From: Spirochaetia bacterium
Lineage (GTDB): Bacteria > Spirochaetota > Spirochaetia > CAKZLE01
DNA length: 64,000 nt
Assembly (NCBI GenBank): GCA_021736385.1
Contig: JAIPFY010000003.1
Coordinates: 9,828 to 73,827, forward strand
Reading direction: 5' to 3'
Part shown: piece after piece, positions 1 through 64,000 of the stretch
How the letters are laid out: each line of letters starts with the position of its first letter
Position numbering within the stretch: position 1 is the stretch's first letter
Program-made: the position numbers and the translations under genes
Notes under the pieces: generated by a model
Databases searched by the model: none
What the model was told of the DNA's origin: nothing
Seen by the model: only the letters and a program-made list of their open reading frames with translations

Positions 1-373
1 ATCATGCGGCGGCTCGAGTGCGGGAATCTCACAGGTGCCCGTATGGAGGTCTCCAGATCCGTAAGCATACAGAGTCACCACTCGATCTCCGACCATTTCC
101 ACCCCTGTCTCACCTGCGACAGACAGTGTGAGACCCAGTGTCTGCATACCCTCATAGATGAGACGAGCGTTCCCATCGCAAGGACCCTGCTGCTGCTCTA
201 CCAGAGGGACCCTCATGAACTGAAAGCTGCACAGACCCAAGAGGAGCCTGCAGGTCAACCCTGAGGTAAGCAGACCCATCGGCTCGATCCCCGCAGAGGA
301 GCATCCTGAATCCATGCGTGATACCGGAGCGATGTGCTGGGTTTCGAGACTCGAACTCGTGGTACGATGTGCC
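1..373 (-). CDS. possible 5' part of a hypothetical protein running off the window edge
   Basis: One minus-strand frame is open from about 444 to position 1 (...MRVPLVEQQQGPCDGNARLIYEGMQTLGLTLSVAGETGVEMVGDRVVTLYAYGSGDLHTG...) with G-starting codon bias. No family recognised and start uncertain. Confidence 0.3.
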
Positions 374-672
374 ATCGATGAGATGTACCTGATCAATCGC
401 GAAGCCTCGAACGGGAAAAGACTCCATAACCGGCTATGGAACGGTCAGGGAGAGATCCGACTTACAGGAACGAGCGGCATTCCGAGGTCCTCGTCGATCA
501 TCTCACGATGAAGAACACCGGCTGCGAGTACGGCATCTATGATTCGTGAGTCAGCAGGGACTCACTCCCCTGCTGCTGCAGGGCCCGGGCATATCACAGG
601 AAATAGACCGTTCAGCGGCAGCCCCCTCTATGTGAGAAGGGCTGGCTGATCTGTCGCAGCCCCCATCATCCT

Positions 673-1350
673 CTAATATGAGGCATCAGAGACAAGACCT
701 TTCATGATCGAGACTCCCGATGATGCACCGATCCTGCTTGCACCTGCTTCGATGACACGATGTGCATCTTCATAACTTCTCACTCCCCCAGAGGCTTTCA
801 CTCCCATCTGGGGACCGACGGTCTTTCGCATCAGTTTTATATCATCTACGGTCGCACCCCCTGTGGAGAATCCTGTAGAGGTCTTCACGAAGTCAGCCCC
901 GCAGCTCTTGGCTGTCTCGCAGGCTATGACTTTCTCTTCGTCAGTGAGCAGGCAGGTCTCAAGAATGACCTTGAGGACGACCCCTGCTCCGCAGGCTTCC
1001 CGTACCAGCCGGATGTCGCGTTCGAAACTGACGAGCTCCCGGTCCTTGAGCATCCCCACATTGATGACCATATCGATCTCCTGCGCCCCGTCTGCAACGG
1101 CCTCTTTCGCTTCGAAGGCCTTGCTCTCACTCTTCATCGCACCAAGTGGGAAGCCTACGACCGTACAGACTTTGACCGGAGAACCGGCAAGCAGCCCGGC
1201 GCAGTAGGAGGTCCAGCTGGAATTGACACATACCGAGGCGAACTCATAGGTCTTTGCCTCTTCACAGACCGCTGTGATCTCTGCCGCTGCAGCCTGTGCC
1301 TTGAGCAGGGTATGGTCGATATATCTATTCATATCAGTGATGGTGTTCAT
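673..1350 (-). CDS. deoC: deoxyribose-phosphate aldolase
   Basis: 225 aa; [42 protein letters not shown] and RIGASSG motifs. Confidence 0.97.
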
Positions 1351-1588
1351 ACTCTCGTTCTCCTTACATGTGTGATCGTATCATATGCTCATGATACCCC
1401 TGGGGCGCATGAGAAATCAAGCCATTGCGGCAGCTTCCCTTCACGATCGATCCGCGCTCATCGATCCCCCATGCTCTATGATCAGTACCTGCTCTCACGG
1501 TATCAGCGGGCTCTTGATACCATTGTCCAAAAAGGTGTCACCGTTAAACCTTGACCTTGGAAGCAAGACGATATACAGTCAGCGTATT

Positions 1589-2503
1589 ATGATCATCGAA
1601 AAAATCAACAGCGTACTATATTGGGCTATCATCGGGATTCTACTGCTGAACATCATGCAGAGAAAACATCATCCTCATGTCGAGAAGAAACGGACAGCCA
1701 CGGTGATGCTGGCGGTCCTTGTACTGATCCTGAACATGTTCGCGGCACTGATCCTGCAGTTCGAGCTGCCCCAGTGGACCCTCATCCCGGCCCTGCTCGT
1801 ACCGATCACCGTAGGGTATCTGATGCGCAGCAAACTGCTGGTATTCACCTTGAACTGCACCGAATGCGATGAACGGCTATCCATGAACAATGTCCTCTAT
1901 CATGATGACAATCTGTGTGATGCCTGCCGGATGGAACTGCATCCGGAGCTGTTCGAGACGCCTCTGGCAGACGAAGAGGTCCTCCCTGAGATCCCTGCAC
2001 CCGCCGATGCACGATCGGTGGAGGAGATAGACTGGGATCTGTGGGAACCGACCGAGACCGCGGTCATCTGCTATATCTTCCACGAAGGGAAGGTGCTGCT
2101 GATCAACAAGAAGACAGGACTCGGGAACGGCATGGTCAATGCACCCGGTGGCCGTATCGAGGAGCTTGAGACGGCAAGAGAGGCTGCGATCAGGGAGACT
2201 ATCGAAGAGACGGGGATCACCCCCCTGAACCTGAGAGAGGTGGGGATCCTCGATTTCCAGTTCATCGACGGCTATGCTCTCAAAGGATATGTCTTCTTTG
2301 CAGACGACTATACCGGTGAGCTGACCGAGACCGATGAAGCCGATCCATTCTGGGTCGATGAGACAGCCATCCCCTACGAGCAGATGTGGGAAGACGATCA
2401 ACTCTGGCTGCCCAAAGCCATAGCAGGCTCATATGTCATCGGAAGGTTCATCTTCGACGACAGGACCATGCTCAGCAGCAGTGTCACAGAATCCCGATCC
2501 TAG
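1589..2503 (+). CDS. membrane-anchored NUDIX hydrolase (MutT/MTH1-like) with N-terminal TM helices and CxxC...CxxC Zn finger
   Basis: Nudix box GGRIEELETAREAAIRETIEETGI; MTH1-like C-terminus (PYEQMWEDDQLWLP); three hydrophobic segments, then CTEC...CDAC. Start moved to ATG 1589, downstream of TTGACC-17-TACAGT. Confidence 0.85.
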   Translation: MIIEKINSVLYWAIIGILLLNIMQRKHHPHVEKKRTATVMLAVLVLILNMFAALILQFELPQWTLIPALLVPITVGYLMRSKLLVFTLNCTECDERLSMNNVLYHDDNLCDACRMELHPELFETPLADEEVLPEIPAPADARSVEEIDWDLWEPTETAVICYIFHEGKVLLINKKTGLGNGMVNAPGGRIEELETAREAAIRETIEETGITPLNLREVGILDFQFIDGYALKGYVFFADDYTGELTETDEADPFWVDETAIPYEQMWEDDQLWLPKAIAGSYVIGRFIFDDRTMLSSSVTESRS

Positions 2504-2515
2504 GAGCACCAACTC

Positions 2516-3409
2516 ATGCTGTATTGTGTTCATTGCGGTGTCAGCCTGGCAGAGGATATTACCATATGTCCTCTCTGCGGGAATACTGCGACTGAACAGG
2601 GATCGGAGAGACCGGCCGCTCTGGCCTCTTCAGCTCTATTCGACGAGGAACCTGCAGGGATCCCGACCGATCTGCGTTACCACAGAGTCTTCCTCGGCTG
2701 GGGACTTTCGCTGCTGCTTCTGGCAGCGGGGATCATCAGCTACGGTATCGATCTCTCCAGAGACCAGCAGATCACCTGGTCATACTATGTCATGATCTCC
2801 CTTGTGACCGTGTGGACGATCACGGTACTCCCACTGTTCCACCGCAGGAGGTCCACCACCCACCTGCTGGCTTTCACCGCAGCGATCCTCGGACTGTTCC
2901 TGATCTTCATCGATGCACGTACAGGCGATCTGTTCTGGAGCCTGTTCCCCTGTTCACTCCTGATCGCACTTGCCCTCTCTCTGCTTATCCTCCATGACCG
3001 CAGAGACAGACCCCTCCGGGTCACGCTGCTGCTGCTCTACGGTGCGTTCATCCTGCTGCAGTCCATCACCGCATGGCTTACCGACGGCAACTGGTTCTAT
3101 TCGCTGGGTCTGCCGATAACATCTACGGTCTGGCTGCTGATCAGCGCCTTCATCTTCGTTGTGAAAACCAGGTCTGCTTCACAGCAGCCCCCCCCCGGAA
3201 GATATCTCTACACCCTCCTGATCTGCCTGAGCATCTGTATCACGGCAGTGGTGACCGAGCTCTGCATAGCACGGCACCTCATGCAGGAGCTGCGCCTGAG
3301 CTGGTCTGTCTATGTCATGATCGGGACTTCACCGCTCGCAGCGGTGGCCCTGGCTGCTCACCTCATCAGACCGGTACAGCATTTCATACAGAAGAAGTTT
3401 CGCATATGA
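2516..3409 (+). CDS. Zn-ribbon + multi-pass membrane protein (DUF6320-like)
   Basis: N-terminal CVHCG...CPLCG followed by about 7-8 hydrophobic helices; stop overlaps next start (ATGA). Confidence 0.75.
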   Translation: MLYCVHCGVSLAEDITICPLCGNTATEQGSERPAALASSALFDEEPAGIPTDLRYHRVFLGWGLSLLLLAAGIISYGIDLSRDQQITWSYYVMISLVTVWTITVLPLFHRRRSTTHLLAFTAAILGLFLIFIDARTGDLFWSLFPCSLLIALALSLLILHDRRDRPLRVTLLLLYGAFILLQSITAWLTDGNWFYSLGLPITSTVWLLISAFIFVVKTRSASQQPPPGRYLYTLLICLSICITAVVTELCIARHLMQELRLSWSVYVMIGTSPLAAVALAAHLIRPVQHFIQKKFRI

Positions 3410-4740
3410 CCAGACAGAAGAAGAGCTATTGGACCAAACTTGACAATGCAGCCCTCATATTCCCCGTCACGATCAATGCATGGGGATCGAGTTTCTTCAG
3501 GATCTCAGCCATGCTCGATGACCCTGTAGACCATATTCAGCTCCAGCAGGCTCTCGATCGCTGTATCAGCCGCTTCCCCTACTTTCATGTGAAACTCAGA
3601 CAGGGGGCGTTCTGGATGTTCCTGGAAGACTCCGACCGCAGACCCCTTGTCGATCAGGACCGGTACTACCCATGTCTTACCATCAAGACTCCCAAGCAGA
3701 GAGAGCTTCTGTTCAGGGTCCTCTATCTGGAAAACAGGGTCTCTCTGGAGATGTCCCATGTCCTGACAGACGGGTTCGGGGCTGTGGTGTTCCTGAAGAA
3801 CATCCTTGCCGAGTACCTGCGACTTCAAGGAGTGTCCATAGAGCCGGACTCGGAGTTCGATCTGTTCGATCTTGATCAGATGCCTGAAGAAGAGGAGACC
3901 GTCGATGCGTTCCACCGGTTCTATGATCATCGTGCACCGAAGGATAAGACACTTCCGATAGCATACCAGATGCGTATCAGGAACTCACCTCCCGGTGTGG
4001 ATCATATCATAACGGGGATCGTGCCGACTGCTGCGATCCTCGAGAAGACCCGGAAACACCAGGTCTCCATCACCGAGTATCTGGTATCGATCATTCTCTA
4101 TGCGCTGCAGTCCATTCAGCAGGAAGACCCGAAAGAGAACTCACCGAGACCTCTCCGCCTGAACGTACCGGCGAACCTGAGAAAGTTCTACGGTATCAGG
4201 ACCATGAAGAACTTCTCCCTGTACACGACTCCTGAGATCGATCCGAAACTCGGGGAGTTCACCTTCGAGGAGGTCCTTGAGCAGGTCCATCACTATATGA
4301 GAAAACATAACACGGAGAAGTACATCAAACAGCAGATCACCAGGAATGTCGGGGGAGAGACCAATCCATTCATCCGTGTGATCCCGTTCCCGATCAAACA
4401 GGCGTTCCTTCGCAGCATGCACGCGAAATATGGGGAGAAGCAGCAGAGTATCTGTCTTTCGAACCTCGGCAGGATCGCCCTGCCGCAGAGCATGCTCACG
4501 CATGTCACACGGTTCGACTTCATCCCTGCAGGTTCGATGCTGACCAAGACCATGCTCGCAGTCACCGGGTTCAACGATTCGCTCTATCTCTCGTTCGGCA
4601 GAGTCGCAGAGGAGCCTCTGCTCGAGAGGCGGTTCTTTGCGTTCCTTCAGCAGCAGGGCATCCCCTGTGTGCTGGAAAGCAATAACACCCCCACGTCTTC
4701 TTCACGTCCGGGATTCCTCAAAAGGCGGGGTACTTCATGA
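3406..4740 (+). CDS. CoA-dependent acyltransferase, alcohol acetyltransferase/condensation-domain-like
   Basis: Starts MTRQKKSYWTKLDNAALIFP; catalytic HxxxDG motif (SHVLTDGFG); VPANLRKFY and CLSNLGRI motifs typical of the family. Confidence 0.8.
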   Translation: MTRQKKSYWTKLDNAALIFPVTINAWGSSFFRISAMLDDPVDHIQLQQALDRCISRFPYFHVKLRQGAFWMFLEDSDRRPLVDQDRYYPCLTIKTPKQRELLFRVLYLENRVSLEMSHVLTDGFGAVVFLKNILAEYLRLQGVSIEPDSEFDLFDLDQMPEEEETVDAFHRFYDHRAPKDKTLPIAYQMRIRNSPPGVDHIITGIVPTAAILEKTRKHQVSITEYLVSIILYALQSIQQEDPKENSPRPLRLNVPANLRKFYGIRTMKNFSLYTTPEIDPKLGEFTFEEVLEQVHHYMRKHNTEKYIKQQITRNVGGETNPFIRVIPFPIKQAFLRSMHAKYGEKQQSICLSNLGRIALPQSMLTHVTRFDFIPAGSMLTKTMLAVTGFNDSLYLSFGRVAEEPLLERRFFAFLQQQGIPCVLESNNTPTSSSRPGFLKRRGTS

Positions 4741-5234
4741 AACAGTGCAGACGATGTAACGCGATCATCGCAGATGGCGAGCCGTGCTGCCCGCTGTGCG
4801 GCCCCGAGGCTCCTCTGGTGGAGCTCCCCGGCAGCTGCCCCCGCTCCCCCTACCCCGCACATCCGAAGATCATACGGCTGAAAGTCCGCAGCATCATCGC
4901 CTTCGATATGGATGTGTTCTTCTTTCTCTCATCGGTGCTGTTCCTGTTCTCGTGTCTGCTCATCCTGATCGACTCCCTCGAGAGTCCCGCCATCACCTGG
5001 AGCAGATACCCCATAGCCTCACTGCTTCTCCTCTGGGCCGTGCTGGTACTGCCCTATGCCTTCATGCGCTACACCGGCTACACCTATGTCCTGATCTCTG
5101 CGATAAGCCTCTCCCTGTTCCTGTTCTTCATCGATCTGCAGAGCGGTACTCTGAGCTGGTCAGTGATCCCTACGGTCGTACTGACGGTCCCTGCAGCAGT
5201 GAACTGGCTCTATTATTATCGAAAACGTCCCTGA
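4737..5234 (+). CDS. Zn-ribbon + membrane protein (short DUF6320-like paralogue)
   Basis: CRRCNA...CCPLCG and 4 hydrophobic helices; ITWSRYPIASL parallels ITWSYYVMISL in 2516..3409; ATGA overlap with upstream gene. Confidence 0.7.
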   Translation: MKQCRRCNAIIADGEPCCPLCGPEAPLVELPGSCPRSPYPAHPKIIRLKVRSIIAFDMDVFFFLSSVLFLFSCLLILIDSLESPAITWSRYPIASLLLLWAVLVLPYAFMRYTGYTYVLISAISLSLFLFFIDLQSGTLSWSVIPTVVLTVPAAVNWLYYYRKRP

Positions 5235-5241
5235 TCCCTTA

Positions 5242-5270
5242 TTGACAAACATCCTCATCATTACTATAGT
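5242..5270 (+). promoter_or_regulatory. sigma70-type promoter of the tRNA/SRP cluster
   Basis: TTGACA (5242-5247), 17 bp spacer, TATAGT (5265-5270), 13 bp before the first tRNA. Confidence 0.85.
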
Positions 5271-5283
5271 TAAAAACCGATTT

Positions 5284-5368
5284 GGAGAGGTGTCCGAGTG
5301 GTCGAAGGAGGCGGTCTTGAAAACCGTTGAATCGCAAGATTCCGGGGGTTCGAATCCCCCCTTCTCCG
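5284..5368 (+). tRNA. tRNA-Ser(TGA)
   Basis: GGAGAGG acceptor strand, anticodon loop CTTGAAA, long variable arm, GGTTCGAATCC T-arm, G discriminator; no encoded CCA. Confidence 0.95.
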
Positions 5369-5405
5369 TTTCTTTTTTTGATAGGTCTTTATATGTTAAT
5401 CCTTT

Positions 5406-5492
<87 letters not shown>

Positions 5493-5506
5493 TTTTTATT
5501 TTTCTT

Positions 5507-5580
5507 GTATCCATAGCTCAGATGGATAGAGCATTAGATTGCGGATCTAAAGGTCGGAGGTTCGAGTCCTCTTGGGTACA
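5507..5580 (+). tRNA. tRNA-Arg(GCG)
   Basis: GTATCCA/TGGGTAC acceptor stem, D-arm TAGCTCAGATGGATAGAGC, anticodon stem TTAGA/TCTAA with loop TTGCGGA, T-arm GGTTCGAGTCC. Confidence 0.93.
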
Positions 5581-5610
5581 CAAGACTATGTATCGTTCAT
5601 GTTCTTTGTT

Positions 5611-5698
5611 GGAGAGATGCGAGAGTGGCCGAATCGGGCGGATTCGAAATCCGCTGTGCCGTTCTGCGGCACCGAGGGTTCGAATCCCTCTCTCTCCG
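5611..5698 (+). tRNA. tRNA-Ser(CGA)
   Basis: Anticodon stem GCGGA/TCCGC, loop TTCGAAA, long variable arm. Confidence 0.95.
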
Positions 5699-5716
5699 TA
5701 TATATATGTGTTGCTT

Positions 5717-5804
5717 GGAGAGATGACCGAGAGGCCGAAGGTGTGCGCTTGGAAAGCGTATGTACCCCAACAGGGTACCGGGGGTTCGAATCCCCCTCTC
5801 TCCG
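5717..5804 (+). tRNA. tRNA-Ser(GGA)
   Basis: Anticodon stem TGCGC/GCGTA, loop TTGGAAA, long variable arm. Confidence 0.95.
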
Positions 5805-5827
5805 TTCCCCTTCAGTGTTGATAGTCA

Positions 5828-5911
5828 GGGACTGTGCTATTGATCTTCACCCAACTCCGTCAGGACCGGAAGGTAGCAGCGGTTAGTGAACGACCAATGA
5901 GACATGGCTTT
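5828..5911 (+). ncRNA. ffs: small bacterial SRP RNA (4.5S)
   Basis: Domain IV signature TCAGGACCGGAAGGTAGCAGC in a long hairpin (TTCAC/GTGAA, ATTG/CAAT); the position just upstream of dnaX is the conserved one. Ends approximate. Confidence 0.9.
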
Positions 5912-5981
5912 CTTGACTTGAGCTGGAGGGGTTTTTTTTCTTTATGTGTATCGTGTATAATTCCCCTTAAGGAGATATACC

Positions 5982-7595
5982 ATGGCTTTCGAAATAACCG
6001 CTTCCCGTCGACGCCCGCAACGATTCTCTGAGCTTTCCGGTCAGAATTTCGTAGTATCCACCCTTATGAGTTCCATACGACAAGAACGGATCGCCCATGC
6101 ATATCTCTTCTCAGGACCACGGGGAGTGGGAAAGACCTCCGCAGCCCGTATCCTGGCTAAATCATTGAACTGTGAGAAAGGCATCACCACCGAACCCTGC
6201 GGCAGCTGTCCGAGCTGTCATGAGATCACAGCAGGGAGTGCTCTGGATGTCATAGAGATCGATGGAGCGAGTAATACCTCTGTCAATGATATCAGGACGA
6301 TCAAGGACGAGGTGCTCTTCGCACCCAACAGCAGCCGTTACAAGATCTACATCATCGATGAGGTACACATGCTTTCGAACAGTGCCTTCAATGCACTGCT
6401 CAAGACCATCGAAGAGCCGCCTCCCTATGTGATCTTCATCTTCGCCACCACGGAGGTACACAAGGTACCGGCCACCATCCGTTCACGCTGTCAGCAGTTC
6501 CATTTCCAGCTGATCTCACTGGAGGTCATCAAACAGAAGCTTCAGGATGCCTGTGACGAGTCAGCAGTGATATATGAGGAGGAAGCCCTCTTCTGGATCG
6601 CCAAAGAGGCTACCGGCTCTCTTCGCGATGCCTACACCCTGTTTGACCAGATCGTGTCGATCTCTGACGGGAACATCCGTATGAGCATGATCCGGGACAA
6701 GATGGGACTGATCGGTGTCGATGTCATCAACACCCTTGCAGAGCATATGGTAGACGGAGATCGTCAGAAGGCCGTAGAACTGCTGCACTCGATCATCGCA
6801 CAAGGTGTCTCCATAGAGAAATGCATCATAGATCTGACCGAGTACTTCAGGACAGCACTGCTGATCAAAGAGCATATCACCAAAGAGTCCATTCTTGGAG
6901 CCAAGGCAGAACATTTTTCGGCAAAGGTCATCGATGCTCTGGCAGCAGAGCAGATCGAAGGGATCCTTGATCTGCTGCTGAATCTCTACAGGAATATCAG
7001 GTTCTCTCTGAACCAGAGGTTCGAACTTGAACTTGCCATCAGCAGACTCTGTTCGATCCAGTATGCTGTGGTACCCTCAGTCCTGGTACGACAGATCAAG
7101 GAACTCAAAGAAGAACTGCTGAACGCACCCCCCCCATCGAGAGCCGCCCAGCGGCCGAAACCTCCCGCACAGCCTGCTGCTCCCAAGAGTGCGCCTTCTG
7201 TCGTCCCTGATCGGACAAAGAGACCTGCAGCCGCGCCTGAGAAGAGTGTGGTCATCAGTGCAAAGCATATCGAGATGCTCCAGGCACAACTGAAGCAGAA
7301 ATCACCGGCGCTGGCCTCGACACTGCAGCAGATCACCTCCTGGGAGGTCGAAGACCGGACTATCAGGTTCATCTTCGGCTCGAACTTCACTGCAGAACGT
7401 GCCAGAGAACATGTAGTGGTGCTGAGGAACGAACTTCGTACGATTCTCGGGACTGACATCACTCTGGATATATCGACCGGGAAGGATTCCAAACAGCCGA
7501 CACGTGAAGCGGTCACTGAAGATGACGATGCCATAGAGAAGGTGAAGAGTATCTTTCGCGGAGAGCTATATACCAATCCGAACACAGGAGAATAA
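5982..7595 (+). CDS. dnaX: DNA polymerase III subunit gamma/tau
   Basis: AHAYLFSGPRGVGKTS, Zn module CGSCPSC, IIDEVHML, SRCQ motifs. Confidence 0.97.
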   Translation: MAFEITASRRRPQRFSELSGQNFVVSTLMSSIRQERIAHAYLFSGPRGVGKTSAARILAKSLNCEKGITTEPCGSCPSCHEITAGSALDVIEIDGASNTSVNDIRTIKDEVLFAPNSSRYKIYIIDEVHMLSNSAFNALLKTIEEPPPYVIFIFATTEVHKVPATIRSRCQQFHFQLISLEVIKQKLQDACDESAVIYEEEALFWIAKEATGSLRDAYTLFDQIVSISDGNIRMSMIRDKMGLIGVDVINTLAEHMVDGDRQKAVELLHSIIAQGVSIEKCIIDLTEYFRTALLIKEHITKESILGAKAEHFSAKVIDALAAEQIEGILDLLLNLYRNIRFSLNQRFELELAISRLCSIQYAVVPSVLVRQIKELKEELLNAPPPSRAAQRPKPPAQPAAPKSAPSVVPDRTKRPAAAPEKSVVISAKHIEMLQAQLKQKSPALASTLQQITSWEVEDRTIRFIFGSNFTAERAREHVVVLRNELRTILGTDITLDISTGKDSKQPTREAVTEDDDAIEKVKSIFRGELYTNPNTGE

Positions 7596-7598
7596 GTT

Positions 7599-7904
7599 AT
7601 GGACCCAATGGATCTGTTAAAGAACCTGAAAGATCTTCAGTCACAGATGTCTGGAGTACAGGAGAGACTGAAGGATATCATCGTACAGGGTTCTGCCGGC
7701 GGTGGCATGGTAGTCATAGACATGAACGGCAGTATGGAAGTCCTCTCGGTGAAGATCGCCCCGGAGGTCGTGGATCCTGAGGATATCACGATGCTGGAAG
7801 ATCTTGTGCTCGCTGCATGCAACTCAGCAGCGGCAGCATTGAGAGAGAAGATGAGTCAACAGGCTGCTTCACTGGCAGGCGGTGCCGGATTCCCGGGACT
7901 GTAG
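7599..7904 (+). CDS. ybaB: YbaB/EbfC nucleoid-associated protein
   Basis: GSAGGGMV...EDLVLAACN; lies between dnaX and recR. Confidence 0.93.
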   Translation: MDPMDLLKNLKDLQSQMSGVQERLKDIIVQGSAGGGMVVIDMNGSMEVLSVKIAPEVVDPEDITMLEDLVLAACNSAAAALREKMSQQAASLAGGAGFPGL

Positions 7905-7919
7905 CAGATAGAGGTACCT

Positions 7920-8516
7920 ATGCGATCGATAGATGAACTGATCCGGGGGCTTTCACGCCTGCCCGGGGTCGGAAACAAGAGTGCTTCCAGAATCGCCTAT
8001 CATCTTATCCAGCGGGATGTTCGAGACAATCACCTGCTGGGGGAACTCATCTCCACGATCCAGGATAAGATCCGCCTCTGCGATGTATGCGGAAGCTTCA
8101 CCGAGGGACAGATCTGTGATGTATGTCAGGATCCTCATCGAGACCATACACTCATCTGTGTGGTAGAACAGCCGCAGGATGTCTTCACCATCGAGGCATC
8201 AGGGGTCTACAACGGATACTACCATGTACTCCATGGCGCGATCTCTCCCCTCGACGGGATAGGTCCTGATCAGCTGACGATCGGTCAGCTGATCGAACGC
8301 ATCACTACCGGAGATTTTTCCGAGGTGATCCTTGCGATGAACCCGACAGAGGAAGGCGATACCACGGCAATGTATATCACACATCTGCTGCGATCCTCCC
8401 GGGTGACGACTTCACGGCTCGCCTCGGGCCTGCCGGTCGGAGGAGACCTTGAATATACCGACAAGGTCACCCTCGCCCGTTCGCTGCGCGGACGTATCCG
8501 CATGTCGGATCAGTAG
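7920..8516 (+). CDS. recR: recombination mediator RecR
   Basis: LPGVGNKSA HhH, C4 zinc finger, ICVVEQPQD, YHVLHGAISPLDG Toprim. Confidence 0.97.
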   Translation: MRSIDELIRGLSRLPGVGNKSASRIAYHLIQRDVRDNHLLGELISTIQDKIRLCDVCGSFTEGQICDVCQDPHRDHTLICVVEQPQDVFTIEASGVYNGYYHVLHGAISPLDGIGPDQLTIGQLIERITTGDFSEVILAMNPTEEGDTTAMYITHLLRSSRVTTSRLASGLPVGGDLEYTDKVTLARSLRGRIRMSDQ

Positions 8517-8520
8517 CGGA

Positions 8521-9309
8521 TCAGATCCCCCGCGAGCTCCTGATCTCTTCATAGGCTGACTGTATCTCACGGAACTTCTCATTGGCGAATTTGATGAACT
8601 CATCAGGAAGTCCCTTCGATGCGATCTTATCAGGATGATACTCACTCACCAGTTTCCTGTAGGCGCTCTTGACTTCTTCGTTCGAAGAGCCTGAGGATAC
8701 CCCGAGCACGTGATAGGCATGAGAAGAACTCTCGTGAGCCCCATATCGTTTCCGAATCGCTTCCATCTGCTCGTCTGAGAAATGGAAGAGATTGCCGGCT
8801 TTCCTGATCAGCTGCTCTTCAGCAGATGAGAGGTTCCCATCAGCATACGATACCCGATAGAAGATATCGATCATGACATCGAGCATCTGTCGATTCTGTT
8901 TGAACACGTCATAGAACTGGACTGCGAACTGTTCGAAGGACTCGGGTGATCTCTGAGCAGTCTCGAAGATCCTCATCGCAGCCTGCTGTGCCTGTCCCTG
9001 CAGACGAAGGTCCCGATTGATGAACTCAACGACTTTCCTTCGTTCAGCCTCAGTGACCGTCCCATCAGCTGTAGTGATCTTTGCCAGCATGGAGAACGCC
9101 GCCACGAAGAAGACCATCTGGGTCTGTTCCTGGGTCTCGACCCGTCCCTGCTGCCTGTTCCCCTGATACCAGAAAGCCTTCTGATCCTGGGAGACTCCCT
9201 GCCCGGAAGCATCGAACAGATGACCGAAAGAGGCTCCCGCTATCATACCTAACGGTCCTCCGAGCATGAACCCGAACGTACCGCCAACAACTTTTCCTAA
9301 CCAACCCAT
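8521..9309 (-). CDS. djlA: co-chaperone DjlA (TerB-like + DnaJ domain)
   Basis: N-terminal [17 protein letters not shown] anchor, TerB-like middle region, J-domain with HPD (YHPDK). Confidence 0.9.
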
Positions 9310-9327
9310 CGTAGATTCTCCATTCTC

Positions 9328-10794
9328 TTATAGTTTGTCGATGAGCATAGAACATTTTCCCGAAGGGATCGGTAGCGTCTTCTTCTTCTGCTCGTCAAGG
9401 ATATCGATCGTGAAATAGTAGAGCTTCTCGGACTCCAGCCGTATCTCCCAACCACGGGTGTTCTTATTGCTCAAGATGGTGATGAGGTTCCTCTTGAGAG
9501 AGAGATCTTCGATCCCCATGGCCTCCAGCGTCGGCATGACCCAATCCACAGTCTTCCTCGGCAGACTGATCATCAGTCCCACCACATTCTCGATCATCAG
9601 TCCTATGGTCACCAGCCCGATCATGGGCAGGAACTTCTTACGGGGAAAATCCGGATGCCCGGGATACTGTGCCGGTCCCTCTCTCAGGGGTAGGTAGGCC
9701 TCATAGACATCTCCATTTTCCGTGCCATCGGGATGGAGTGTATCAAGGATGAAGTAGAGATGTCTGATCGCACACTCACGGGCGAACTCGAACTCCTGAT
9801 ACCGTTCCAGCCCCTTGATCACCATGAAGGTATGGGAGGGAAGGACAGATCCGCAATACCCGTTGCCATCTTCAGAGAAAGCTTTCTGATCAGCAGCGAT
9901 CGTCGGGAAGGGATTCTCAGTACCAAACACTTCAGGGTCCTTGAGCTGACTGATCAGTCGCTCTGCCCGGTCTTCATTAGGGATCTCTGCAAGCAGCGTC
10001 CAATAGGTACCGATCGTCTTGAGTCGAACCTGTTTCTCCTGTGCATCAAGATCATAATAGAACCCGTCTGCAGCGTTCCACATCAGCGTATTGATCCGGG
10101 TCTTGAACGAGAAGTACTGCCGCTTATAACGGAAGCTGAGTTCCTTGTCATTGAGCACATCACCGATAGCGGACATATACAGCGCATTCACAGCCATCAT
10201 GGCATTGAAGTCTACTGGATAGGCGACCTGCTTACGGGGGAGATTCCCCATGAGCGTCGCAGCCATCGGGACCGAGTAGAGTCCGTTCTCCTGCTTGAAG
10301 GTCTCATCAAGCCAGGTCATATAGTTCTCAAGGACAGGGACGACCTCTTTCAGCCGTTTTTTGTTCCCGACCTTATGGTAGAGGTTGAATTCCACATAGG
10401 CGAACAGCGGGGGGTGTACCCCCTGAGGGTTTTCCTCTGTGAAGACAGGGGAACCATCTTCGATGGAATACTCTCCCCTGATGGCACCGGAAGCTTCCTG
10501 CTTGCTGTAGAAGAAATCAAGCATGGGAAACGGGGAATAGGTCTGGTTGCTGTATACCAGAAAGAAGGAATCCAGGCACGAGTAATACTGATGATACGTG
10601 TCCTGACCATCATATGAGAGATAATGGGTTGGAGATTCAGCTTCTCTCGCGCCTGCTTCCCATCTATCATGAATCCAGAGCCAGGTGCGGTCGTACAGAT
10701 CCACAAAATCCTGATCATAAAAATGCACTGAGGGTACGTTATCCTTTACCAACAAAGACTCCTTTGAACATATTAAATTCCAAAACTCCAACAT
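9328..10794 (-). CDS. glycoside hydrolase, GH63/MGH1 (trehalase-like alpha6/alpha6) family
   Basis: VHPPLFAYVE, PVDFNAMMA, LWNAADGFYYD, TIGTYWTLLA, EAY motifs. True start may be slightly downstream. Confidence 0.7.
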   Translation of the reverse strand: MLEFWNLICSKESLLVKDNVPSVHFYDQDFVDLYDRTWLWIHDRWEAGAREAESPTHYLSYDGQDTYHQYYSCLDSFFLVYSNQTYSPFPMLDFFYSKQEASGAIRGEYSIEDGSPVFTEENPQGVHPPLFAYVEFNLYHKVGNKKRLKEVVPVLENYMTWLDETFKQENGLYSVPMAATLMGNLPRKQVAYPVDFNAMMAVNALYMSAIGDVLNDKELSFRYKRQYFSFKTRINTLMWNAADGFYYDLDAQEKQVRLKTIGTYWTLLAEIPNEDRAERLISQLKDPEVFGTENPFPTIAADQKAFSEDGNGYCGSVLPSHTFMVIKGLERYQEFEFARECAIRHLYFILDTLHPDGTENGDVYEAYLPLREGPAQYPGHPDFPRKKFLPMIGLVTIGLMIENVVGLMISLPRKTVDWVMPTLEAMGIEDLSLKRNLITILSNKNTRGWEIRLESEKLYYFTIDILDEQKKKTLPIPSGKCSMLIDKL

Positions 10795-10843
10795 AGAAAG
10801 TACGAACTTCTTCGGGATAAGTCAAATAGTTATACCGAGTCTA

Positions 10844-11782
10844 TCATACAGGGCAGATCAGGCTGATAGCGTGGGCATACATTCCCACTTCCAACCGGTC
10901 TGTATCGATCGCTATGGTCTCACCGTCAGCATGGCAGACCAGCTTCCCCGACGGAGACAGGATCTTCAGGGAGGTGATCCGCGCTGCTGATATGGCACTG
11001 TGGCTCTTTTGCGTCCCCTTGAGGAACCTCCCGACCAGCGCAAGGATCTGCAGTCCGGTCAACGGATGGTTCGCATAGGTCAGATCCAGCAGCCCGTCAT
11101 CCGCGAGTGCATCAGGTCCCATGAGAAAGGCTCCCCCCATGCGTCTGCCGTTACACACCGATAGCTGCTGGGACTGGATCACCAGCTCCCTGCCGTCGAT
11201 CTTCAGAGTCATATCGACTGCTTTCGGGTAATGGCTCAATATATGCAGCAGGGCCAGCACATAACTGGGGACCCCGCTTATACGTCTATACTCACTTGCC
11301 TTCATCGTCACCATCGGTTCGAAGCCCACTCCGATACCATTGATGAAGAACCTGCCTTCTGGGTAGATTCCTCCGGTGACCTTTCCCACATCGATCTTCC
11401 TGGCTCTCCCTGAGATCAGCAGCCTGCAGAAGGCATCGACCGTCTTTGGTATGGAGAAGATGTATGCAAAATCATTCCCTCGTCCAATGGGAAAGATCGC
11501 GAGCTCGGGGAGCTTCGCACCCGATACCGCTGCCTGCATCATACCGTTCACCACTTCGTTACAGGTCCCATCCCCACCGGCAGCGACGATCACATCCACA
11601 CCATCTGCCACCGCAGTCCCGGCCATCACCGCCGCCTGCATCGCTTCCTGCGTATGCTCCATCGTGCAGGAACAGCCCAGAGAGAGCAGCTTCTGTTCGA
11701 TAGCCACACTCATAGATCGTGCACGACCTTTGGCAGCGGTGGGATTCAATATGATATGAATCCGCTTTTTGCTCCTATCCAT
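10844..11782 (-). CDS. diacylglycerol/lipid kinase, YegS/Rv2252/BmrU family
   Basis: IILNPTAAKG, AAGGDGTCNEVVNG, PIGRGNDFA, CNGRRMGG, HADGE. Confidence 0.92.
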   Translation of the reverse strand: MDRSKKRIHIILNPTAAKGRARSMSVAIEQKLLSLGCSCTMEHTQEAMQAAVMAGTAVADGVDVIVAAGGDGTCNEVVNGMMQAAVSGAKLPELAIFPIGRGNDFAYIFSIPKTVDAFCRLLISGRARKIDVGKVTGGIYPEGRFFINGIGVGFEPMVTMKASEYRRISGVPSYVLALLHILSHYPKAVDMTLKIDGRELVIQSQQLSVCNGRRMGGAFLMGPDALADDGLLDLTYANHPLTGLQILALVGRFLKGTQKSHSAISAARITSLKILSPSGKLVCHADGETIAIDTDRLEVGMYAHAISLICPV

Positions 11783-11997
11783 TTGTCCATCCATCGGGTA
11801 TAGTACAGTATTCTCTTTGAACAGCATCTTTTTCTGTAGACACACCTATAACCATACTGATTACTAAATGCTAGCGTTATAATCATGTTTGGATGGTACG
11901 TTTATAATAAGAAAGATATCAATCCATTAGTGTGAACAGTATATACGAAAAACATCACTATTCACAGAAGAAAGACAATAATTTATGGTAGATTTAT

Positions 11998-13911
11998 ATG
12001 AATTCGTACGATAAGTTCCTCCCAACGACACAGGATGAGATGGCAGGACGCGGCTGGGAGGTCTGTGATTTCGTGATCATCACCGGTGATGCATATGTGG
12101 ATCACCCGTCATTCGGCGCTGCACTCATCGGACGGCTGCTGGAATCGCAGGGGTATGCTGTCGGGATCATCGCACAACCGGCATGGGACAGTCCTGATGA
12201 CTTCAGGAGACTCGGCAGGCCGAGACTGGCGTTCATGATCACCTCCGGGAACATCGACTCCATGGTAGCCCATTACACCTCTTCCCATAGACCCCGCACT
12301 CAGGACAGCTACAGTCCGGGGGGGACCTGCGGTCTCAGACCTGATCGGGCAGTGATCACCTATACCGCACGGGCCAGACAGGCCTACAAACAGGTACCGG
12401 TCATCATAGGTGGGCTTGAGGCCTCACTCCGCCGTCTGTCGCACTACGACTACTGGTCCGATACGGTCAGAAGGTCCATCCTCCTTGATGCCAAAGCAGA
12501 TCTGCTGATCTACGGGATGGGAGAACATCCGGTGACCGCAGTCTGTCAGCGACTGCGCGAGGGGGTCCCCGTCGGGGCTATCCGCGATATCCCCGGGACC
12601 GTCATCAAGCTGAAGCGTTCTGACTTCCTTGATCCTCAGCGAGTCCAGCACTGCCCCGAAGTCCTTTTGCCCGGGTACGAAGAGGTCTCAGATCGTGACA
12701 AGCATTCGAACACCGGCAGTGATGCCGGGAAGCAGTCCTATGCACGATCGATCAACCTTCGCATCCTCCATGAGAATGCCATGCAGCCGCAGCGGCTGAT
12801 CGAGGAGTACCCCGACTGCTTCATCATACAGAACCCGGTCGCCCTGCCCCTCTCTACAGCTGAACTTGACAGCGTATATGAACTGCACTATACCCGCAGA
12901 TCCCATCCCATGTATGATTCATACGGCGGGGTCCCGGGGCTTTCAGAGGTCCAATACAGTATCACCAGCTCCCGAGGCTGCTTCGGCGGCTGCTCCTTCT
13001 GTGCCCTGACCTTTCATCAGGGGAGGATCGTTCAGGCACGAAGCAGTCTCTCCATGATCAGAGAGGCCGAGGAGCTTACGCACGATACGGAGTTCAAAGG
13101 ATATATCCATGACGTGGGAGGGCCGACTGCCAATTTCAGCGGACCCTCCTGCAAGAGGCAGGCTGTTCATGGGGCCTGCACAGACCGGCAGTGTCTCTTT
13201 CCCGAGCCCTGCCCTGCCCTCCAGGACACCCATGAGCCGTACCTCAAGACGCTGGTAGAGATGAGAGAGCTTCCAGGGGTCAAGAAGGTCTTCATCCGTT
13301 CAGGTATCAGGTACGATTATCTGCTTGCGGCTGCCCCGGAACAGACCAGAGACCGGTTCATGCAGGAGTTGTGCACCCACCATGTGAGCGGACAGCTCAA
13401 AGTCGCTCCTGAACATGTCTCTTCGAGAGTACTCGATGCCATGGGAAAACCGGGTATCGAGGTGTTCGAGGAGTTCTCCACACGTTTTGCACAGGCTAAC
13501 GATCAAGCCGGTAAGAAGCAGTACATCATCCCCTACTTCATCTCCGGGCATCCCGGTTCTACCCTGGACGATGCTATCGCGCTTGCACAATACCTGCAGA
13601 AGAGCCGGTTCATCCCCGACCAGGTTCAGGATTTCTATCCTACCCCGGGGACCGTATCGACCTGCATGTACTATACCGGACTCGACCCGAGGCCGGGCAG
13701 GGACTTCGCACCGGTGTATATCCCGAAGGGAAGAGAGAAGCATCTGCAGCGAGCCCTCATCCATTTTCACAAGCCGGAGAATCATGCCCTGGTGATCGAA
13801 GCCCTCACCACCGCAGGACGGACCGATCTCATCGGAGAGGGTCCCTCGGCACTGGTGCGGAGAAGAGGCCCCTCTTCAGAGAAGAAGAAGAAGAGACAGA
13901 ACCGACGATAG
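11998..13911 (+). CDS. ygiQ: YgiQ family radical SAM protein
   Basis: GDAYVDHPSFG, SLRRLSHYDYWSD, CFGGCSFC, DVGGPTAN, VKKVFIRSGIRYD, QVQDFYPTPG. Confidence 0.93.
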   Translation: MNSYDKFLPTTQDEMAGRGWEVCDFVIITGDAYVDHPSFGAALIGRLLESQGYAVGIIAQPAWDSPDDFRRLGRPRLAFMITSGNIDSMVAHYTSSHRPRTQDSYSPGGTCGLRPDRAVITYTARARQAYKQVPVIIGGLEASLRRLSHYDYWSDTVRRSILLDAKADLLIYGMGEHPVTAVCQRLREGVPVGAIRDIPGTVIKLKRSDFLDPQRVQHCPEVLLPGYEEVSDRDKHSNTGSDAGKQSYARSINLRILHENAMQPQRLIEEYPDCFIIQNPVALPLSTAELDSVYELHYTRRSHPMYDSYGGVPGLSEVQYSITSSRGCFGGCSFCALTFHQGRIVQARSSLSMIREAEELTHDTEFKGYIHDVGGPTANFSGPSCKRQAVHGACTDRQCLFPEPCPALQDTHEPYLKTLVEMRELPGVKKVFIRSGIRYDYLLAAAPEQTRDRFMQELCTHHVSGQLKVAPEHVSSRVLDAMGKPGIEVFEEFSTRFAQANDQAGKKQYIIPYFISGHPGSTLDDAIALAQYLQKSRFIPDQVQDFYPTPGTVSTCMYYTGLDPRPGRDFAPVYIPKGREKHLQRALIHFHKPENHALVIEALTTAGRTDLIGEGPSALVRRRGPSSEKKKKRQNRR

Positions 13912-14113
13912 TCTCAGAAGCTGACTTTCGATCACAGGCAATGCTGAGGCTGCTCTGATCCCTGTGAGAGGAACCTCGGTCCTCTCCCGCCGTTGCCCCC
14001 ATGACCCTTGAGGAACGTCTCTCCACACAGCTGCAGTACCTGCAGCTGTGAGTCTGTACAACCATGGTGGACAGGGTATAATGAAGAGAGAGTCCTCTGA
14101 TCAGATAAGGAGC

Positions 14114-15277
14114 ATGGTCATGAAGTTCAAGACCCGCTGCAGACTGCGCACTCCTACCGGAAGCTATCCCGTCGGCTGTACCCGATATCTGTTCCCCGGC
14201 AGTGCGGCCAGAGCCGGGGACCTCTTCGGTGACCTTCCTGCCCTCTGCTTCTATCCTGCCACAGAGGTGACAGGACGTCCGATAGCCATCTATGCCAGTG
14301 AGGGGATCCTGCCTGGTGCCGGAAGCATCCAGACGAACTCCTATCGTGCTGCTCCTGTGAGCGAGGGGTCCTTCCCCCTGATCCTCTTCAATCATGGGTT
14401 CAGCCTCATGTGTGAATCAAATACCATTCAATGTGAAGAGCTGGCATCTCACGGCTATGTCGTGCTGAGTATCGGGCATCCGTCAGACGGTTCGTATGAG
14501 CTGCCTGACGGGAAGGTCCTGCTGTTTGACAGCAGGGGTATGATGCATCTCTACCGAAAAGAAGCCGCCTCGGGTATGGAGATCTTCCCTGCCTATGCCG
14601 CATGGCTGAGAGCCAGAGGATCCTCTACGGATGATGAGGCGCATAGGGCTGTGTATCAGAGGATCATCGAGGCACAGCCGAAGATGACCGCTCACAGTGA
14701 GCTCTGGGTACAGGACTCACTCGCTGCCCTTCAGGGGCTGCTGCAGCAGGACAGCACCGCCTCACCGAAGGTGCGTGAACATATTGACACCAGCCATATC
14801 GGGGCTTTCGGCATGTCCTACGGGGGATCCACTGCGCTGAACCTGTTACAGAGCTCCCCCCTCATACTGGCAGGGGCAGACCTTGATGGGTTCTTCTACA
14901 GTCCCCGCTGGCAGCAGCCCATTGAGAGACCGCTGCTGATCATGCAGAATGACAGCCCCTACGCCGGTCATATCGTGGTCTTCCCCTATGAGCATGCCAC
15001 CGGTCCTGCATATCTGATCACCTGCAGAGACAGTACCCATGGCAACTTCACCGACTACAATGAACTGCTTGCAGAGAACCTCTCTTCGATCGTCGAGATC
15101 GACGGGGAACAGGTGTCCATACCGCTGCTGGGAGCCATCGACCCGGATGTCATGGAGAGCATCCTGAACAGAGCCCTCCTTGATTTCTTCAACATCTATC
15201 TCAAGGGCAGGACCTCAGAGTTCCTGCAGACGACCCGGGTCCCTCAGGCTGAGATCGAATACAGGATCAGCCCGTAA
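14114..15277 (+). CDS. alpha/beta hydrolase, PAF-acetylhydrolase-like
   Basis: FPLILFNHG, ELASHGYVV, nucleophile elbow GMSYGG, DLDG, HGNFTD; AAGGAG RBS before ATG 14114. Confidence 0.85.
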   Translation: MVMKFKTRCRLRTPTGSYPVGCTRYLFPGSAARAGDLFGDLPALCFYPATEVTGRPIAIYASEGILPGAGSIQTNSYRAAPVSEGSFPLILFNHGFSLMCESNTIQCEELASHGYVVLSIGHPSDGSYELPDGKVLLFDSRGMMHLYRKEAASGMEIFPAYAAWLRARGSSTDDEAHRAVYQRIIEAQPKMTAHSELWVQDSLAALQGLLQQDSTASPKVREHIDTSHIGAFGMSYGGSTALNLLQSSPLILAGADLDGFFYSPRWQQPIERPLLIMQNDSPYAGHIVVFPYEHATGPAYLITCRDSTHGNFTDYNELLAENLSSIVEIDGEQVSIPLLGAIDPDVMESILNRALLDFFNIYLKGRTSEFLQTTRVPQAEIEYRISP

Positions 15278-15406
15278 AAGGCAGCTGTGCCGCCCCCTTC
15301 CTCTCTCACTACCGTGCCCGATGGATAGATGGTGAGCCCCCCCTACCGATGAAACGATCCTTGTCGTATCAGGCATATTGACAACTTTGACTCCTTGGGG
15401 TACTAC

Positions 15407-16846
15407 ATGCTGATGGCTAAGTACACTGCACGAACCCCACAGCTTCAACTCGAACACAAAGACTTCCTGCTTCAGCTCATGAAGATCTCAGGACCTATCA
15501 TGCTGCAGAGTCTGCTGACAACGTCCCTCTCGTTCTTCGATACACTGATGATCGGTCAGCTGGGTGATATCGCGATCGCTTCAGTAGGTCTTGCCAATCA
15601 GATGTTCTTTCTGATCATGCTCTACTTCTTCGGGGTCAGCAGTGGTTCGGCGGTATTCATAGCCCAGTTCTGGGGTAACAAGGATATCAGGAGTATTCAC
15701 AGGACCATGGGTATCGGGCTGGTATTATCACTGCTCGGTGCGCTGTTCTTCACCATCATCTCGTTGAGTGCTCCCGAGCTGCCCATGAGGATCTTCTCTC
15801 CCGACACCCAGGTCGTGGCCACAGGTGCTGTCTACCTGCGTATCGTGGCGATCAGCTATATCTTCTCTGCGATCTCGATCATCTTCTCAGCCTCTCTGCG
15901 AAGCACAGAACAGGCGCATATACCGCTGATCGCTACCGTCTTCTCCCTGGTGATCAATATCGTACTGAACTATCTGCTGATCTTCGGCAACTTCGGCTTC
16001 CCTGCATGGGGTGTCGCCGGGGCAGCTGTCGCCACCACCATCGCTCGAGGCATCGAACTGATGATCATGCTCTTTGCTACCTATCGCAGGAGACTCGCAG
16101 TCGCCGGATCGATACGATCCTTCCTCTCGTTCGATCGGATGTTCGTGCGCATCTTCTTCATCACAGCACTGCCGGTCATCCTCAATGAGATCATCTGGTC
16201 GATGGGGATGGTCGCCTACAAGATGATCTATGCCCGTATGGGAACACAGGTCATCGCATCGGCCAATGTGGTCGAGGCGATACAGGGGTTGTTCTTTGTG
16301 ATCTTCATCGGGACCGCGAATGGGTCTGCCGTCATGATCGGAAAGAAGATCGGTGAGAAGAACCCGGAAGCTGCACAACTCTATGCCCGACGCTTCTGCT
16401 GGCTCTCTCTGGTCTTCGGGGCTTCAGTAGGCATGGGGATGTTCTTCCTTGCTCCCTACATCCCGCAGGCATTCCGGGTTTCCCCTGAGATCGTCCATCT
16501 GGCAAGTCGTTCGTTGATGGTCCTGGCATTCGTGCTGCCGTTCAAAGCGTTCAACATGCACAGTATCGTCGGGATCCTGAGAAGCGGTGGTGATACGAAA
16601 GCGTCACTGCTCATCGAGCTTACCAGCGTCTGGCTGGTCGGGGTGCCTCTGGCCCTGCTCGGAGGTTTCGTCCTGCAGTTGCCGATCTACTACCTCTATC
16701 TGCTCATCAGTCTTGAAGAGGTCTACAAGGTCATCATCAGTCTCATCAGGATCAGATCCGGCAAGTGGATCAATGACCTTACCGTCAATGTACTGCCTGT
16801 CACCGAACCGCAGGTCTTCGGTGTATCGGGGTCTGAGATCCCGTAG
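15407..16846 (+). CDS. MATE family efflux transporter
   Basis: 12 TM pattern, DTLMIGQLG, AQFWG, FGFPAWGVAGAAVATTIAR, LRSGGDTK. Start could be 15413. Confidence 0.93.
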   Translation: MLMAKYTARTPQLQLEHKDFLLQLMKISGPIMLQSLLTTSLSFFDTLMIGQLGDIAIASVGLANQMFFLIMLYFFGVSSGSAVFIAQFWGNKDIRSIHRTMGIGLVLSLLGALFFTIISLSAPELPMRIFSPDTQVVATGAVYLRIVAISYIFSAISIIFSASLRSTEQAHIPLIATVFSLVINIVLNYLLIFGNFGFPAWGVAGAAVATTIARGIELMIMLFATYRRRLAVAGSIRSFLSFDRMFVRIFFITALPVILNEIIWSMGMVAYKMIYARMGTQVIASANVVEAIQGLFFVIFIGTANGSAVMIGKKIGEKNPEAAQLYARRFCWLSLVFGASVGMGMFFLAPYIPQAFRVSPEIVHLASRSLMVLAFVLPFKAFNMHSIVGILRSGGDTKASLLIELTSVWLVGVPLALLGGFVLQLPIYYLYLLISLEEVYKVIISLIRIRSGKWINDLTVNVLPVTEPQVFGVSGSEIP

Positions 16847-16921
16847 GAAGAGCGATCCTCCCCCTCTGATCTCTCTCTACAGCCCATCATGTACTATCGA
16901 CTGTTCAGTCGGAACAGCCGT

Positions 16922-17866
16922 TCAGTCCCCATCGGGGGTCAAGACGATATCTTCGAACCCGGCATCTTCCTTCCTGCCTACCACCCCGACAAGCAGATAC
17001 TGTTTGTTGATGGGATCATAGAGATAGTCCTTCTTGAAGTGAAACCCTTCGATCTCAGAACTCCGTTTGACATGGGTACGGACACCTGTACAGTAGACTC
17101 GCTCATCCCCGATCTGGATATGACTGTCTCCGGAGGGGGAGATGGGGATATCTTCGGCGATGACGCTCAGGATCTTCTGCTCAAGATCCTCGATCGATAT
17201 ATCGGGTAGATCAGGGAAGCTGATGACGAACCCGTGTTTCACATCCGAGTGTAGCACGGGGTTATGATAGTGGTAATCCCTCGCAAGGATCAAACTGGTG
17301 ATATCCTCGGCCGAGTGTGCCATGAGCCGGTACTTGAGGGTCCTGTCGACGACCTTCCGGATACTTTCCGGGGTAGGCCCGAATACGGTAGGACGGGCGA
17401 CGATGACCTCTTCCCCGATCCCGAAGATGATCTGGGCATTATAGCCGAGATAGGGGTAGAGCAGATCGAAGTGCTCGACGACGACCCTGCGATTGTTATC
17501 TATCGCTCTGTTGATCGCGTCGACGATCTCATACCGCTGATGGAAGGCCTTCTCGTACAGATAGTCGATATGGAAGGTGTGACCGGAGAAGAAGTCATCT
17601 TCCGAGAAGGTGAACAGCGGAGTGCTCTTCACATTGACCCCTGAATCATCATTGGTCAGCTCCAGTCCCGGGAAGAGCCCTTTGATCAGCGTGGACTTCC
17701 CCGCTCCTGCATTACCGATGATGGCAATGAGCAGGTCTGAGGGGGCAAGATAGCGCTGAGCGAGCTCCTTTCCGAGTTTGTACAACCGCATACGCCCGCG
17801 AGGGGCGTAGTAGGTGGAGAATATGAGATCTTCTTTTACCGGTTCAGGTCTTCTTTTAGGTGTCAC
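16922..17866 (-). CDS. P-loop NTPase fused to AlaRS/ThrRS second-additional (SAD)-like domain; function unknown
   Basis: GTG start; Walker A GNAGAGKST; C-terminal AHSAEDI and CTGVRTHV resemble the HxxxH/CxGxH editing-site motifs; overlaps upstream gene by 11 bp. Confidence 0.75.
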   Translation of the reverse strand: MTPKRRPEPVKEDLIFSTYYAPRGRMRLYKLGKELAQRYLAPSDLLIAIIGNAGAGKSTLIKGLFPGLELTNDDSGVNVKSTPLFTFSEDDFFSGHTFHIDYLYEKAFHQRYEIVDAINRAIDNNRRVVVEHFDLLYPYLGYNAQIIFGIGEEVIVARPTVFGPTPESIRKVVDRTLKYRLMAHSAEDITSLILARDYHYHNPVLHSDVKHGFVISFPDLPDISIEDLEQKILSVIAEDIPISPSGDSHIQIGDERVYCTGVRTHVKRSSEIEGFHFKKDYLYDPINKQYLLVGVVGRKEDAGFEDIVLTPDGD

Positions 17867-18179
17867 ACGAAAACTCCATGAGCATCAGCGGTGCATGTTG
17901 CTGTGCACCGTAGATATCGGTCTCTCCAAAGGCTCCTGAGGGGATCCTGCGTCTCATCGTCACTTTGACCGCATGTGCCGGTTCGAAATAGATGATCTGC
18001 AGGATATCCTCCACCGGGACATGGTAGAGGGCAGCCATACGTTCAGGGGTTATGACCTGCGCTCTCTTCAGTATAGCATAGGCATCTTCGTCTTTGCAGA
18101 TGATATCGAGGGTAAGTTCGAAGGGGCCTGCGTTCTTTGATCTGATCACCCGTGCCAGGTCTATGAGTCTTCTGTTCAT
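17856..18179 (-). CDS. DUF4387 family protein
   Basis: VIRSKNAGPFELTLDI and GETDIYGAQQHAPL signature. Confidence 0.88.
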   Translation of the reverse strand: MNRRLIDLARVIRSKNAGPFELTLDIICKDEDAYAILKRAQVITPERMAALYHVPVEDILQIIYFEPAHAVKVTMRRRIPSGAFGETDIYGAQQHAPLMLMEFSCDT

Positions 18180-19549
18180 AGGAGGACCTCCTTGACCGGA
18201 AAGAACGTGTCATCCGGCTTCTGCTGCAGAATATGGTAGAGCGAGAATTCGTAGACCTCACCGGTCGATATATCAGAGGGCGAGAAGGGGAATGCCAGGT
18301 TCCCTGCTGTTGCGATCCTGCCGCGATACCCATAGTGCAGCAGTGTCGAACGCATCAGGCTGCACACCGAGTCGGCATCTTCCTGCCTCCTGCCCAGCAC
18401 ATCGATAAGCAGCACACTCTCATGTCCTTCATATACCGGATTCGGTTCCATGGGTCCCATCACCCCGTTCCTTCCGTACTGGTGTACACAGATCTGTGAA
18501 TCTGCAAAGAGCTGCGGGACCAGCTTCGCCACCCGCTGCTGCACCTGCTCGATGATCTCATCAAGCTGTCCGATCATGATCGGATCCCTCGTCGCTGCGA
18601 TGGAGATCGTCCTGTACCCTGTGAGTCGGGCACCTTCAAGCTTGATGGTATAGTGCTCTGAGGGTTCGAACACCGACCCGTAGACCTCAACACCATCAGC
18701 GATCTCTCGAAATTCAGTATGTTCAAGATTGAGCATGCCTCCCGGTCCCGGCAGGTGGTAGGGGTCCGATTTCTCATAGAGGGTATGGGCACAGGTCGAC
18801 TCTTCAGTGAATCTCCGCTCATCACTGACGGTCTTCAGGGTGAAATGGTCCTCGTCTATGATCCCTATGACACAATCCGAACCGGATCCCGGAGTGGCGG
18901 CAATGGCGGCACACTCGAGGATCTTGCCGGCATGCAGGCAGAGTCCGGGATCGAAGCCCATACGGATGGGGACCGCGGCAAAACATGCAGGATCATAGGC
19001 TCTTCCAGCCAGGATGATGTCACAGCCCCGGTCAAGGGCATCGATCATGGGTTCATGTCCCATCTGTGCCACGATGTTGGTAGTCTGTGCAAGATACTCC
19101 TGTGTCAGTTCAGGGACTCCTGCAAGAGGGGTGATACCCCCATCTGCCAGCCGTTGTGCTACGATGGAGCCGGGTATGTCGGCATAGATCACTCCGATCT
19201 TGCACGCCCCGAGCTTCTGCTCCTGCACGATCTCCCTGATGATTTCCAGGCACCAGTCTACATGGACTTTGGCTCCGCTGCCTCCGGCGGTACCGATGAT
19301 CACCGGGATCCTTCGAGACAGTCCTGCCTCAATCATATAGGAGAGGTCCCTCTTCACTCCGTTCCGGTTCGTGAAGGGTTTACCTGCTCCGAGATAGTAG
19401 GGTCCGGGATCTGTCGATCCCCCGTCAACGGCTATCACATCAGGATCACAGGCAAGAGCCCGCTCGAAGGAGCTCTCAGGGAATCCGTATCCGAGGATCG
19501 CCGTAGGCGACAGGATCGTACAGGTTCTTCTCTCATGCATATGCTTCAC
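18176..19549 (-). CDS. DUF1446 / AtuA-like protein
   Basis: ILGYGFPESSF, DGGSTDPGPYYLG, GTAGGSG, VAQMGHEP, GRAYDP, HAGKILECAA, HTLYEKSDP. Confidence 0.88.
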   Translation of the reverse strand: MKHMHERRTCTILSPTAILGYGFPESSFERALACDPDVIAVDGGSTDPGPYYLGAGKPFTNRNGVKRDLSYMIEAGLSRRIPVIIGTAGGSGAKVHVDWCLEIIREIVQEQKLGACKIGVIYADIPGSIVAQRLADGGITPLAGVPELTQEYLAQTTNIVAQMGHEPMIDALDRGCDIILAGRAYDPACFAAVPIRMGFDPGLCLHAGKILECAAIAATPGSGSDCVIGIIDEDHFTLKTVSDERRFTEESTCAHTLYEKSDPYHLPGPGGMLNLEHTEFREIADGVEVYGSVFEPSEHYTIKLEGARLTGYRTISIAATRDPIMIGQLDEIIEQVQQRVAKLVPQLFADSQICVHQYGRNGVMGPMEPNPVYEGHESVLLIDVLGRRQEDADSVCSLMRSTLLHYGYRGRIATAGNLAFPFSPSDISTGEVYEFSLYHILQQKPDDTFFPVKEVLL

Positions 19550-20777
19550 CTCTTCTCATCAGTTCGATGGTCCGTGCCATCTCGTTCCTTACGATCGTCA
19601 GGCCTTCGTCAAAGCCCATACCCGGTTTGATCAGCATGCGCTCCGGTCGTGTCGCAAGGGCTGCATGAACAGACCGTGCTGCCGATATATCGGTCTCATT
19701 GCAGGTCCCTCCCTGATACGCCTCGATACCATGGGCTTTGCAGTAGAGCACACTTTCGATGGTATTATGGATGCTCCCGAGATCAGGCGTCTTGATCTGC
19801 ACCATATGGCAGGATCTGGCATCGGTGAAGTCTCGGATATCTTCGATGGTGTTGCACCACTCGTCCGCTACGAGCTTCACAGGGGATCCTGCTGCTTTCA
19901 GCGACTCAGTGAGCGCTGTGAGCATCTGTATCTGTTCCGGCTTCCCACCCATATCCACAGGTCCTTCGATATAGAGTTCATGCGTTCCGGCATCCTCCTG
20001 CAGTCCGGCAAGATAGTCGGTCATGGCTGACAGGTCATGATCGAAGATCATCCCGATCGTACCGTAGACATCGATATGGATCACCGGTGAGTACCCGGGG
20101 CGCTGCTGCGCTATTCGATCACGGATCCAGCGGATATACTGCTTGAGCAGCCGGCCGTCTCGACCGAGCTTGGTCTCTATCTCATTGATCAGCCCATGAG
20201 GCAGCACATCCACACCTTTGAGGATCATCTTATCGACAGCGGCATACCGGTCATCACCGCACTGGCCGAACAGCTCGATCGGCTGCGGTATGATCGGCAG
20301 CCGGTATTCACTGCAGATCTGCTGGACCGGCAGCTTGCCGTGAGCGATGGAAACAGCCTCAAGGAGGGCCTGTGAGATACCGTACCGTACAGCGGTATGC
20401 AGTCGTCTCCCGTCGATCATCACCGTATCGATCATGGTTGCCAGCTCGATGAACGATGAGAGTTCTTTTCCGATGAGCAGAGGTGCTACCTCTCTCATGA
20501 TCTCCGGGATAAAGGTCTCAGCGAGGAAGAGCGGGTCCCTGCCTCCGGTACCCGAGTACTGTACCGCAGCACAGTCCCCGACGGCAAAACGACCGTTTTC
20601 CAGCAGCAGTATGATTGACAGCGCCTCGCCGGCCATACGGACTGAGCTGAATCCGGGTGTCCTGACTTCCCCGTCATAGAAGAACCCGTCGTGGGCGATC
20701 CCCTCTTTTATGGCCTTCTGATCGTCAAAATAGAACCCGGAACTTCCCGGGACACAGATCACATCGGTTATTCTCAT
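19533..20777 (-). CDS. mal: methylaspartate ammonia-lyase
   Basis: FYFDDQKAIK, GDCAAVQYSG, LHTAVRYGISQA, DVLPHGLIN, VADEWCNT, QIKTPDLG, GGTCNETD, KPGMGFDEG. Confidence 0.96.
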   Translation of the reverse strand: MRITDVICVPGSSGFYFDDQKAIKEGIAHDGFFYDGEVRTPGFSSVRMAGEALSIILLLENGRFAVGDCAAVQYSGTGGRDPLFLAETFIPEIMREVAPLLIGKELSSFIELATMIDTVMIDGRRLHTAVRYGISQALLEAVSIAHGKLPVQQICSEYRLPIIPQPIELFGQCGDDRYAAVDKMILKGVDVLPHGLINEIETKLGRDGRLLKQYIRWIRDRIAQQRPGYSPVIHIDVYGTIGMIFDHDLSAMTDYLAGLQEDAGTHELYIEGPVDMGGKPEQIQMLTALTESLKAAGSPVKLVADEWCNTIEDIRDFTDARSCHMVQIKTPDLGSIHNTIESVLYCKAHGIEAYQGGTCNETDISAARSVHAALATRPERMLIKPGMGFDEGLTIVRNEMARTIELMRRGEAYA

Positions 20778-22210
20778 GTTGGTCTCCCTACCAGTCTTCC
20801 TTTGCTGATGGCATAGATATCATCGATCACCATCTGAAAGCTTGCTTCTCGTTTCTCCTGCTTCGCACGATGGGCGATCTTATCCCTGTGGTATGCGAGG
20901 ATGTCACTGCTCAACGGCATGCTCCCTGTATCAAAGAGTCGTACCGCCCCGTCGTTATCACGTACCGGCAATACCTTTCCGGCATTGCACACGGCAGGTG
21001 CGAACGGCACATCGATCACCCCGGCTTCAAAGGCTCGCACCGCTCCTGCTGCCAGGTCTCCTGCTCCCAGTTCGATCACTGATCGCATGAGACAGGTCAC
21101 TTCACTGGTGATCAGCTCTTCTTCCTCGCTGATCCGCAGCGTATCAAGGGGAGAGAGGTCAGCTACCATCTGGATGCTCTGCCGTGTCGCAAGCAACCCG
21201 TCCCGGTTCGCCTCTTTCGTGGGTATCCCCAGAGCTTCGTGGGGTGTCTTCACGATCACCTTGGTTGCACCTGATAACGAAGCCACCACCCCTCCCCATG
21301 AGATGACGGCAAAGGCCTGTGCCTCAGATTCAGGGAATCCCCCCATCCATTGATGGAACACCGTCGACAGCTGATAATCGGTATAGCCCATCTGCCTGAA
21401 GTAGCCGTCAGCAAGCTTCTTCAGCACACGCATCGCTGCGATGTCCTGGACCAGATTCCCCGCCTGACCATACCCGAGTGTCAGGGACTTCACTCCCTGT
21501 TCTAGAGCCAGGAGCCCCTCGATGATAGCGACGGTATGGCTCACACAGGGAGGCACCAGTGTCCCCGAGAGCGGTCCGAACGGTTCCCGGTTGATACTGC
21601 AGCCATGGGCTTCGTAGATACCCACCAGATGGTCGACATACTGCCAGTCACGGATGGACTTCTCCAACGGGACGTTCTTTGCGTAGGGGATGTTATAGGA
21701 GATCCCTCCCCCTTCATAGGAGGTGAACCCTCCTGCAAGTGCGATCTCTGTCAACAGCCGTGCATCGGGAGTCCCGTGCCTGATCTCCACCGGTTTATCC
21801 AGCGCCTCTATGATGCTTCGACAGCCGTGTACCCCATGATTGACAGCGGGGAACCCGTTGAGCAGAGAGCGCTGAGCCTGCTCGGAACGCTCGATGCCCT
21901 TCTGTGCATCTGCATACTTGTTCTGTCTGGTATAGGCATCGATGGTGGTAGGCAGCAGATCAGATTCCTCCTGCAGAAAACTCAGCAGACGGATGTGTTC
22001 ATCCACCAGGGCTACCCCGGCCCGCGGCTGGAGGAGGACTACCTGTTGATCAAGAGCTTCCTGCAGCCGTATCGAGCAGACCTTCTTCTTCGGCAGACTC
22101 TGATGGAAGGCAAAGGCCTCTTCCAGGTCCACCTCACTCCCGGTCGGCCATGACTGCAGCACGGTCTTTCGTTCTTCGGTGAACTTCTGTGTATCAAGTC
22201 CAGTATTCAT
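20774..22210 (-). CDS. glmE: glutamate (methylaspartate) mutase, epsilon subunit
   Basis: QPRAGVA, LPTTIDAYTRQN, LLNGFPAVNHG, RHGTPDARLL, GGISYNIPYAK, NREPFGPLSGTLVPP, HQWMGGFP, IVKTPHEA. Confidence 0.97.
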   Translation of the reverse strand: MNTGLDTQKFTEERKTVLQSWPTGSEVDLEEAFAFHQSLPKKKVCSIRLQEALDQQVVLLQPRAGVALVDEHIRLLSFLQEESDLLPTTIDAYTRQNKYADAQKGIERSEQAQRSLLNGFPAVNHGVHGCRSIIEALDKPVEIRHGTPDARLLTEIALAGGFTSYEGGGISYNIPYAKNVPLEKSIRDWQYVDHLVGIYEAHGCSINREPFGPLSGTLVPPCVSHTVAIIEGLLALEQGVKSLTLGYGQAGNLVQDIAAMRVLKKLADGYFRQMGYTDYQLSTVFHQWMGGFPESEAQAFAVISWGGVVASLSGATKVIVKTPHEALGIPTKEANRDGLLATRQSIQMVADLSPLDTLRISEEEELITSEVTCLMRSVIELGAGDLAAGAVRAFEAGVIDVPFAPAVCNAGKVLPVRDNDGAVRLFDTGSMPLSSDILAYHRDKIAHRAKQEKREASFQMVIDDIYAISKGRLVGRPT

Positions 22211-23619
22211 GATGGTTCTCCATGTCGGTCGACTTTCTGTAGTGCGTGCTCGAACAGCAGCTGTCTCACCTGCCCGGGATCAGCGTTCCGTACATGCGCA
22301 AGCAGCGGTACGATATATGATTCATCGTACCAGAGCGATACGGTACGGGGGACCAGTGAGATGGCATGCGGCTCACACAGTCCCTGCTGAAGCAGCTCGG
22401 GAGCCTGTCTGCGGATCGTCCGTACGACCCCGCCGCTGATGACCAGCTCTTTGAGTGATGTGAGATTCTTTCCCTGCTGCATATACTGCAGCCCTTCGGG
22501 GGTATAGATCGGTCTGAGGCTCCCTGCATGCCGGGCGAAGGAGAGAGAGCTGCACAGCGATGCGATCCTTCTCTCATAGACGAGCTCAGCGGCAGTCAGG
22601 GGAATCCGTTCGATGGACCCCGTCACCTCTTCGGCATATGCTCTCAGTCCCTCTGGATCAGGCATACCGAATCGCTGCGCCCATGCTGCTGCCTGCAGGG
22701 CATTCAGCCGCATGCCAAGATCCCCTTCGACACTTCTTGAGATCCTCTGCGGGCTGATACCACGATGGAAGACGGGGATACCTTCATATTGATCAAGGAT
22801 CGGGTCTTTCACCGCGGTGTAGCAGTCTGTCGTAGCCCCTCCGATATCGAGGAGGCCCCAGTCCGCCGAAAGCAGCGGCCCGTCAGAGAGTCTCTCCACG
22901 AGTTCGAAGACACTTCCGGGAGTAGGTGTCGGCAGGCTCTGCAGTACCTCGCAGGCGCGCTGCAGCCCCTTGCCCTGGATGATCTTCTCCATGAAGACTG
23001 TCTTGATGACTTCTCTGACTTCGTGCAGTTCAGGTGCTTCGATCACCGGCATGATATTGTCACAGCAGATCAGTTCGATAGCATTCCGAGCTTCTGAGAT
23101 CAGAGTCTTCACCGCAGGTGCGACATCCCTGTTCCCTGCATAGATCATCACCGTCGGGATCTTCAGATCCGCCAGTGCTCTGGCATTCTCCAGGATATAG
23201 CCCCTGTTCCCCCCGTCAGTACCTCCTGTGAAGAGGATGATGTCAGGTCGCTGGTCTTCGATGTACTGGATATCTTCTCTGCTGATGCGATAGGCTATGC
23301 TGTGGACCAGTTTCGCCCCTGCCGAGAGTGCTGCCTCTTTTGCCAGCCGTTCGGTGAAGGAGGGTACGAGTCCTATGGAGATGATACTCAAGCCCCCATG
23401 AGCCGATGATGAGAAGCCGATGTTCGGATCCTGTGTCACGGCTGCAGCCCGCAGCCGCTGATAGATCGAGATGCAGGCATCGGAGACGTCTTCGCGTACG
23501 GTGGGTTGCTCGAACCGTTCGATCAGCTCAAGATGGCGATCCTCATGTTCAAGGAACAGGGCTCCTTTGGTCCATGTAGATCCGATATCGATCCCTATAT
23601 GCTCTGTGTACGGCATCAT
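22207..23619 (-). CDS. glmL: glutamate mutase L (GlmL/MutL-type reactivating factor)
   Basis: IDIGSTWTK, SSSAHGGL, AALSAGA, LFTGGTDGG, PTPTP, DIGGATTD, RSVEGDLGMR; lies between the S and E subunits. Confidence 0.92.
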   Translation of the reverse strand: MMPYTEHIGIDIGSTWTKGALFLEHEDRHLELIERFEQPTVREDVSDACISIYQRLRAAAVTQDPNIGFSSSAHGGLSIISIGLVPSFTERLAKEAALSAGAKLVHSIAYRISREDIQYIEDQRPDIILFTGGTDGGNRGYILENARALADLKIPTVMIYAGNRDVAPAVKTLISEARNAIELICCDNIMPVIEAPELHEVREVIKTVFMEKIIQGKGLQRACEVLQSLPTPTPGSVFELVERLSDGPLLSADWGLLDIGGATTDCYTAVKDPILDQYEGIPVFHRGISPQRISRSVEGDLGMRLNALQAAAWAQRFGMPDPEGLRAYAEEVTGSIERIPLTAAELVYERRIASLCSSLSFARHAGSLRPIYTPEGLQYMQQGKNLTSLKELVISGGVVRTIRRQAPELLQQGLCEPHAISLVPRTVSLWYDESYIVPLLAHVRNADPGQVRQLLFEHALQKVDRHGEPS

Positions 23620-23629
23620 GTTCTCTCTT

Positions 23630-24082
23630 TCAACCTGCCCTGTGGCGTTTCCCGTTCCTGCTGGCCATGATATCATCACGCAGCAGCTGAGCCTGATCTG
23701 TCAGTTCATTGTGGGAACCTGAGAACACGCGATCGAAGCCCATGTCGAGGAACTTCTGTTCCACTGCTGTCTGATCGGTCTTTCCCACGACCAGATTCCC
23801 TCCCAGATAGAGCACCACGTGATCGAGCCCCCGCTCCAGACAACGGTCCCTGAATCCTTCACAGTCTATCTCAGCATGTCCGTAGAGGGAGGAGACCAGG
23901 ATGGCTTCCGCTCCTGTCTCTATGGCTGCATCGATGAACTCATCCTGACTTACCATGACCCCAAGATTCGTCACAGAGAATCCCTCTGCACTGAAATATC
24001 GTTCCAGGATCTTGTTCCCGACAGCGTGACAGTCCGATCCGATCACCCCGAGCACCACATTGATCTGTTCCATAGTATCCAT
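23630..24082 (-). CDS. mamA: glutamate mutase sigma subunit, B12-binding (GlmS/MutS/MamA)
   Basis: VLGVIGSDCHAVGNKI (DxHxxG), VSSLYGH, LYLGGNLVVG. Confidence 0.96.
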   Translation of the reverse strand: MDTMEQINVVLGVIGSDCHAVGNKILERYFSAEGFSVTNLGVMVSQDEFIDAAIETGAEAILVSSLYGHAEIDCEGFRDRCLERGLDHVVLYLGGNLVVGKTDQTAVEQKFLDMGFDRVFSGSHNELTDQAQLLRDDIMASRNGKRHRAG

Positions 24083-24085
24083 TTC

Positions 24086-25072
24086 CTATCTTCCTGCTTC
24101 CATGAGTCGTGATATCTGCTGTTCGATATAGATCAGAGATCCCCGTTCCATCTGATAGACGAAGTTGATGATCGATCCGCCCCCGCGAGTATACTCCTCG
24201 AGTTCGTTCGCATACGCTGACAGATGTGCAGCTCCATCGGGAGGGATGATGATGATATCCTTATCACTGAGGAACTCGCCGATCCTGGCTGCCTTCTGAT
24301 AGGTAAGTGTCCGTATCTTCCCGCTGAAGATCCCCAGAGACCGCAGCCTCTGACGTATGATACGTTCGAATATCCTGCTTTCGCAGATGATGCCCACTCG
24401 GCTCTGCTCTCTGATCGAGGCAAGGTCGATGATCGTCTGGTAGTTCGGAGCCACAGCAGCCTGAAAGATCTTCTCACGGCTTTCCGGCAGCAGCCCGGTC
24501 AGTTCTGCATAATGGGTCGTTGTCGTCAGGATCAGGTCATAGACCTTCAAGGACTCTGCAGCGTGAGGGTCATTGACGATATCGTCAAGCAGATAGTCGT
24601 GGATGGTGATCTTCGAGATGTAGCTCAGCTGCCGATGAAAGATCTCAAGCGATTCAGGGTTGCAGTCCACCGTAGCGATGGAGAGATTGAGCTGTCTGCT
24701 CTTTCGCTCCATCATGATGATCTGCATGAGGTTCTGTATCTCCCGATCTTCGAATCGCAGTCTCGTCAGCTGGTCCAGGACCTCTTCTATGAGGGCTACC
24801 GCCTGTTCCTTCCTTCCCTCTGACTGGATCTCATGTTCAGAGGAGACAAAGCTTCCCCGTCCCTGGGTGATCTCTATCACCTTGTTGCTCGCCAGCTCCA
24901 TATAGGCTTTCTTAATCGTCCCGCGTGCTATGCCCAGGGAGTCAGCCAGGGCGCGTTCTGCAGGGAGCTTATCGCCAGGATTCAGTATACCATCCTGTAC
25001 CATTTTTGTTATCTGCATGGTAATCTGTCGGTAAATCGGCGTGCTCTGTTCTTTATCGATATACAGGTCCAT
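24086..25072 (-). CDS. GntR family transcriptional regulator (YtrA-like HTH, long C-terminal effector domain)
   Basis: PIYRQI...LNPGDKLPAERALADSLGIARGTIKKAY...QGRGSFVS. Confidence 0.92.
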   Translation of the reverse strand: MDLYIDKEQSTPIYRQITMQITKMVQDGILNPGDKLPAERALADSLGIARGTIKKAYMELASNKVIEITQGRGSFVSSEHEIQSEGRKEQAVALIEEVLDQLTRLRFEDREIQNLMQIIMMERKSRQLNLSIATVDCNPESLEIFHRQLSYISKITIHDYLLDDIVNDPHAAESLKVYDLILTTTTHYAELTGLLPESREKIFQAAVAPNYQTIIDLASIREQSRVGIICESRIFERIIRQRLRSLGIFSGKIRTLTYQKAARIGEFLSDKDIIIIPPDGAAHLSAYANELEEYTRGGGSIINFVYQMERGSLIYIEQQISRLMEAGR

Positions 25073-25093
25073 ATCATTCTACCTTTCCATCAC

Positions 25094-25137
25094 ATTGGTA
25101 TAGTCCATTATGTACCACTAATGGGTTGATCTGTCAA
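25094..25137 (-). promoter_or_regulatory. promoter of gntR-glm operon with overlapping inverted repeat (candidate GntR operator)
   Basis: Minus strand TTGACA (25137-25132) followed by TACATAAT; TGGTA-N12-TACCA inverted repeat (25096-25117) covers the -10 region. Confidence 0.55.
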
Positions 25138-25229
25138 GTTTTTTTACTTTTTTTATTCCTGCGGTGTGGCTTTTTTCTTCTGAGTGTTTATACTCTTCTA
25201 GTAAGCTATCATCAACAAAGGGGATCATT

Positions 25230-26699
25230 ATGGATAAGAACACAGAAAAGACGACCAAAGACGACCAGGTCATGTACTATTTCAGGGAGATATCCAAGAT
25301 ACCCCGTGAGTCAGGCAATGAAGCGGCCATACGCCAGTATCTGATCGATTTCGCCACAGCACACAGTCTATGGCATGTGGTCGATCAGGCAGGTAATGTG
25401 ATCATACGAAAGGAGGGGTCTCCAGGGAAGGAGAAGATCGCACCGATCGCTCTTCAGGGTCATATGGATATGGTCTGTGTCAAAGATGAAGGATATGAAC
25501 ATGATTTTACCAGAGATCCCCTGCAGCTGCAGATAGACGGTGACTACCTCACAGCAAAGGGGACGACTCTGGGAGCTGATAACGGTATTGCCATCGCGAT
25601 GGTACTGGCTCTCTTCTCTGATGCCGAAGCGGTACATGGTCCACTGGAGGGGGTGTTCACCGTCTCCGAGGAGACCGGACTCGGCGGCGCGACGGATCTG
25701 GAGATACAGTACATCCAGAGCAGGAGACTGATCAATCTCGACTCTGAAGAGGAAGGGATCTTCTATATCGGTTGTGCAGGCGGGGGAGAGGTCTCAGGGA
25801 CCCTTACTCCGGCACTCACCATGCCATCAGAGGATGAACAGGCATGGAGACTGACCCTCTCCGGGTTCACCGGTGGTCATTCGGGTGCTGAGATCCATAC
25901 GGGAAGGGGGAATGCGATACTTTGTGGAGTGCGAATGCTCAAACGTCTGGACCGCACCTTCCCGATCGCCCTCGCTTCCATGTCCGGAGGAAGTAAACAC
26001 AACGTGATCCCAAGCACGTTCTCCTGCACCTTCACCGTCCCGAAGGAGGCTGACGCTACGGTAGAGGCTCTGGTTGAGGAGATGCAGCAGGCTCTTCACG
26101 ATGAACTGGCAGTCCAGGACCCGCACGCAGCTATCAGTGCAGTGAAGACCGAACTTCCCGGACAGGTCCTGACCAGAGAGCAGTCTGCCTCCATCATTGA
26201 TGCATTGTATCTGACCCCGCATGGTGTGATCTCGATGAGCAGCAGGCTCGATGGCCTGGTAGAGACATCCAACAATCTGGCTATCGTCCGCCTTGACCAG
26301 AATTCCTGCACCTTCATCGCAAGCCAGAGATCATCGATCGCCTCTGCCCGTGATGAGATAGAGGAACGAACCTGTACCGCCTTCGAACTCTCTGGGGCCC
26401 TGACCAGCAGGGAGAACAAGTATCCTGCCTGGACACCGAATCCTTCCTCGCCTCTGGCAGAGGTCTGTGCAGAGTTCTACAGACGACATACGGGTAAGGA
26501 ACCGGTAGTCACAGCAATCCATGCAGGGCTTGAATGCGGGATGATCAACAGCAAGGCTGCTGATATGGATTCCATCTCCTTCGGCCCTGATCTGTCCGGT
26601 GTCCACTCGACCGATGAACGCATGAGTATCTCTTCTGCTGCCCGTGTCTATGAGTATCTTCTTGCTCTGCTTGAAGACCTTTCCCGCAGGGCTGACTGA
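25230..26699 (+). CDS. pepD: aminoacyl-histidine dipeptidase (M20C)
   Basis: IPRESGNE, LQGHMDMV, TTLGADNGI, VSEETGL, NLDSEEEG, HAGLECG, SFGPD...VHSTDER. Confidence 0.93.
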   Translation: MDKNTEKTTKDDQVMYYFREISKIPRESGNEAAIRQYLIDFATAHSLWHVVDQAGNVIIRKEGSPGKEKIAPIALQGHMDMVCVKDEGYEHDFTRDPLQLQIDGDYLTAKGTTLGADNGIAIAMVLALFSDAEAVHGPLEGVFTVSEETGLGGATDLEIQYIQSRRLINLDSEEEGIFYIGCAGGGEVSGTLTPALTMPSEDEQAWRLTLSGFTGGHSGAEIHTGRGNAILCGVRMLKRLDRTFPIALASMSGGSKHNVIPSTFSCTFTVPKEADATVEALVEEMQQALHDELAVQDPHAAISAVKTELPGQVLTREQSASIIDALYLTPHGVISMSSRLDGLVETSNNLAIVRLDQNSCTFIASQRSSIASARDEIEERTCTAFELSGALTSRENKYPAWTPNPSSPLAEVCAEFYRRHTGKEPVVTAIHAGLECGMINSKAADMDSISFGPDLSGVHSTDERMSISSAARVYEYLLALLEDLSRRAD

Positions 26700-26700
26700 T

Positions 26701-27471
26701 ATGAACACAGGGCCGGTCATCGGTATCATGGGCAATCGCATCCCGAACGAATCCCGACTGTTCTACGGGATGGAACGGGATTATGTGAATCATGATTATG
26801 TGGAGGCGGTCGAGCGATGTGGGGGGATCCCCTTCATCATTCCCATCTGTGACTCCCCTGAGACGATGATCCGCCTGGTATCACATACCGATGGGGTGCT
26901 GCTCTCAGGGGGGTATGATCTGCACCCGCATACCTACCGGGAGGAGGCTCACCCCCTTCTGGGGTATACCGATCAGCACATCGACACGGTACAGATAGCC
27001 TGTGTGCAGGAGATCATAGCACGGAAGATACCCGTCCTTGGCATCTGCAGGGGACTGCAGGTGCTGAACACCGCGCTTGGAGGGTCTCTCTATCAGGATA
27101 CCAGTCTCATCGAGGGATCGACGTTCAAACATATGCAGCAGGCGAAGCGGGGAGAGACCTCCCATCCTGTGGAGATCGTGCCTCACAGCCGTCTTCAGGA
27201 GCTCTTCGGCAGCCGGGTGATGGTCAACAGCTTCCATCATCAGTGCATCCACAGACTCGGGAATGGACTCAGGATCACAGCACGGGCACCTGACGGAGTC
27301 CCTGAAGCGATCGAACTGATCGACCCCAACTATTTTGCCGTCGGGGTACAGTGGCACCCTGAGATGATGCATGCAGTCTCTGCATCGATGAAACCGCTGT
27401 TTCAGGCCTTTCTTGATGCAGCATCTCAGAGCCCTACTTCCAGGCTTTCACCTGTCGAGCCAGTTCTTTAG
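26701..27471 (+). CDS. gamma-glutamyl-gamma-aminobutyrate hydrolase-like, peptidase C26 (class I glutamine amidotransferase)
   Basis: GVLLSGGYD, LGICRGLQVLN, VNSFHHQ, GVQWHPE (Cys-His-Glu triad). Confidence 0.92.
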   Translation: MNTGPVIGIMGNRIPNESRLFYGMERDYVNHDYVEAVERCGGIPFIIPICDSPETMIRLVSHTDGVLLSGGYDLHPHTYREEAHPLLGYTDQHIDTVQIACVQEIIARKIPVLGICRGLQVLNTALGGSLYQDTSLIEGSTFKHMQQAKRGETSHPVEIVPHSRLQELFGSRVMVNSFHHQCIHRLGNGLRITARAPDGVPEAIELIDPNYFAVGVQWHPEMMHAVSASMKPLFQAFLDAASQSPTSRLSPVEPVL

Positions 27472-28648
27472 CCATCTCATAGGCCTGCTCTTTATCCTCC
27501 TGAGAGGGAGCACCCTGATACTCTACAGCGCCGATGCAGTCCCACTTCATGGCACTAAGGAACTCATCGTACTGTTTCTTGGCCCCTCCAGACCACCCAT
27601 AAGACCCGAATCTCATAGTCTTACGGTTCAGGAGGTGACTTCGTTCGAAGATATCGAGAACCGCATACATGGGGGGGAACATCTTGTACTCATAGGTAGG
27701 GGTACCGACGATGATGCCCGAAGACCGCCAGGCTGAAGCCAGAACGAATGAGACGTGCTCCTGGGGGACTCTATGTACATGGACCGGGATCCCTTCAGAG
27801 GCGACCCCCGCAATGACATGTTCGAGCAGTTGTTCGGTATTACCGTACATGCTGCTCCAGACGATGGTCACTTCCTGCTCTGCAGGTCCAATCTTGTATG
27901 AGGCCAGCTTCTGATAATGATCGATGATCTTCTTCGGGTCTTTTCTCCAGATCACCCCATGACTGGGTGCGATCATCCTGATCTCCAGAGAGCTGAGTTT
28001 CCTGATCCCCTTCTCCACGAATCCGGAAAACGTCGACACGATATTCGCATAGTACCGTTCAGTCTCACGTGCAAAGAACTCGTGTTCTTCTTCGGTGAGC
28101 TGATCATCGAAGAGGTGTTCGCCTACCTGTCCGAAGGCTCCGAAGCCATCGCAGGAGAACAGGGTCCCAGAGGCAGGTTCATACGTCATCATGGTCTCAG
28201 GCCAGTGGATGTTCGGAGTGTCTTCAAACTGAAGGGTGATCCCGCCAAGATCCAGGGTATCACCGGAACCGACGGCTCTCACACCCTCTTCGATCCCATA
28301 GAACGCAGCTACCAGCGGCACCGCCTTCTTGGTGCAGAGGATCTCCATCTCAGGATTCTTCTTCCGCATCTCCGCAAGCCACCCGGTATGGTCCGGTTCC
28401 ATGTGGTTGATGATCAGGTAATCGATGTCGCTGACAGTGACACCGATCGATGCCATCTGTTCGGTGATACTGTCCACTGCATGTTCCCAGTCCTTCACCA
28501 GATCGATCAGTGCGATCTTCTCGCCTCTGACCACATAGGAATTGAGGGAGACCCCATGCGGGATCGGCCAGATTCCCTCGAACAGATCTCGACTACCAAT
28601 ATTCGCACGGACACAATAGATCTTCGGAGCCACTTCTACCGCTTTCAT
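27434..28648 (-). CDS. fprA: flavodiiron protein (FprA/A-type flavoprotein)
   Basis: NHMEPDH, HWPETM, SCDGFG, APSHG, flavodoxin part WSSMYGNT and FGSYGWSGG. Confidence 0.95.
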   Translation of the reverse strand: MKAVEVAPKIYCVRANIGSRDLFEGIWPIPHGVSLNSYVVRGEKIALIDLVKDWEHAVDSITEQMASIGVTVSDIDYLIINHMEPDHTGWLAEMRKKNPEMEILCTKKAVPLVAAFYGIEEGVRAVGSGDTLDLGGITLQFEDTPNIHWPETMMTYEPASGTLFSCDGFGAFGQVGEHLFDDQLTEEEHEFFARETERYYANIVSTFSGFVEKGIRKLSSLEIRMIAPSHGVIWRKDPKKIIDHYQKLASYKIGPAEQEVTIVWSSMYGNTEQLLEHVIAGVASEGIPVHVHRVPQEHVSFVLASAWRSSGIIVGTPTYEYKMFPPMYAVLDIFERSHLLNRKTMRFGSYGWSGGAKKQYDEFLSAMKWDCIGAVEYQGAPSQEDKEQAYEMAKELARQVKAWK

Positions 28649-28804
28649 ATCTTCTCCTACGCATCAATACCCGACGCATTCATGCACCGGTACTTCATGC
28701 AGTATGTTCTTTGCTTCGTTCCTGTCTGATTCACCTGTATACCTACTATAATACTGAATAGGTATCAATACAACAACCGTCAGGAGGATCTTCTGTCGCT
28801 TCTG

Positions 28805-29581
28805 CTACAGCACCCAGAGCCCGGCCTGCAGTCGCATGGCTACATGCAGTCTCTGATGCCCCGGCAGGTATTGTTCTACATTCTGGTAGAACGCTTTGCC
28901 GTGATTGAACTCGACCCGATGACACAGTTCATGGACGATGACATAGTCGATGAGCTCAGGCGGAGCACAGATCAGGGTGGTATTGAAGGTCAGACGTCCC
29001 TGCTTATCACAGCTCCCCCATCTTCTCTTCATCAGGCGAAGGGTGATCTCTCCACTCGCCTCTCCGACTCCTGCATCAAGTTCAGGATACCGTGAACACC
29101 AGTACGCTACCCGCTCGGTCAATTCCTGCTTCGCTTCAGCCTTGTACCACTGCACCAGCTTCCTTCGGTAATAGGCCTTTCGCTGGGACTCATCAGCATA
29201 TACGGTACCGGTTCTCGTCTGTACCGTTATCGTCGAATCAGATACTGTCACGGAAGGATGACCACCCTCTGTGATGATCAGCTTCCGAGGTGTCCCATGG
29301 AGATAGAAGAGATCCCCTGTCTCATAGGTATGTACGAGGGGGGCAGCATAGTCCTTATACCGTTCCCGGGTCTTCCGAATCCAGTCGGTACGGGATCTGA
29401 CCACACGTTCGATCTCAGCCATGGTGCACCGTACCGGTGCAGAGACTTCAACATGCCCCTGTGATGATACCCGTATGGAGATCGTCTTTCTCTTACTGCT
29501 TTTCTTAAGCGTATACTGTACTTTTTTTTCCAAATTCACTACTATCCTGTCTATGAAAGCTATGAAACTGCATTTGTTCAC
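28805..29581 (-). CDS. M48/SprT-like metallopeptidase family protein (YgjP/DUF45)
   Basis: RWGSC...LIDYVIVHELCHRVEFNHGKAFY. Start probably about 50 bp downstream of the ORF-track start. Confidence 0.88.
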   Translation of the reverse strand: MNKCSFIAFIDRIVVNLEKKVQYTLKKSSKRKTISIRVSSQGHVEVSAPVRCTMAEIERVVRSRTDWIRKTRERYKDYAAPLVHTYETGDLFYLHGTPRKLIITEGGHPSVTVSDSTITVQTRTGTVYADESQRKAYYRRKLVQWYKAEAKQELTERVAYWCSRYPELDAGVGEASGEITLRLMKRRWGSCDKQGRLTFNTTLICAPPELIDYVIVHELCHRVEFNHGKAFYQNVEQYLPGHQRLHVAMRLQAGLWVL

Positions 29582-30002
29582 AACGACACAGTATACATGT
29601 ATACCAGAAACTGAAACTTTATTCGACCCGGAACGGGGCCTGCGGCGTTTGAAACAGCTCGCTCAGGAGGCATCGGTCCCTCTGATCGATGAGGAGCTTG
29701 CCGTCTTCACGACGCAGGAAGCAGTGCTCACAGAGGGGAAGAACTCTCTTGCCATCGGTGCAGGACCTGCAGAGGGCCCGGTCGATGTGCCTCCTTTTCA
29801 TACAAGAGATCTTGCAGAAGGACCCTATTATTTCTATCAGTTCGCCGACAGCTCAGAACAGGGTATCAGGGGTGCACTGCAGTACAGCCTGCAGGCTCTC
29901 AAGCAGAAGGGGTTCATTCCCTCTTCCGATCAAGTCATCCTGCGCGGTGTGAAAGAAGCCGGTTTCTATGTACTGCAGATCGTCATACCGCTAGAAGACT
30001 AG
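29553..30002 (+). CDS. hypothetical protein
   Basis: About 149 aa with genome-typical codons, fills the gap between two minus-strand genes; no motif recognised. Confidence 0.65.
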   Translation: MKAMKLHLFTTTQYTCIPETETLFDPERGLRRLKQLAQEASVPLIDEELAVFTTQEAVLTEGKNSLAIGAGPAEGPVDVPPFHTRDLAEGPYYFYQFADSSEQGIRGALQYSLQALKQKGFIPSSDQVILRGVKEAGFYVLQIVIPLED

Positions 30003-30008
30003 CGCAGA

Positions 30009-30986
30009 TCAGACCCAGGCATAGAACAGGGGAACAAGGAAGGGGACGATCAGGGTCAGAAGGATCCCATGAGCAAGAGAGAGCGGGACGAAGGCCGCCC
30101 CGCAGCTCTTCTCGATGATGGGCAGCGTGACATCCATACTGGTAGCCCCTCCCACACTGATCGCTGCATGCTTCTTCCCGTAACTTGCAAGCAGGGGTAT
30201 CATCAGAAAGGCGATACTCTCTCTGAAGAGGTTGCTCAAGAATGCGACCGAACCCAGTATGGGATCGCCAAGTTCCGCGATAAGTACTCCTGAAAGAGAA
30301 TACCACCCGAACCCCGACGCTATGGAGAGTGATTCGAACAGACTCACCTCAGAGACGAGAGGGATCAGACACGAGGCCACGAGAGAACCTGCCACGGTGC
30401 CGATCGGCAGCAGGATCGATATCGGGTTCTTGAAGACACTGATCATATCGGTGTTGCTCTGAATCATCTGTACTCCGACCAGGAACAGGAGAACATACAG
30501 CGTCGTATTGGTGATCGAGTCGTTGAACCAGGAGAACAGCGGGGTCAGCAGTGCAAGGACCGCTCCAGCGACCACACAGAGCAGCAGCCGAAGGGGTTCC
30601 TTCAGATGTCCGAGGATCCCGGCACTCGCGGGGACCGGTCCCGGTACCACGGGCTCTGGAGCAGATGCTCCAGCTGCCAGGGCCGGAACCGGACCTTCTT
30701 TCTCACCGGTACGAACCAGGAACCCGAGCAGGATCACCGTGAAGGCACTGCCTGCGACTGTGACTGCTGCAAAAAGGAATGCAAGCTCCCCGATCATGGA
30801 AAGCTTCTCCGTGATATCCTCAATCAGACCGGTTCTGACCCCCATGAAGAAGAGCAGCAGGTAGAGACAGAGGCTCAAAGCCCTGTTTACCAGAGATGTC
30901 CAGGTTCTCGGGATGATGATCCTGGCTGAGAGCATCCCTGCAGCCAGAAAGGCAAACAGGGTCAGAAGGTATATGATCGTTTCCAT
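30009..30986 (-). CDS. LysO/DUF340 family exporter (duplicated domain)
   Basis: LYLLLFFMG, LYVLLFLVG, SGFGWYSLSG, FLSNLFRE, GGATSMDVTLP. Confidence 0.9.
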   Translation of the reverse strand: METIIYLLTLFAFLAAGMLSARIIIPRTWTSLVNRALSLCLYLLLFFMGVRTGLIEDITEKLSMIGELAFLFAAVTVAGSAFTVILLGFLVRTGEKEGPVPALAAGASAPEPVVPGPVPASAGILGHLKEPLRLLLCVVAGAVLALLTPLFSWFNDSITNTTLYVLLFLVGVQMIQSNTDMISVFKNPISILLPIGTVAGSLVASCLIPLVSEVSLFESLSIASGFGWYSLSGVLIAELGDPILGSVAFLSNLFRESIAFLMIPLLASYGKKHAAISVGGATSMDVTLPIIEKSCGAAFVPLSLAHGILLTLIVPFLVPLFYAWV

Positions 30987-31084
30987 ACCGAGAATGTATC
31001 TGATACGCTGCTCTTTATCAACACATACTTGAGCCTTTCGCTATTCGAGGGTATAGTGAGCAACAGTAGGATAAGGAGCATAGG

Positions 31085-32272
31085 ATGATAGAACAACTGA
31101 GTGACACGTTGACGAGAATATCTATTCAAGATAAAGAGATATTCCTGATCGGGACGGCACACGTCTCTTCTGACAGTGTCAAAGAGGTGAAAGACTTCAT
31201 TGCGAATGAAGCTCCGGATCGAGTATGTCTGGAACTGGACCCGGGCAGATATAAGAATATGATGGAAGGGCAGTCCTGGGAGAATGTCAATATCCAGACT
31301 ATCATAAAGAAGGGACAGGGGTTCTTCCTTCTGGCAAACCTTGCCCTCTCCTCCTTTCAGAAGAGGATGGGAGCACAGACCGGGGCAGCACCCGGAGAAG
31401 AGATGAAGATCGCCGCCCTCGCTGCACAAGAAGCAGGTATCCCCTATTCCCTGTGCGACCGTGATATTCAGATCACCCTGCGCCGTGCCTGGCAGAAATC
31501 TTCATTCTGGAACAAGATGAAGATGCTGGGGGTTCTGATCTCTGCGGCATTCTCTCGCGAGGAACTCAGTGAACAGGATATAGAAGCTTTGAAAGAACGA
31601 AGTGCCCTCAGCGGGATGATGGAAGAGTTGGCACAGGAACTTCCTTCAGTCAAAGCGGTGCTGATCGATGAGAGAGATCAGTATCTTGCTACCAAGATCT
31701 TTCTGGCTCCCGGGAAAAAACTGGTCGCTGCCATCGGAGCAGGTCATGCACCGGGGATCGCAGCTGCCATCGAACGACTTGCCGCCGGGGACCAGCAAAC
31801 CGATCTGTCAGAACTGAAGACCCTGCCGAAAGCTCCCAGATTCAACAAGTTCCTCCCCTGGATCATTCCTGCTGTAGTCATCTGCATGATGGCCTACGGG
31901 TTCATCAATGCCGGATGGAATCAGGGTTTGAAGATGTTCTTCTACTGGTTTCTGGTAAATGGTATTCTCTCGGGGATCGGGGCCATCATAGCCCTCGCAC
32001 ATCCTCTTACCGTCCTGCTGTCAGTACTGCTGGCACCGTTCACGTCACTCAACCCGACCATCGGAGTCGGGATCGTCGTCGGCATGGTAGAAGCGTCAGT
32101 CCGAAAACCGCGTGTCTACGATTTCGATCATATCAATGAGGATATACTCTCTATTAAAGGTTTTTATGCAAACAGAGTGACGCATGCGTTGATCGTCTTC
32201 TTCTTCACGAGCATCGGCAGCACGATCGGAACCTTTCTTGCCTTCCCGTTCCTCGTATCACTCATGGCCTAG
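31085..32272 (+). CDS. TraB family protein
   Basis: IFLIGTAHVS, VCLELD, PGEEM, CDRDIQITLRR, LIDERD, IGAGHAPG, C-terminal TMs with TSLNPTIG. Confidence 0.92.
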   Translation: MIEQLSDTLTRISIQDKEIFLIGTAHVSSDSVKEVKDFIANEAPDRVCLELDPGRYKNMMEGQSWENVNIQTIIKKGQGFFLLANLALSSFQKRMGAQTGAAPGEEMKIAALAAQEAGIPYSLCDRDIQITLRRAWQKSSFWNKMKMLGVLISAAFSREELSEQDIEALKERSALSGMMEELAQELPSVKAVLIDERDQYLATKIFLAPGKKLVAAIGAGHAPGIAAAIERLAAGDQQTDLSELKTLPKAPRFNKFLPWIIPAVVICMMAYGFINAGWNQGLKMFFYWFLVNGILSGIGAIIALAHPLTVLLSVLLAPFTSLNPTIGVGIVVGMVEASVRKPRVYDFDHINEDILSIKGFYANRVTHALIVFFFTSIGSTIGTFLAFPFLVSLMA

Positions 32273-33634
32273 GGCCTCGATGACATCTATGATCGTGTGG
32301 CACAGTATCAGATCCATGCCTCCCTTCTTCGCATGCGTACAGGGTCGTTTGGTATCTGCTGCCGGCCCGATCATGGTGAGAAACCCCATTTCCGCAGCAG
32401 TCTTCACTCTCTGTTCCATATGCTGCACACGACGGACCTCCCCGGCCAGACTCAGTTCTCCCACAGCCAGCATGTTCCCCGATAATCTGGTACCTGTCAG
32501 AGCAGAGTAGAGTGCAAGGGCGAGCGGCAGTTCTATCCCGACCTCATTCAACCTGATACCACCGGCTACATTCACATAGATGTCACAGGAAGAGAACGAG
32601 AGACCCAGGTGTTTCTCCAGTACGGCTGAGATCCGTGACACGCGTGCAGTATCGATCCTGTCAGAATAGACTCTGCTGTACCCGCTTTTTGAGGCTACTG
32701 TCAGAGCCTGGATCTCCACCATGAAGGTCCTGGACCCTTCGAACACAGCAGCTGCGATACTGCCGGCAGGTACCTCTTCTTCTCGTTGTCCCAGAAAGAA
32801 GGCCGCCGGATCCCCGACAGGGGTCAATCCGGTGTCGTTCATGGTAAAGACCCCGATCTCGTCAACAGAGCCGAAACGGTTCTTACTCGCCCGTATGATA
32901 CGAACACCGGTAGCCGCCTGCTCGAAGTTGATCACCGTATCTACCATATGCTCTATGACTTTCGGTCCGGCAATGATCCCGTCTTTCGTCACATGTCCGA
33001 TGAAGAAGATCGCAGAGCCTTGCTGTTTCGCCCAATCGATCAGTTCCATACAGGTATACTTGATCTGATTCGCAGAACCCGGTATCGGACCGAGCTGTTC
33101 ACTGAAGAGGGTCTGTATGGAATCGATGATGACCAGCTGCGGTCGCTTGTGTCTGAGGAGCTGTTCGATATGTTCCAGATTCGTATCATGGAGCAACTCG
33201 ATCTGCCCCAGAGGAAGATGCAGACGCTCAGCACGCAGTTTGATCTGTACCGGCGACTCCTCACCTGAGATATACAGAGAAGAGGTGATAGAGGCACTGC
33301 TGAGCAGCTGGAGCATCAGTGTCGACTTCCCTATCCCCGGTTCACCACCGATAAGGATCGCACTGCCCTGCATAATCCCACCGCCAAGCACTCGATCAAG
33401 TTCTGATATGCCTGAGGAGCTCCTGCTGGCACCGGAGGTCACGACATCTCCGAGTCTGACAGGTCTCGCAGCGTTTGAGTTCTTCTTCTTGGAAACAGCT
33501 TGTGTGCCGGTCGCCACAGCATGTTCGGCAAACGTGTTCCAGGCGCCGCAGGAGGGACATCGTCCCATCCATTTCGACTCCTGGTGGCCGCATTCTGAAC
33601 AGCTGTAGATGACCTTGTCTTTTTGTTTAGCCAT
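32258..33634 (-). CDS. radA: DNA repair protein RadA/Sms
   Basis: CSECG...KWMGRCPSCGAWN, GGEPGIGKSTL, YISGEES, IDSIQT, KNRFG. Confidence 0.97.
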   Translation of the reverse strand: MAKQKDKVIYSCSECGHQESKWMGRCPSCGAWNTFAEHAVATGTQAVSKKKNSNAARPVRLGDVVTSGASRSSSGISELDRVLGGGIMQGSAILIGGEPGIGKSTLMLQLLSSASITSSLYISGEESPVQIKLRAERLHLPLGQIELLHDTNLEHIEQLLRHKRPQLVIIDSIQTLFSEQLGPIPGSANQIKYTCMELIDWAKQQGSAIFFIGHVTKDGIIAGPKVIEHMVDTVINFEQAATGVRIIRASKNRFGSVDEIGVFTMNDTGLTPVGDPAAFFLGQREEEVPAGSIAAAVFEGSRTFMVEIQALTVASKSGYSRVYSDRIDTARVSRISAVLEKHLGLSFSSCDIYVNVAGGIRLNEVGIELPLALALYSALTGTRLSGNMLAVGELSLAGEVRRVQHMEQRVKTAAEMGFLTMIGPAADTKRPCTHAKKGGMDLILCHTIIDVIEALGHE

Positions 33635-33646
33635 CAGCAGGTATAA

Positions 33647-34594
33647 CTAGAAATCAATGAGTTCTACTTCAAATACCAGATAGCTGTTCGGGGGGATCAC
33701 TCCGGGGTAGCCCCGCTGCCCGTAACCGAGTTCAGGGGGGATGATCAGCGTCCGCTTCTCACCTTTATGCATCTGCTGAAGTGCTTCGTTCCACCCTTCG
33801 ATCACCTGTCCGATAGCGAACTGTGCACTCTCACCCCGCTTGACCGAGCTGTCAAATACCTGCCCGTTCATCAGACTGCCGGTATAGTGTACCGTGACTG
33901 ATGTCCCGAACGATGGTGTTGCATCTCCGGTCCCTTCCTGCATCACCACATGACGCAGACCGGTATCTGAACAGACAGCATCCGGCCATCTGTTCTCTAT
34001 CTCAGCTATCACCTTCTGTGCAGCAGCTTTCTGCGCTCGGGCGGCAGCATTCTTGAAATCAGCGAGGCTAGCCTCGAAGGACTCCTTTGAGACCTGGAAC
34101 GCTTCTGCTTCAGCACCTACACGGATGATCTCCACCTTATCGATCCTGTCTCCCTGTACGACGGCGTTGACCACATCAAGGCCCTCTACCACACGTCCGA
34201 AGACGGTGTGTTTATCATCAAGCCAGGGAGTCGCTGTATGGGTGATGAAGAACTGACTGCCGTTCGTGTTCGGTCCGCTGTTCGCCATCGAAAGGACCCC
34301 AGGCCCGTCATGTCGTAACGAAGAGTCGAACTCATCAGGGAACGCATAGCCCGGGCCGCCGGTTCCAGTGCCCTTGGGACATCCGCCCTGGATCATGAAA
34401 TCGGGAATCACCCGATGAAAGTTGAGTCCATCGTAGAACGGCTCCTCAGGGCTTTCCCTGTTCAAAGAACCCTCTGCGAGCCCGATGAAGTTGGCGACGG
34501 TGACCGGTGTCTTGTCAAAACTCAGTGAAAGTAAAATATTTCCTTTTTCTGTAACTAATTGCGCATAGATTCCATGTTCGAGTCCCTGTTTCAT
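33647..34594 (-). CDS. dual-domain peptidyl-prolyl isomerase (cyclophilin + FKBP)
   Basis: [42 protein letters not shown]; then [33 protein letters not shown]. Confidence 0.95.
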
Positions 34595-34618
34595 GTATAT
34601 TCCCCTGCTGGTGAAGAT

Positions 34619-35515
34619 CTAACTGAAGAGATCTTCTTTCTTTGATATGAGTGTATAGATCCGTTCCAGATCATCTGAAGAGTAGAAAGCTATCTCTACA
34701 GAGCCTTTCTTCAAGCTGCCTTTAATATGCACTTTTGAGCCGCAGGCATCAAGGAATTTCTCTTCGATAGCAGCAACTTCCGGTGATCGGTGCTTGATGG
34801 TACGTTTCTTCTTGCTGCTTGCAGCTCTCTGCCCCTTGTTCATATCCTGTGCCATCTGTTCAGCCTGGCGTACAGAGAGGTGCTCGATGATGATCTTATT
34901 GTGCAGGATGGTCTGTTCTGCCGGGTTGATCACAGACATGATCGCACGGGCGTGTCCTGCCGTGATCGCCTGACTGATCAGTGAGTTCTGCACCTGCTTC
35001 GGCAGACTGAGCAGTCTGACACTGTTCGCGACTGTTGACCGTTTCTTGCCGACCCGAAGTGCAAGCTCTTCCTGATTGATCTTCGCCCGATCCATCAGGT
35101 ACCTGAAAGCCTTAGCTTCTTCGATAGCGTTCAGATTCTCTCTCTGGATGTTCTCGATCAGGGCAACTTCCAGTCTCTGGCCTTCAGTGAAGTTCTTGAT
35201 CACTACGGGGATGTCTTTCATCCCCGCAAGTTTTGAAGCTCGGTATCGTCGTTCACCAGCTACGACCACATAATAGTCTCCCTGCCGTTCGACTATGATC
35301 GGCTGAAGGACTCCCTGATTCTTGATCGATTCTGCAAGCTCTTTGAGCGACTCGATATCAAAGCTCTTTCGCGGCTGACCAGGATTCGGTATGATCGCAT
35401 CCAACAGGATCCTCTCGATCCTGTCACCAGACTTGTTGGTATCTTCTACGATGTCATCAAACGTATAATCACCGATCAACGAGTTTATCCCTTTTCCAAG
35501 ACCTCTTTTAGACAC
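34619..35515 (-). CDS. parB: chromosome partitioning protein ParB/Spo0J
   Basis: GLGKGINSL, NPGQPRK, GVLQPI, VAGERRYRA (CTPase GxxR), ENIQRENLN, HTH. Confidence 0.97.
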   Translation of the reverse strand: MSKRGLGKGINSLIGDYTFDDIVEDTNKSGDRIERILLDAIIPNPGQPRKSFDIESLKELAESIKNQGVLQPIIVERQGDYYVVVAGERRYRASKLAGMKDIPVVIKNFTEGQRLEVALIENIQRENLNAIEEAKAFRYLMDRAKINQEELALRVGKKRSTVANSVRLLSLPKQVQNSLISQAITAGHARAIMSVINPAEQTILHNKIIIEHLSVRQAEQMAQDMNKGQRAASSKKKRTIKHRSPEVAAIEEKFLDACGSKVHIKGSLKKGSVEIAFYSSDDLERIYTLISKKEDLFS

Positions 35516-36266
35516 GTTCTACCACCTCTTTCGCGAGTTTCTTATAGCTCACAGCGCCGGCACATCGGGGATCATACAGATTGATAGGCAAACCATGTGA
35601 AGGTGCTTCTGATAATCGTATATTTCTCGGGATATAGCTGCTGAAGACTTTTTCTTTGAAATACCCAACCACTTCACTGACGACATCATTCGCCAATCGT
35701 GTCCTGGCATCATACATAGTGAAGACGATACCAAGAAGACTGAGGTCCCGATTGAGATTCTTCTGGATGTTCTTGATGGTCTTCATCAACATGCTGAGCC
35801 CCTCAAGAGCGAAGTACTCACACTGCAGCGGAACGATCACGAAGTCTGCAGCCACAAGACCATTGAGCGTCAGGATACCGAGCGAGGGTGGACAATCTAT
35901 GATGATATAATCCCACTCATGCACCACCTGGTCCAACTGCTTCTTCAGATAGTACTCATTACCCTGAACGTGGGACAGTTCCACATTCGCTCCGGCCAGA
36001 TTGATGTTCGATCCGACTATGAACAGATTATCCACAGGGGTCTTCTGCACCGCTTCGAACAGTGAGACATCACCGCTGATCACCTCGTAGATACCATCAA
36101 GTTCATCATCAGCACCTACCGCACTGGTCATATTACCCTGTGGATCAAAGTCTATCAGCAACACCTTTTTGCCCGCATCAGCGAGATATGCCCCGAGATT
36201 CACAGAAGTCGTAGTCTTACCTACCCCACCCTTCTGATTTGCGAATACGATTTTTTTTGCTACCAT
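35508..36266 (-). CDS. parA: chromosome partitioning ATPase ParA/Soj
   Basis: NQKGGVGKTT, IDFDPQGN, IDCPPSLG, IPRNIRLSEAPSHG; overlaps parB start. Confidence 0.97.
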   Translation of the reverse strand: MVAKKIVFANQKGGVGKTTTSVNLGAYLADAGKKVLLIDFDPQGNMTSAVGADDELDGIYEVISGDVSLFEAVQKTPVDNLFIVGSNINLAGANVELSHVQGNEYYLKKQLDQVVHEWDYIIIDCPPSLGILTLNGLVAADFVIVPLQCEYFALEGLSMLMKTIKNIQKNLNRDLSLLGIVFTMYDARTRLANDVVSEVVGYFKEKVFSSYIPRNIRLSEAPSHGLPINLYDPRCAGAVSYKKLAKEVVERV

Positions 36267-36360
36267 GAACGTCAGTATAAGTTAAAAGCATACACATGTC
36301 ATCAACTTTTTCTTGACCAAAGATATTTCTTCATGTATTTTTCTATGACAAGGAGTTACT

Positions 36361-36582
36361 ATGGAAGACAAAGTCAAGAATGCTATAAATGATATCCGTC
36401 CATCACTACAGAATGATGGCGGTGATATCGAATTCATCAGCCTCAAAGATGATATCGTCACCGTACGTCTGGTAGGAGCCTGTGCAGGCTGTCCGATGTC
36501 TCAGATGACCCTGAAGCAGGGCGTCGAGAGATATCTGCGAGAGACCGTCTCACCTACGCTCGAAGTCGTCTCACTCAACTGA
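36361..36582 (+). CDS. NifU family Fe-S cluster protein
   Basis: IRPSLQNDGGDIE...LVGACAGCPMSQMTLKQGVE. Confidence 0.93.
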   Translation: MEDKVKNAINDIRPSLQNDGGDIEFISLKDDIVTVRLVGACAGCPMSQMTLKQGVERYLRETVSPTLEVVSLN

Positions 36583-36593
36583 CCAGAGTCGAT

Positions 36594-36609
36594 TGTTTCA
36601 CGTGAAACA
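36594..36609. promoter_or_regulatory. parS site
   Basis: Perfect palindrome TGTTTCACGTGAAACA (extends to 18 bp) matching the canonical chromosomal parS, about 330 bp from parA. Confidence 0.93.
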
Positions 36610-36641
36610 ACGCAGTCCTCTACCCATGGGGACTGCGTTTT
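36609..36641 (+). terminator. intrinsic terminator after nifU
   Basis: 10-bp stem AACGCAGTCC/GGACTGCGTT followed by TT. Confidence 0.75.
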
Positions 36642-39596
36642 CATGTATACGTACAGGCCAGACTCAGCTTGACCATCTTCAGCTGTAAAGCGCTGACTTG
36701 GACAGTATCCATTCAAGACAGCACACAACTCCAGGCAGATCCCCTTCGGGAACATCCCTGATAGCAGACACTCGAATTGTTCACAGGAATGGTATCACAA
36801 GGGGTTTCCTAGATCTGCTCGAATCACCGGGGATATGTGTGACGATGACGATACTACCACGTGAGGTTCCTGTGTTCGGGCGGTTTGTCAGTGATACAGA
36901 TCCTTGGATCATGAAGCGCCGATACCCTCCTTCGCAGAAGACAGAGATACGCTCAGAACAGGAGGTGCAGGCCCTGCTCACAACGCTGCCCAACACATCT
37001 TGATCCGACAAGCTCATTCAAACTGTACCGCAAAAGAAGGAGAGTCCTGAACACCTCAGCAATACCTGATCGCATCCTCCCCTGCAGAAGATCTGACCAG
37101 TCTTCCCGACAGAGGAGATTCCAGCCCCCTGTCCCTGTTGAAGCAGACTCTGTTGTTCAACGATTCAGTACCATTCTCATCGCATAGGATACTGTCACGA
37201 TTCTCTTCTGATACTTCTGCACACCTCCTGATCACTGCCTGTGACAATCATAACGCAGAATCATCCAGAACAGATGCGACAATCCATGTTGTAAGAATGA
37301 AGAGAGCCCGACCTCTCCAATTCGAAACACCGACCCGATATGGTGATAGACAACCTGCCATACACCACCCTGCATGCAAAGATGGCGAACGCACGTGCTT
37401 GCCGGTCACATACCTCTTGTGGCTGTGCTTCCTTATCGTACTCACAAAGTGCTCTCCATGATCACAACAGTTCTCGTCTTTCCACCTTCTATGATCGCAG
37501 ATAGAAAAACTCCTGATCAGCTGCAGATGAGACCACCGTAAGTCGCATATTCCAAGTTCTCACAAATCGGGAGGTTTCCCAGAAGGGTCTCACCTTATGC
37601 ATGCGTATATCGTGAGTGTCTGCTAAAGTGCCTGGAAGAAACCAGGTCCCTGAACCTATTCAGACCAGAGGATTACCCTGCGCTTCATCTCCATACCGCA
37701 CGATGGATGAACACGGCCACTTCGGCATACAAGACAAAAATGCTTTATAGATCCTCCATATTCCATAGACCCTGCAGGTGCCATCTGCTGCTGAGGAGTC
37801 TATCACCGGACATCAGCAGAAAACTGCAGCATAGTATTCGACTTGATACGAAACAGCAGGTAATCACTCGATCAGAAGCACAGCCTCACAGACCAAGCGA
37901 TACTATGATAGAAGAGAAGGTACATGATACATTCAGGCGACTGAAGGACCGGTTCCATACAAACGGTACAGGGATTCGTTCTGAAGAATCTGGTGACCCT
38001 CATGCGTGAGATCGTCTCGACCGGCAAGCTGGGTCAAAGCCCTGTGATGGACCCATGCGTCCGTCACTGCAGATTCACACAGGTGAGCAGCAGGATGTCG
38101 ATCCCACACCGATCATCAGAATATACTCCTGCAGGAATGGGCAGAAGATGAACATCCGCACACGAGAGCACCAGTTTCCGTGTATTCAGTACCCCTCAGA
38201 TCTGTGATACGGTACAGCCGTTCTCACCAACAGAACTGCTACCTCCTCATCATTCACGATTGCCTTCAACAGCTTCTCATCAAACCATTCCGGTGTCACG
38301 AACAGTTCCTTGGAGTTTTCTTCACGTCCAGCATGACAAAGGTGAACTTTCCCCACGTCTCATGTTCAATACTGTCACTGAATGATCTGAAATACCAGGA
38401 TCGATATCCCAACCATTCAGGCAGTCTTCTTATAAAAACTGTACGATAAGGACAGTCAGGTTTCGAACAGGGGACCTGTCTACAAGGAGTGCTATAACCG
38501 GTCATCATCAGATCGCTGGATGAAGAGAATCATGAAGGTTACAGGATCAAGAGCTGCCACGATGGACCGCTTACAGTTCACCCGTGACCATGAGAGCCCA
38601 AGCACATGGAGGGAACAAACACCGAAGCCGAAGACTCAAAGAGACCACCTGGTCCGGTATCTGAATTACGGATTCCAGTTCATGCACCATGCACAGCGAA
38701 GTCATATCACCAGAAGTTTTTTGCTGCAGTCCTGGTACATTCTCTACATACGGGAAAGCTGTTACGTGCAGTATACCGGATCAAGGTCGATACTACGTCG
38801 ATACGCACATGTGGTAGTTAGACAGACAGCAATGAGTTGCTGCACACTTACGTGCTGCATGAGGCCGGACTTCCTTGCGAGAGTCTTTTTTTCCAGGAGC
38901 CTGAACTCATGTGATGAGAGAAACTGGTATAGCTGGTTCAGCAGCAGGCAAGACACATCGTTGAAGGAAGATTGTCTTCTGAGTCACTACCAGCACCGAT
39001 CGAAAATCCTTTCACGTGTCATACGTATTTATGCACAAGTAATCCACAACCAGTATCAAGCATTCAGCAAGGTATTCATCAGATGCTCAGTGTGATCCAT
39101 CTTTCATGACATAGGCGTTTTCTGTATATAGAACATACATTTTCCGGGACCCATACGTCTCAACCCCTCAGTTCCGGCAAAGAGATCCGCTCAAGGGTCG
39201 TGTGCTTTTTGATTCTTTGCGATACTTATGCACAACGAGACAACAACACAGAGGCATCTTCTGACAAGGCCGAACGGATTTTTCAGTCGCGTACAAAGAC
39301 CTTCTCATAGTGTGAAGCTCACAAATCCCGGTCATATCTGACATCCTTGATGGTGCAGCAGGATACTGTACCATCAAGTTCGGCACGTGGATCGTTGAAG
39401 ATATTCTGATTCAGCCAGTCTCTTCTCACTCCGTATCAGTATCTGCAAACACGGTCTTCCTGATACGTGGGCTGTACATCAAACCATCAGAGGTCCTTCG
39501 AGCAAGACTACTTCAAAGGATATTGCGAATACGAGACAACTCTGTTGTTGATCTGAGCAGCCCACTGTCCCGAAAGAACTGCAGTCGCAGAAACAG

Positions 39597-39631
39597 ATCA
39601 GGGGCTGATCTACAGATGACCAGCCCCTGAT
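39597..39631 (-). terminator. intrinsic terminator after gyrA
   Basis: 11-bp stem ATCAGGGGCTG/CAGCCCCTGAT; minus-strand tail CTGTTTC. Confidence 0.7.
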
Positions 39632-39647
39632 TGTTTCACGTGAAACA
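39632..39647. promoter_or_regulatory. parS site
   Basis: Second perfect TGTTTCACGTGAAACA (extends to the 20-bp palindrome ATTGTTTCACGTGAAACAAT), 7 bp from the gyrA stop codon. Confidence 0.93.
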
Positions 39648-39654
39648 ATAGACT

Positions 39655-42225
39655 CTATTCGACCTCTTCAGGTTCGAGAGGTTCTTCGTTCTCTGGGGTT
39701 TCGATTGTCTCATCTCCAGAGTCTGCCTGAGCAGCAGATTCAGGGACTTCAGTCCCTTCTATATCCTCGACCTCTTCGGCTTCCTCTTCGTTCTTTTCCG
39801 TACTGGCGATCGACACGACCATATCAGGGGCCTGTATATTGGAAATGATCACACCACCGGTATTCCTTCCCTGAACGGGGATCTGGGAGGCGTTGACCCT
39901 GATCGATTGACCCATCAGTGTCACACACATGAAATCATGTTCTTCAGTCAGGCTGAGTGCCCCGGCGATCTCACCGGTCTTTTCAAAGAGCCGGTAACAG
40001 ATCTGCCCCTTCGTAGCACGCGCATGAGGTGAGAAGGTATCATAATCGACCTTCTTGCCATACCCGTTCTCTGTGATGATCAGGATCTTCTCGCTCGTAT
40101 TAACCAGCAATATTCCCGCGATCTCATCGCGTGCAGAGAGCTTCATCCCAGAGACGCCTCGGGTCGCACGTCCCATCGCACGGACCATGGACTCCTTGAA
40201 TCTCAGGCCGAGACCTCTTCGAGAGATGAGCATGACTTCACTGTTCCCATCGGTCAGCAGTGCCTTGACGAGCCGGTCGCCCTCATCAAGCTTGATCGCC
40301 GCGATACCTCTGGTCTTTGCATGTTTGAACAGCGGCAGTTCAACCTTCTTCACCACTCCCTTCGAGGTACCCATGAACACATACGTCCCTTCGGTAAAAT
40401 CCTTAAAGGAGACGATCGCAGTCACATCCTCATCAGGAGAAATCGCAAGGATCGCCTTCAAGTGAGAACCCTTTGTAGTCCGTGTCCCTTCGGGCAGTTC
40501 ATACGCCTTGATCCAATAGGCTTTTCCAGCAGTGGTCACAAACATGATATGGTCATGTGTGGAGGTGATGAACAGATGTTCGACAAAGTCATTATCACGC
40601 AGCTTGGCGGCTTTCGATCCTTTACCGCCTCGTCCCTGGCTTCGGTATTCTGTCGTCGGGACACGTTTGACGAAGCCTTTGTTCGAGACCACGATCACTA
40701 CCGTTTCTTCCCTGATGAGATCTTCCATGTTCATCTCACCGACCTCATCTCTCACGATCTCCGTCTTCCTCTTGTCCCCATATCGTTCAGAGACCTCCAT
40801 GATCTCAGTTCTCACGACACCAAGGATCTTCGCATCACTGCTGAGGAGGTCCTTATAATAGATGATCATCTGCATGAGCTGCTCGAGTTCTTCTATGATT
40901 CTCTGCGTCTCAAGGCTGGTGAGCTTCTGCAGTCTCATATCAAGAATAGCCTTTGCCTGAATCTCAGAGAGTCCGAACCGTTTCCTCAGGTTCTCATTCG
41001 CCAGAGCCACACTTTCAGACTGTTTGATGATACGGATCACTTCATCCACATTATCAAGAGCGATCTTCAGACCCTCGAGGATATGGGCACGCTCTTCAGC
41101 TTTCCGAAGATCATACTGTGTCCTGCGCACAACGACATCGACCCGGTGCCGTACATAGTAGTGGATCATCTCTTTGAGTGACAGCAGTTTTGGCTGGCCT
41201 TCAACGAGGGCAAGGTTGTTTATGTTGAAGTTCGTCTCCAGAGCTGTGTGCAGGAACAGCTGGTTGATCAGAACCTTGGGAACAGCGTTGCGTCTGAGTT
41301 CGATGACCATTCGCATACCGTCTCTATCCGATTCATCCCTGAGATCGGCAATACCTTCGACACGCTTATCACGTACGAGATCTGCGATCTTCTTCAGGAG
41401 ATTCGCCTTATTGACCTGATAGGGGAGCTCTGTGACGATTATCGCATCTCTACCGGATTTCAGTGTATCAAGATGGTACCTGGCCCGAATGACGACCTTT
41501 CCCTTCCCGGTCCGGTACGCATTGCGTATACCGCTTCTTCCATGGATGATACCCTGAGTCGGGAAATCCGGGCCCTTGACGATCTCGCACAGTTCATCAA
41601 ACGTGATCTCGGGGTTATCGATATATGCAGCGATAGCAGCACAGACCTCGGTCATATTATGGGGAGCCATATTGGTAGCCATACCGACGGCGATCCCGCT
41701 TCCTCCATTGACAAGCAGATACGGGACGGATGCCGGGAGCACCAGAGGTTCCTGCATCGAATCATCGTAATTCGGTCCGTAATCGATGGTCTCTTTGTTG
41801 ATATCTTTGAGCATCTCTTCAGCGATGCGGTTCATCTTGGCTTCTGTGTATCGCATGGCTGCAGGTGGATCACCATCGACCGAACCGAAGTTACCCTGTG
41901 GATGTACCACCTGATACCGCATGGAAAAATCCTGAGCCAGACGCACCAGAGCATCATAGATCGACTGATCACCGTGGGGATGGTATTTACCGAGAACATC
42001 ACCTACGATACGTCCACACTTCTTGAATGCCTTATCATGTCTCAGCCCCATCTCATGCATCGAATACAGGATTCTCCGGTGAACAGGTTTCAGCCCGTCC
42101 CTCACATCCGGCAGCGCTCTGCTGACAATAACGGACATGGCATAATTCAGATAGGATTCTTTCATCTCATCTTCTATGGCAATTGGTATCACTCTTTGTC
42201 CAATCTCTTTTTCAATCACATTCAT
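39655..42225 (-). CDS. gyrA: DNA gyrase subunit A
   Basis: RALPDVRDGLKPVHRR, GKYHPHGD, AAMRYTE, GyrA-box QGRGGKG, beta-pinwheel repeats, acidic tail. Confidence 0.98.
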   Translation of the reverse strand: MNVIEKEIGQRVIPIAIEDEMKESYLNYAMSVIVSRALPDVRDGLKPVHRRILYSMHEMGLRHDKAFKKCGRIVGDVLGKYHPHGDQSIYDALVRLAQDFSMRYQVVHPQGNFGSVDGDPPAAMRYTEAKMNRIAEEMLKDINKETIDYGPNYDDSMQEPLVLPASVPYLLVNGGSGIAVGMATNMAPHNMTEVCAAIAAYIDNPEITFDELCEIVKGPDFPTQGIIHGRSGIRNAYRTGKGKVVIRARYHLDTLKSGRDAIIVTELPYQVNKANLLKKIADLVRDKRVEGIADLRDESDRDGMRMVIELRRNAVPKVLINQLFLHTALETNFNINNLALVEGQPKLLSLKEMIHYYVRHRVDVVVRRTQYDLRKAEERAHILEGLKIALDNVDEVIRIIKQSESVALANENLRKRFGLSEIQAKAILDMRLQKLTSLETQRIIEELEQLMQMIIYYKDLLSSDAKILGVVRTEIMEVSERYGDKRKTEIVRDEVGEMNMEDLIREETVVIVVSNKGFVKRVPTTEYRSQGRGGKGSKAAKLRDNDFVEHLFITSTHDHIMFVTTAGKAYWIKAYELPEGTRTTKGSHLKAILAISPDEDVTAIVSFKDFTEGTYVFMGTSKGVVKKVELPLFKHAKTRGIAAIKLDEGDRLVKALLTDGNSEVMLISRRGLGLRFKESMVRAMGRATRGVSGMKLSARDEIAGILLVNTSEKILIITENGYGKKVDYDTFSPHARATKGQICYRLFEKTGEIAGALSLTEEHDFMCVTLMGQSIRVNASQIPVQGRNTGGVIISNIQAPDMVVSIASTEKNEEEAEEVEDIEGTEVPESAAQADSGDETIETPENEEPLEPEEVE

Positions 42226-42240
42226 ACCCTTTATATACTA

Positions 42241-44271
<2,031 letters not shown>

Positions 44272-44469
44272 CTATATATGATTTTTTCTAGCATGTTCGT
44301 ATATTTTGTCATTTTTTTTAAAATAATCTGTCTGTCGCCATTTTTGACACTTGCCAAGATGTCGGGGATCAGGTAGTGCTCACCACAGACCCGATGCCCT
44401 TGATTATTCTTCTGATGAGAGCAAACTTATGGTGATGGATTCTTGTCATTACGTTTGCACTCCTATACA

Positions 44470-45861
44470 ATGCTGGTTATGAATGAGACCCAATATAACT
44501 ATTACGACTTCTGGAAAGAAGTACTGACACAGATCAAAATAGATCTCAACGACCAGGAGTTCACTACCTGGTTCTCCCGTATCGATTATGACTCTTCAAA
44601 AGCAGAGACCATCATCCTCGCAGTCCCTTCAAAGTTCGTCATGGATCAGATCAAGCAGCGATACAGTGCTATGATCACCAAAACGCTCCACGAGCTCTCC
44701 GGTTCCGAACTATCTATTGATTTCATCATCAAGAAGCGAGAAGCAAAGCAGGTCGTCGAAGGAGACTCCACTCCCGAGAGGCCCTCTCAGGAGCGGGCCT
44801 CCTATCATAAGAAACAGACACATCTTGAAGACAAGAGTGCGAATTACTCGTTCGATTCCTTCATCGTAGGGGATAACAGTTCATTTGCCTTCAATGCCTG
44901 CATGGCCATCGCAAAGAACCCGGGGACTGCCTATAACCCATGTCTCATCTATGGTGGTGTAGGTCTCGGGAAGACACACCTCATACAATCTGTGGGAAAA
45001 TATGTCAGTGAGAACATACCTGAGATGAAAGTCACCTATGTGACCGCTGAAGCTTTCACCAATGAGTTCATCCAGGCCATCGGGGATAAGAAGATCCAGC
45101 CATTCAAGAACAAGTACCGAAAAGTCGATATACTCCTCATTGATGATATTCATTTTCTCCAAGGTAAGGAGTCTACTCAAGAGGAGCTGTTTCACACGTT
45201 CAATGATCTGTATGATTCAAACAAACAGATGATATTCACCTGTGACCGACCGGTATCAGAACTGAAAAAACTGGCTGCACGTCTACGAAGCAGGTTCGAA
45301 AGAGGGCTGAATGTCGATCTTCAGCCTCCAAACTATGAGACTCGACTGGCTATCCTGCGGAAGAAATGTGTCGATCACAACTACGCCATCGCTGATGAGA
45401 TCCTGAGTTTTATCAGCAGGAACATCAACACCAACGTCAGAGACCTTGAGGCCTCGCTCACGAAACTCATCGCCTATTCGAAGTTGCTCAATAAAGAGGT
45501 GACCCTGAAGATCGCACAGGAACAGCTGAAGGATTCATACTCCCTGAACCGTGATCACAGCATAGCCATCGAGACGATCCAGAAGGTAGTAGCTGACTAT
45601 TTCAATCTATCCTATATCGAACTCAGAAGTAAGAAACGAACACGAGCTATCGCTGTCCCAAGACAGATAGCGATGTATATTGCCCGCAACATGACTGACT
45701 ATTCTACCACGGAGATCGGTTATGACTTTGGTGGAAGAGATCATACGACCGTGATGCATGCATGCCAGAAGATAGAGTCACTGATCCAGACCGACTCCTC
45801 CATGGATAACACCATCCAGAAACTCATGCGTGATATCAAAGAGTATAAACGGGATTCCTGA
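44470..45861 (+). CDS. dnaA: chromosomal replication initiator DnaA
   Basis: YNPCLIYGGVGLGKTHL, LLIDDIHF, RLRSRF, NVRDLE, domain IV GGRDHTTVMHA. Start 44470 or 44479. Confidence 0.98.
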   Translation: MLVMNETQYNYYDFWKEVLTQIKIDLNDQEFTTWFSRIDYDSSKAETIILAVPSKFVMDQIKQRYSAMITKTLHELSGSELSIDFIIKKREAKQVVEGDSTPERPSQERASYHKKQTHLEDKSANYSFDSFIVGDNSSFAFNACMAIAKNPGTAYNPCLIYGGVGLGKTHLIQSVGKYVSENIPEMKVTYVTAEAFTNEFIQAIGDKKIQPFKNKYRKVDILLIDDIHFLQGKESTQEELFHTFNDLYDSNKQMIFTCDRPVSELKKLAARLRSRFERGLNVDLQPPNYETRLAILRKKCVDHNYAIADEILSFISRNINTNVRDLEASLTKLIAYSKLLNKEVTLKIAQEQLKDSYSLNRDHSIAIETIQKVVADYFNLSYIELRSKKRTRAIAVPRQIAMYIARNMTDYSTTEIGYDFGGRDHTTVMHACQKIESLIQTDSSMDNTIQKLMRDIKEYKRDS

Positions 45862-45959
45862 ACATTTCACAAGCAGAACAGCAAGAGTTCTGATCTGCTT
45901 GTGAAATGACACAGGAGCCACACGGCCCTTTTTATGCAATTAATTAACTCATAACATAT

Positions 45960-46235
45960 TACTTATACCAAGTCTCAGGTTGTCCACAGGTTGTACATAT
46001 GCGAAAAATGACCTGTTCATAACTTCTTGATAACATAGGGATAACCTGTGGATTTTTATCAATTAATTGTGGATAATATGCTATAGTTGTTGATAGAGTG
46101 GATAGAATGTGGATAGAAAGACAGAGTTATGCACGTGTGGAATTCCTTTTTACCTGTTACCGGTTAACAGATTAAAAAAGTTATACACAGTGTCCACAGA
46201 CCCTATTACTACTACTATTAATATTATTATACTAA
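45960..46235. other. oriC (DnaA-box cluster, DnaA-trios, AT-rich unwinding element)
   Basis: TTGTCCACA 45980, TGTGGATTT 46047, TGTGGATAA 46068 (perfect), TGTGGATAG 46108, TTATACACA 46181 and GTGTCCACA 46190, then CTATTACTACTACTATTAATATTATTATAC, all in the dnaA-dnaN gap. Confidence 0.9.
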
Positions 46236-46253
46236 CCATAGTAAGGAGCTAGT

Positions 46254-47357
46254 ATGAAATTCACATCATCAAAAACAGCTTTGCTCAAAGCAATAATGAT
46301 CGCACAGGATATCATATCATCCAGGAACACCCTTTCGATATTATCGAATGTCCTGCTGGAAACAGCCAACAACCTGTTGACGATAAAAGCTACTGATTTG
46401 AGTGTGAGTTTCGAAACACAGATAACGGTAGATACGGTAGAGGCAGGCAGCACTACGATCTACTGTGACAAACTGCTTGGTATCCTGCGTTCACTTCCTG
46501 AGGGAGAGATAGAGATAGATCAGCTGGACTCACAGGTAGTCATACGACCACTGTTTCAAAAAATTGATTTTCATCTTCGCAGTATCAGTTCAGAGAAGTA
46601 TCCAGAGATGAAGATCTGTGATGAACAGCTTTACTTTACCGTCTCCAGCAGAGATCTCATAGCAATGATCGATCAGACTATCTTCTCAGTATCCGATGAT
46701 ACCACACGATATTTTCTCAATGGTGTCTATCTTGAGAATGGGGGGAATGGACTGGTTATGGTAGCCACCGATGGCAGAAGACTCTCGTATATGAACAGGA
46801 TCATCGAAGAGGAACTACCATCGTTCAAACCTGTCATCATCCCTCCTAAATTCCTCAATCTCATAAAAAAACTGTGTGCTCAAGATACACAGCTGGAACT
46901 GGCCATACATGATAACTTCATTTTTGCCAGATTCGATACACATAAGATATCATCCACATTGATCGATGGAAAATTTCCCAACTACCGACGGGTGGTACCG
47001 GAAAAACAGCACTTTCAGTGCATCATCGACCGCGAGATGTTCCTGGAAGCATTGAAACGAGTGTCACTCCTGGTCGAACAGAAATCAAAACGTCTGTTCA
47101 TAGAGATATCCAATGAGCATGTGAGACTCTCGTCAGAAGAGAGCGAAATCGGAAAAGCAGAAGAAGAGATTCCCTGTGAATACTACGGTGAACCTATCAC
47201 ACTGGCGATAAACTACAATTATGCACTGAACCCATTGAAGGTCATTCACGAAGAGCGAGTCAGTATCAGTTTCACTGAACCGAACAGAGCCATCACACTC
47301 GGGCCTTTCCCTGAGAAGGACTACTTTCACATCATCATGCCAATGCAGCTAGACTGA
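46254..47357 (+). CDS. dnaN: DNA polymerase III beta clamp
   Basis: ILSNVLL, ATDL, TRYFLNGV, VATDGRRL, LIDGKFPNYRRV, IIMPMQL. Confidence 0.98.
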   Translation: MKFTSSKTALLKAIMIAQDIISSRNTLSILSNVLLETANNLLTIKATDLSVSFETQITVDTVEAGSTTIYCDKLLGILRSLPEGEIEIDQLDSQVVIRPLFQKIDFHLRSISSEKYPEMKICDEQLYFTVSSRDLIAMIDQTIFSVSDDTTRYFLNGVYLENGGNGLVMVATDGRRLSYMNRIIEEELPSFKPVIIPPKFLNLIKKLCAQDTQLELAIHDNFIFARFDTHKISSTLIDGKFPNYRRVVPEKQHFQCIIDREMFLEALKRVSLLVEQKSKRLFIEISNEHVRLSSEESEIGKAEEEIPCEYYGEPITLAINYNYALNPLKVIHEERVSISFTEPNRAITLGPFPEKDYFHIIMPMQLD

Positions 47358-48448
47358 TGCTCATAGAGTCCATACAGACCTATAATTTCAGGAATCTCAC
47401 TCCTTCACTGGTTGATACCAACCATCAGCACATCACGCTCACAGGAGATAACGGGCAGGGAAAATCGAATTTGCTTGAAGCTGTATACATTATCTGCTAT
47501 GGGTCCTCCTTCAGAAGCCGGTCTCATAAACAGCTGATCCGCTTCAATGAAAAAGAGATGTCTCTCATAGCACAGATCCGTACACAGGATCGGCATCATA
47601 CGGTAAAACTGACGATTCAAGATGGAAAACGAAGGATCTACATCGATGATACGGAGATATCAGACAGGAAGGCTCTGTTCTCCATCTGTACATCCATCAT
47701 CTTTTCCCATGAGGATATGGATTTTGTTCAGGGAGCTCCGGCTGAACAGAGGCGATTCTTCGATCAGACGAACTCGCTGATCAATGAACGGTATATCGAT
47801 GACCTTCGCATGATGAACATGATCGTGAAACAGCGGAATGCCGTATTACGACAGAAAGATCACAGCATACTTGCTATTTATGACCAGAAGCTCGCAGAGG
47901 TCGGGATACAGATACAGCAGCAGCGTGAAGAGACCGTACGCTCATTCAATGAGCTGTTCCCTGACCTGTTTGAAACGGTGTCAGCTGATGGTATACATCC
48001 TGAGATCAAATATGTACCATCCTGGAAACAGGCTTCATGCGTGGAAGATGCGATACGGATCCTGCAGAATAGTCATGAGCGGGATGCGAAGTATGAGATG
48101 ACCACCACCGGTCCTCATAGAGATAAATATCAGTTTATCGAACATACACGTGATTTCATCGAGACTGCATCGACCGGACAACGAAGACTTGCAGCACTGG
48201 TGTTGAAAAGTACGCAGGCCCTGCTGTATGAACAGGCAACGGGAAACAAGCCCGTGCTGCTGCTTGATGATGTTCTGCTTGAATTGGATATCAAGAAACG
48301 AGAACGGTTCTTATCATCATTGGCCTCATACGACCAGGCTTTTTTCACCTTTTTACCTGATGAGTCCTATTTCAAGAAAGATTCCTATGATAGTATCGCC
48401 TATCACGTGGAGAGGGGATCATATAGCACTCATGAAGAAAGCTGCTGA
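47357..48448 (+). CDS. recF: DNA replication/repair protein RecF
   Basis: NFRNL, GDNGQGKSNLLEA, ERRRF-like QRRFFD, GPHRD, STGQRR, LLLDDVLLELD. Confidence 0.96.
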   Translation: MLIESIQTYNFRNLTPSLVDTNHQHITLTGDNGQGKSNLLEAVYIICYGSSFRSRSHKQLIRFNEKEMSLIAQIRTQDRHHTVKLTIQDGKRRIYIDDTEISDRKALFSICTSIIFSHEDMDFVQGAPAEQRRFFDQTNSLINERYIDDLRMMNMIVKQRNAVLRQKDHSILAIYDQKLAEVGIQIQQQREETVRSFNELFPDLFETVSADGIHPEIKYVPSWKQASCVEDAIRILQNSHERDAKYEMTTTGPHRDKYQFIEHTRDFIETASTGQRRLAALVLKSTQALLYEQATGNKPVLLLDDVLLELDIKKRERFLSSLASYDQAFFTFLPDESYFKKDSYDSIAYHVERGSYSTHEESC

Positions 48449-48713
48449 TTTTATCAATGAAATCTTCACATCTATCCATATGGACGAAGAACAGGATGCT
48501 GTTTCTCTGTTCCAGAGCTGGGAGATGGTAGTAGGGACCGATATTGCAGCACATTCTCATATTCATGAACTGGAGGGTGCGACGCTGATCATCTATGTCG
48601 ATCATCCTGGCTGGATTCAGATGATAGATCTTCGTAAACGTAGTATACTAAGGAAGATAAGAATCAAGTATCCGGAACTGGATATACAGAAAATACTCCT
48701 TCGGCTGGGTTGA
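48432..48713 (+). CDS. DUF721 / DciA family protein
   Basis: WEMVVGTDIAAHS...LIIYVDHPGW...; conserved position after recF. Confidence 0.85.
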   Translation: MKKAADFINEIFTSIHMDEEQDAVSLFQSWEMVVGTDIAAHSHIHELEGATLIIYVDHPGWIQMIDLRKRSILRKIRIKYPELDIQKILLRLG

Positions 48714-48813
48714 CAAAATGTGATTCTTAACAGTATACTGCCTCACTCGATGGTGTGTACTTAGCATACTTGAAAAAAACCCGCGAAAGCGATGATATAG
48801 GGAGAATATCCTA

Positions 48814-48969
48814 ATGAAAAGAACCTACCAACCAAGTAGAGTGAAAAGAAACAGAAAATTCGGGTTCAGAGCTCGGATGAAAACAGTCGGTGGTCGTCTC
48901 GTACTGGCCAGAAGAAGAAAGAAAGGTAGAGCTAAACTCTCTGTTGCGGATGAGAAAAAGCCTTACTAA
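48814..48969 (+). CDS. rpmH: 50S ribosomal protein L34
   Basis: Hand translation [51 protein letters not shown] (51 aa; below the ORF-track cutoff); GGAG RBS. Confidence 0.98.
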
Positions 48970-49294
48970 AAAACAGATTGTTAGCAAAAAGTCTGACATA
49001 AGTCATATTTTTAAGGATGGGGCGGCTGTTTCAGTACGAGGCGCAAAATTAATTTATACGAAGAATGACCTGGGTTATTCCCGTATCATAATTATACCTG
49101 CAAGAAAATTCGGTAATGCTGTTGAACGGAACACCGTAAAACGTAAGCTGAAAGAACTATTCAGGACAGAAATAGATTGCCTTGTACAAGGATATGATCT
49201 AGCCTGTATTGTCTATCCGGGAAGAGTGTATGATTACAATGAACGTAGAAGTCAATTCTATGAACTCATAGGGAAAGCAGGTCTATTAATCTGA
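48950..49294 (+). CDS. rnpA: ribonuclease P protein component
   Basis: [21 protein letters not shown] motif; follows rpmH. Confidence 0.93.
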
Positions 49295-49384
49295 TAGACC
49301 CGCTTCTTTTTATATATTCCTTTGTTCTTATCCTTAAACATACTGCTCATGGATAGACTGCTCATGTACAATTTAGGAGTAGAT

Positions 49385-51265
49385 ATGGATAAGAGGACTT
49401 TACTGGCTGTAGTGTTATCAGTCATAATCATCACGGTCGGCTTTACGATACAGAGTGTCTTTTTCATGCCAGAACCGTCGGCAACAGAGATCGTCTCACA
49501 ACCTGCTGCGAACTCTTCCACACAGACAACCACCACCGATACCCCACAGACTGCTTCATTGAACACTCCCTCATCACTGGTCTATGAATCTGGTGTTCCC
49601 GGATCGGTTCAACCTCTTGGACAGGATCCCGAGGATGAACAGATCATTATAGAGAATGCCGTGTTCAGAGCAATATTCACCTCAAAGGGTGGAGCACTTG
49701 TCAGCATGGAGATGAAAAAACATCTTGATGATGGCATACCTGTGGATATGATATTCAATTCACGTGATGATCAGGCGGCCTTCTACCTCTACTTCGGTGG
49801 CGATACCGAGAACCCGGTAGACTGTACCTTCGATTACACGCGTATTGATGATTACACGGTAGAGTTCTATCGTGATTTTGCCATTGTGGGTGAAGACGGA
49901 GAGGTCTCAGACGAGTCATTCACCGTACGAAAGACGTTCGTCTTCAGTGAGCAGGATTATCTGTTTGAGGTCTATGTCTCCTTTGAGAACAGTGTGAATC
50001 AGATCATCCCTCTGAACTATGACGGGTTTGCCTATACCATCGCCTATGAACCGCAGATAGGTCCTGAATTCTATGAGGAACTTGATGGACGCTATACCTT
50101 CAGAAAATTCTACACCTATGAAGATGGCAAGAAGAATCTCATCAAACTGAAGAACGGCGAATACGTGACCAATGATTTCATCTCATGGGCATCCCTTACG
50201 GGTAAGTATTTTACCGTCATCGGTGTACCTGATGCGACTTCGTACCGTGTGAGTCTTAGAGAGAATGCTGTAGAGGGAATCCCCCAGGGATCCCAGATGT
50301 ATTTCAGCAGACCGGTTATTCGCAGTTCAGCGAATACGGATGTCTTCAGATTCTATATGGGTCCTATTCTCAAACAGGATCTTTCCATCTATAACAAGGC
50401 ATCAGATAACGGGTTCGGCCTGTCCGATCTGCAGCTTGATAAGGCTGTCGATTCCAGTTCATGGCTTGGCTGGCTTGAAACGGTACTGAAATGGCTGCTT
50501 GCCTTCTTCTACTCGATCATACCGAACTATGGTGTTGCGATCATCCTGTTAACGATCCTGATCAAGGTGGTTCTCTACCCTATCACAAAGAAGACGTTCT
50601 CATCGACAGCGAAGATGGCAGCTCTGGCGCCGCAGATAGAAGAGATCAAAGAGAAATACAAAGATAATCCCAATAAGCTGAATGCAGAGACGGCAGAGCT
50701 GTATAAGCGAGAGAAAGTCAATCCTATGGGTGGATGTCTTCCCATGCTGCTGCAGTTCCCCATCTTCATAGCGCTCTACGGCTTGCTGAACAAACATTTC
50801 GAGCTCCGTGGTGCCGTGTTCATCCCTGGGTGGATCACAGACCTCTCATTGCCTGAATCGATCTTCAGCTTCGCTCCGATATCTATCCCCTTCGTCGGGA
50901 GTGATATCAGATTACTGCCGATCCTCTATGTGGGTTCTATGATCTTTTCCATGAAGCAGAGTCAGTCGGCAACAGCAGGTACTGCACAGACCCAGAGCAT
51001 GAACAAGATGATGATCTACTTCATGCCGATCATGTTCTTCTTCATCCTCTATAATGCCCCATCCGGTCTGATCCTCTACTGGTCTGTCATGAACCTGTTC
51101 ACGATCATCCAGCAGAAAGTCACTACGAGCATGAAGGTGCATGAGATCGAGGAAGAGAAAGCGCATCCTGAGCTGAAGATCGTGAAGAAAGAGTCCAGTA
51201 CTGCAGGAAACGGTAAGAAGAAGGGGAAATCATCTAAGATAGCCCCTAAGAGATCTAAGAAATGA
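49385..51265 (+). CDS. yidC: membrane protein insertase YidC
   Basis: MDKRTLLAVVLS, large periplasmic domain, NYGVAIILLT, NPMGGCLPMLLQFPIF, WITDLS, PSGLILYW; TTAGGAG RBS. Confidence 0.96.
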   Translation: MDKRTLLAVVLSVIIITVGFTIQSVFFMPEPSATEIVSQPAANSSTQTTTTDTPQTASLNTPSSLVYESGVPGSVQPLGQDPEDEQIIIENAVFRAIFTSKGGALVSMEMKKHLDDGIPVDMIFNSRDDQAAFYLYFGGDTENPVDCTFDYTRIDDYTVEFYRDFAIVGEDGEVSDESFTVRKTFVFSEQDYLFEVYVSFENSVNQIIPLNYDGFAYTIAYEPQIGPEFYEELDGRYTFRKFYTYEDGKKNLIKLKNGEYVTNDFISWASLTGKYFTVIGVPDATSYRVSLRENAVEGIPQGSQMYFSRPVIRSSANTDVFRFYMGPILKQDLSIYNKASDNGFGLSDLQLDKAVDSSSWLGWLETVLKWLLAFFYSIIPNYGVAIILLTILIKVVLYPITKKTFSSTAKMAALAPQIEEIKEKYKDNPNKLNAETAELYKREKVNPMGGCLPMLLQFPIFIALYGLLNKHFELRGAVFIPGWITDLSLPESIFSFAPISIPFVGSDIRLLPILYVGSMIFSMKQSQSATAGTAQTQSMNKMMIYFMPIMFFFILYNAPSGLILYWSVMNLFTIIQQKVTTSMKVHEIEEEKAHPELKIVKKESSTAGNGKKKGKSSKIAPKRSKK

Positions 51266-51318
51266 TCGTAAGGAGTATAGTGATATACAGTGAAATTCAG
51301 GCTCTAAGGAGATAATAT

Positions 51319-52044
51319 ATGACAAGAGATTTTGAGGGAAAGACTGAACAGGAAGCAATCGATAATGCTGCCAAGGAACTCAGTCTTGATAGAGAGAATT
51401 TTGATGTTGAGATCGTTGATCCCGGGAAGAAAGGGTTCTTCAAGAAGAGCAATGTAAAGATCAGGATTCATCTGCACAATGATAAGAACATCGAACCGAA
51501 GAAGGTTCAGAGAAGCGAACCGGTAGTACCAGCGAAGAACGAGAATGATTTTGAGAAGAGTGTCATAGATTTTGTGAAGAATGTGATCGAGAAGATGGGC
51601 TATTCTGCAGAGGTTCAGATAGCATATCGTAAGGATAACAAGCTTGGACTGAATATCGTCTCTTCGAATTCTGCGATCATCATCGGAAAGAAAGGTAAGA
51701 ACCTTGATGCTCTGCAGCTGCTTGCCAATGTGTATGCTGGACAGTTGGATAATACCAAAAAGATCATTGTGGATGCAGAGAACTATAGAATACGACATGA
51801 AGAACAGCTGGTGAGGATGGCGTACAGGACAGCAGTCCAGGTGAAGAAGACCAGAAAGTCAAAACTCCTGGAACCGATGAACCCCTTTGAACGAAGGTTG
51901 ATCCATACGGCACTGAACGATGTGGTGGATGTGGAGACCAAGAGTGAAGGTGAGGGGTTGTATAAGCAAGTCAGGATCATCTACAAGGGCAGTTCACAAC
52001 GCAGCTCGGATTCATCCGTTTCCAGTAGGGATGATCTGCTGTAA
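51319..52044 (+). CDS. jag: Jag/EloR/KhpB RNA-binding protein
   Basis: Jag_N (GKTEQEAI), KH (IIGKKGKNLDALQ), R3H (PMNPFERRLIH). Confidence 0.95.
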   Translation: MTRDFEGKTEQEAIDNAAKELSLDRENFDVEIVDPGKKGFFKKSNVKIRIHLHNDKNIEPKKVQRSEPVVPAKNENDFEKSVIDFVKNVIEKMGYSAEVQIAYRKDNKLGLNIVSSNSAIIIGKKGKNLDALQLLANVYAGQLDNTKKIIVDAENYRIRHEEQLVRMAYRTAVQVKKTRKSKLLEPMNPFERRLIHTALNDVVDVETKSEGEGLYKQVRIIYKGSSQRSSDSSVSSRDDLL

Positions 52045-52060
52045 CCCGATCGTACGAAAC

Positions 52061-52086
52061 AAGGCTGCAGCAGATGCAGCCTTTTT
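52061..52086 (+). terminator. intrinsic terminator after jag
   Basis: AAGGCTGCA-GCAGA-TGCAGCCTT followed by TTT. Confidence 0.8.
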
Positions 52087-52298
52087 CACGTGTGCAGGGA
52101 ATGAAGCACGAGAGACACCGGCTCTGATCGATCATCGTATGAGCTGGTAATGTGTGTGCTATACGAGAAAGATACTGGGGAATGAGAGCGTACATTGGAA
52201 CTGAGTGCGAGAATCCGATACCATAGCTGAATATGCTGTCTGCATGGTTTTTTACACGTGATATGGTCCGACTCATGAACGCAACATGGAGGGATTAC

Positions 52299-53462
52299 AT
52301 GAATAAAGATAGAAGTTATCTGTTTACATCCGAATCGGTGAGTGAAGGGCATCCTGATAAGATATGTGATCAGATCTCAGATGCGGTACTGGATGCCTGT
52401 CTTGAGGAGGATCCTCATTCACGCGTAGCGTGTGAGACCTTCACTACGACCGGTATGGTGCTTGTGGGTGGAGAGATAACGACATCGACCTATGTCTATC
52501 TGCAGGATCTTGTACGGGATGTCGTCAAAGGGATCGGATACTCCAATCCCGATTTCGGGCTTGATTACAAGTCCATGGCGATCCTGAATACCATCCACAG
52601 ACAGTCCAAAGATATTTCTCAGGGAGTCTCTGTGGGTGAAGGGATGTTCAAAGAGCAGGGAGCAGGAGATCAGGGGATGATGTTCGGATATGCCTGTGAT
52701 GAGACAGAAGAACTGATGCCTGCACCGATCATGTATAGCCATAAACTGCTGCAGAAAGCAGCTGAACTGCGCAAGAGCGGCGGTCTGGCCTGGATGCGAC
52801 CGGATTCGAAGAGCCAGGTCACCATGAACTATATCAATGGCAGACCGGTGAGTATCGATACCGTGGTCATCTCACACCAGCATGATCCTGATATCTCCTA
52901 TGATCAGATCGTCGACGATCTGAAGACCCATGTGATCGACCCGGTCCTCAGCCCTACAGGTATGTACTCTGATGCGACGAAGATCCTGATCAACCCGACC
53001 GGCAGATTCGTCGTGGGAGGTCCTCAGGGAGATTCGGGATTGACCGGCAGGAAGATCATCGTCGACACCTATGGCGGCATGGGCCGACATGGAGGAGGCG
53101 CCTTCAGCGGTAAGGACCCTTCCAAGGTCGACCGGTCTGCGGCATACATGGCGCGGTATGTAGCTAAACATATCGTTGCGGCAGGGTTGTGCACCCGATG
53201 CGAAGTACAGCTTGCCTATGCTATAGGAGTTCCCTATCCTGTGAGTGTCATGGTGGATACCTTCGGGACAGCGCAGCTTCCTGAGGAGCTTATCAGCAAT
53301 GCGATCATGAAGGTCTTCGATCTTACCCCGTCAGGGATCATCAGGACGCTTGATCTGCTCAAGCCCATCTACAGAAAGACGGCAGCCTATGGACACTTTG
53401 GAAGAGATTCGTTTACCTGGGAGCAGTTGGATAAGGTAGAAGAGCTGCAGAGATCAGTATAG
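52299..53462 (+). CDS. metK: S-adenosylmethionine synthetase
   Basis: [44 protein letters not shown]; GGAGG RBS. Confidence 0.98.
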
Positions 53463-53471
53463 GAGCCAATA

Positions 53472-53510
53472 TTCAGCAGTCCCGAACCATCCCGGTAAGG
53501 GTCTGCTGAA
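53472..53510. terminator. probable terminator hairpin between convergent metK and pfkB-family gene
   Basis: TTCAGCAG ... CTGCTGAA inverted repeat in a 57-bp convergent gap. Confidence 0.5.
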
Positions 53511-53519
53511 GTCCATCGA

Positions 53520-54509
53520 TCAATGCATCTGCTGAATATGAGAGAGCATACTCTGGATCTTCTGGGCTGTGAACTGTGCTCCTACCTGTCCGATGATCTC
53601 ACCGGCAAGATAGGATGCGGTGTTACCGCATGCGGTGATCTCAAAACCGCGTGAGAGACCATACAGGAAGCCTGCTGCGTAGATATCACCCGCACCGGTC
53701 GTATCCACTGGGTCTTTTCCTTTGACCGGGATCCTGTGCATGCTCCCATGGTGGCTGATGAACGATCCCTGCTTCCCGTTCTTGACGACCGCCGTGGGGC
53801 AGAGCTTCCCCATACTCCTGGCACAGGCATAGGCATCATAATTATCAAAGAGGATCCTGGCCTCCTCGTTGTTGGCAAAGACGATATCCGCATACTCTGT
53901 TATGATATGCAGAAAGGCCTCCCTGTTCCTGCTGACAGCAAAAGGATCTGCGATATCGAACGATATCCTGGTATCCTGCTCTCTTGCCATGTCCAAAGCT
54001 CTCATCGTAGCTGCCTTCTGTGATTCAGTGTCCCACATGTACCCGGTGAAATGGATGAAGGATGCCTCTTTGAGTACTTCAACAGCGATATCCTCAGGAC
54101 CGAACTCTCTGTTCGCTCCCAGGTAGGTGTTCATGGTGCGTTCTGAATCAGGAGTCACCATGATGATACTGGAACCGGTCGGCGATGATGAGTCTCTCAG
54201 TTCATCCTGGACCTGAGTCTGGTGCAGCTTCTCTCTGTAGATGGTCCCATATGCATCACTGCCGACTTTACCTCCGAGAGCGGAGGCTATACCGAGGGAA
54301 CTGAGCGTGATGATGGTATTCGGGCAGGAACCACCGCAGTTATAGGTGATCTCCTTCCCTTCGATAAAAGCGATGAGCTCATCTCTCCGGCGTGTATCCA
54401 CGAGATGCATGGTACCCTTATGGATCCCCAGTGTGTCCAGATCATCATCAGAGACATGCACGATGATATCTATCAGGGGGTTTCCTACCCCGTATATGTC
54501 GATTGGCAT
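53520..54509 (-). CDS. PfkB family carbohydrate/nucleoside kinase (adenosine kinase-like)
   Basis: GVGNPLID, GGSCPNT, GKVGSDAYG, ERTM, FANNEE, VDTTGAGDIYAAGFLYG. Confidence 0.93.
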   Translation of the reverse strand: MPIDIYGVGNPLIDIIVHVSDDDLDTLGIHKGTMHLVDTRRRDELIAFIEGKEITYNCGGSCPNTIITLSSLGIASALGGKVGSDAYGTIYREKLHQTQVQDELRDSSSPTGSSIIMVTPDSERTMNTYLGANREFGPEDIAVEVLKEASFIHFTGYMWDTESQKAATMRALDMAREQDTRISFDIADPFAVSRNREAFLHIITEYADIVFANNEEARILFDNYDAYACARSMGKLCPTAVVKNGKQGSFISHHGSMHRIPVKGKDPVDTTGAGDIYAAGFLYGLSRGFEITACGNTASYLAGEIIGQVGAQFTAQKIQSMLSHIQQMH

Positions 54510-54529
54510 ATATCCATAGTATCTGGATT

Positions 54530-55207
54530 CTACGGCAAATACAAGCTTACCGTTTCTCTCATCTGCAGTAAAACAGCATCTTTGAACTGCTCGATGTGCT
54601 CTGCCCGGCTCGCAGAGGGATCATTGAACTCTGAGGGAAATACCGGTGTACCTATCACCATGATCACCTGTGGGAACGGCCAGAAGGGGCGTTTTCGTAG
54701 GATCTCAGTGATCGGTACGACCGGCAGGTCGAAAAACAGAGCCAGGGAGAAGGCACCTGAGTTGAATTCTGCGATGTTCTCATTGTGGGGGAACATCCTA
54801 CCTTCCGGGAACAGATGGATACTGCGGTCGGTCTGCTGCAGGATATGGCCGATGGGCTTGATGATCCTTCCCGGCTGATCCTGCGGGATGGGAAAACCAC
54901 CGAGACATCGGATGAAGAACGAGAACAGCCGGTTCTTCGTGAAGGTCTCCTCAAGACCTGAGAAATAGGTCCTTTTCGGCCATATCGCCTCTGCTACGAA
55001 CCCGGGATCAAGGTAGTGCAGATGGTTGGATACGAAGATCACCTGACCTGTGTGCTTGAGGTGCTTACGATTTCGTACCCTGAAACGGTAGCAGCATACA
55101 TATACAACACTCTGCAGGATGAAGACGATATGAAAGATGATCTCCGAGATGGTGGTAAAGAGTCGGGAGGTATGAAATATGGTTATCGTACTGTTCGGTC
55201 TTTCCAT
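54530..55207 (-). CDS. lysophospholipid (PlsC-like) acyltransferase
   Basis: FVSNHLHYLDP (HX4D), LFPEGRM, VVPI. Confidence 0.88.
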   Translation of the reverse strand: MERPNSTITIFHTSRLFTTISEIIFHIVFILQSVVYVCCYRFRVRNRKHLKHTGQVIFVSNHLHYLDPGFVAEAIWPKRTYFSGLEETFTKNRLFSFFIRCLGGFPIPQDQPGRIIKPIGHILQQTDRSIHLFPEGRMFPHNENIAEFNSGAFSLALFFDLPVVPITEILRKRPFWPFPQVIMVIGTPVFPSEFNDPSASRAEHIEQFKDAVLLQMRETVSLYLP

Positions 55208-56310
55208 GAGTACCCCTTCCCTGTCAGTGTGATATATAACCCGTGGAGGAACATGATGACGATCAGTGTCATCGTAGGACCGTACAGCAGCAGTGTCTTC
55301 AGTGAGTTGCGCTGAAAGATCGATGTCTGTGCCCAGGATGCATACAGGAGCGAGACTGCGAACAGCAGTCGAAGCGAGACCTGAAGCCCGAAGACCAGCT
55401 GATAGATCAGCACCAGTGCAGGGAAGATCATGAACAGAACGACAAGAGGGACTGCGAGTATGGGGATGAGCACATGGGTATCGAAGAAATCGATGATACT
55501 TCGAGATATCCCTTTGAACGAAGCCCGGAATGAGTCGTACATCCTGCAGGAGACCACCGATCCGATATCAAGAAAGGCCTGATGAAACCCATGGGAGATC
55601 AGGAGTCTTGAAAGATGTATGTCATCGGTGATCGCATCCCGGATCTCATGAAAGCCACCCAGGGCTGTGAAGACTGCTGCATCGATACAGATGTACTGAC
55701 CGATGGCAAGCCCGAACAAGGGGTTCTGTGATCGACGCTGGAGCCATAGCGGGGTAATATAGAGAATATTGAAGTGCATGGCAGAGACGACGGCCTGACA
55801 TGAGATGGAGGGCAGTTCCTGTTTCGGATACCCTGAGATCATATCGACATGATTGGCTGTGATATTGGTATGGGCGAAGGAGAGACTCTCTTTCGCATGG
55901 ATGGTATCGGCATCTGTGAACAGGAGGTACTCACCTTCTGCAAGCTCTGAGAGCTGCTGGAGGGCATAGTTCTTACCATTCCAACCCTCTTTCAACGGTT
56001 TCCCCCGCACCGCCTTCAGTCTGCTGCTGCTCTTCACATACGAGCAGATGATATCCCAGGTGCTGTCTGTCGAGTTGTCATCAAGTACGATGACCTCATA
56101 ATTATCATAATCCTGAGCAAGAAGGGACCTGAGGCAGGCGCCGATCGAAGCCTCTTCGTTCCGTGCCGGTATCAGTACGGAGATCATAGGGCCTGTTCGT
56201 GCACCCGCCGTATGAGTATGTCTGATCATAAAGATGATGTTGCTCAGAGAGAACAGGAATGTATAGAGACCGATGACCAGGACTATATCGGTGAAGATGT
56301 CTTCTATCAT
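55183..56310 (-). CDS. GT2 glycosyltransferase, CrtQ-like membrane-bound
   Basis: ISVLIPARNEE, VLDDNSTD, GWNGK, LFTDADT, GQY, ITDDIHL, SCRMY, WKDR; N- and C-terminal TMs. Confidence 0.9.
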   Translation of the reverse strand: MIEDIFTDIVLVIGLYTFLFSLSNIIFMIRHTHTAGARTGPMISVLIPARNEEASIGACLRSLLAQDYDNYEVIVLDDNSTDSTWDIICSYVKSSSRLKAVRGKPLKEGWNGKNYALQQLSELAEGEYLLFTDADTIHAKESLSFAHTNITANHVDMISGYPKQELPSISCQAVVSAMHFNILYITPLWLQRRSQNPLFGLAIGQYICIDAAVFTALGGFHEIRDAITDDIHLSRLLISHGFHQAFLDIGSVVSCRMYDSFRASFKGISRSIIDFFDTHVLIPILAVPLVVLFMIFPALVLIYQLVFGLQVSLRLLFAVSLLYASWAQTSIFQRNSLKTLLLYGPTMTLIVIMFLHGLYITLTGKGYSWKDRTVR

Positions 56311-56378
56311 GATAGGGTAAGCTTATACAATGGGAGCATCGAGGTCAATCTGTCTGAACTCCACATGAACTGCTGCAG

Positions 56379-57140
56379 TCATAACTCGTCTCTCAGCTCC
56401 CTGATGTAGGCATTGTTGGGATAGATCTCCTGTGCTGAACGGTAGTAGGCCTCTGCAAGCTCCTTGTTCTTGTGCTTTGCTTCGATGATACCGAGACTGG
56501 AGTAGACCGTGAAGGCCTCTGAAGGCAGCAGTTCTATCGAAAGGAGACTCAGAAGCAGTTCTTTTGCCTTTTTGGTATCACCGCCGAACAGAGACGGGGT
56601 ATAGATGAGTTGGTTACTCTTCAAAATGATCGATCTGGGATTGTCGGTATCCATCTTCCAGACCTTCTGGGTGATGTTGTTTGCCTTCATCCCATAGGTG
56701 AAGAGATTCTTTCTCTCATCCATAAGGAAGAATGCGCCGTTGATCTCACCCTCGATCAGCAGCTGTTCTACCGATGGCTCCTTTCCCGGTATGCGGTCAA
56801 GGAGTTCCATCCCGGCTTCAAGATAGTTCGCTGCAAGGCGATGATCCCTGCAGTAGTCCTCAAGGATATGCTGCCGTCCCATGACAAGGGTCGCTCTGGC
56901 CTTTCCGGTAAGACGGGAACCCTCTGACAGGGGGGCTGTATCCAGCCAATCGAACAGGGCATCATACATCTCATTGATACGTTCCAGCGGAGCTCCATTA
57001 TAGATGAGGTCATAGAAGGCGGTGAACTCACTTGAGCTGTAGATCTGCTGTACCTCGGTATCCTCATAGCCTGCAGACCACAATGCGCTCTGGACGGATA
57101 CGAGCAGCAGGGCGATCATGATCAAGGTATATATGGTCAT
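56379..57140 (-). CDS. secreted TPR-like hypothetical protein
   Basis: Signal-peptide-like N-terminus (MTIYTLIMIALLLVSVQSA), helical repeats, C-terminal AEAYYRSAQEIYPNN. Confidence 0.7.
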   Translation of the reverse strand: MTIYTLIMIALLLVSVQSALWSAGYEDTEVQQIYSSSEFTAFYDLIYNGAPLERINEMYDALFDWLDTAPLSEGSRLTGKARATLVMGRQHILEDYCRDHRLAANYLEAGMELLDRIPGKEPSVEQLLIEGEINGAFFLMDERKNLFTYGMKANNITQKVWKMDTDNPRSIILKSNQLIYTPSLFGGDTKKAKELLLSLLSIELLPSEAFTVYSSLGIIEAKHKNKELAEAYYRSAQEIYPNNAYIRELRDEL

Positions 57141-57331
57141 TCGGTTGTTTCGGTGTACTCTCATCAGTCCAGTATATACCAATAGTGCAGGGGCAATAAA
57201 GGAGAAACCATGAGTTCTGATGAAAAAGGAGACAAGCCGGACAGGAGCCGGAGACCGTATGAGCCCATCATATTGTGCTATATGCACTGAGATTTCTTGC
57301 AAATCAGCGCAAAGGTAGTTAGAGTATGTGC

Positions 57332-58612
57332 ATGGGATCGTATATCATTCAAGGGGGAAAACCCCTGAGCGGCGAAGTGACCGCAAGTGGTAATAAGAAT
57401 GCGGCGCTGCCGTGTATCGCAGCGACACTGCTGACCGATGAGGCTGTAGTACTGAAGAACCTTCCGGAGATCGAAGATGTGCATATCATGTTCAAGATCC
57501 TCCAGGGACTGGGATCCGAGGTGAAACGGCTGAGCCCCGGAACGTATCAGATTCAGACCGGTGATATCTCAGGCACCATAGATGAGGTACTCGCAGATCT
57601 CATACGTGCCTCGATCTTGTTCGCTGGTCCTCTGCTCGGCAGAGTCGGCAAGGTGGCCCTTGCCCCGCCGGGAGGCGATATCATAGGACTGAGACGACTT
57701 GATACACACTTTCTTGCCTTCGAAGCCCTCGGTGCAGTGTCCCAAGTCACCAATGATCGGTATATCGTCATCGAGGCAGCAACCCTTACCGGCAGCGATA
57801 TATTTCTCGACGAAGCTTCGGTGACGGCCACAGAGAACGCTGTGATGGCTGCGGTACTGGCCGGAGGGAAGACGGTCATTCGCAATGCGGCAAGTGAGCC
57901 CCACGTACAGGATCTGTGCCGGATGCTCAGCAGGATGGGAGCCGAGATCACAGGGATCGGCTCGAACCTGATCCATATTGCAGGAGTTCCCCGGCTCGGC
58001 GGCTGTGAATACACCATCGGTTCAGACTACATGGAGATCGGATCCTATATCGGACTTGCCGCAGCGACCGGAGGAGAGATCACGATACACGGGGTGCAGC
58101 TCGAACATCTGCCGATGATCCGTCTGGGATATAAGAAACTCGGTATTACCTGGGTAGAACAGGGTCAGTCACTCCATGTCCCGGCACACCAGAGCCGGGT
58201 GATCTGCACCGATGTCAGCGGGATGATGACCAAGATCGATGATGCTCCCTGGCCGGGATTCCCAGCCGACCTGCTGAGTATCATCACGGTCATAGCGACC
58301 CAGATGCAGGGGACGGTTCTCGTGCATGAGAAGATGTTCGAATCACGGATGTTCTTTGTGGACATGCTCATCAGGATGGGAGCCTTCATCGTCCTGTGCG
58401 ATCCGCATCGCGCGGTGATCTCAGGACCATCAAGACTCCATGGGGCACTGGTCACCTCTCCTGATGTGAGAGCCGGCATGGCACTGGTGATCGCCGCATT
58501 ATCTGCAGATGGGAGAAGCGAGATCCAGAACGTCTTTCAGATCGAACGCGGATATGAGGATCTCTGTGGAAAACTCCATGCCCTCGGTGCTAATATCGTA
58601 CGAAAAGACTGA
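57332..58612 (+). CDS. murA: UDP-N-acetylglucosamine 1-carboxyvinyltransferase
   Basis: SGNKNAALP, LIRASILF, PGGDIIG, ASVTATEN, PWPGFPADL, PDVRAG, IERGYE. Confidence 0.96.
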   Translation: MGSYIIQGGKPLSGEVTASGNKNAALPCIAATLLTDEAVVLKNLPEIEDVHIMFKILQGLGSEVKRLSPGTYQIQTGDISGTIDEVLADLIRASILFAGPLLGRVGKVALAPPGGDIIGLRRLDTHFLAFEALGAVSQVTNDRYIVIEAATLTGSDIFLDEASVTATENAVMAAVLAGGKTVIRNAASEPHVQDLCRMLSRMGAEITGIGSNLIHIAGVPRLGGCEYTIGSDYMEIGSYIGLAAATGGEITIHGVQLEHLPMIRLGYKKLGITWVEQGQSLHVPAHQSRVICTDVSGMMTKIDDAPWPGFPADLLSIITVIATQMQGTVLVHEKMFESRMFFVDMLIRMGAFIVLCDPHRAVISGPSRLHGALVTSPDVRAGMALVIAALSADGRSEIQNVFQIERGYEDLCGKLHALGANIVRKD

Positions 58613-58645
58613 TGGATAATGAGTTGTATCATACCAATAAGCAAG

Positions 58646-58911
58646 TTATTAAGACTCTCTTAACAAGTTATCCACAAGTTATACCATAATGGGTACGCGG
58701 TAAGTGTCCTCAATGCTGTCAAGGTTTTTACATGAAGTTTTTCTACATAATTCTGTAAGATATAATAAAGCTATATATTGTATATAAATATAAAATTCTG
58801 CTTAACGAATGTTTTTTTTGGTTCGAAAAAACGAAAAAAGTATGGGGAACAGATGAGAACTTTCAAGCTTCTGCACAAGTTATCCACAAGTTGTCCAGAA
58901 TCTGTGCAAAA
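58646..58911. promoter_or_regulatory. DnaA-box cluster outside oriC
   Basis: Perfect TTATCCACA at 58668 and 58880, each inside an AG-spaced 11-bp-period array, plus an inverted TTTTGCACA at 58903-58911. Confidence 0.75.
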
Positions 58912-58913
58912 CG

Positions 58914-59561
58914 CTATCGTTTGATGATGCGGTACCCGTAACCTCGTTCTGCAATAACAAGTTCCTCATCGTAGCTCAGCACATATCTCAGCTTCTTTCT
59001 CAACTTCGAGATGGACATATCAAGGCTTCTGCTGCCTGCATCGTTCAGATTCGGCAGGCACTCGAGCAGCAGTTCCCGTTCGATGGGAAAGGGGGAAGCT
59101 CCTACCAGATATTTCAGAATGAGGTATTCGGTATAGGTTATGGAGACAGAGTTCTCATCGGTGATGACACGATCTTCAGAAAACCGGAACGAACGATCCC
59201 CGCTATAGGTGAACCGCTGCAGTGTCTGCCTGATGATCCTGCAGGCGAGCTCCTCACCTGCAAACGGGTAGATGATGAAGTCCTTCACCCCATAGGCAAG
59301 GGATGCTCGTATATGCTCTACCGGACCGAAGGCCATGATCGGATAGGTGTGTTCTATCAGCCGCTTCTGAGGGATCTCAAGCAGACTCCTGCTTGGTAAT
59401 AGATAGGCATCATACAATGGCTGCGGCCTGAAGGTATCAAAGAATATGGGTTTGATCTCTTCAAAGGCTGTGAGAGCCTCAGCGATCTGCCGCTTCTCCT
59501 CATCATCGGCGAAACAGAAATTCACGATCAGACGCGCTTGTGATGAACATAGATCTTTCAT
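58914..59561 (-). CDS. OmpR-type winged-helix protein with degenerate (pseudo) receiver domain
   Basis: C-terminal ITYTEYLILKYL...SRSLDMSISKLRKKL...ERGYGYRI; receiver-like N-terminus lacks the phospho-Asp and the Lys of KPF (IIYPF). Confidence 0.85.
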   Translation of the reverse strand: MKDLCSSQARLIVNFCFADDEEKRQIAEALTAFEEIKPIFFDTFRPQPLYDAYLLPSRSLLEIPQKRLIEHTYPIMAFGPVEHIRASLAYGVKDFIIYPFAGEELACRIIRQTLQRFTYSGDRSFRFSEDRVITDENSVSITYTEYLILKYLVGASPFPIERELLLECLPNLNDAGSRSLDMSISKLRKKLRYVLSYDEELVIAERGYGYRIIKR

Positions 59562-59570
59562 GGTATATCC

Positions 59571-60689
59571 TTACATATGGAGTGTTGCGGGCATATAGAG
59601 ATCATCGAACGTTCGGGTGGTAAGGGATATGATCCTGTCATGTGGAGAGCATATCACGCAGCGGGACAGAAAGGAAAACAATTCTCTCACATTTCCCGGC
59701 CACTTCTGTCTCTGTATGAGCTCGATGGTGGATGGAGAGAGGGAGTATTCTTCATGGTATTTGGTAAAGTAATATGATGCGAGTTCGGGGATATCCTCAA
59801 GATGCTCTCTCAGCGGGGGGATACATATGACCAGAGAGTTGATCCGGTAATAGAGATCATCCCGGAACCGTTTGTGCTGTATATCTGAGAGCAGCTGTCT
59901 GTTCGTGGCGCAGACGAACCTGACATCCACACTTCTCTGGGTCGTATCACCCAACCGATAGTAGGTCTTCTCCTCGAGGACTTTCAGCAGCTTCGGCTGC
60001 TGCTGTAACGGGATGTCACCGATCTCATCAAGGAAGAGGGTCCCCTTCTGTGCAGCGGGCAGAAAGCCTATCTTATCCTGCAGAGCACCGGTAAAGGAGC
60101 CCTTTGCATGACCGAACAACTCTGATTCGAACAGGCTGTGACTCAACGTAGAACAGTTGAGCTCGACATACCTCCCGGTTCTGGAGGAGATGGTGTGGAT
60201 CGCCTGTGCGGCAATGTTCTTACCGGTCCCGGTCTCTCCTAGCATCAGTACCGGTTCGTCCGCAGCCGCATAGGTGGCAATTTTCGATCTGACCGCGCGC
60301 ATCATGGCAGAATTCCCGGCGAGCGGTATGGTCCGGGCGATACGCTGGTGCTCATCGGGGATCTCAGATCGCTCTTCCAACAGATGCATGAAGATCGACT
60401 GGATGATCTGAGTCCTCTCACAACCCGCGATACAGACTGTCTGTATCCTGTTGTGGTGGCACTTCTGATGGGACATGACCAGACCTTTGAACTTGCGGAA
60501 TGCAAGGTCATTGAAATACCCACTATGATCATGGTCATTGCTTGAGAGGATGATCACGTCACTGTTCTTATGTTCGGTAGCCAGAAGGACTCTCTCCCAG
60601 ATGCGTTCCTGTTGTATGGAAAAACTCTGTATGGCATACAGGTAACTGAACAGACGCTGATCCTTTCCAAAGCAAATGATGTCAATCAT
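59571..60689 (-). CDS. sigma-54 interaction-domain (bEBP-like) AAA+ protein without C-terminal HTH
   Basis: GETGTGKN, ESELFGHAKGSFTGA, FLDEIGD, FRDDLYYRI, WPGNVREL, then a stop about 35 aa later; AAGGA RBS before ATG 60689. Confidence 0.9.
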   Translation of the reverse strand: MIDIICFGKDQRLFSYLYAIQSFSIQQERIWERVLLATEHKNSDVIILSSNDHDHSGYFNDLAFRKFKGLVMSHQKCHHNRIQTVCIAGCERTQIIQSIFMHLLEERSEIPDEHQRIARTIPLAGNSAMMRAVRSKIATYAAADEPVLMLGETGTGKNIAAQAIHTISSRTGRYVELNCSTLSHSLFESELFGHAKGSFTGALQDKIGFLPAAQKGTLFLDEIGDIPLQQQPKLLKVLEEKTYYRLGDTTQRSVDVRFVCATNRQLLSDIQHKRFRDDLYYRINSLVICIPPLREHLEDIPELASYYFTKYHEEYSLSPSTIELIQRQKWPGNVRELFSFLSRCVICSPHDRIISLTTRTFDDLYMPATLHM

Positions 60690-60892
60690 GTGAATTCCTT
60701 TATCGTATGGCAAGTATCACTCTCAGGTCATGATTTGTAAATAGTCCAGTCGGTGTAGGGATTAATATGGACATCTCTGTGTGGTGCTGAAGAGGTGTGT
60801 ACTGTTTTATCGGTATAGATCTGAAGCTATTGATGGATATATGAACAAATCTTTATTGCAACTAATCACTCTACATTATAGAATATGTTCCT

Positions 60893-63184
60893 ATGAAAAA
60901 GATAATACTAGCCACCTGTATATTATGTGTAGTTTCACTCTGTGTGTTATCGGCTCAAACATTTGAGACCGATGGGCTTGCTCTACAGGCAGTACCGTCA
61001 CAGACCGAGGGCTCTATCAGTTCCGTAGAGAGAGGGTTCCTGAGGCTGGGGCTGCAGGAGACTGCCGGTCTCAAGCAGTTCGGGTACGATATGCTGAACG
61101 CCATGGTACCGAGTCGCTCATCCATCGTGAACGATGACTATGTACTGGGACCAGGGGATGATCTGAGGATCTATCTCTGGGGGGATTCCGTTGATTTTGG
61201 TACCCTGAAAGGGTACTACGAAGCGACTGTCGACCTTGATGGCGGACTGTATATAACCCCTGCCGGACGGCTTGCCGCCTACGGGCGTACGATCAAAGAT
61301 GTCAACAGGACGCTCACTGAGATCCTGAACTTCAAGTACAGCAATATCACCGTCGAGGTAGCTCCTGCCAGGATACGCGACTTTCCGGTCTATGTGAGCG
61401 GGTTCGTCAAGAATCCCGGGACCGTATCGGTCAACGGGCTGTGGTCTGTTGCTGATGTCCTCGGGGTCTCCGGTGGGATCGTCCCTGAAGGGTCCTTGAG
61501 GGATATACAAGTATGGAGAGGCGGTGAGCAGATAGCCATCGATCTCTATGATCTGTTCATCAGGGGGATCCCGGTGAGTCTCACCATGCAGGAGGGCGAT
61601 GTGATCTACGTCCCGCCTGTCTCAAAGTCTGTTGCGATCACTGGACAGGTCAAGCGGGAAGGGATCTATGAGATGACTAGAGGCGAGACTGTGGGGGATC
61701 TGCTGACCTATGCCGGGGGCCTGCAGGTAGCAGGTGCTGCATATACCGTGCGGATCGTCACACAGGACGGCACCAGTGTCATGGTCTCTGAGGCTTCGTC
61801 GAACATCCAGGATATCACCAGCAGGATCGTGCATGATGGGGATCTGATCCTCCTTACCCCGAGCAACGTCTTCTCGTCGAATATCGTTGAAGTTGCCGGA
61901 GCGGTGCATTATCCCGGAATCTACAATGTAGAGAAGACTCCGATGCTATCGGGGCTCATCGAGCGGGTAGAACTTCGTTATGATGCTGATATGGCCTTCG
62001 GGACGATCTTCCGTGATGATTCACGAGACGAGGATTCGGGTATCGTCTTCTCTCCCGGAGAGATCGCGGCAGGGACTGCGGATGTTGAACTGCTTCCCAA
62101 CGATGTCATCCAGTTCTATACGGTCGAGCGGACCTACACTCAGGATCCGATACGGGTGACAGGGTTGGTAGAACGACCTGAGGTGATCAGCTATGAGCAG
62201 GGGATGATGCTTCTGGATCTTCTGCAGCATGTGACCTTCACCCGGGACATCTCGACTCTCCAGCTGCGCCTCATACGGGATCAGGAGGTCCTTGAGCAGA
62301 TCTATCTGCGTGATCTGCTGATCAAGGGTGATACCAGCAAGAATATCAGCTTACGTCCGGGGGACATGGCAGCAGTGGTGGAGAACGAGGATTCAGAGAA
62401 CCTCAAAGGGGTCAGAGTGCTCGGACAAGTCACGAGGCCCGGTGTCTACTCCTTTGAAGGGGATCTTCACCTCTCCGATGTACTCACTGCGGCCGGGGGC
62501 TATGCGGAACAGGCCTATCCTCAGGCACTCTATCTGATCAGGGAGTCCGTCAAGACCCGGCAGCTCGAACAGCTGAAGAAGACTATAACGGTCACCGCAA
62601 GTGAGCTCAATGCATTGGAGGCGTCGGTCGCGGTTAAGACCGATCTCTCCTCTGCAGAGAAGAACATCATCGCTGCCCAGATCGAACAGCAGCGTTCTCT
62701 GCTTGAGTCAGCAGCAGAGAACCAGGGAGAGACCCTGGGTCGAATCGCCCTGAACATCCCTGCAACGATCGAGTCCCTCAAAGGGAGCACTGCTGACATC
62801 CTTCTGAGTGAGGGTGATCATATCTATATACCCGAACGTTCTGAGTATGTGACGATCATCGGGGATATCGACTCTACGATCGCTCTGCCCTATGAGAAGA
62901 ACAAGAAGGTCAAAGACTACCTGTTCGAACTCGGAGGTCTGCGGTCGAAGGATTATACGATCTCGATCATGAAGTATAACGGGAAGGTGGTGAAAGAAGA
63001 TAACCTCTTCTTTGGTTGGAGTACGATCGAGGGACAGACCCTTGCCCCCGGCGATGTGATCATCGCTGTGAAGAAGATCTCCATACCGGCCGGGACCCAA
63101 CTGGTGGAAGGGCTGACACAGGTCACTGACTCCGTCTACAAAGTGGTCTACTCACTCAATGCGCTTGATTTCTTCGGGAACTGA
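60893..63184 (+). CDS. SLBB-domain polysaccharide export protein (Wza/KpsD-like)
   Basis: Signal peptide, FGYDM, YVLGPGDDL Poly_export motif, repeated V.V.G.V..PG SLBB units, L.PGD motifs. Confidence 0.88.
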   Translation: MKKIILATCILCVVSLCVLSAQTFETDGLALQAVPSQTEGSISSVERGFLRLGLQETAGLKQFGYDMLNAMVPSRSSIVNDDYVLGPGDDLRIYLWGDSVDFGTLKGYYEATVDLDGGLYITPAGRLAAYGRTIKDVNRTLTEILNFKYSNITVEVAPARIRDFPVYVSGFVKNPGTVSVNGLWSVADVLGVSGGIVPEGSLRDIQVWRGGEQIAIDLYDLFIRGIPVSLTMQEGDVIYVPPVSKSVAITGQVKREGIYEMTRGETVGDLLTYAGGLQVAGAAYTVRIVTQDGTSVMVSEASSNIQDITSRIVHDGDLILLTPSNVFSSNIVEVAGAVHYPGIYNVEKTPMLSGLIERVELRYDADMAFGTIFRDDSRDEDSGIVFSPGEIAAGTADVELLPNDVIQFYTVERTYTQDPIRVTGLVERPEVISYEQGMMLLDLLQHVTFTRDISTLQLRLIRDQEVLEQIYLRDLLIKGDTSKNISLRPGDMAAVVENEDSENLKGVRVLGQVTRPGVYSFEGDLHLSDVLTAAGGYAEQAYPQALYLIRESVKTRQLEQLKKTITVTASELNALEASVAVKTDLSSAEKNIIAAQIEQQRSLLESAAENQGETLGRIALNIPATIESLKGSTADILLSEGDHIYIPERSEYVTIIGDIDSTIALPYEKNKKVKDYLFELGGLRSKDYTISIMKYNGKVVKEDNLFFGWSTIEGQTLAPGDVIIAVKKISIPAGTQLVEGLTQVTDSVYKVVYSLNALDFFGN

Positions 63185-63975
63185 GAGCTGATCTCCGACA
63201 GGATCATCTGTGTACAGGCTGCAGCATAGACGGCTGCAGTCTCTGCACGAAGGATGTTCGTTTTGAGAAAAGCCGGTGTGAAGCCGGCTTTTTTCAGGTC
63301 TGCTACCTCGGCATCCGAGAATCCACCTTCAGGACCTATCAGCAGTGATACCGGGAACTCCCCCCTCCCGACCGAACTCTGATGCTGCACGATGCACTGC
63401 TGCAGGCTGAGAGAGTTCAGCGGTTCCTGATGAAAGAAGATCCCGAGTCGAGACCGGTCCCAGTCCCTGATCAGCTCCCCCAGGGAGATCGGCCGGGCAA
63501 TGGCTGTCATGACAGATGAACCACACTGCTGAAGGGCCTCATCACGGATCACTTCCCATCGGGAGATCTTGTTCATGGGGTCCTTCGTGAGGAAGTCAGG
63601 AACCGAAAAGGCACTCTGAACAGGAGTGAAGGTGTGTATGCCGATCTCTACGCTCTGTCTGATGAGCGTATCGAGCTTCTTCCCTTTGAGCACACACTGA
63701 AACAGATGGATCTCGGGGAGCTGTTCTACCGATGGCAGGGGATTCGATCCGGTCGTTCGAGACAGCTGCTGCTCCCTGACCGATACTCGGCAGCTCCGGT
63801 TCCTGTGGTCGATCTGTTCGATCATCAGATCCCAGAGTCGGCCCTGAGCATCCCGGCCGGGAAAGCATGCCCCTTCGCTGAATCGGAGTACCCGTATGAG
63901 ATAACGATAATCCTTACCGGTAAGTTCGCACTCACGATCTCCGGTGAAGGAAGCGGGGAGAAGGAAGACTCTCAT
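63148..63975 (-). CDS. rsmE: 16S rRNA m3U1498 methyltransferase
   Basis: YLIRVLR, LFQCVLKGKK, QSVEIG, EALQQCG, LLIGPEGGFSDAE, ILRAETA. Confidence 0.96.
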   Translation of the reverse strand: MRVFLLPASFTGDRECELTGKDYRYLIRVLRFSEGACFPGRDAQGRLWDLMIEQIDHRNRSCRVSVREQQLSRTTGSNPLPSVEQLPEIHLFQCVLKGKKLDTLIRQSVEIGIHTFTPVQSAFSVPDFLTKDPMNKISRWEVIRDEALQQCGSSVMTAIARPISLGELIRDWDRSRLGIFFHQEPLNSLSLQQCIVQHQSSVGRGEFPVSLLIGPEGGFSDAEVADLKKAGFTPAFLKTNILRAETAAVYAAACTQMILSEISSQFPKKSSALSE

Positions 63976-64000
63976 GATCTATGCTCCTGCTAAGACAGCA

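Follow-up and report, generated by a model that had tools for sequence, protein, structure and literature searches.

The window, that is, the whole 64,000-nucleotide stretch of DNA analysed here, carries on its minus strand a gene for a 314-aa, two-domain protein at positions 16922–17866, with a GTG start codon and a stop codon at 16922–16924. The gene was delimited from the list of open reading frames and from its homologues, of which 2590 were found at E ≤ 1e-3. Since an ORF with so many homologues is not a chance one, the gene was confirmed as real. A Shine-Dalgarno sequence, GGAG, can be read on the same strand at 17874–17877, 7 nt 5′ of the start codon. The GTG at 17866 overlaps the preceding ORF, which specifies a DUF4387 protein (17856–18179), by 11 bp. 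The ORF, its GTG start, the Walker A motif GNAGAGKST and the overlap with the DUF4387 stop codon, all reported in the first-pass annotation, were read directly from the DNA. The database gene call (P0001) is shorter (289 aa); it begins at Met26 and omits residues 19–25 (YYAPRGR). As this segment lies upstream of the alternative start and was invariant across 25 homologues, the longer product initiated at GTG is supported. A search for RNA-seq runs returned DNA metagenomes only, from lake water and a bioreactor.

The genes preceding it, all on the minus strand, are those of a methylaspartate operon. The first of the cluster encodes a GntR-family regulator (24086–25072; Pfam GntR), and is followed by glmS, for the B12-binding subunit of glutamate mutase (23630–24082; Pfam B12-binding), glmL (or mutL), for a mutase accessory protein (22207–23679; Pfam MutL, E 5e-106), the start of which may lie further downstream, glmE, for the E subunit of the mutase (20774–22210; Pfam Met_asp_mut_E, E 6e-208), and mal, for methylaspartate ammonia-lyase (19533–20777; Pfam MAAL_N and MAAL_C). 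Next come cmlA, of the AtuA family (18176–19549; PDB 9erq_A, E 2e-170), and cmlB, the DUF4387 ORF mentioned above (Pfam DUF4387, E 1e-39; PDB 9erq_B, E 6e-31). The DUF4387/AtuA pair had been taken to be of unknown function; this is superseded, as the two proteins are the small and large subunits of the citramalate lyase CmlAB (PDB 9ERQ/9EVF), the activity of which, a direct cleavage of citramalate, has been described (bioRxiv 10.64898/2026.01.16.699985). In the window, CmlA and CmlB are encoded immediately upstream of the 314-aa protein and are translationally coupled to it; in its PDB deposition the lyase consists of two subunits, and in E. coli it occurs without the additional gene. Related loci show the order GntR-GlmS-GlmL-GlmE-Mal-CmlA-CmlB and then the 314-aa protein, usually with mesaconase next; the regulator occupied the same position in L001, L003 and L039. 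In the window the gene is followed by a convergent MatE gene, which makes it the last of its operon, and no class I fumarase was found within the 64 kb. Its earlier description as the last operon gene is correct for the window but does not extend to 46 of 60 related loci, in which a class I fumarase (mesaconase) gene followed within 3 kb.

Enough upstream sequence to be informative was available for 54 loci. The genes glmS, glmE and mal were present upstream in all 54, so that the linkage to methylaspartate/B12 mutase loci proposed in the first-pass annotation was borne out; every informative locus was a glm-mal locus, and no other B12 mutase was ever seen alongside. In 52 of the 54 the gene followed cmlB, with mal and cmlAB separating it from glmSLE. 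Other arrangements were also observed: at L039 it lies between glmL and glmE, at L030 after a CitE-type lyase, and at L086 ∼4 kb downstream of the glm-mal-cmlAB genes, while at L003 and L086 it directly precedes the mesaconase genes, with overlapping stop and start codons. CmlAB was missing from L015, L031 and L039, and GlmL from three Planctomycetota clusters (L035, L070 and L072). Conversely, the gene was absent from the methylaspartate clusters of E. coli and Raoultella, and clostridial clusters lacking it have been described (PMC4682846). The E. coli cluster, which lacks the gene, carries the adenosyltransferase gene cobO; a tblastn search with E. coli CobO found no cobO in 80 loci containing the gene. 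The gene is thus found in clusters that have no CmlAB or no GlmL, and is missing from that of E. coli, which ties it to the pathway and not to one of its enzymes; it is well supported that its product serves glutamate catabolism by the methylaspartate route as a dedicated part. Gene order leans mildly towards a role at the level of the pathway over that of a mutase-bound chaperone. The idea of a third CmlAB subunit was rejected, since the E. coli cmlAB cluster lacks the protein, which in turn occurs without cmlAB in the three loci named above.

The family comprises at least 565 species-level genome loci from more than 10 phyla, with a median identity to the window protein of ∼61%. Its cross-phylum identity (61%) equals that of GlmE and Mal, while the accessory protein GlmL is only 35% identical over the same loci. 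The family is acidic (median pI 5.9), and some lineages have a second, degenerate tandem copy. No distant relatives were detectable, and neither Pfam nor NCBIfam has a model for the family. No description of its function was found in the literature searched, in agreement with the earlier claim that it had not been described; this needs qualifying in that, in the automatic annotation of NCBI, some homologues already bear the name 'alanine-tRNA synthetase second additional domain-containing protein'. The names 'lantibiotic ABC transporter' and 'GTPase SAR1/EF-1beta', given by some sources, reflect P-loop-level or short-patch matches only. Apparent fusions in the representative library (P0211, P0238, P0153 and P0246) were assembly or gene-call chimeras and provide no Rosetta-stone evidence.

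The N-terminal half (17396–17824, minus strand; approximately residues 15–157) is predicted, from Pfam, Foldseek and phmmer, to be a TsaE/YjeE-like P-loop ATPase domain. The Pfam TsaE model (PF02367) matched with E 2.8e-5 and 24.5 bits, below its cut-off of 26.6, and NCBIfam TIGR00150 with 19.8 bits, below its cut-off of 60.1. When the predicted structure was submitted to Foldseek, 1htw (E 1.9e-6), 1fl9 and 6n9a_E (E 6.4e-6) were retrieved, within a range of 2e-6 to 6e-6; the full-length model was compact (pTM 0.78). A phmmer alignment to HI0065 spanned both the P-loop and the HxD motif. The models thus indicate a TsaE-type P-loop fold with Walker A (17690–17716, minus strand; residues 51–59) and HxD motifs, in which Gly51, Gly54, Gly56, Lys57, Ser58, Thr59, His99 and Asp101 were invariant in 25 homologues. 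With TsaE/YjeE, which serves as ATPase in TsaBDE, the bacterial complex for t6A modification of tRNA, the domain shares the P-loop fold, the Walker A context GxxGAGKxTLxxG, the HxD aligned with that of HI0065, and the glutamate after the next strand (Glu131), which is retained alongside Walker A and Asp101. It differs in the lack of conservation of its SPT(F/Y) switch motif, in a family-specific insertion after the P-loop helix (FPGLELTNDD), and in being half of a 314-aa fusion encoded in a catabolic operon, while TsaE is a stand-alone protein of ∼150 aa. In no locus annotated with Pfam did tsaB or tsaD lie next to the gene. A whole-protein sequence search of the PDB gave weak TsaE/ABC P-loop matches only, with no AlaX among them. 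The first-pass annotation had cited MeaB as an NTPase chaperone of a B12 mutase; this half is specifically TsaE/YjeE-like and does not resemble MeaB. Pfam MeaB matched weakly in 4 of 25 members (best E 0.039, at the P-loop level), and no G3E protein was among the Foldseek matches listed. The protein resembles the MeaB/MMAA G3E GTPase chaperones and GlmL/MutL as the product of a nucleotide-hydrolysing accessory gene in an adenosylcobalamin mutase operon, but it is unrelated to MeaB/MMAA in fold and sequence, and GlmL is already encoded in the same operon. A CobA-like identity was also discarded (CobA_CobO_BtuR was absent from the Pfam/NCBIfam matches, and there was no similarity), and none was seen to PduO or EutT.

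The C-terminal half (16925–17395, minus strand; residues 158–314) is predicted to take the editing-domain (SAD) fold of AlaX and AlaRS. When its AF2 model (pLDDT 84) was compared with the PDB in Foldseek, each of the 12 best matches was an AlaX or an AlaRS-editing-derived structure (E 5e-5 to 5e-3, TM 0.53–0.60). The matches included 2e1b (AlaX-M, E 5e-5), 9iuw, 1wnu and 2zze, these four with TM about 0.58–0.60, as well as 1v7o and 3kew; the N2 domain of ThrRS (1tje) ranked 15th with E 0.15, and nothing else was significant. The SAD-like character originally suspected for this half from its motifs thus agrees with the predicted structure. At the sequence level, Pfam tRNA_SAD (PF07973) matched weakly in 18 of 25 members (best E 1.1e-3), and the window protein did not match even at E ≤ 10. 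A profile of the domain run against PDB sequences found a weak EF-1beta match and no AlaX, so that homology rests on fold and motifs. When 1.35 Mb of locus sequence was scanned with a regular expression for proteins showing the canonical HxxxH...CxGxH pattern, nothing usable for an AlaX profile was found.

The zinc motifs of editing domains are defined as HxxxH and CxGxH (PMC12003907), and both have departed from the canonical form. The counterpart of the first is HSAED (17303–17317, minus strand; residues 184–188; HSATH in E. coli AlaRS), in which, as the first-pass annotation had noted, the second histidine is replaced by an aspartate; this residue, Asp188, was invariant in 25 homologues. 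The second motif, previously read as CxGxH, is really CxGxxxH (CxGxRxH), since CTGVRTH (17072–17092, minus strand; residues 259–265) contains a two-residue insertion that includes a new invariant arginine, Arg263. Alignment by hhalign of the domain profile with the editing region of E. coli AlaRS, the probability of which was 2% and which was used for motif register only, placed CTG[VR]TH against CGG--TH, with a 2-residue gap in AlaRS, and in extended form CTG[VR]THVK.SG.I..F against CGG--THASRTGDIGLF. The motif positions are homologous to those of the AlaX/AlaRS editing family, HSA.. lying on the first helix and C.G..TH[VA]..[ST]G.I..F in the SAD part, although in this low-confidence alignment the AlaRS segment before the Cys motif has no counterpart. 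Further differences from AlaX are the fusion to an ATPase, the acidic character of the family and similarity below Pfam significance; any deacylase activity is putative. Invariant in the 25 homologues were His184, Ala186, Glu187 and Asp188, Cys259, Thr260, Gly261, Arg263 and His265, and, as further polar residues, Arg180, His206, Ser207 and Asp208, together with the LTNDD motif of the insertion after the P-loop helix. It is well supported that the metal or active site of the editing fold has been remodelled (His184, Asp188, Cys259 and His265, plus the invariant Glu187, Arg263, His206 and Asp208), and equally that the protein is a TsaE/YjeE-type ATPase fused to a domain of the AlaX/AlaRS/ThrRS editing fold.

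With regard to function, our tentative proposal is that the protein may be an ATPase-coupled proofreading hydrolase acting on 3-methylaspartate mis-esterified to tRNA. The C-terminal domain would keep the ancestral chemistry of its fold, in which the ester linking an amino acid to the 3′ adenosine of tRNA is hydrolysed, with its specificity shifted to (2S,3S)-3-methylaspartate, the non-proteinogenic acidic amino acid of the pathway, which AspRS might mis-attach to tRNA-Asp or tRNA-Asn. A partner for the extra carboxylate would be the invariant arginine beside the Cys/His ligands. The hydrolase would be gated or reset by the ATPase domain as its macromolecular substrate or partner is bound or released, by analogy with TsaE, which resets the tRNA-modifying TsaBD complex. 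To our knowledge, all characterised relatives of both domains act on or with tRNA or rRNA. A guard of the whole pathway fits better than a subunit of one enzyme, since the position of the gene in the cluster varies and it occurs without CmlAB and without GlmL. Precedent is provided by tRNA deacylases, of the AlaX family and others (BesG, AlfB, FthB and CtdA), which sit in clusters for non-canonical amino acids (PMC13149037, bioRxiv 10.1101/2024.11.30.626143); like BesG and AlfB, the present protein is encoded in a cluster handling such an amino acid. The proposal is weakened by the alteration of both canonical zinc motifs and the lack of a tRNA_SAD match in the window protein, by the failure of the C-domain profile to find AlaX among PDB sequences, and by a pI atypical of RNA binders. 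The pathway does not need such protection in general, since the E. coli, Raoultella and clostridial clusters do without the gene, and no report of AspRS accepting 3-methylaspartate was found in the literature searched. In addition, we know of no aminoacyl-tRNA deacylase that needs or carries an ATPase, and 61% cross-phylum identity is higher than usual for trans-editing factors; both count against proofreading. The furthest-reaching reading, that this is the first ATPase-coupled aminoacyl-tRNA proofreading factor, one dedicated to keeping an intermediate of primary catabolism, 3-methylaspartate, out of proteins, is rather unlikely.

The main rival, which we regard as unlikely, is an ATPase that assists glutamate mutase or the adenosylcobalamin cycle of that enzyme, serving in cofactor loading, exchange or repair, alone or with GlmL. 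The AlaX-like pocket would then be re-used for an adenosyl or amino-acid ligand, and any joint action with GlmL, taken to be an ASKHA-fold protein, would resemble the docking of TsaE on the ASKHA proteins TsaB/TsaD. Strict co-occurrence with glmS and glmE, the position between glmL and glmE at L039, and the presence of cobO in the E. coli cluster but in none of the 80 loci with the gene all favour this role, as does the fact that TsaE relatives work on ASKHA-fold partners; GlmL (Pfam MutL), which we take to have that fold, gave weak matches to the actin-like families FtsA and Hydantoinase_A_N. Against it stand the separation from glmSLE by mal and cmlAB, persistence in the three clusters without glmL, the lack of likeness to MeaB/G3E, CobA, PduO or EutT, the absence of any other B12 mutase alongside, and a rate of evolution as slow as that of the catalytic subunits, unlike that of GlmL.

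Quite unlikely, in our estimate, is an ATP-dependent small-molecule enzyme, metabolite-repair or sensor protein. Its target would be 3-methylaspartate, the erythro isomer of this compound, or a by-product that aspartate-using enzymes make from it. A single composite active site would be shared by the two domains, with the nucleotide facing the His/Asp/Cys/His metal site. Such a role would suit the invariant polar residues, which exceed a simple zinc site, the compact full-length model, an acidity unlike that of RNA binders, the enzyme-like conservation, and the degenerate tandem copy, reminiscent of dimeric ATPases with one dead site. But no reaction of the pathway is missing, the mutase, lyase, mesaconase and CmlAB completing the route, and we know of no characterised member of the AlaX/ThrRS-editing fold that acts on a free small molecule.

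Very improbable is a factor that matures or repairs one of the neighbouring enzymes, be it the CmlAB lyase or the oxygen-labile [4Fe-4S] mesaconase. Such a role would agree with the coupling to cmlB, the position after it in most loci, the proximity of class I fumarase genes (with overlap at L003 and L086) and the conserved metal-ligand set. Against it, CmlAB and FumD occur in E. coli and Raoultella, which lack the protein, and the protein is found without CmlAB at three loci; the window has no class I fumarase; and the protein has a single invariant cysteine and no resemblance to known Fe-S carriers. In addition, evolved E. coli strains showed mesaconate-dependent growth with CmlAB from Raoultella (bioRxiv 10.64898/2026.01.16.699985).

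Fermentation by the methylaspartate pathway is a textbook case of B12 dependence, and its last missing enzyme, CmlAB, a citramalate lyase that does not depend on CoA, was assigned only very recently. The present protein, conserved like the catalytic subunits, is left as the sole conserved operon member without a function. If it is a deacylase, ordinary catabolic intermediates would threaten translational fidelity, an energy-coupled type would be added to the editing factors, and self-resistance by tRNA deacylase would extend from natural-product biosynthesis to central fermentative metabolism; if it serves the mutase, it would be a novel type of helper for B12 enzymes, with no relationship to MeaB or to the reactivases. 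The protein is soluble and of 35 kDa. For transplants of the pathway (CmlAB has already been used in synthetic C1 metabolism), it is relevant that most natural versions carry the gene. 3-Methylaspartate itself closely resembles aspartate and can accumulate to high levels in glutamate fermentation.

The gene of interest was confirmed in the DNA as a minus-strand ORF (16922-17866) of 314 amino acids with a GTG start, preceded at a spacing of 7 nt by GGAG. As the first-pass annotation had it, this GTG overlaps the 3' end of the DUF4387 ORF (17856-18179, −) by 11 bp, and the product bears the Walker A motif GNAGAGKST (residues 51-59; 17690-17716, −) and the motif HSAED (residues 184-188; 17303-17317, −); a third motif, CTGVRTH, lies at residues 259-265 (17072-17092, −). 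Since 2590 database proteins match it at E ≤ 1e-3 (the best 120 with 60-85% identity and lengths of 300-330 aa), this is not a chance ORF. The public gene call for the protein, P0001, has 289 aa and begins at Met26, losing the segment encoded at 17792-17866 (−) and with it YYAPRGR (residues 19-25). Because these residues are invariant in an alignment of 25 homologues, the longer reading appears to be the right one, and the N-terminus of P0001 is probably mis-annotated.

The genes of the operon, all on the minus strand, are closely spaced or overlapping: a GntR regulator (24086-25072), glmS (23630-24082), glmL/mutL (22207-23679), glmE (20774-22210), the methylaspartate ammonia-lyase gene mal (19533-20777), an AtuA-family gene (18176-19549) and the DUF4387 gene. 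The products of the last two match subunits A and B of the citramalate lyase in PDB 9ERQ/9EVF (CmlA, E 2e-170; CmlB, E 6e-31), which makes the earlier label DUF4387 outdated. The pair (17856-19549, −) can thus be assigned, by similarity, as CmlAB, and the operon carries a CoA-independent citramalate lyase. A 2015 paper still gave the cmlA equivalent in the cluster of E. coli O157:H7 as DUF1446, with no function assigned (PMC4682846); Raoultella planticola CmlAB, which converts citramalate directly to pyruvate and acetate, was used in that way in a 2026 preprint (bioRxiv 10.64898/2026.01.16.699985). Given the glm and mal genes and the CmlAB assignment, the operon encodes the route from glutamate through 3-methylaspartate to mesaconate, and from citramalate to pyruvate and acetate, mesaconase alone being missing; no class I fumarase was found anywhere in the 64-kb window. 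The target is the sole operon member with no assigned role. The longest glmL ORF, read from a GTG, shares 50 bp with glmS; its MutL domain starts at residue 30, and translation probably begins further downstream. Divergent from the operon lie genes for an M20-family peptidase and a C26 gamma-glutamyl-hydrolase-like amidotransferase (25164-27471, +), which could feed free glutamate into the pathway.

When 1.84 billion sequence representatives (clusters at 50% identity) were searched with a profile, only 322 proteins came up at E ≤ 1e-3. Of the top 150, one is the main full-length representative, a few others are full-length but divergent, the rest are fragments, and no AlaX, ThrRS or TsaE protein is among them; the family thus stands alone in sequence space and evolves slowly. 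The median cross-phylum identity to the window proteins was 61% for the target, 65% for GlmS, 63% for GlmE, 59% for Mal, 58% for CmlA and 55% for CmlB, but 35% for the accessory protein GlmL; the target thus evolves as the core enzymes do, unlike that chaperone. Residues identical in 25 aligned sequences from many phyla include, besides Y19-R25, those of the Walker A region (G51, G54, G56, K57, S58, T59), F65-L68, L70-D74, T97-H99, D101, R126-V128, E131-F133, R158, P159, G163, P164, R180, M182-H184, A186-D188, H206-D208, C259-G261, R263, H265, G294, V296 and G297.

A scan of one genome for each GTDB species yielded no fewer than 565 loci with a gene for a relative. The best 80 belong to Spirochaetota, Aminicenantes/Acidobacteriota, Riflebacteria/Ozemobacteraceae, Planctomycetota, Propionivibrio (Betaproteobacteria), Myxococcota, 'Eubacteriales', Latescibacterota, Elusimicrobia and others. 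Far from being mostly unlinked, as had been allowed for, the homologues were accompanied by glmS, glmE and mal at all 54 loci whose upstream sequence spans 6.6 kb or more (tblastn with the window proteins), by cmlA and by cmlB at 52 each, and by glmL at 51. A class I fumarase (mesaconase) gene lay within 3 kb at 46 of the 60 loci that have 3 kb or more of downstream sequence. Two loci (L015, L031) have the target directly after mal, without cmlAB. In a Kofleriaceae locus (L039) the order is GntR-glmS-glmL-target-glmE-mal, after which come a gene pair resembling succinyl-CoA synthetase and a CitE/HpcH lyase gene (13981-17401); a Planctomycetales locus that ends at the contig end (L030, 8-3365) has a thiokinase pair and such a lyase with the target immediately after. 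Together with the lyase, these pairs (ATP-grasp_2/Citrate_bind plus CoA_binding/Ligase_CoA) stand in for CmlAB, and the set looks like a CoA-dependent citramalate branch of thiokinase and citramalyl-CoA lyase. In three Planctomycetota loci (L035, L070, L072) glmE directly follows glmS and glmL is absent throughout, the target being kept. A gut-metagenome member, 42% identical, lies ∼4 kb downstream of glm-mal-cmlAB, its end overlapping the mesaconase gene start. The E. coli cluster (glmS-glmL-glmE-mal-cmlA-cmlB-gltP-fumD-cobO) lacks the target, no target-like gene is listed for the clostridial clusters of Kronen and Berg (PMC4682846), and cobO was found by tblastn at none of the best 80 loci. 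In view of these exceptions, the target goes with the entire methylaspartate pathway rather than with CmlAB, GlmL or a fixed neighbour, yet is optional for that pathway.

The full-length AlphaFold2 model (mean pLDDT 84.8, pTM 0.78) matched, by Foldseek against the PDB, TsaE/YjeE with its N-terminal half (1htw, E 1.9e-6; 1fl9, 6n9a_E, 6nak, 5mvr) and AlaX-type proteins with its C-terminal half (2e1b, E 1.6e-5; 3kew). The only near-significant Pfam match was likewise TsaE (residues 29-105), which at 24.5 bits fell short of the 26.6-bit cut-off. Alignment with the TsaE HI0065 paired the P-loop contexts (GNAGAGKSTLIKGLFPGL and GDLGAGKTTLTRGMLQGI) and the HxD motifs (TFHID and YHFD); Glu131, after the next strand, occupies what we take to be the place of the conserved Glu of TsaE. 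When residues 158-314 were modelled separately (pLDDT 84.2), the 12 best PDB matches were all AlaX-M, AlaX-S or AlaRS editing domains (E 5e-5 to 5e-3, TM 0.53-0.60, rmsd 3.4-4.7 Å), counting the designed proteins 3rfn and 3rhu, for which AlaX-S presumably served as the scaffold. These were followed by ThrRS-like chains of mitoribosomes and by the N2 domain of ThrRS (1tje, E 0.15), the remainder being noise; the SAD fold anticipated from sequence was therefore recovered in the prediction. Pfam tRNA_SAD gave weak matches in 18 of 25 members (best E 1.1e-3) and none in the window protein. The canonical motifs of this editing superfamily are HXXXH and CXGXH (PMC12003907). The E. coli AlaRS motif regions, RLNHSATHLMH and LCGGTHASRTGDIGLFRI, correspond to RLMAHSAEDITS and YCTGVRTHVKRSSEIEGFHF in the target, CTG[VR]TH pairing with CGG--TH (hhalign, low probability). 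The first-pass annotation had read these motifs as HxxxD and CxGxH; the former reading, with Asp for the second His, stands, whereas the latter does not, two extra residues, including an invariant Arg, separating Cys-x-Gly from His. The matching fold and the corresponding but altered motifs mark the domain as a true but remodelled relative within this superfamily.

Homologues go by discordant database names ('TsaE', 'GTPase SAR1', 'lantibiotic ABC transporter'), and the family has no model in Pfam-A or NCBIfam. The claim that neither proposed function had been described holds for the literature searched, where no publication on the protein was found, but automatic annotation had already picked up the SAD resemblance (NCBI: 'alanine-tRNA synthetase second additional domain-containing protein'). 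The domain combination, altered metal motifs and exclusive pathway linkage make it new within a known superfamily, and there is a real chance that its function is of a new kind.

To our knowledge, relatives of both domains are known solely from tRNA- or rRNA-linked machinery: AlaX and the AlaRS and ThrRS editing domains hydrolyse mischarged aminoacyl-tRNA, and the ATPase TsaE resets the TsaBD complex of t6A synthesis. Several free-standing deacylases, of the AlaX family and others, are encoded in clusters for the synthesis or consumption of non-canonical amino acids and guard host translation there; BesG, AlfB, FthB and CtdA, a canavanine deacylase, are examples (PMC13149037; bioRxiv 10.1101/2024.11.30.626143). 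The operon would produce 3-methylaspartate, an aspartate analogue, in quantity. R263, the inserted Arg next to the Cys/His ligands, and R180 are what would be expected if the pocket had been adapted to accept an acidic side chain. For these reasons we rank first, though as less likely than not and going beyond fold, motif and linkage, an ATPase-coupled proofreading hydrolase whose C-terminal domain would cleave 3-methylaspartyl esters on tRNA-Asp/Asn. Against it count the altered Zn motifs, the acidity of the family (median pI 5.9), the enterobacteria and clostridia that run the pathway without the target, and the literature, where no evidence was found that AspRS accepts 3-methylaspartate. 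We also know of no deacylase that uses ATP.

The main rival, an accessory ATPase of a new type serving glutamate mutase or the cycle of its cofactor, is rather unlikely though not far behind. It would account for the constant company of glmS and glmE, the placement between glmL and glmE in L039 and the complementary presence of cobO in E. coli, and TsaE docks on ASKHA proteins, of which GlmL is one. However, three genes usually separate the target from glmSLE, it persists without glmL, it resembles no B12-handling protein, and none of the informative loci pairs it with another B12 mutase. An ATP-dependent small-molecule or metabolite-repair enzyme, or a sensor, with one composite site is slightly less probable still, and a maturation factor for mesaconase or CmlAB is improbable.

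Several database proteins (P0211, P0238, P0153, P0246) in which a family member seems joined to CotH, Mob_Pre, response regulator or MAL/fumarase pieces were set aside as apparent assembly or gene-call chimeras. In three metagenomic contigs (L087 2-1600, L088 2-1600 and L089 3-1144), a canonical copy is followed by a divergent tandem copy (P0142, P0128) in which the Asp of HxD is replaced by Val, P0142 also lacking the His/Glu/Asp/Cys site. This pairing of a canonical with a degenerate copy suggests that the protein works as a dimer, one subunit being degenerate in these contigs.

Follow-up and report, generated by a model that had tools for sequence, protein, structure and literature searches.

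Why should two perfect parS sites, lying next to parAB in a spirochaete, enclose 3 kb of DNA without an evident gene? The question was raised by an earlier note on the window (the whole 64,000-nucleotide stretch of DNA analyzed here), which proposed that the interval is a deliberately transcription-free platform for loading ParB and SMC. We consider another answer probable: the interval is neutral non-coding DNA, likely the residue of a mobile element, situated between convergent terminator-like hairpins, and the functional unit is the parS pair itself.

The parS pair and its setting

The features on which this answer depends are listed with their positions in the window.

36594-36609, no strand: left parS, perfect 16-bp palindrome, sequence TGTTTCACGTGAAACA
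39632-39647, no strand: right parS, perfect 16-bp palindrome, sequence TGTTTCACGTGAAACA
34619-35515, minus strand: parB, 298 aa; Pfam ParB_N, HTH_ParB and ParB_C; GERRYRA CTP-binding box in the translation
35508-36266, minus strand: parA, 252 aa, ParA/MinD-type ATPase (Pfam)
36361-36582, plus strand: NifU-domain gene (nifU), 73 aa; Pfam PF01106, E = 1.4e-28; reads toward the desert
39655-42225, minus strand: gyrA, 856 aa (Pfam); reads toward the desert
45862-46253, no strand: likely oriC, dnaA-dnaN intergenic; 35% GC; two perfect and four one-mismatch DnaA boxes

Both sites match the parS consensus TGTTNCACGTGAAACA exactly, and their placement in the earlier note, 11 bp past the nifU stop and 7 bp past the gyrA stop, was confirmed; each lies inside the 3' UTR of the respective gene. 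Two perfect copies were observed in the window versus 0.08 expected by chance, and a search of the 64 kb allowing up to three mismatches returned no third site (chance expectation 0.08 to 0.22). The two sites are invariant across all strains of the window species. Measured from the DnaA boxes of the dnaA-dnaN oriC candidate, the right site lies at 6.2 kb and the left at 9.3 kb, in agreement with the 6 to 9 kb claimed before, and the cumulative GC skew reaches its minimum at about 46 to 48 kb.

The sites are palindromic, are origin-proximal with cognate parAB (the ParB having an HTH and a CTP-binding N-domain), and hold their position in relatives. Judged by sequence and setting, they are bona fide origin-proximal parS beside parAB, at which ParB binding is predicted. 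They are like the parS of the ParABS/SMC systems of Bacillus subtilis and Caulobacter crescentus, which are 16-bp consensus palindromes beside parAB, less than 10 kb from dnaA/oriC, served by a ParB with a GERR CTP box and conserved in relatives. They are unlike known ParABS sites in that exactly two occur in 64 kb, facing one another, both in convergent 3' UTRs, and in that the pair of the window lineage is split by 3 kb of non-coding filler instead of by genes or a short terminator. Borrelia burgdorferi has a single oriC-proximal parS (PMC9712426).

Hairpins on the inner side of each parS

36609-36641, plus strand: nifU terminator-like hairpin, 12-pair stem (36609-36639), ΔG -20.8 kcal/mol, followed by TTTTC
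39597-39631, minus strand: gyrA terminator-like hairpin, 14 pairs, 8 of them G-C, ΔG -27.9 kcal/mol

A terminator just inside each parS had been described, both pointing inward. The stems are present and strong, but the T-runs after them are poor (left TTTTC, or GTTGTT in other strains; right CTGTTTCT), and the right hairpin alone passes the consensus terminator scan. In the left stem a T-A pair of the window is replaced by C-G in strain lineage L081, with a T.G intermediate in L084. The parS pair and the hairpins appear as the selected parts of the locus, one hairpin having undergone a compensatory change.

In yeast, cohesin/SMC accumulates at convergent gene ends. In Caulobacter, the spreading of ParB is shaped by transcription (mentioned in PMC9712426). 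RNA polymerase could in principle push sliding, ring-like clamps between convergent genes here as well, although the likeness is an analogy only and the comparative data argue that the size of the zone is not under selection. A selected platform would work in this way: ParB-CTP clamps from the facing parS would be swept inward by nifU and gyrA transcription and would pile up on transcription-free DNA, giving a larger or stabler partition and SMC-loading complex. Such a scheme agrees with the presence of two parS at this convergent junction throughout the clade, with hairpins that would shield the interior from both sides, one of them maintained by compensatory change, and with the known effects of roadblocks and transcription on ParB spreading (PMC9242446, PMC7053999; discussed in PMC9712426). 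Note, however, that because the parS lie upstream of the hairpins, within the nifU and gyrA 3' UTRs, the loading sites are transcribed through and not insulated. Also, a 3-kb free zone is not required, since ParB normally spreads 10 to 20 kb over ordinary genes (PMC9242446).

The same junction in other species

All relatives with both genes on the contig carry paired parS sites between the gyrA and nifU stops (L001, L003-L005, L171, L173, L174 and L176, plus all strains of the window species). Short spacings of 59 (L005), 67 (L004), 72 (L003), 131 (L173) and 86+151 (L174) bp were found, as well as long ones of 992 (L176), 1376 (L171) and 1929 (L001) bp; the window has 3038 bp, and strains of its species range from 3010 to 3132 bp. 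Spacer length varies 50-fold between species and falls into no conserved size class. In L003 and L004 the interior is one bidirectional terminator and nothing else. Comparison of the spacers across relatives, much as the earlier note had proposed for the parA-gyrA interval, revealed conservation of neither spacer length nor sequence between species; blastn (word size 7) and tblastx detected no similarity between spacers of different species other than parS. A search of metagenomes for intermediate relatives brought no additions close to the window species.

On a neighbour-joining tree of ParA and ParB (two proteins, no bootstrap), short-spacer species are spread throughout. The tree indicates at least two independent expansions of the spacer because the long-spacer species form two separate groups. 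Expansion at least twice at one slot could hint at a benefit and, together with the retention of 3.0 to 3.1 kb in three diverged lineages, is a further point for a selected platform. Against it, relatives function with 59 to 151 bp between their parS, the lengths follow no size class, the interiors of L171 and L176 are dead transposons, and the desert of the window is without sequence constraint. We regard a deliberately transcription-free ParB/SMC platform as unlikely.

An origin of the two parS as att sites or as a target duplication was rejected: relatives lacking the filler already carry both. At the borders of the interior, apart from the parS palindrome with 8 to 10 flanking nucleotides, there is no long inverted or direct repeat.

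We give almost no credence to an assembly or binning artefact, or to chimerically joined foreign DNA. Such an error might be suspected from the L002 contig, which breaks 219 bp inside its own spacer, and otherwise only from the oddity of the region. The parS-filler-parS arrangement recurs in separately built NCBI MAGs, JGI metagenomes and Logan assemblies from several samples, with at least 10 independent assemblies showing it for the species; moreover, the flanks are collinear and the divergence is graded.

Content of the interior

36642-39596, no strand: non-coding neutral filler of 2,955 bp, probably left over from inserted DNA that has decayed

Nowhere else in the window does more than 1 kb go by without a plausible gene. 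The absence of any ORF assignable to a family between the parS sites, as claimed previously, was borne out when six-frame translations of the interior, with stops masked as X, gave no family match in Pfam, NCBIfam or PHROGs. The longest ORF (191 aa) was rejected as a gene or relic: it is broken in both other strain lineages (L081 and L084), and a search of 1.84 billion representatives returned a single match, of 51 aa, which presumably is the gene predicted at this locus in L084/L088. No strain-conserved ORF under purifying selection was found. Recoding of TGA as a sense codon was also rejected, as all six frames hold TAA and TAG too, at the densities of noncoding frames.

The earlier note had offered unannotated ncRNAs as an alternative, and the searches spoke against them. 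No Rfam match was obtained at E < 0.25, all scores falling far under the gathering thresholds; no tRNAs were found in the interior; and folding energies compared with shuffled controls gave a mean z-score of about -0.3, with significance at the parS/hairpin ends only. A large structured RNA was rejected on these grounds. Promoter-like sites numbered four versus 5.2 expected in shuffled controls. Sensitive blastn found no plasmid or phage similarity, and the interior has neither internal repeats nor similarity to the rest of the window. Twenty-three-nucleotide patterns taken from two conserved blocks of the desert had no exact match in 185,579 species genomes. A silent cassette or donor array (as in vls/tprK) was rejected for want of repeat structure and of similarity to other available sequence. 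GATC clustering was dismissed as a trait of the desert; GATC is enriched genome-wide.

Divergence among strain lineages

Three strain lineages were compared (window, L081 and L084). Against L084, the window diverges at 13% of desert sites and at 8.9% of 4-fold sites, and dS is 0.11 to 0.13 in gyrA, gyrB and parB. Between the window and L081 the figures are 7.8% in the desert against 2.0%, in a mosaic pattern. Indels in the desert measure 1, 2, 7, 10, 23, 31 and 110 nt and show no codon periodicity. Within the species the desert evolves neutrally, at about the synonymous rate and with dN/dS near 1. Three kilobases of junk are unusual for a compact bacterial genome with deletion bias; this filler has been kept through about 13% neutral divergence with small indels only.

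DnaA boxes and other candidate elements

39029-39048, plus strand: tandem DnaA-box-like pair, TTATGCACA-AG-TAATCCACA, within blocks invariant across three strain lineages

The desert might be filler in which functional elements hide, whether small RNAs, small proteins or clustered boxes for DnaA titration or regulation. As for DnaA boxes, TTATNCACA occurs eight times in the window versus 1.2 expected, with two copies plus a one-mismatch neighbour within 39029-39234 (the second TTATGCACA is at 39226-39234), and the tandem box-AG-box layout recurs at 58664 and 58869. The boxes sit in blocks of 38 to 41 nt that are invariant over the three lineages, 39026-39063 (holding the pair) and 39206-39246. 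By our estimate, however, invariant runs of this length are only marginally commoner than expected given the mosaic divergence, and no DnaA boxes were found in the spacers of L001, L171, L176, L173 or L174. Small proteins find some encouragement in seven short ORFs that are intact in all lineages, but their dN/dS values are 0.7 to 1.05, or are based on only 14 substitutions, compared with 0 to 0.07 in flanking genes. For RNAs, the absence of excess promoter-like sites, of excess structure and of an Rfam match counts against the idea. Altogether we find hidden functional elements doubtful.

DnaA-box clusters are found outside oriC in B. subtilis (DBCs) and E. coli (datA/DARS). The desert is like these in that 200 bp of it, not far from oriC, hold two perfect boxes and a near-perfect one, all conserved among strains, which makes the group a candidate; it is unlike them in having far fewer boxes, and in the absence of boxes from the equivalent spacers of other species. 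The pair at 39029-39048 is a possible small embedded element, specific to the window species, and the sole hint of function in the interior.

Candidate source of the filler

Two of the long spacers contain relics of IS3 transposases (NCBIfam NF033516): L171 at 8504-8890 (E = 6.7e-16), in its 1376-bp spacer, and L176 at 8988-9284 (E = 1e-7), in its 992-bp spacer. Pfam rve_3 matches both weakly, and JGI names the L171 ORF "transposase InsO family protein". Searching for intact relatives of the L171 relic returned the relic alone, and tblastn of both relics against all loci found no intact IS3 copy. These are IS3 OrfB relics at exactly the slot of the window filler, as in decayed IS3 elements at intergenic "safe" sites, and the desert of the window has the properties expected of the end state of such decay (neutral rate, frameshifting indels, no conservation of ORFs). 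The filler of the window differs from the relics: its six-frame translations have no IS3 transposase homology at E ≤ 1 (Pfam, NCBIfam), its borders show neither recognizable terminal inverted repeats nor a short target duplication, and its 3 kb is about twice the length of one IS3 element. The 1.9-kb spacer of L001 likewise yielded no transposase or other relic (Pfam, NCBIfam and PHROGs, stops masked as X).

By analogy with these relatives, the window filler is most likely what one or more mobile-element insertions left behind after decay, and we infer that it began as a mobile-element or foreign insertion. Of the readings offered in the earlier note, an old decayed gene block comes closest: transposase pseudogenes occupy the slot in L171 and L176, but no relic is detectable in the window. 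The same pseudogenes are, to that extent, the homologous gene remnants in relatives that the note had named as evidence against a platform.

The sequence of events is probably as follows. The functional unit is the conserved parS pair where gyrA and nifU converge, next to parAB and a few kilobases from oriC, with a terminator-like hairpin on the inner side of each parS. Insertions between two convergent putative terminators would land harmlessly, since no gene or operon is interrupted there. The inserted DNA would then decay past recognition and drift to the local mutational equilibrium, C/A-rich on the plus strand. The filler would persist if only those deletions are tolerated that spare both parS and both terminators. 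Under this reading the locus is of an ordinary kind, only mildly curious for where it lies, and its value would be chiefly for annotation. It would define the centromere of this uncultured spirochaete lineage as two parS in convergent gyrA/nifU 3' UTRs, conserved clade-wide, and would warn against mining the neighbouring 3 kb for genes.

A bolder variant, which we consider a long shot, would give the parS-flanked slot a special role as a sink. Convergent transcription would herd ParB-CTP clamps (perhaps SMC too) into it; IS elements and other DNA inserted there would fall silent and be kept, so that time and again the spacer would swell to kilobases. The added transcription-free track would bring the partition complex a slight advantage, or would at any rate be protected. 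The locus would then resemble, in a bacterium, the core of a regional centromere enlarged by the dead transposons it has captured. If true, this would tie together ParB clamp dynamics, convergent transcription and transposon capture, with an echo of eukaryotic regional centromeres.

Composition and strand bias

The earlier note had called an apparently C/A-rich plus strand consistent with unconstrained replication-strand bias, and the composition can now be stated in numbers. The interior is 28.0% A, 26.7% C, 23.6% T and 21.8% G, with a GC skew of -0.10 and an AT skew of +0.085. Among plus-strand substitutions in the desert, G>A is in excess over C>T (p = 0.009), and the desert's own asymmetric substitution spectrum predicts a stationary composition that agrees with the C/A-rich one observed. 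The strand bias of the desert is of mutational origin. If the filler is neutral, as we favor, it is a clean natural case of neutral bacterial DNA, whose substitution spectrum gives a direct view of strand asymmetry close to an origin, whether tied to replication or to transcription.

Arrangement of the parS pair

The perfect parS consensus (TGTTTCACGTGAAACA) is present twice in the window, at the convergent junction of gyrA and nifU beside parAB. No further site with three or fewer mismatches was found in the whole 64 kb, where 0.08–0.22 would be expected by chance. The features are as follows.

34619–35515 (−): parB, immediately left of the junction
35508–36266 (−): parA, immediately left of the junction
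36361–36582 (+): NifU-domain gene, 73 aa, its stop 11 bp from the left parS
36594–36609: left parS
36609–36639: left hairpin, directly inside the left parS (ΔG −20.8 kcal/mol)
36642–39596: interior, 2,955 bp
39631–39597 (−): right hairpin, directly inside the right parS (14 pairs, ΔG −27.9 kcal/mol)
39632–39647: right parS
39655–42225 (−): gyrA, its stop 7 bp from the right parS

To the right lie gyrB, dnaA and dnaN. oriC is most likely the dnaA–dnaN intergenic region (45862–46253), which is 35% GC and carries DnaA boxes, two of them perfect and four with a single mismatch; the parS sites are 6.2 and 9.3 kb from it. The cumulative GC-skew minimum is at ∼46–48 kb. ParB contains ParB_N, HTH and C-terminal domains together with a GERRYRA CTP box. 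By sequence layout, both parS sites are upstream of their hairpins, within the 3′ UTRs of the flanking genes. Every element of the layout described in the earlier note (two perfect parS sites, inward hairpins and a gene-free stretch of ∼2.95 kb) proved correct.

Note that the inverted repeat outlasts the parS palindrome (36585–36610/39631–39656, 26 nt, 96% complementary), and that AGAGTC-G/T-A stands before each parS when read from outside. The extended repeat is weaker in L084 (same species), is missing in L001 (a related species), and is probably due to chance or local gene conversion.

Content of the interior

No other stretch of the window exceeds 1 kb without containing a plausible gene. 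Stop codons are present in all six frames of the interior, and its ORFs reach at most 191 aa. After masking of stops, six-frame translations gave no match in Pfam or NCBIfam at E ≤ 1 or in PHROGs at E ≤ 0.1. Rfam at E ≤ 1 returned just three chance-level matches, far under gathering scores, and no tRNA genes were detected. Sliding 150-nt folds had a mean z-score of −0.3 on either strand, with outliers limited to the ends bearing parS and the hairpins. The interior lacks internal repeats, resembles no other part of the window, and has no match by sensitive blastn to 72,556 plasmids and 50,697 phages; two conserved interior blocks had no exact copy among 185,579 species genomes. When the 191-aa ORF was searched with HMMER against the complete set of 1.84 billion representative proteins, the one match was a 51-aa fragment, presumably called as a gene at the ORF's own locus in another strain.

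Comparison among strains

Eighteen contigs encode a NifU protein identical to that of the window, and 10 loci were retrieved for comparison. These sort into three lineages: the window's own (L085, L090; 99.6–99.97% identical), a second (L081–L083, L086, L087, L089; 97–98%) and a third (L084, L088; 93–97%). An assembly artefact, which the earlier note had raised as a possibility, was ruled out because all retrieved loci keep both parS sites, at start-to-start spacings of 3038, 3010 and 3132 bp in the three lineages.

Between the window and L084, flanking genes are 96.7–98.7% identical; their 4-fold sites differ by 8.9%, and parB, gyrA and gyrB have dS of 0.11–0.13. In the interior 13% of sites differ, which is about the neutral rate. 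For L081, flanking genes differ by ∼0.4% (4-fold sites 2.0%) and the interior by 7.8%. This divergence is mosaic (2–4% at the left edge, 10–20% at 37300–38500, ∼5% on the right), which indicates import of a third, divergent allele by homologous recombination. The central 1.2 kb corresponds to the 12100–13000 region of L081. Indels between lineages measure 1, 1, 1, 2, 3, 7, 10, 12, 15, 23, 31, 54 and 110 nt.

Interior substitutions showed no codon periodicity between lineages. The 191-aa ORF acquires stops in L084, and stops plus a 2-nt frameshift in L081. Seven short ORFs are open throughout the three lineages; those that were measurable had dN/dS values of 0.71, 1.05 and 1.02, and parA, parB, gyrA and gyrB had values of 0–0.07. 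The earlier description of the interior as non-coding is upheld by these ratios, the broken ORF and the lack of family matches.

The left hairpin carries a compensatory change (T-A in the window, T·G as an intermediate in L084, C-G in L081), L084 has an improved right stem, and the parS sites and their immediate surroundings do not vary between strains. Compensation in the left hairpin and invariant parS sites, set against a neutral interior, argue that selection targets the borders only. In L081–L083, L086, L087 and L089 (LQA* assemblies), radA/sms and dnaA, intact in the window, are each split into 2–3 gene calls; these are likely draft frameshift errors and not real pseudogenes.

Strand bias

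The interior contains 28.0% A, 26.7% C, 23.6% T and 21.8% G (GC skew −0.10, no greater than that of neighbouring genes; AT skew +0.085). Singleton changes were polarised among the three lineages (n = 471). Per-site rates on the + strand were 0.113 for G>A versus 0.072 for C>T (Fisher p = 0.009), 0.047 for A>C versus 0.026 for T>G (p = 0.03), and 0.092 for T>C versus 0.073 for A>G (not significant). The stationary composition calculated from this spectrum (A 0.27, C 0.30, G 0.18, T 0.25) has bootstrap intervals that cover the observed values (A 0.28, C 0.27, G 0.22, T 0.24). Asymmetric mutation of unconstrained DNA, at equilibrium, thus accounts for the C/A-richness, in agreement with the earlier note. 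The direction of the bias fits deamination of cytosines on the minus strand, which is the leading strand to the left of the origin; read-through transcription from gyrA fits equally well.

Comparison with other species

Other-species loci were gathered via ParA. The order gyrA stop, parS, spacer, parS, nifU stop beside parAB is conserved throughout the clade.

Spacing between parS sites and ParA identity to the window
Locus; ParA identity; parS spacing
L005; 71%; 59 bp
L004; 74%; 67 bp
L003 (complete MAG chromosome); 75%; 72 bp
L173; 81%; 131 bp
L174/L175 (three parS); 81%; 86 + 151 bp
L176; 81%; 992 bp
L171/L172; 83%; 1376 bp
L001; 84%; 1929 bp
Window; reference; 3038 bp

Spacer length thus has a 50-fold range. 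The entire interior in L003 and L004 is a single bidirectional terminator. L001 mirrors the window, with a parS site and an inner hairpin on each side of 1.85 kb that lacks credible ORFs; its interior has no detectable similarity to that of the window and yielded no relic, and no two interiors are alike between species. L174 has parS sites at 9422, 9508 and 9659 between gyrA and nifU, three instead of two, and L175 is identical.

NCBIfam NF033516 matched within the spacers of L171 (8504–8890, E = 6.7e-16) and L176 (8988–9284, E = 1e-7). Both fragments also match Pfam rve_3 weakly, and JGI labels that of L171 an InsO-family transposase. They are IS3-family transposase pseudogenes, placed exactly between the two parS sites of these two sister species. 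The contig of the closest sister, L002 (ParA 83% identical), ends 219 bp into the spacer (1–219), as would be expected if a repeat, perhaps an IS element, broke the assembly at that point. An unbootstrapped neighbour-joining tree of ParA+ParB clusters L176, L171 and L001 and places the window, together with L002, among short-spacer taxa, suggesting that short spacing is ancestral and expanded at least twice.

The earlier note had proposed a purposeful, transcription-free ParB/SMC loading domain. After loading at parS, ParB-CTP clamps extend over ∼15 kb and are able to get past roadblocks (PMC7053999, PMC9242446). In a spirochaete, SMC is recruited by ParB at the one parS site close to oriC (PMC9712426). 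Neither behaviour requires a gene-free tract. An insulated platform predicts a conserved minimum spacer, but relatives have 59–151 bp, and it overlooks the placement of parS within transcribed 3′ UTRs. Across relatives the parS pair is conserved but spacer length and sequence are not. The centromere identity holds; a purposeful insulated domain is not supported and is improbable.

Interpretation of the spacer

The conserved object under selection appears to be the centromere of the chromosome: two parS sites, each with its terminator-like hairpin, where gyrA and nifU converge near parAB and the likely oriC. The filler, unrelated in sequence across species, is transposon-derived where legible and neutral within the species. 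In the most economical account, mobile or foreign DNA would insert between convergent terminators, disrupting nothing, lose function, drift toward mutational equilibrium and be lost at a slow rate, since any deletion would have to leave the two parS sites and the two terminators intact. We infer by analogy that the window's own filler began as an insertion, because no relic remains there. Origin-proximal parS sites and decayed inserted DNA are known in kind. That ∼3 kb of junk persists through ∼13% neutral divergence, and that one slot was inflated repeatedly in a compact genome, is mildly surprising. We judge it improbable that there is anything special about the slot, such as clamps corralled there by convergent transcription, or insertions silenced and retained through ParB.

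DnaA boxes and other observations

A tandem DnaA-box pair (39029–39048) and another box (39226) lie within the interior in 38–41-nt blocks unchanged in the three lineages, and may form one small candidate element. The element is absent from other species' spacers and therefore does not explain such spacers as a class. A second DnaA-box cluster (TTATCCACA; two perfect, three one-mismatch) occupies 58613–58913 (32% GC), between an EPSP synthase gene (57326–58612, +) and a Trans_reg_C regulator (58914–59561, −), ∼12.5 kb from the dnaA–dnaN origin. Its boxes form tandem “box-AG-box” units, which start at 58664 and 58869 in the window coordinates; the interior has this layout once.

GATC occurs 812 times in the window (12.7 per kb, ∼3× the mononucleotide expectation). 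It is still enriched in the neutral interior (9 per kb), which suggests a genome-wide process or selection, possibly Dam-like methylation. Four tRNA-Ser genes and one tRNA-Arg gene are clustered at 5283–5921, followed by the small SRP RNA. In the Clostridiales RUG028 locus L040 (OMWM01000042.1, 9520–9883), eight perfect or near-perfect parS sites lie just upstream of parA at spacings of ∼39 bp, some 78 bp, a tandem array reminiscent of plasmid centromeres.

Follow-up and report, generated by a model that had tools for sequence, protein, structure and literature searches.

The locus analysed here raises the question of how a sigma-54 activator devoid of its own DNA-binding domain may find a promoter, and whether the protein encoded immediately behind it has a share in this task. 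Bacterial enhancer-binding proteins (bEBPs), as the textbooks describe them, combine sensing, ATP hydrolysis and enhancer binding in a single-chain activator, the handful of representatives without a DNA-binding domain (DBD) being thought to act from solution. The host of the putative two-gene operon is a freshwater spirochaete, and the term window refers below to the whole stretch of 64,000 nucleotides of its DNA. The pair comprises the following features:

59571..60689, minus strand: HTH-less sigma-54-type AAA+ activator, 372 aa counted from the ATG
60219..60239, minus strand: its Walker A motif GETGTGK (aa 151-157)
60084..60101, minus strand: its L1 loop GSFTGA (aa 197-202), a variant form of GAFTGA, the motif in contact with sigma-54
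59562..59570, minus strand: the intercistronic spacer GGATATACC, 9 nt
58914..59561, minus strand: atypical OmpR/PhoB-type protein with a pseudo-receiver and an intact winged helix (wHTH), 215 aa

Concerning the activator, the TTG at 60713, upstream of the ATG, is an unlikely start, because the orthologues begin at the ATG-equivalent position. In Pfam, the protein matches Sigma54_activat (PF00158, aa 124-288, 3e-60) and AAA_lid_14 (PF25601, aa 294-353), with no match to HTH_8, and it ends 35 aa after WPGNVREL—21-56 aa clade-wide—so that the initial annotation, which had read the sequence as an AAA+ protein retaining the Walker A/B motifs and GSFTGA and lacking a Fis-type HTH, was right in all these respects. 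The motifs GETGTGK, LFLDEIG, GSFTGA and WPGNVREL are all present, those of Walker A/B and the lid being invariant across the alignment and the L1 loop, in about 30 homologues of the clade, following the pattern G[AS][FY]T[GDN][AS]; in Desulfovibrio, GSFTGA is a functional variant, occurring in EBPs whose regulons have been mapped (PMC4641369). The AlphaFold2 (AF2) model (pLDDT 91) shows a degenerate receiver-like N-domain (aa 1-106) with a (beta-alpha)5-like fold without alpha4, followed by a linker helix, the AAA+ core and the lid. In Foldseek, it aligns over its full length (~385 columns) to REC+AAA structures, the matches including NtrC1 (1NY5), NtrC4, FleQ, LuxO and VpsR. The suspected loss of the phospho-acceptor from the N-domain also holds, since no Asp is conserved among the orthologues where beta3 ends, and the acidic pair and the Lys-Pro are missing as well. 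The protein is thus an NtrC-class sigma-54 activator without a DNA-binding domain, in which the phospho-acceptor pocket of the receiver has been lost.

The sole Pfam domain match in the partner is Trans_reg_C (PF00486, aa 137-212, 3.9e-10), in agreement with the intact OmpR-type wHTH described originally, Response_reg giving no match. Its AF2 model (pLDDT 87.5) consists of a REC-like domain without alpha2 and the wHTH; Foldseek ranks full-length regulators of the OmpR/PhoB family highest, among them the atypical RitR, HP1043, GlnR and CosR, and the TM values against OmpR-family DNA-binding domains are 0.7-0.76. Of the three receiver residues initially regarded as lost, two are indeed absent, the conserved Lys being replaced by Tyr/Phe and the Thr having disappeared through a 3-residue deletion; the third claim has to be corrected, as an Asp (D51) is invariant in the close partner subfamily, shifted by one residue towards the N-terminus relative to the column of the canonical phospho-Asp, although it is not kept across the wider family. 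The recognition region of the wHTH (SRSLDMxISKLRKK, RGxGYR) belongs to the most conserved parts of the protein. The partner is therefore an atypical OmpR/PhoB-family protein that combines an intact winged helix with a degenerate receiver, and, judging from its sequence, it may be regulated without phosphorylation, as the atypical OmpR-type regulators are.

The two genes are 9 bp apart, as first read: the activator stop codon TAA occupies 59573-59571 and the partner ATG lies at 59561 in the same frame. The AGGA Shine-Dalgarno-like sequence overlapping that stop is consistent with co-translation of the pair. In all members of the close partner subfamily—from many Spirochaetota—the genes are adjacent, with gaps of -4 to +12 bp, this tight linkage being seen in two unrelated genomic contexts, A and B. 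One complete genome with the pair is OY782041.1 (4.3 Mb). The neighbour-joining trees of the two proteins are congruent, the context-B clade being nested within context A, which means that in one sub-clade the pair has been relocated together to a different genomic context. It should be pointed out that the wHTH gene is not found everywhere: a sister clade (e.g. L021, L019 and L064) has the HTH-less activator at the equivalent locus with no wHTH gene, so that the expected co-occurrence holds throughout the partner subfamily only and the partner is not obligatory.

The possibility that a truncated bEBP simply decays here beside a degenerate response regulator, or that the arrangement is an artefact, has nothing in its favour beyond the missing domains and deserves practically no credence. 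The HTH is absent from every activator orthologue (about 30 diverged homologues), and the architecture is common to homologues at 38-50% identity with the catalytic motifs intact; four independent metagenome assemblies from different studies, compared over 58600-60900, differ in the coding parts by substitutions only, the sole indel being intergenic (60832), and the AF2 models are confident. Orthologue conservation and the four assemblies thus refute this reading, in agreement with the original view that the lack of the HTH is not a local truncation. Across these HTH-less homologues, both the ATPase motifs and the loop contacting sigma-54 are, to judge from the alignment, under selection. The designation of the pair as a "split" activator is, on the other hand, a misnomer, because the wHTH of the partner is of the OmpR type rather than the absent Fis-type HTH; moreover, no fusion of the two proteins occurs among the best 150 of 24,520 relatives. 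The genes annotated around the pair, between 39.6 and 64 kb, include no histidine kinase, as previously noted for the adjacent genes, and no PspA or STAS gene lies beside or between the two genes in the window. A literature search found no description of such a gene pair, which is a real, undescribed variation on known parts.

A second, paralogous family of pseudo-receiver wHTH proteins, comprising 159 matches almost exclusively from Spirochaetota, bears on the relation between the two proteins. Its genes lie in STAS-PspA-wHTH operons directly after pspA, the latter adjoining the wHTH gene in 70/80 loci, and the promoters of these operons are of the sigma-70 type. Complete genomes with this psp-type cluster include OY763414.1 and CP070696.1. 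An HTH-less sigma-54 activator is encoded ~2 kb upstream on the same strand in at least 35 of the 80 loci, a count limited by the 3.5-kb flank. A normal HTH-bearing bEBP was detected at one locus of this set (L145); an HTH elsewhere would therefore have shown, had it been present. A GTCAAG motif, common to some of the STAS upstream regions and to the DnaA-box element described below, was dropped, because it was found in just 19/69 loci.

Based on the tight linkage, the congruent trees, the joint relocation and the PspA/STAS-linked paralogues, all of which support a functional partnership, it appears that the pair may represent a conserved Spirochaetota two-protein regulatory module, putatively co-transcribed; the probability of this main reading is put at roughly 45%. 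The activator and the wHTH protein would function jointly, the latter anchoring the DBD-less ATPase to DNA site-specifically, or gating it, at a sigma-54 promoter elsewhere in the genome, and the input signal would be a ligand or a protein contact, not phosphotransfer. Since both proteins have lost their phosphorylation sites, they may form a two-subunit, phosphorylation-independent activator, in which the wHTH protein may plausibly provide the DNA binding in trans. As for the way in which the two could meet, the activator receiver has no alpha4, so that a canonical alpha4-beta5-alpha5 heterodimer is doubtful; with alpha2 missing from the partner, the models suggest that the usual receiver dimer interface may be absent. 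The most far-reaching version of the proposal—that Spirochaetota evolved a two-subunit phosphorylation-independent activator, in which an OmpR-type pseudo-response regulator replaces the Fis-type HTH, docks onto the ATPase and targets enhancers, the PspA/STAS envelope-stress module reusing the same solution—can be put forward as a tentative idea only, being more doubtful than the partnership itself. If true, it would offer a new way of achieving promoter specificity, a different fold providing the DNA targeting in trans, and would give aspartate-less receivers a new role as protein-protein adaptors; it would also provide an entry point to sigma-54/Psp-like regulation in free-living spirochaetes, which is almost unstudied.

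The PspA-linked paralogues may also be taken as a hint of another relation, namely that the wHTH protein is an anti-activator or adaptor controlling the assembly of the ATPase hexamer via the pseudo-receivers, its DNA binding serving some other end, such as autoregulation or sequestration. Modulators of bEBPs are well established, acting as PspA on PspF, HrpV on HrpS, FleN on FleQ and NifL on NifA, and the paralogues are encoded beside PspA, a classic bEBP anti-activator; in addition, with both receivers non-phosphorylatable, some protein or ligand input would be needed, and FleQ and VpsR, both with atypical receivers under protein or ligand control, are among the top structural matches. Against this stands the high conservation of the wHTH recognition region, from which it is argued that DNA binding is central to the function of the protein, and the modulator role is considered unlikely.

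The functional partnership proposed above leads to the question of where its target might be, the closest candidate being the divergently oriented gene for an SLBB exporter:

60690..60892, no strand assigned: divergent intergenic region with two sigma-70-like promoters

The pair itself has a predicted sigma-70-like promoter (TTTACA at 60741..GATACT at 60713, minus strand). The SLBB gene, which the initial annotation had suggested as a target, has a conserved promoter of the sigma-70 type (TTGCAA, 60856-60861; N17; TAGAAT, 60879-60884) located 8 nt upstream of its ATG, and for this reason it was rejected as a candidate and is probably not a target of the pair. A search of 60690-60892 found no -24/-12 element, as reported before. 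Neither an RpoN box nor TGGCAC-N5-TTGC at up to one mismatch (pattern search) was found within the 64-kb window, and no consistent -24/-12 element emerged when the window and about 180 related loci, the latter amounting to ~1.3 Mb, were scanned with GG/GC weighting. Recurrent -24/-12-like matches just after some wHTH genes were set aside as antisense matches from closely related genomes.

These promoters also enter into the view that each of the two proteins acts on its own, the activator from solution like FlgR and CtcC, and the wHTH protein as a co-expressed orphan regulator of the sigma-70 type, likened to HP1043, GlnR and ChxR, which might control the same physiological programme or its own operon. 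Enhancer binding is indeed dispensable for known DBD-less bEBPs (PMC3162934), the sister clade without the partner demonstrates that the ATPase can occur by itself, the promoters beside all the wHTH genes look sigma-70-type, and the nearest structural matches of the partner include autonomous atypical regulators. On the contrary, the linkage is very tight, often with overlapping genes, the pair has been relocated together, and the PspA-linked paralogues show, independently, the same kind of tie to HTH-less activators. Independent action is rated as possible although not probable.

With respect to known systems, the activator has in common with Helicobacter FlgR, Chlamydia CtcC and Rhodobacter FleT a receiver and a sigma-54 AAA+ domain with no C-terminal HTH (PMC3162934). 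FlgR and CtcC, however, have phosphorylatable receivers and cognate kinases, whereas the activator here has no Asp, Lys, acidic pair or nearby kinase; unlike them, it is followed by a wHTH gene with predicted translational coupling. The partner, for its part, has the REC-wHTH fold and the degenerate phospho-acceptor pocket of HP1043/HsrA, RitR, GlnR, CosR and ChxR—all of them stand-alone sigma-70-type regulators—but, unlike them, its family has no helix alpha2. To our knowledge, none of these regulators is operon-coupled to a sigma-54 AAA+ protein, and a search of the literature found no such case.

The proposed partnership has a spirochaete precedent in Borrelia, where Rrp2, acting with RpoN, is an activator that does not depend on enhancer binding and there is a need for a separate DNA-binding protein, BosR, which binds close to the -24/-12 promoter (PMC3037356). 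Rrp2 nevertheless keeps both its HTH and a phosphorylatable receiver, in contrast to the activator here, and BosR is a Fur/PerR homologue, unlike the OmpR-type partner. BosR and rrp2 are not known to be linked in an operon. FleQ-FleN and VpsR are similar in having an unphosphorylated receiver-like N-domain with control by a partner protein or ligand; FleQ and VpsR govern exopolysaccharide and flagella, the association with a polysaccharide locus being shared with the pair in the window, yet both retain their own HTH, and FleN, unlike the wHTH partner, does not bind DNA but is an ATPase. The likeness to PspF-PspA concerns a bEBP under the control of a partner protein instead of phosphorylation, together with the position of the partner's paralogues directly after pspA in many Spirochaetota; PspF, however, has an HTH and no N-domain, and pspA/STAS are lacking from the pair in the window.

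Downstream of the pair, one more feature needs to be considered:

58613..58913, no strand assigned: conserved, AT-rich element separating murA from the wHTH gene, the two genes being convergent

An extended DnaA box marks each flank of the element, the two copies being identical (ACAAGTTATCCACAAGTT; 58664-58681 and 58876-58893) and 212 bp apart, and in all context-A loci the distance between the end of the wHTH gene and an extended DnaA box, with repeats phased at 11 bp, is 20-40 bp. The 300-bp element contains no conserved small ORF and has no match to a known RNA in Rfam. OmpR-type regulators binding replication origins are established, CtrA, MtrA and HP1021 binding oriC, so that the proximity of the box would fit a module in which the wHTH protein binds the adjoining element and controls replication or DnaA availability, not sigma-54 transcription. 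The two-box element is, however, found in 88 representative genomes, other phyla included, adjoins dnaA or dnaN in about 10 loci, is present in many spirochaetes that lack the wHTH gene and lies, in one MAG, on a different contig from the pair; the conserved sigma-54 contact loop also speaks against an origin-related role, which is held to be very improbable. For the same reasons—its wide occurrence, partly near dnaA, in other phyla, and unlinked to or without the pair—the 11-bp-phased ACAAGTTATCCACAAGTT repeats were rejected as a specific wHTH site despite resembling one of the OmpR type, and the element is regarded as adjoining the module, not as part of its mechanism. Taken by itself, this intergenic region is a widely conserved element between two DnaA boxes.

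The AAA+ activator and its winged-helix (wHTH) partner are encoded by two neighbouring minus-strand genes of the window, read in the same frame and separated by 9 nt:

59571-60689, minus: AAA+ activator ORF, 372 aa
58914-59561, minus: wHTH partner ORF, 215 aa

The activator consists of a Sigma54_activat core (residues 124-288, E 3e-60) and an AAA lid (294-353), with the Walker A (GETGTGK), Walker B (LFLDEIG) and L1 loop (GSFTGA) intact, the last of these being present also in Desulfovibrio EBPs whose regulons are mapped (PMC4641369). Pfam found no HTH_8 in the protein, the tail after WPGNVREL having only 35 residues, and NCBIfam matched just the central domain of NifA, RtcR, NorR, NtrC and similar, with scores far under all equivalog cut-offs. 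In the AF2 model (pLDDT 91), an N-terminal domain of (beta-alpha)5 type (residues 1-106), with a short hairpin instead of alpha4, is followed by linker helices and the AAA+ domain; by Foldseek the whole chain (~385 columns) shares the receiver+AAA fold of NtrC1 (1NY5), NtrC4 (3DZD), FleQ (8P53), LuxO and VpsR. The aligned orthologues have no conserved Asp after beta3, acidic pair after beta1 or Lys-Pro after beta5.

Concerning the partner, its sole Pfam domain is the Trans_reg_C winged helix (residues 137-212), and the AF2 model (pLDDT 87.5) combines it with a receiver-like domain lacking alpha2. The top Foldseek matches are full-length OmpR/PhoB regulators, the best ones including the phosphorylation-independent RitR, HP1043, GlnR and CosR. 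Compared with canonical receivers, a Tyr/Phe stands in place of the Lys, and 3 residues are deleted around the Thr. The observation of the initial annotation is thus confirmed, with one correction: an Asp one position before the canonical site is invariant in the close subfamily, though not conserved in the wider family.

The full-length activator orthologues (P0002, P0003 and P0005-7; 334-387 aa) are all HTH-less, and about 30 additional homologues end 21-56 aa after WPGNVREL with the loop G[AS][FY]T[GDN][AS] kept. An HTH in these homologues would have been detected, as the conventional bEBP of locus L145, with its expected HTH tail, demonstrates. Four runs, belonging to three metagenome studies, gave contigs across 58600-60900 that differ by 1 to 63 substitutions; a single indel occurs, and it is intergenic. 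Together, these observations rule out a truncated bEBP, and the probability of an artefact is negligible.

A profile of the partner retrieved only nine close clusters among 5.8 billion proteins and, in a set of 1.84 billion, 7 representatives at E<=1e-30. In every close member on a contig showing its neighbours (P0122, on a 1.25-kb contig, being left out), the gene lies directly 3' of an HTH-less Sigma54_activat gene, with gaps of -4 to +12 bp. Two gene neighbourhoods occur:

Context A: rsmE / SLBB exporter, divergent AAA+-wHTH pair, DnaA-box element, convergent murA (window, L001-3, L005, L006, L012, L013; more diverged copies in L024, L030, L031, L036, L043, L046, L072, L080, L095)
Context B: pair, then nitroreductase, ArfB-like RF-1, BipA (L004, L008-11)

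The NJ trees of both proteins are congruent, with context B nested within context A in each, which indicates that the pair moved as a unit. On the complete Spirochaetia chromosome OY782041.1 (L046, 347-2140), the place upstream of the pair that the SLBB exporter gene holds in the other context-A loci is taken by a DDE transposase gene of IS type.

A sister clade possesses the HTH-less activator in the same place, between rsmE and the DnaA-box element, without the wHTH gene (L017, L019, L021, L054, L061, L063, L064, L098, L101); its activators have GAYTDA loops and a LFLDEIE Walker B. One example is:

L021, 5750-6919: sister-clade activator, Sphaerochaetaceae chromosome OY781923.1

This partner-less clade, the missing alpha4 and alpha2 and the lack of an identified promoter argue for caution on the mechanism. 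Independent action of the two proteins, a rival reading, is somewhat unlikely.

The motif DYLK[ED]PW, again without the canonical Lys, is carried by more distant relatives of the partner, of which representative genomes gave 159 matches, nearly all from Spirochaetota. The paralogous gene directly follows pspA in 70 of the 80 loci and has a STAS gene upstream in 73; in 35/80 the same strand carries a gene for an HTH-less sigma-54 activator ~2 kb upstream, a count limited by the 3.5-kb flank. The cluster is exemplified by:

L108, 305-4106, Marispirochaeta chromosome OY763414.1: HTH-less sigma-54 AAA+ activator, divergent 158-aa ORF, STAS, (CesT-like), PspA/IM30, pseudo-receiver wHTH, LptF/G-like permease

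It occurs at about 70 further Spirochaetota loci (L103-L181). Its activators have 362-385 aa and GAFTDA or GSYTGA loops, that of L160 carrying a bona fide Response_reg domain. TTGACA is found at promoter-like distance before the STAS-pspA-wHTH operons in 66/69 loci, four of which showed on direct reading a promoter of TTGACA-N17-TATAAT type. With its sigma-70-like operon promoter, the cluster resembles a Psp-type envelope-stress module not described so far. Published PSP surveys (PMC9239133, PMC11237479) report pspA co-located with HTH genes in Spirochaetota, and do not describe the HTH-less activator/PspA/wHTH system. A -24/-12-like GGTACG-N4-TTGCT recurs antisense right after the wHTH stop in L116, L117, L121 and L155 (~3943-4006, minus), probably conserved by descent, since the source genomes are closely related.

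The linkage of HTH-less sigma-54 ATPases with pseudo-receiver wHTH proteins in two architectures is the strongest argument for joint function. On the most likely reading (probability about 0.45), the two proteins form a functional pair, the wHTH protein giving DNA targeting or gating to an ATPase devoid of a DNA-binding domain; the input would be a ligand or protein contact, not phosphotransfer. A spirochaete precedent is Borrelia Rrp2/BosR, where enhancer-independent activation requires a separate DNA-binding protein (PMC3037356). Neither the proposed heterodimer of the two receivers nor the suggested SLBB target found support in the tests made, and an anti-activator or adaptor role is rather improbable. 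The parts of the pair are ordinary; their persistent pairing across Spirochaetota is new and merits experiment.

As regards the target, no TGGCAC-N5-TTGC with 1 mismatch or fewer and no rpoN occur in the 64-kb window; up to 2 mismatches gave 34 matches, fewer than expected by chance, and weighted -24/-12 scans of all loci revealed no positionally conserved site. The SLBB gene, suggested originally as the target, has instead a conserved sigma-70-like promoter, TTG(C/A)AA-N17-TATAsAAT (60856-60895), with 8 nt between the end of its -10 hexamer and the ATG, which implies a leaderless or nearly leaderless mRNA. The sigma-54 target would thus lie elsewhere. In L010 (4745-4775), GGGATTTCCCGTAA forms a perfect tandem repeat (x2) upstream of the context-B pair, which could be a candidate regulator binding site, but its conservation does not extend to L004 or L008.

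Downstream of the pair, the window contains an element and, further off, the origin neighbourhood:

58613-58913: conserved ~300-bp AT-rich element in the gap where murA and the wHTH gene converge
39655-48448: origin neighbourhood; gyrA, gyrB minus; dnaA, dnaN, recF plus, divergent
44.4-48.4 kb, plus: dnaA-dnaN-recF

In the element, two identical copies of an extended DnaA box, ACAAGTTATCCACAAGTT, enclose an AT-rich core at a distance of 212 bp from each other, and the inner motifs TGTCAAGR and TTCTCCYTAACG are conserved. Relatives with a protein identity of only about 32-45% keep both the box sequence and the spacing (210-212 bp). The two-box pattern is present in 88 GTDB representative genomes, mostly Spirochaetota, adjoining the murA 3' end in most spirochaetes and dnaA or dnaN in about 10 loci; in a few other phyla it lies inside obvious DnaA-box clusters. 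The idea that the element serves specifically as a wHTH binding site was rejected, because in the MAG with the context-B pair the element is on another contig, beside murA (L037), which marks it as DnaA-related; it could represent a cluster of DnaA boxes or a secondary origin-like element. An origin-related role of the pair is very unlikely. DnaA-box-like sites are found at 45980-46189, in the dnaA-dnaN spacer, and the stretch from 44 to 50 kb has a low GC content (0.40-0.46). The cumulative GC skew reaches its minimum at ~47.7 kb, so that the element is located about 11 kb rightward of the origin as defined by skew.
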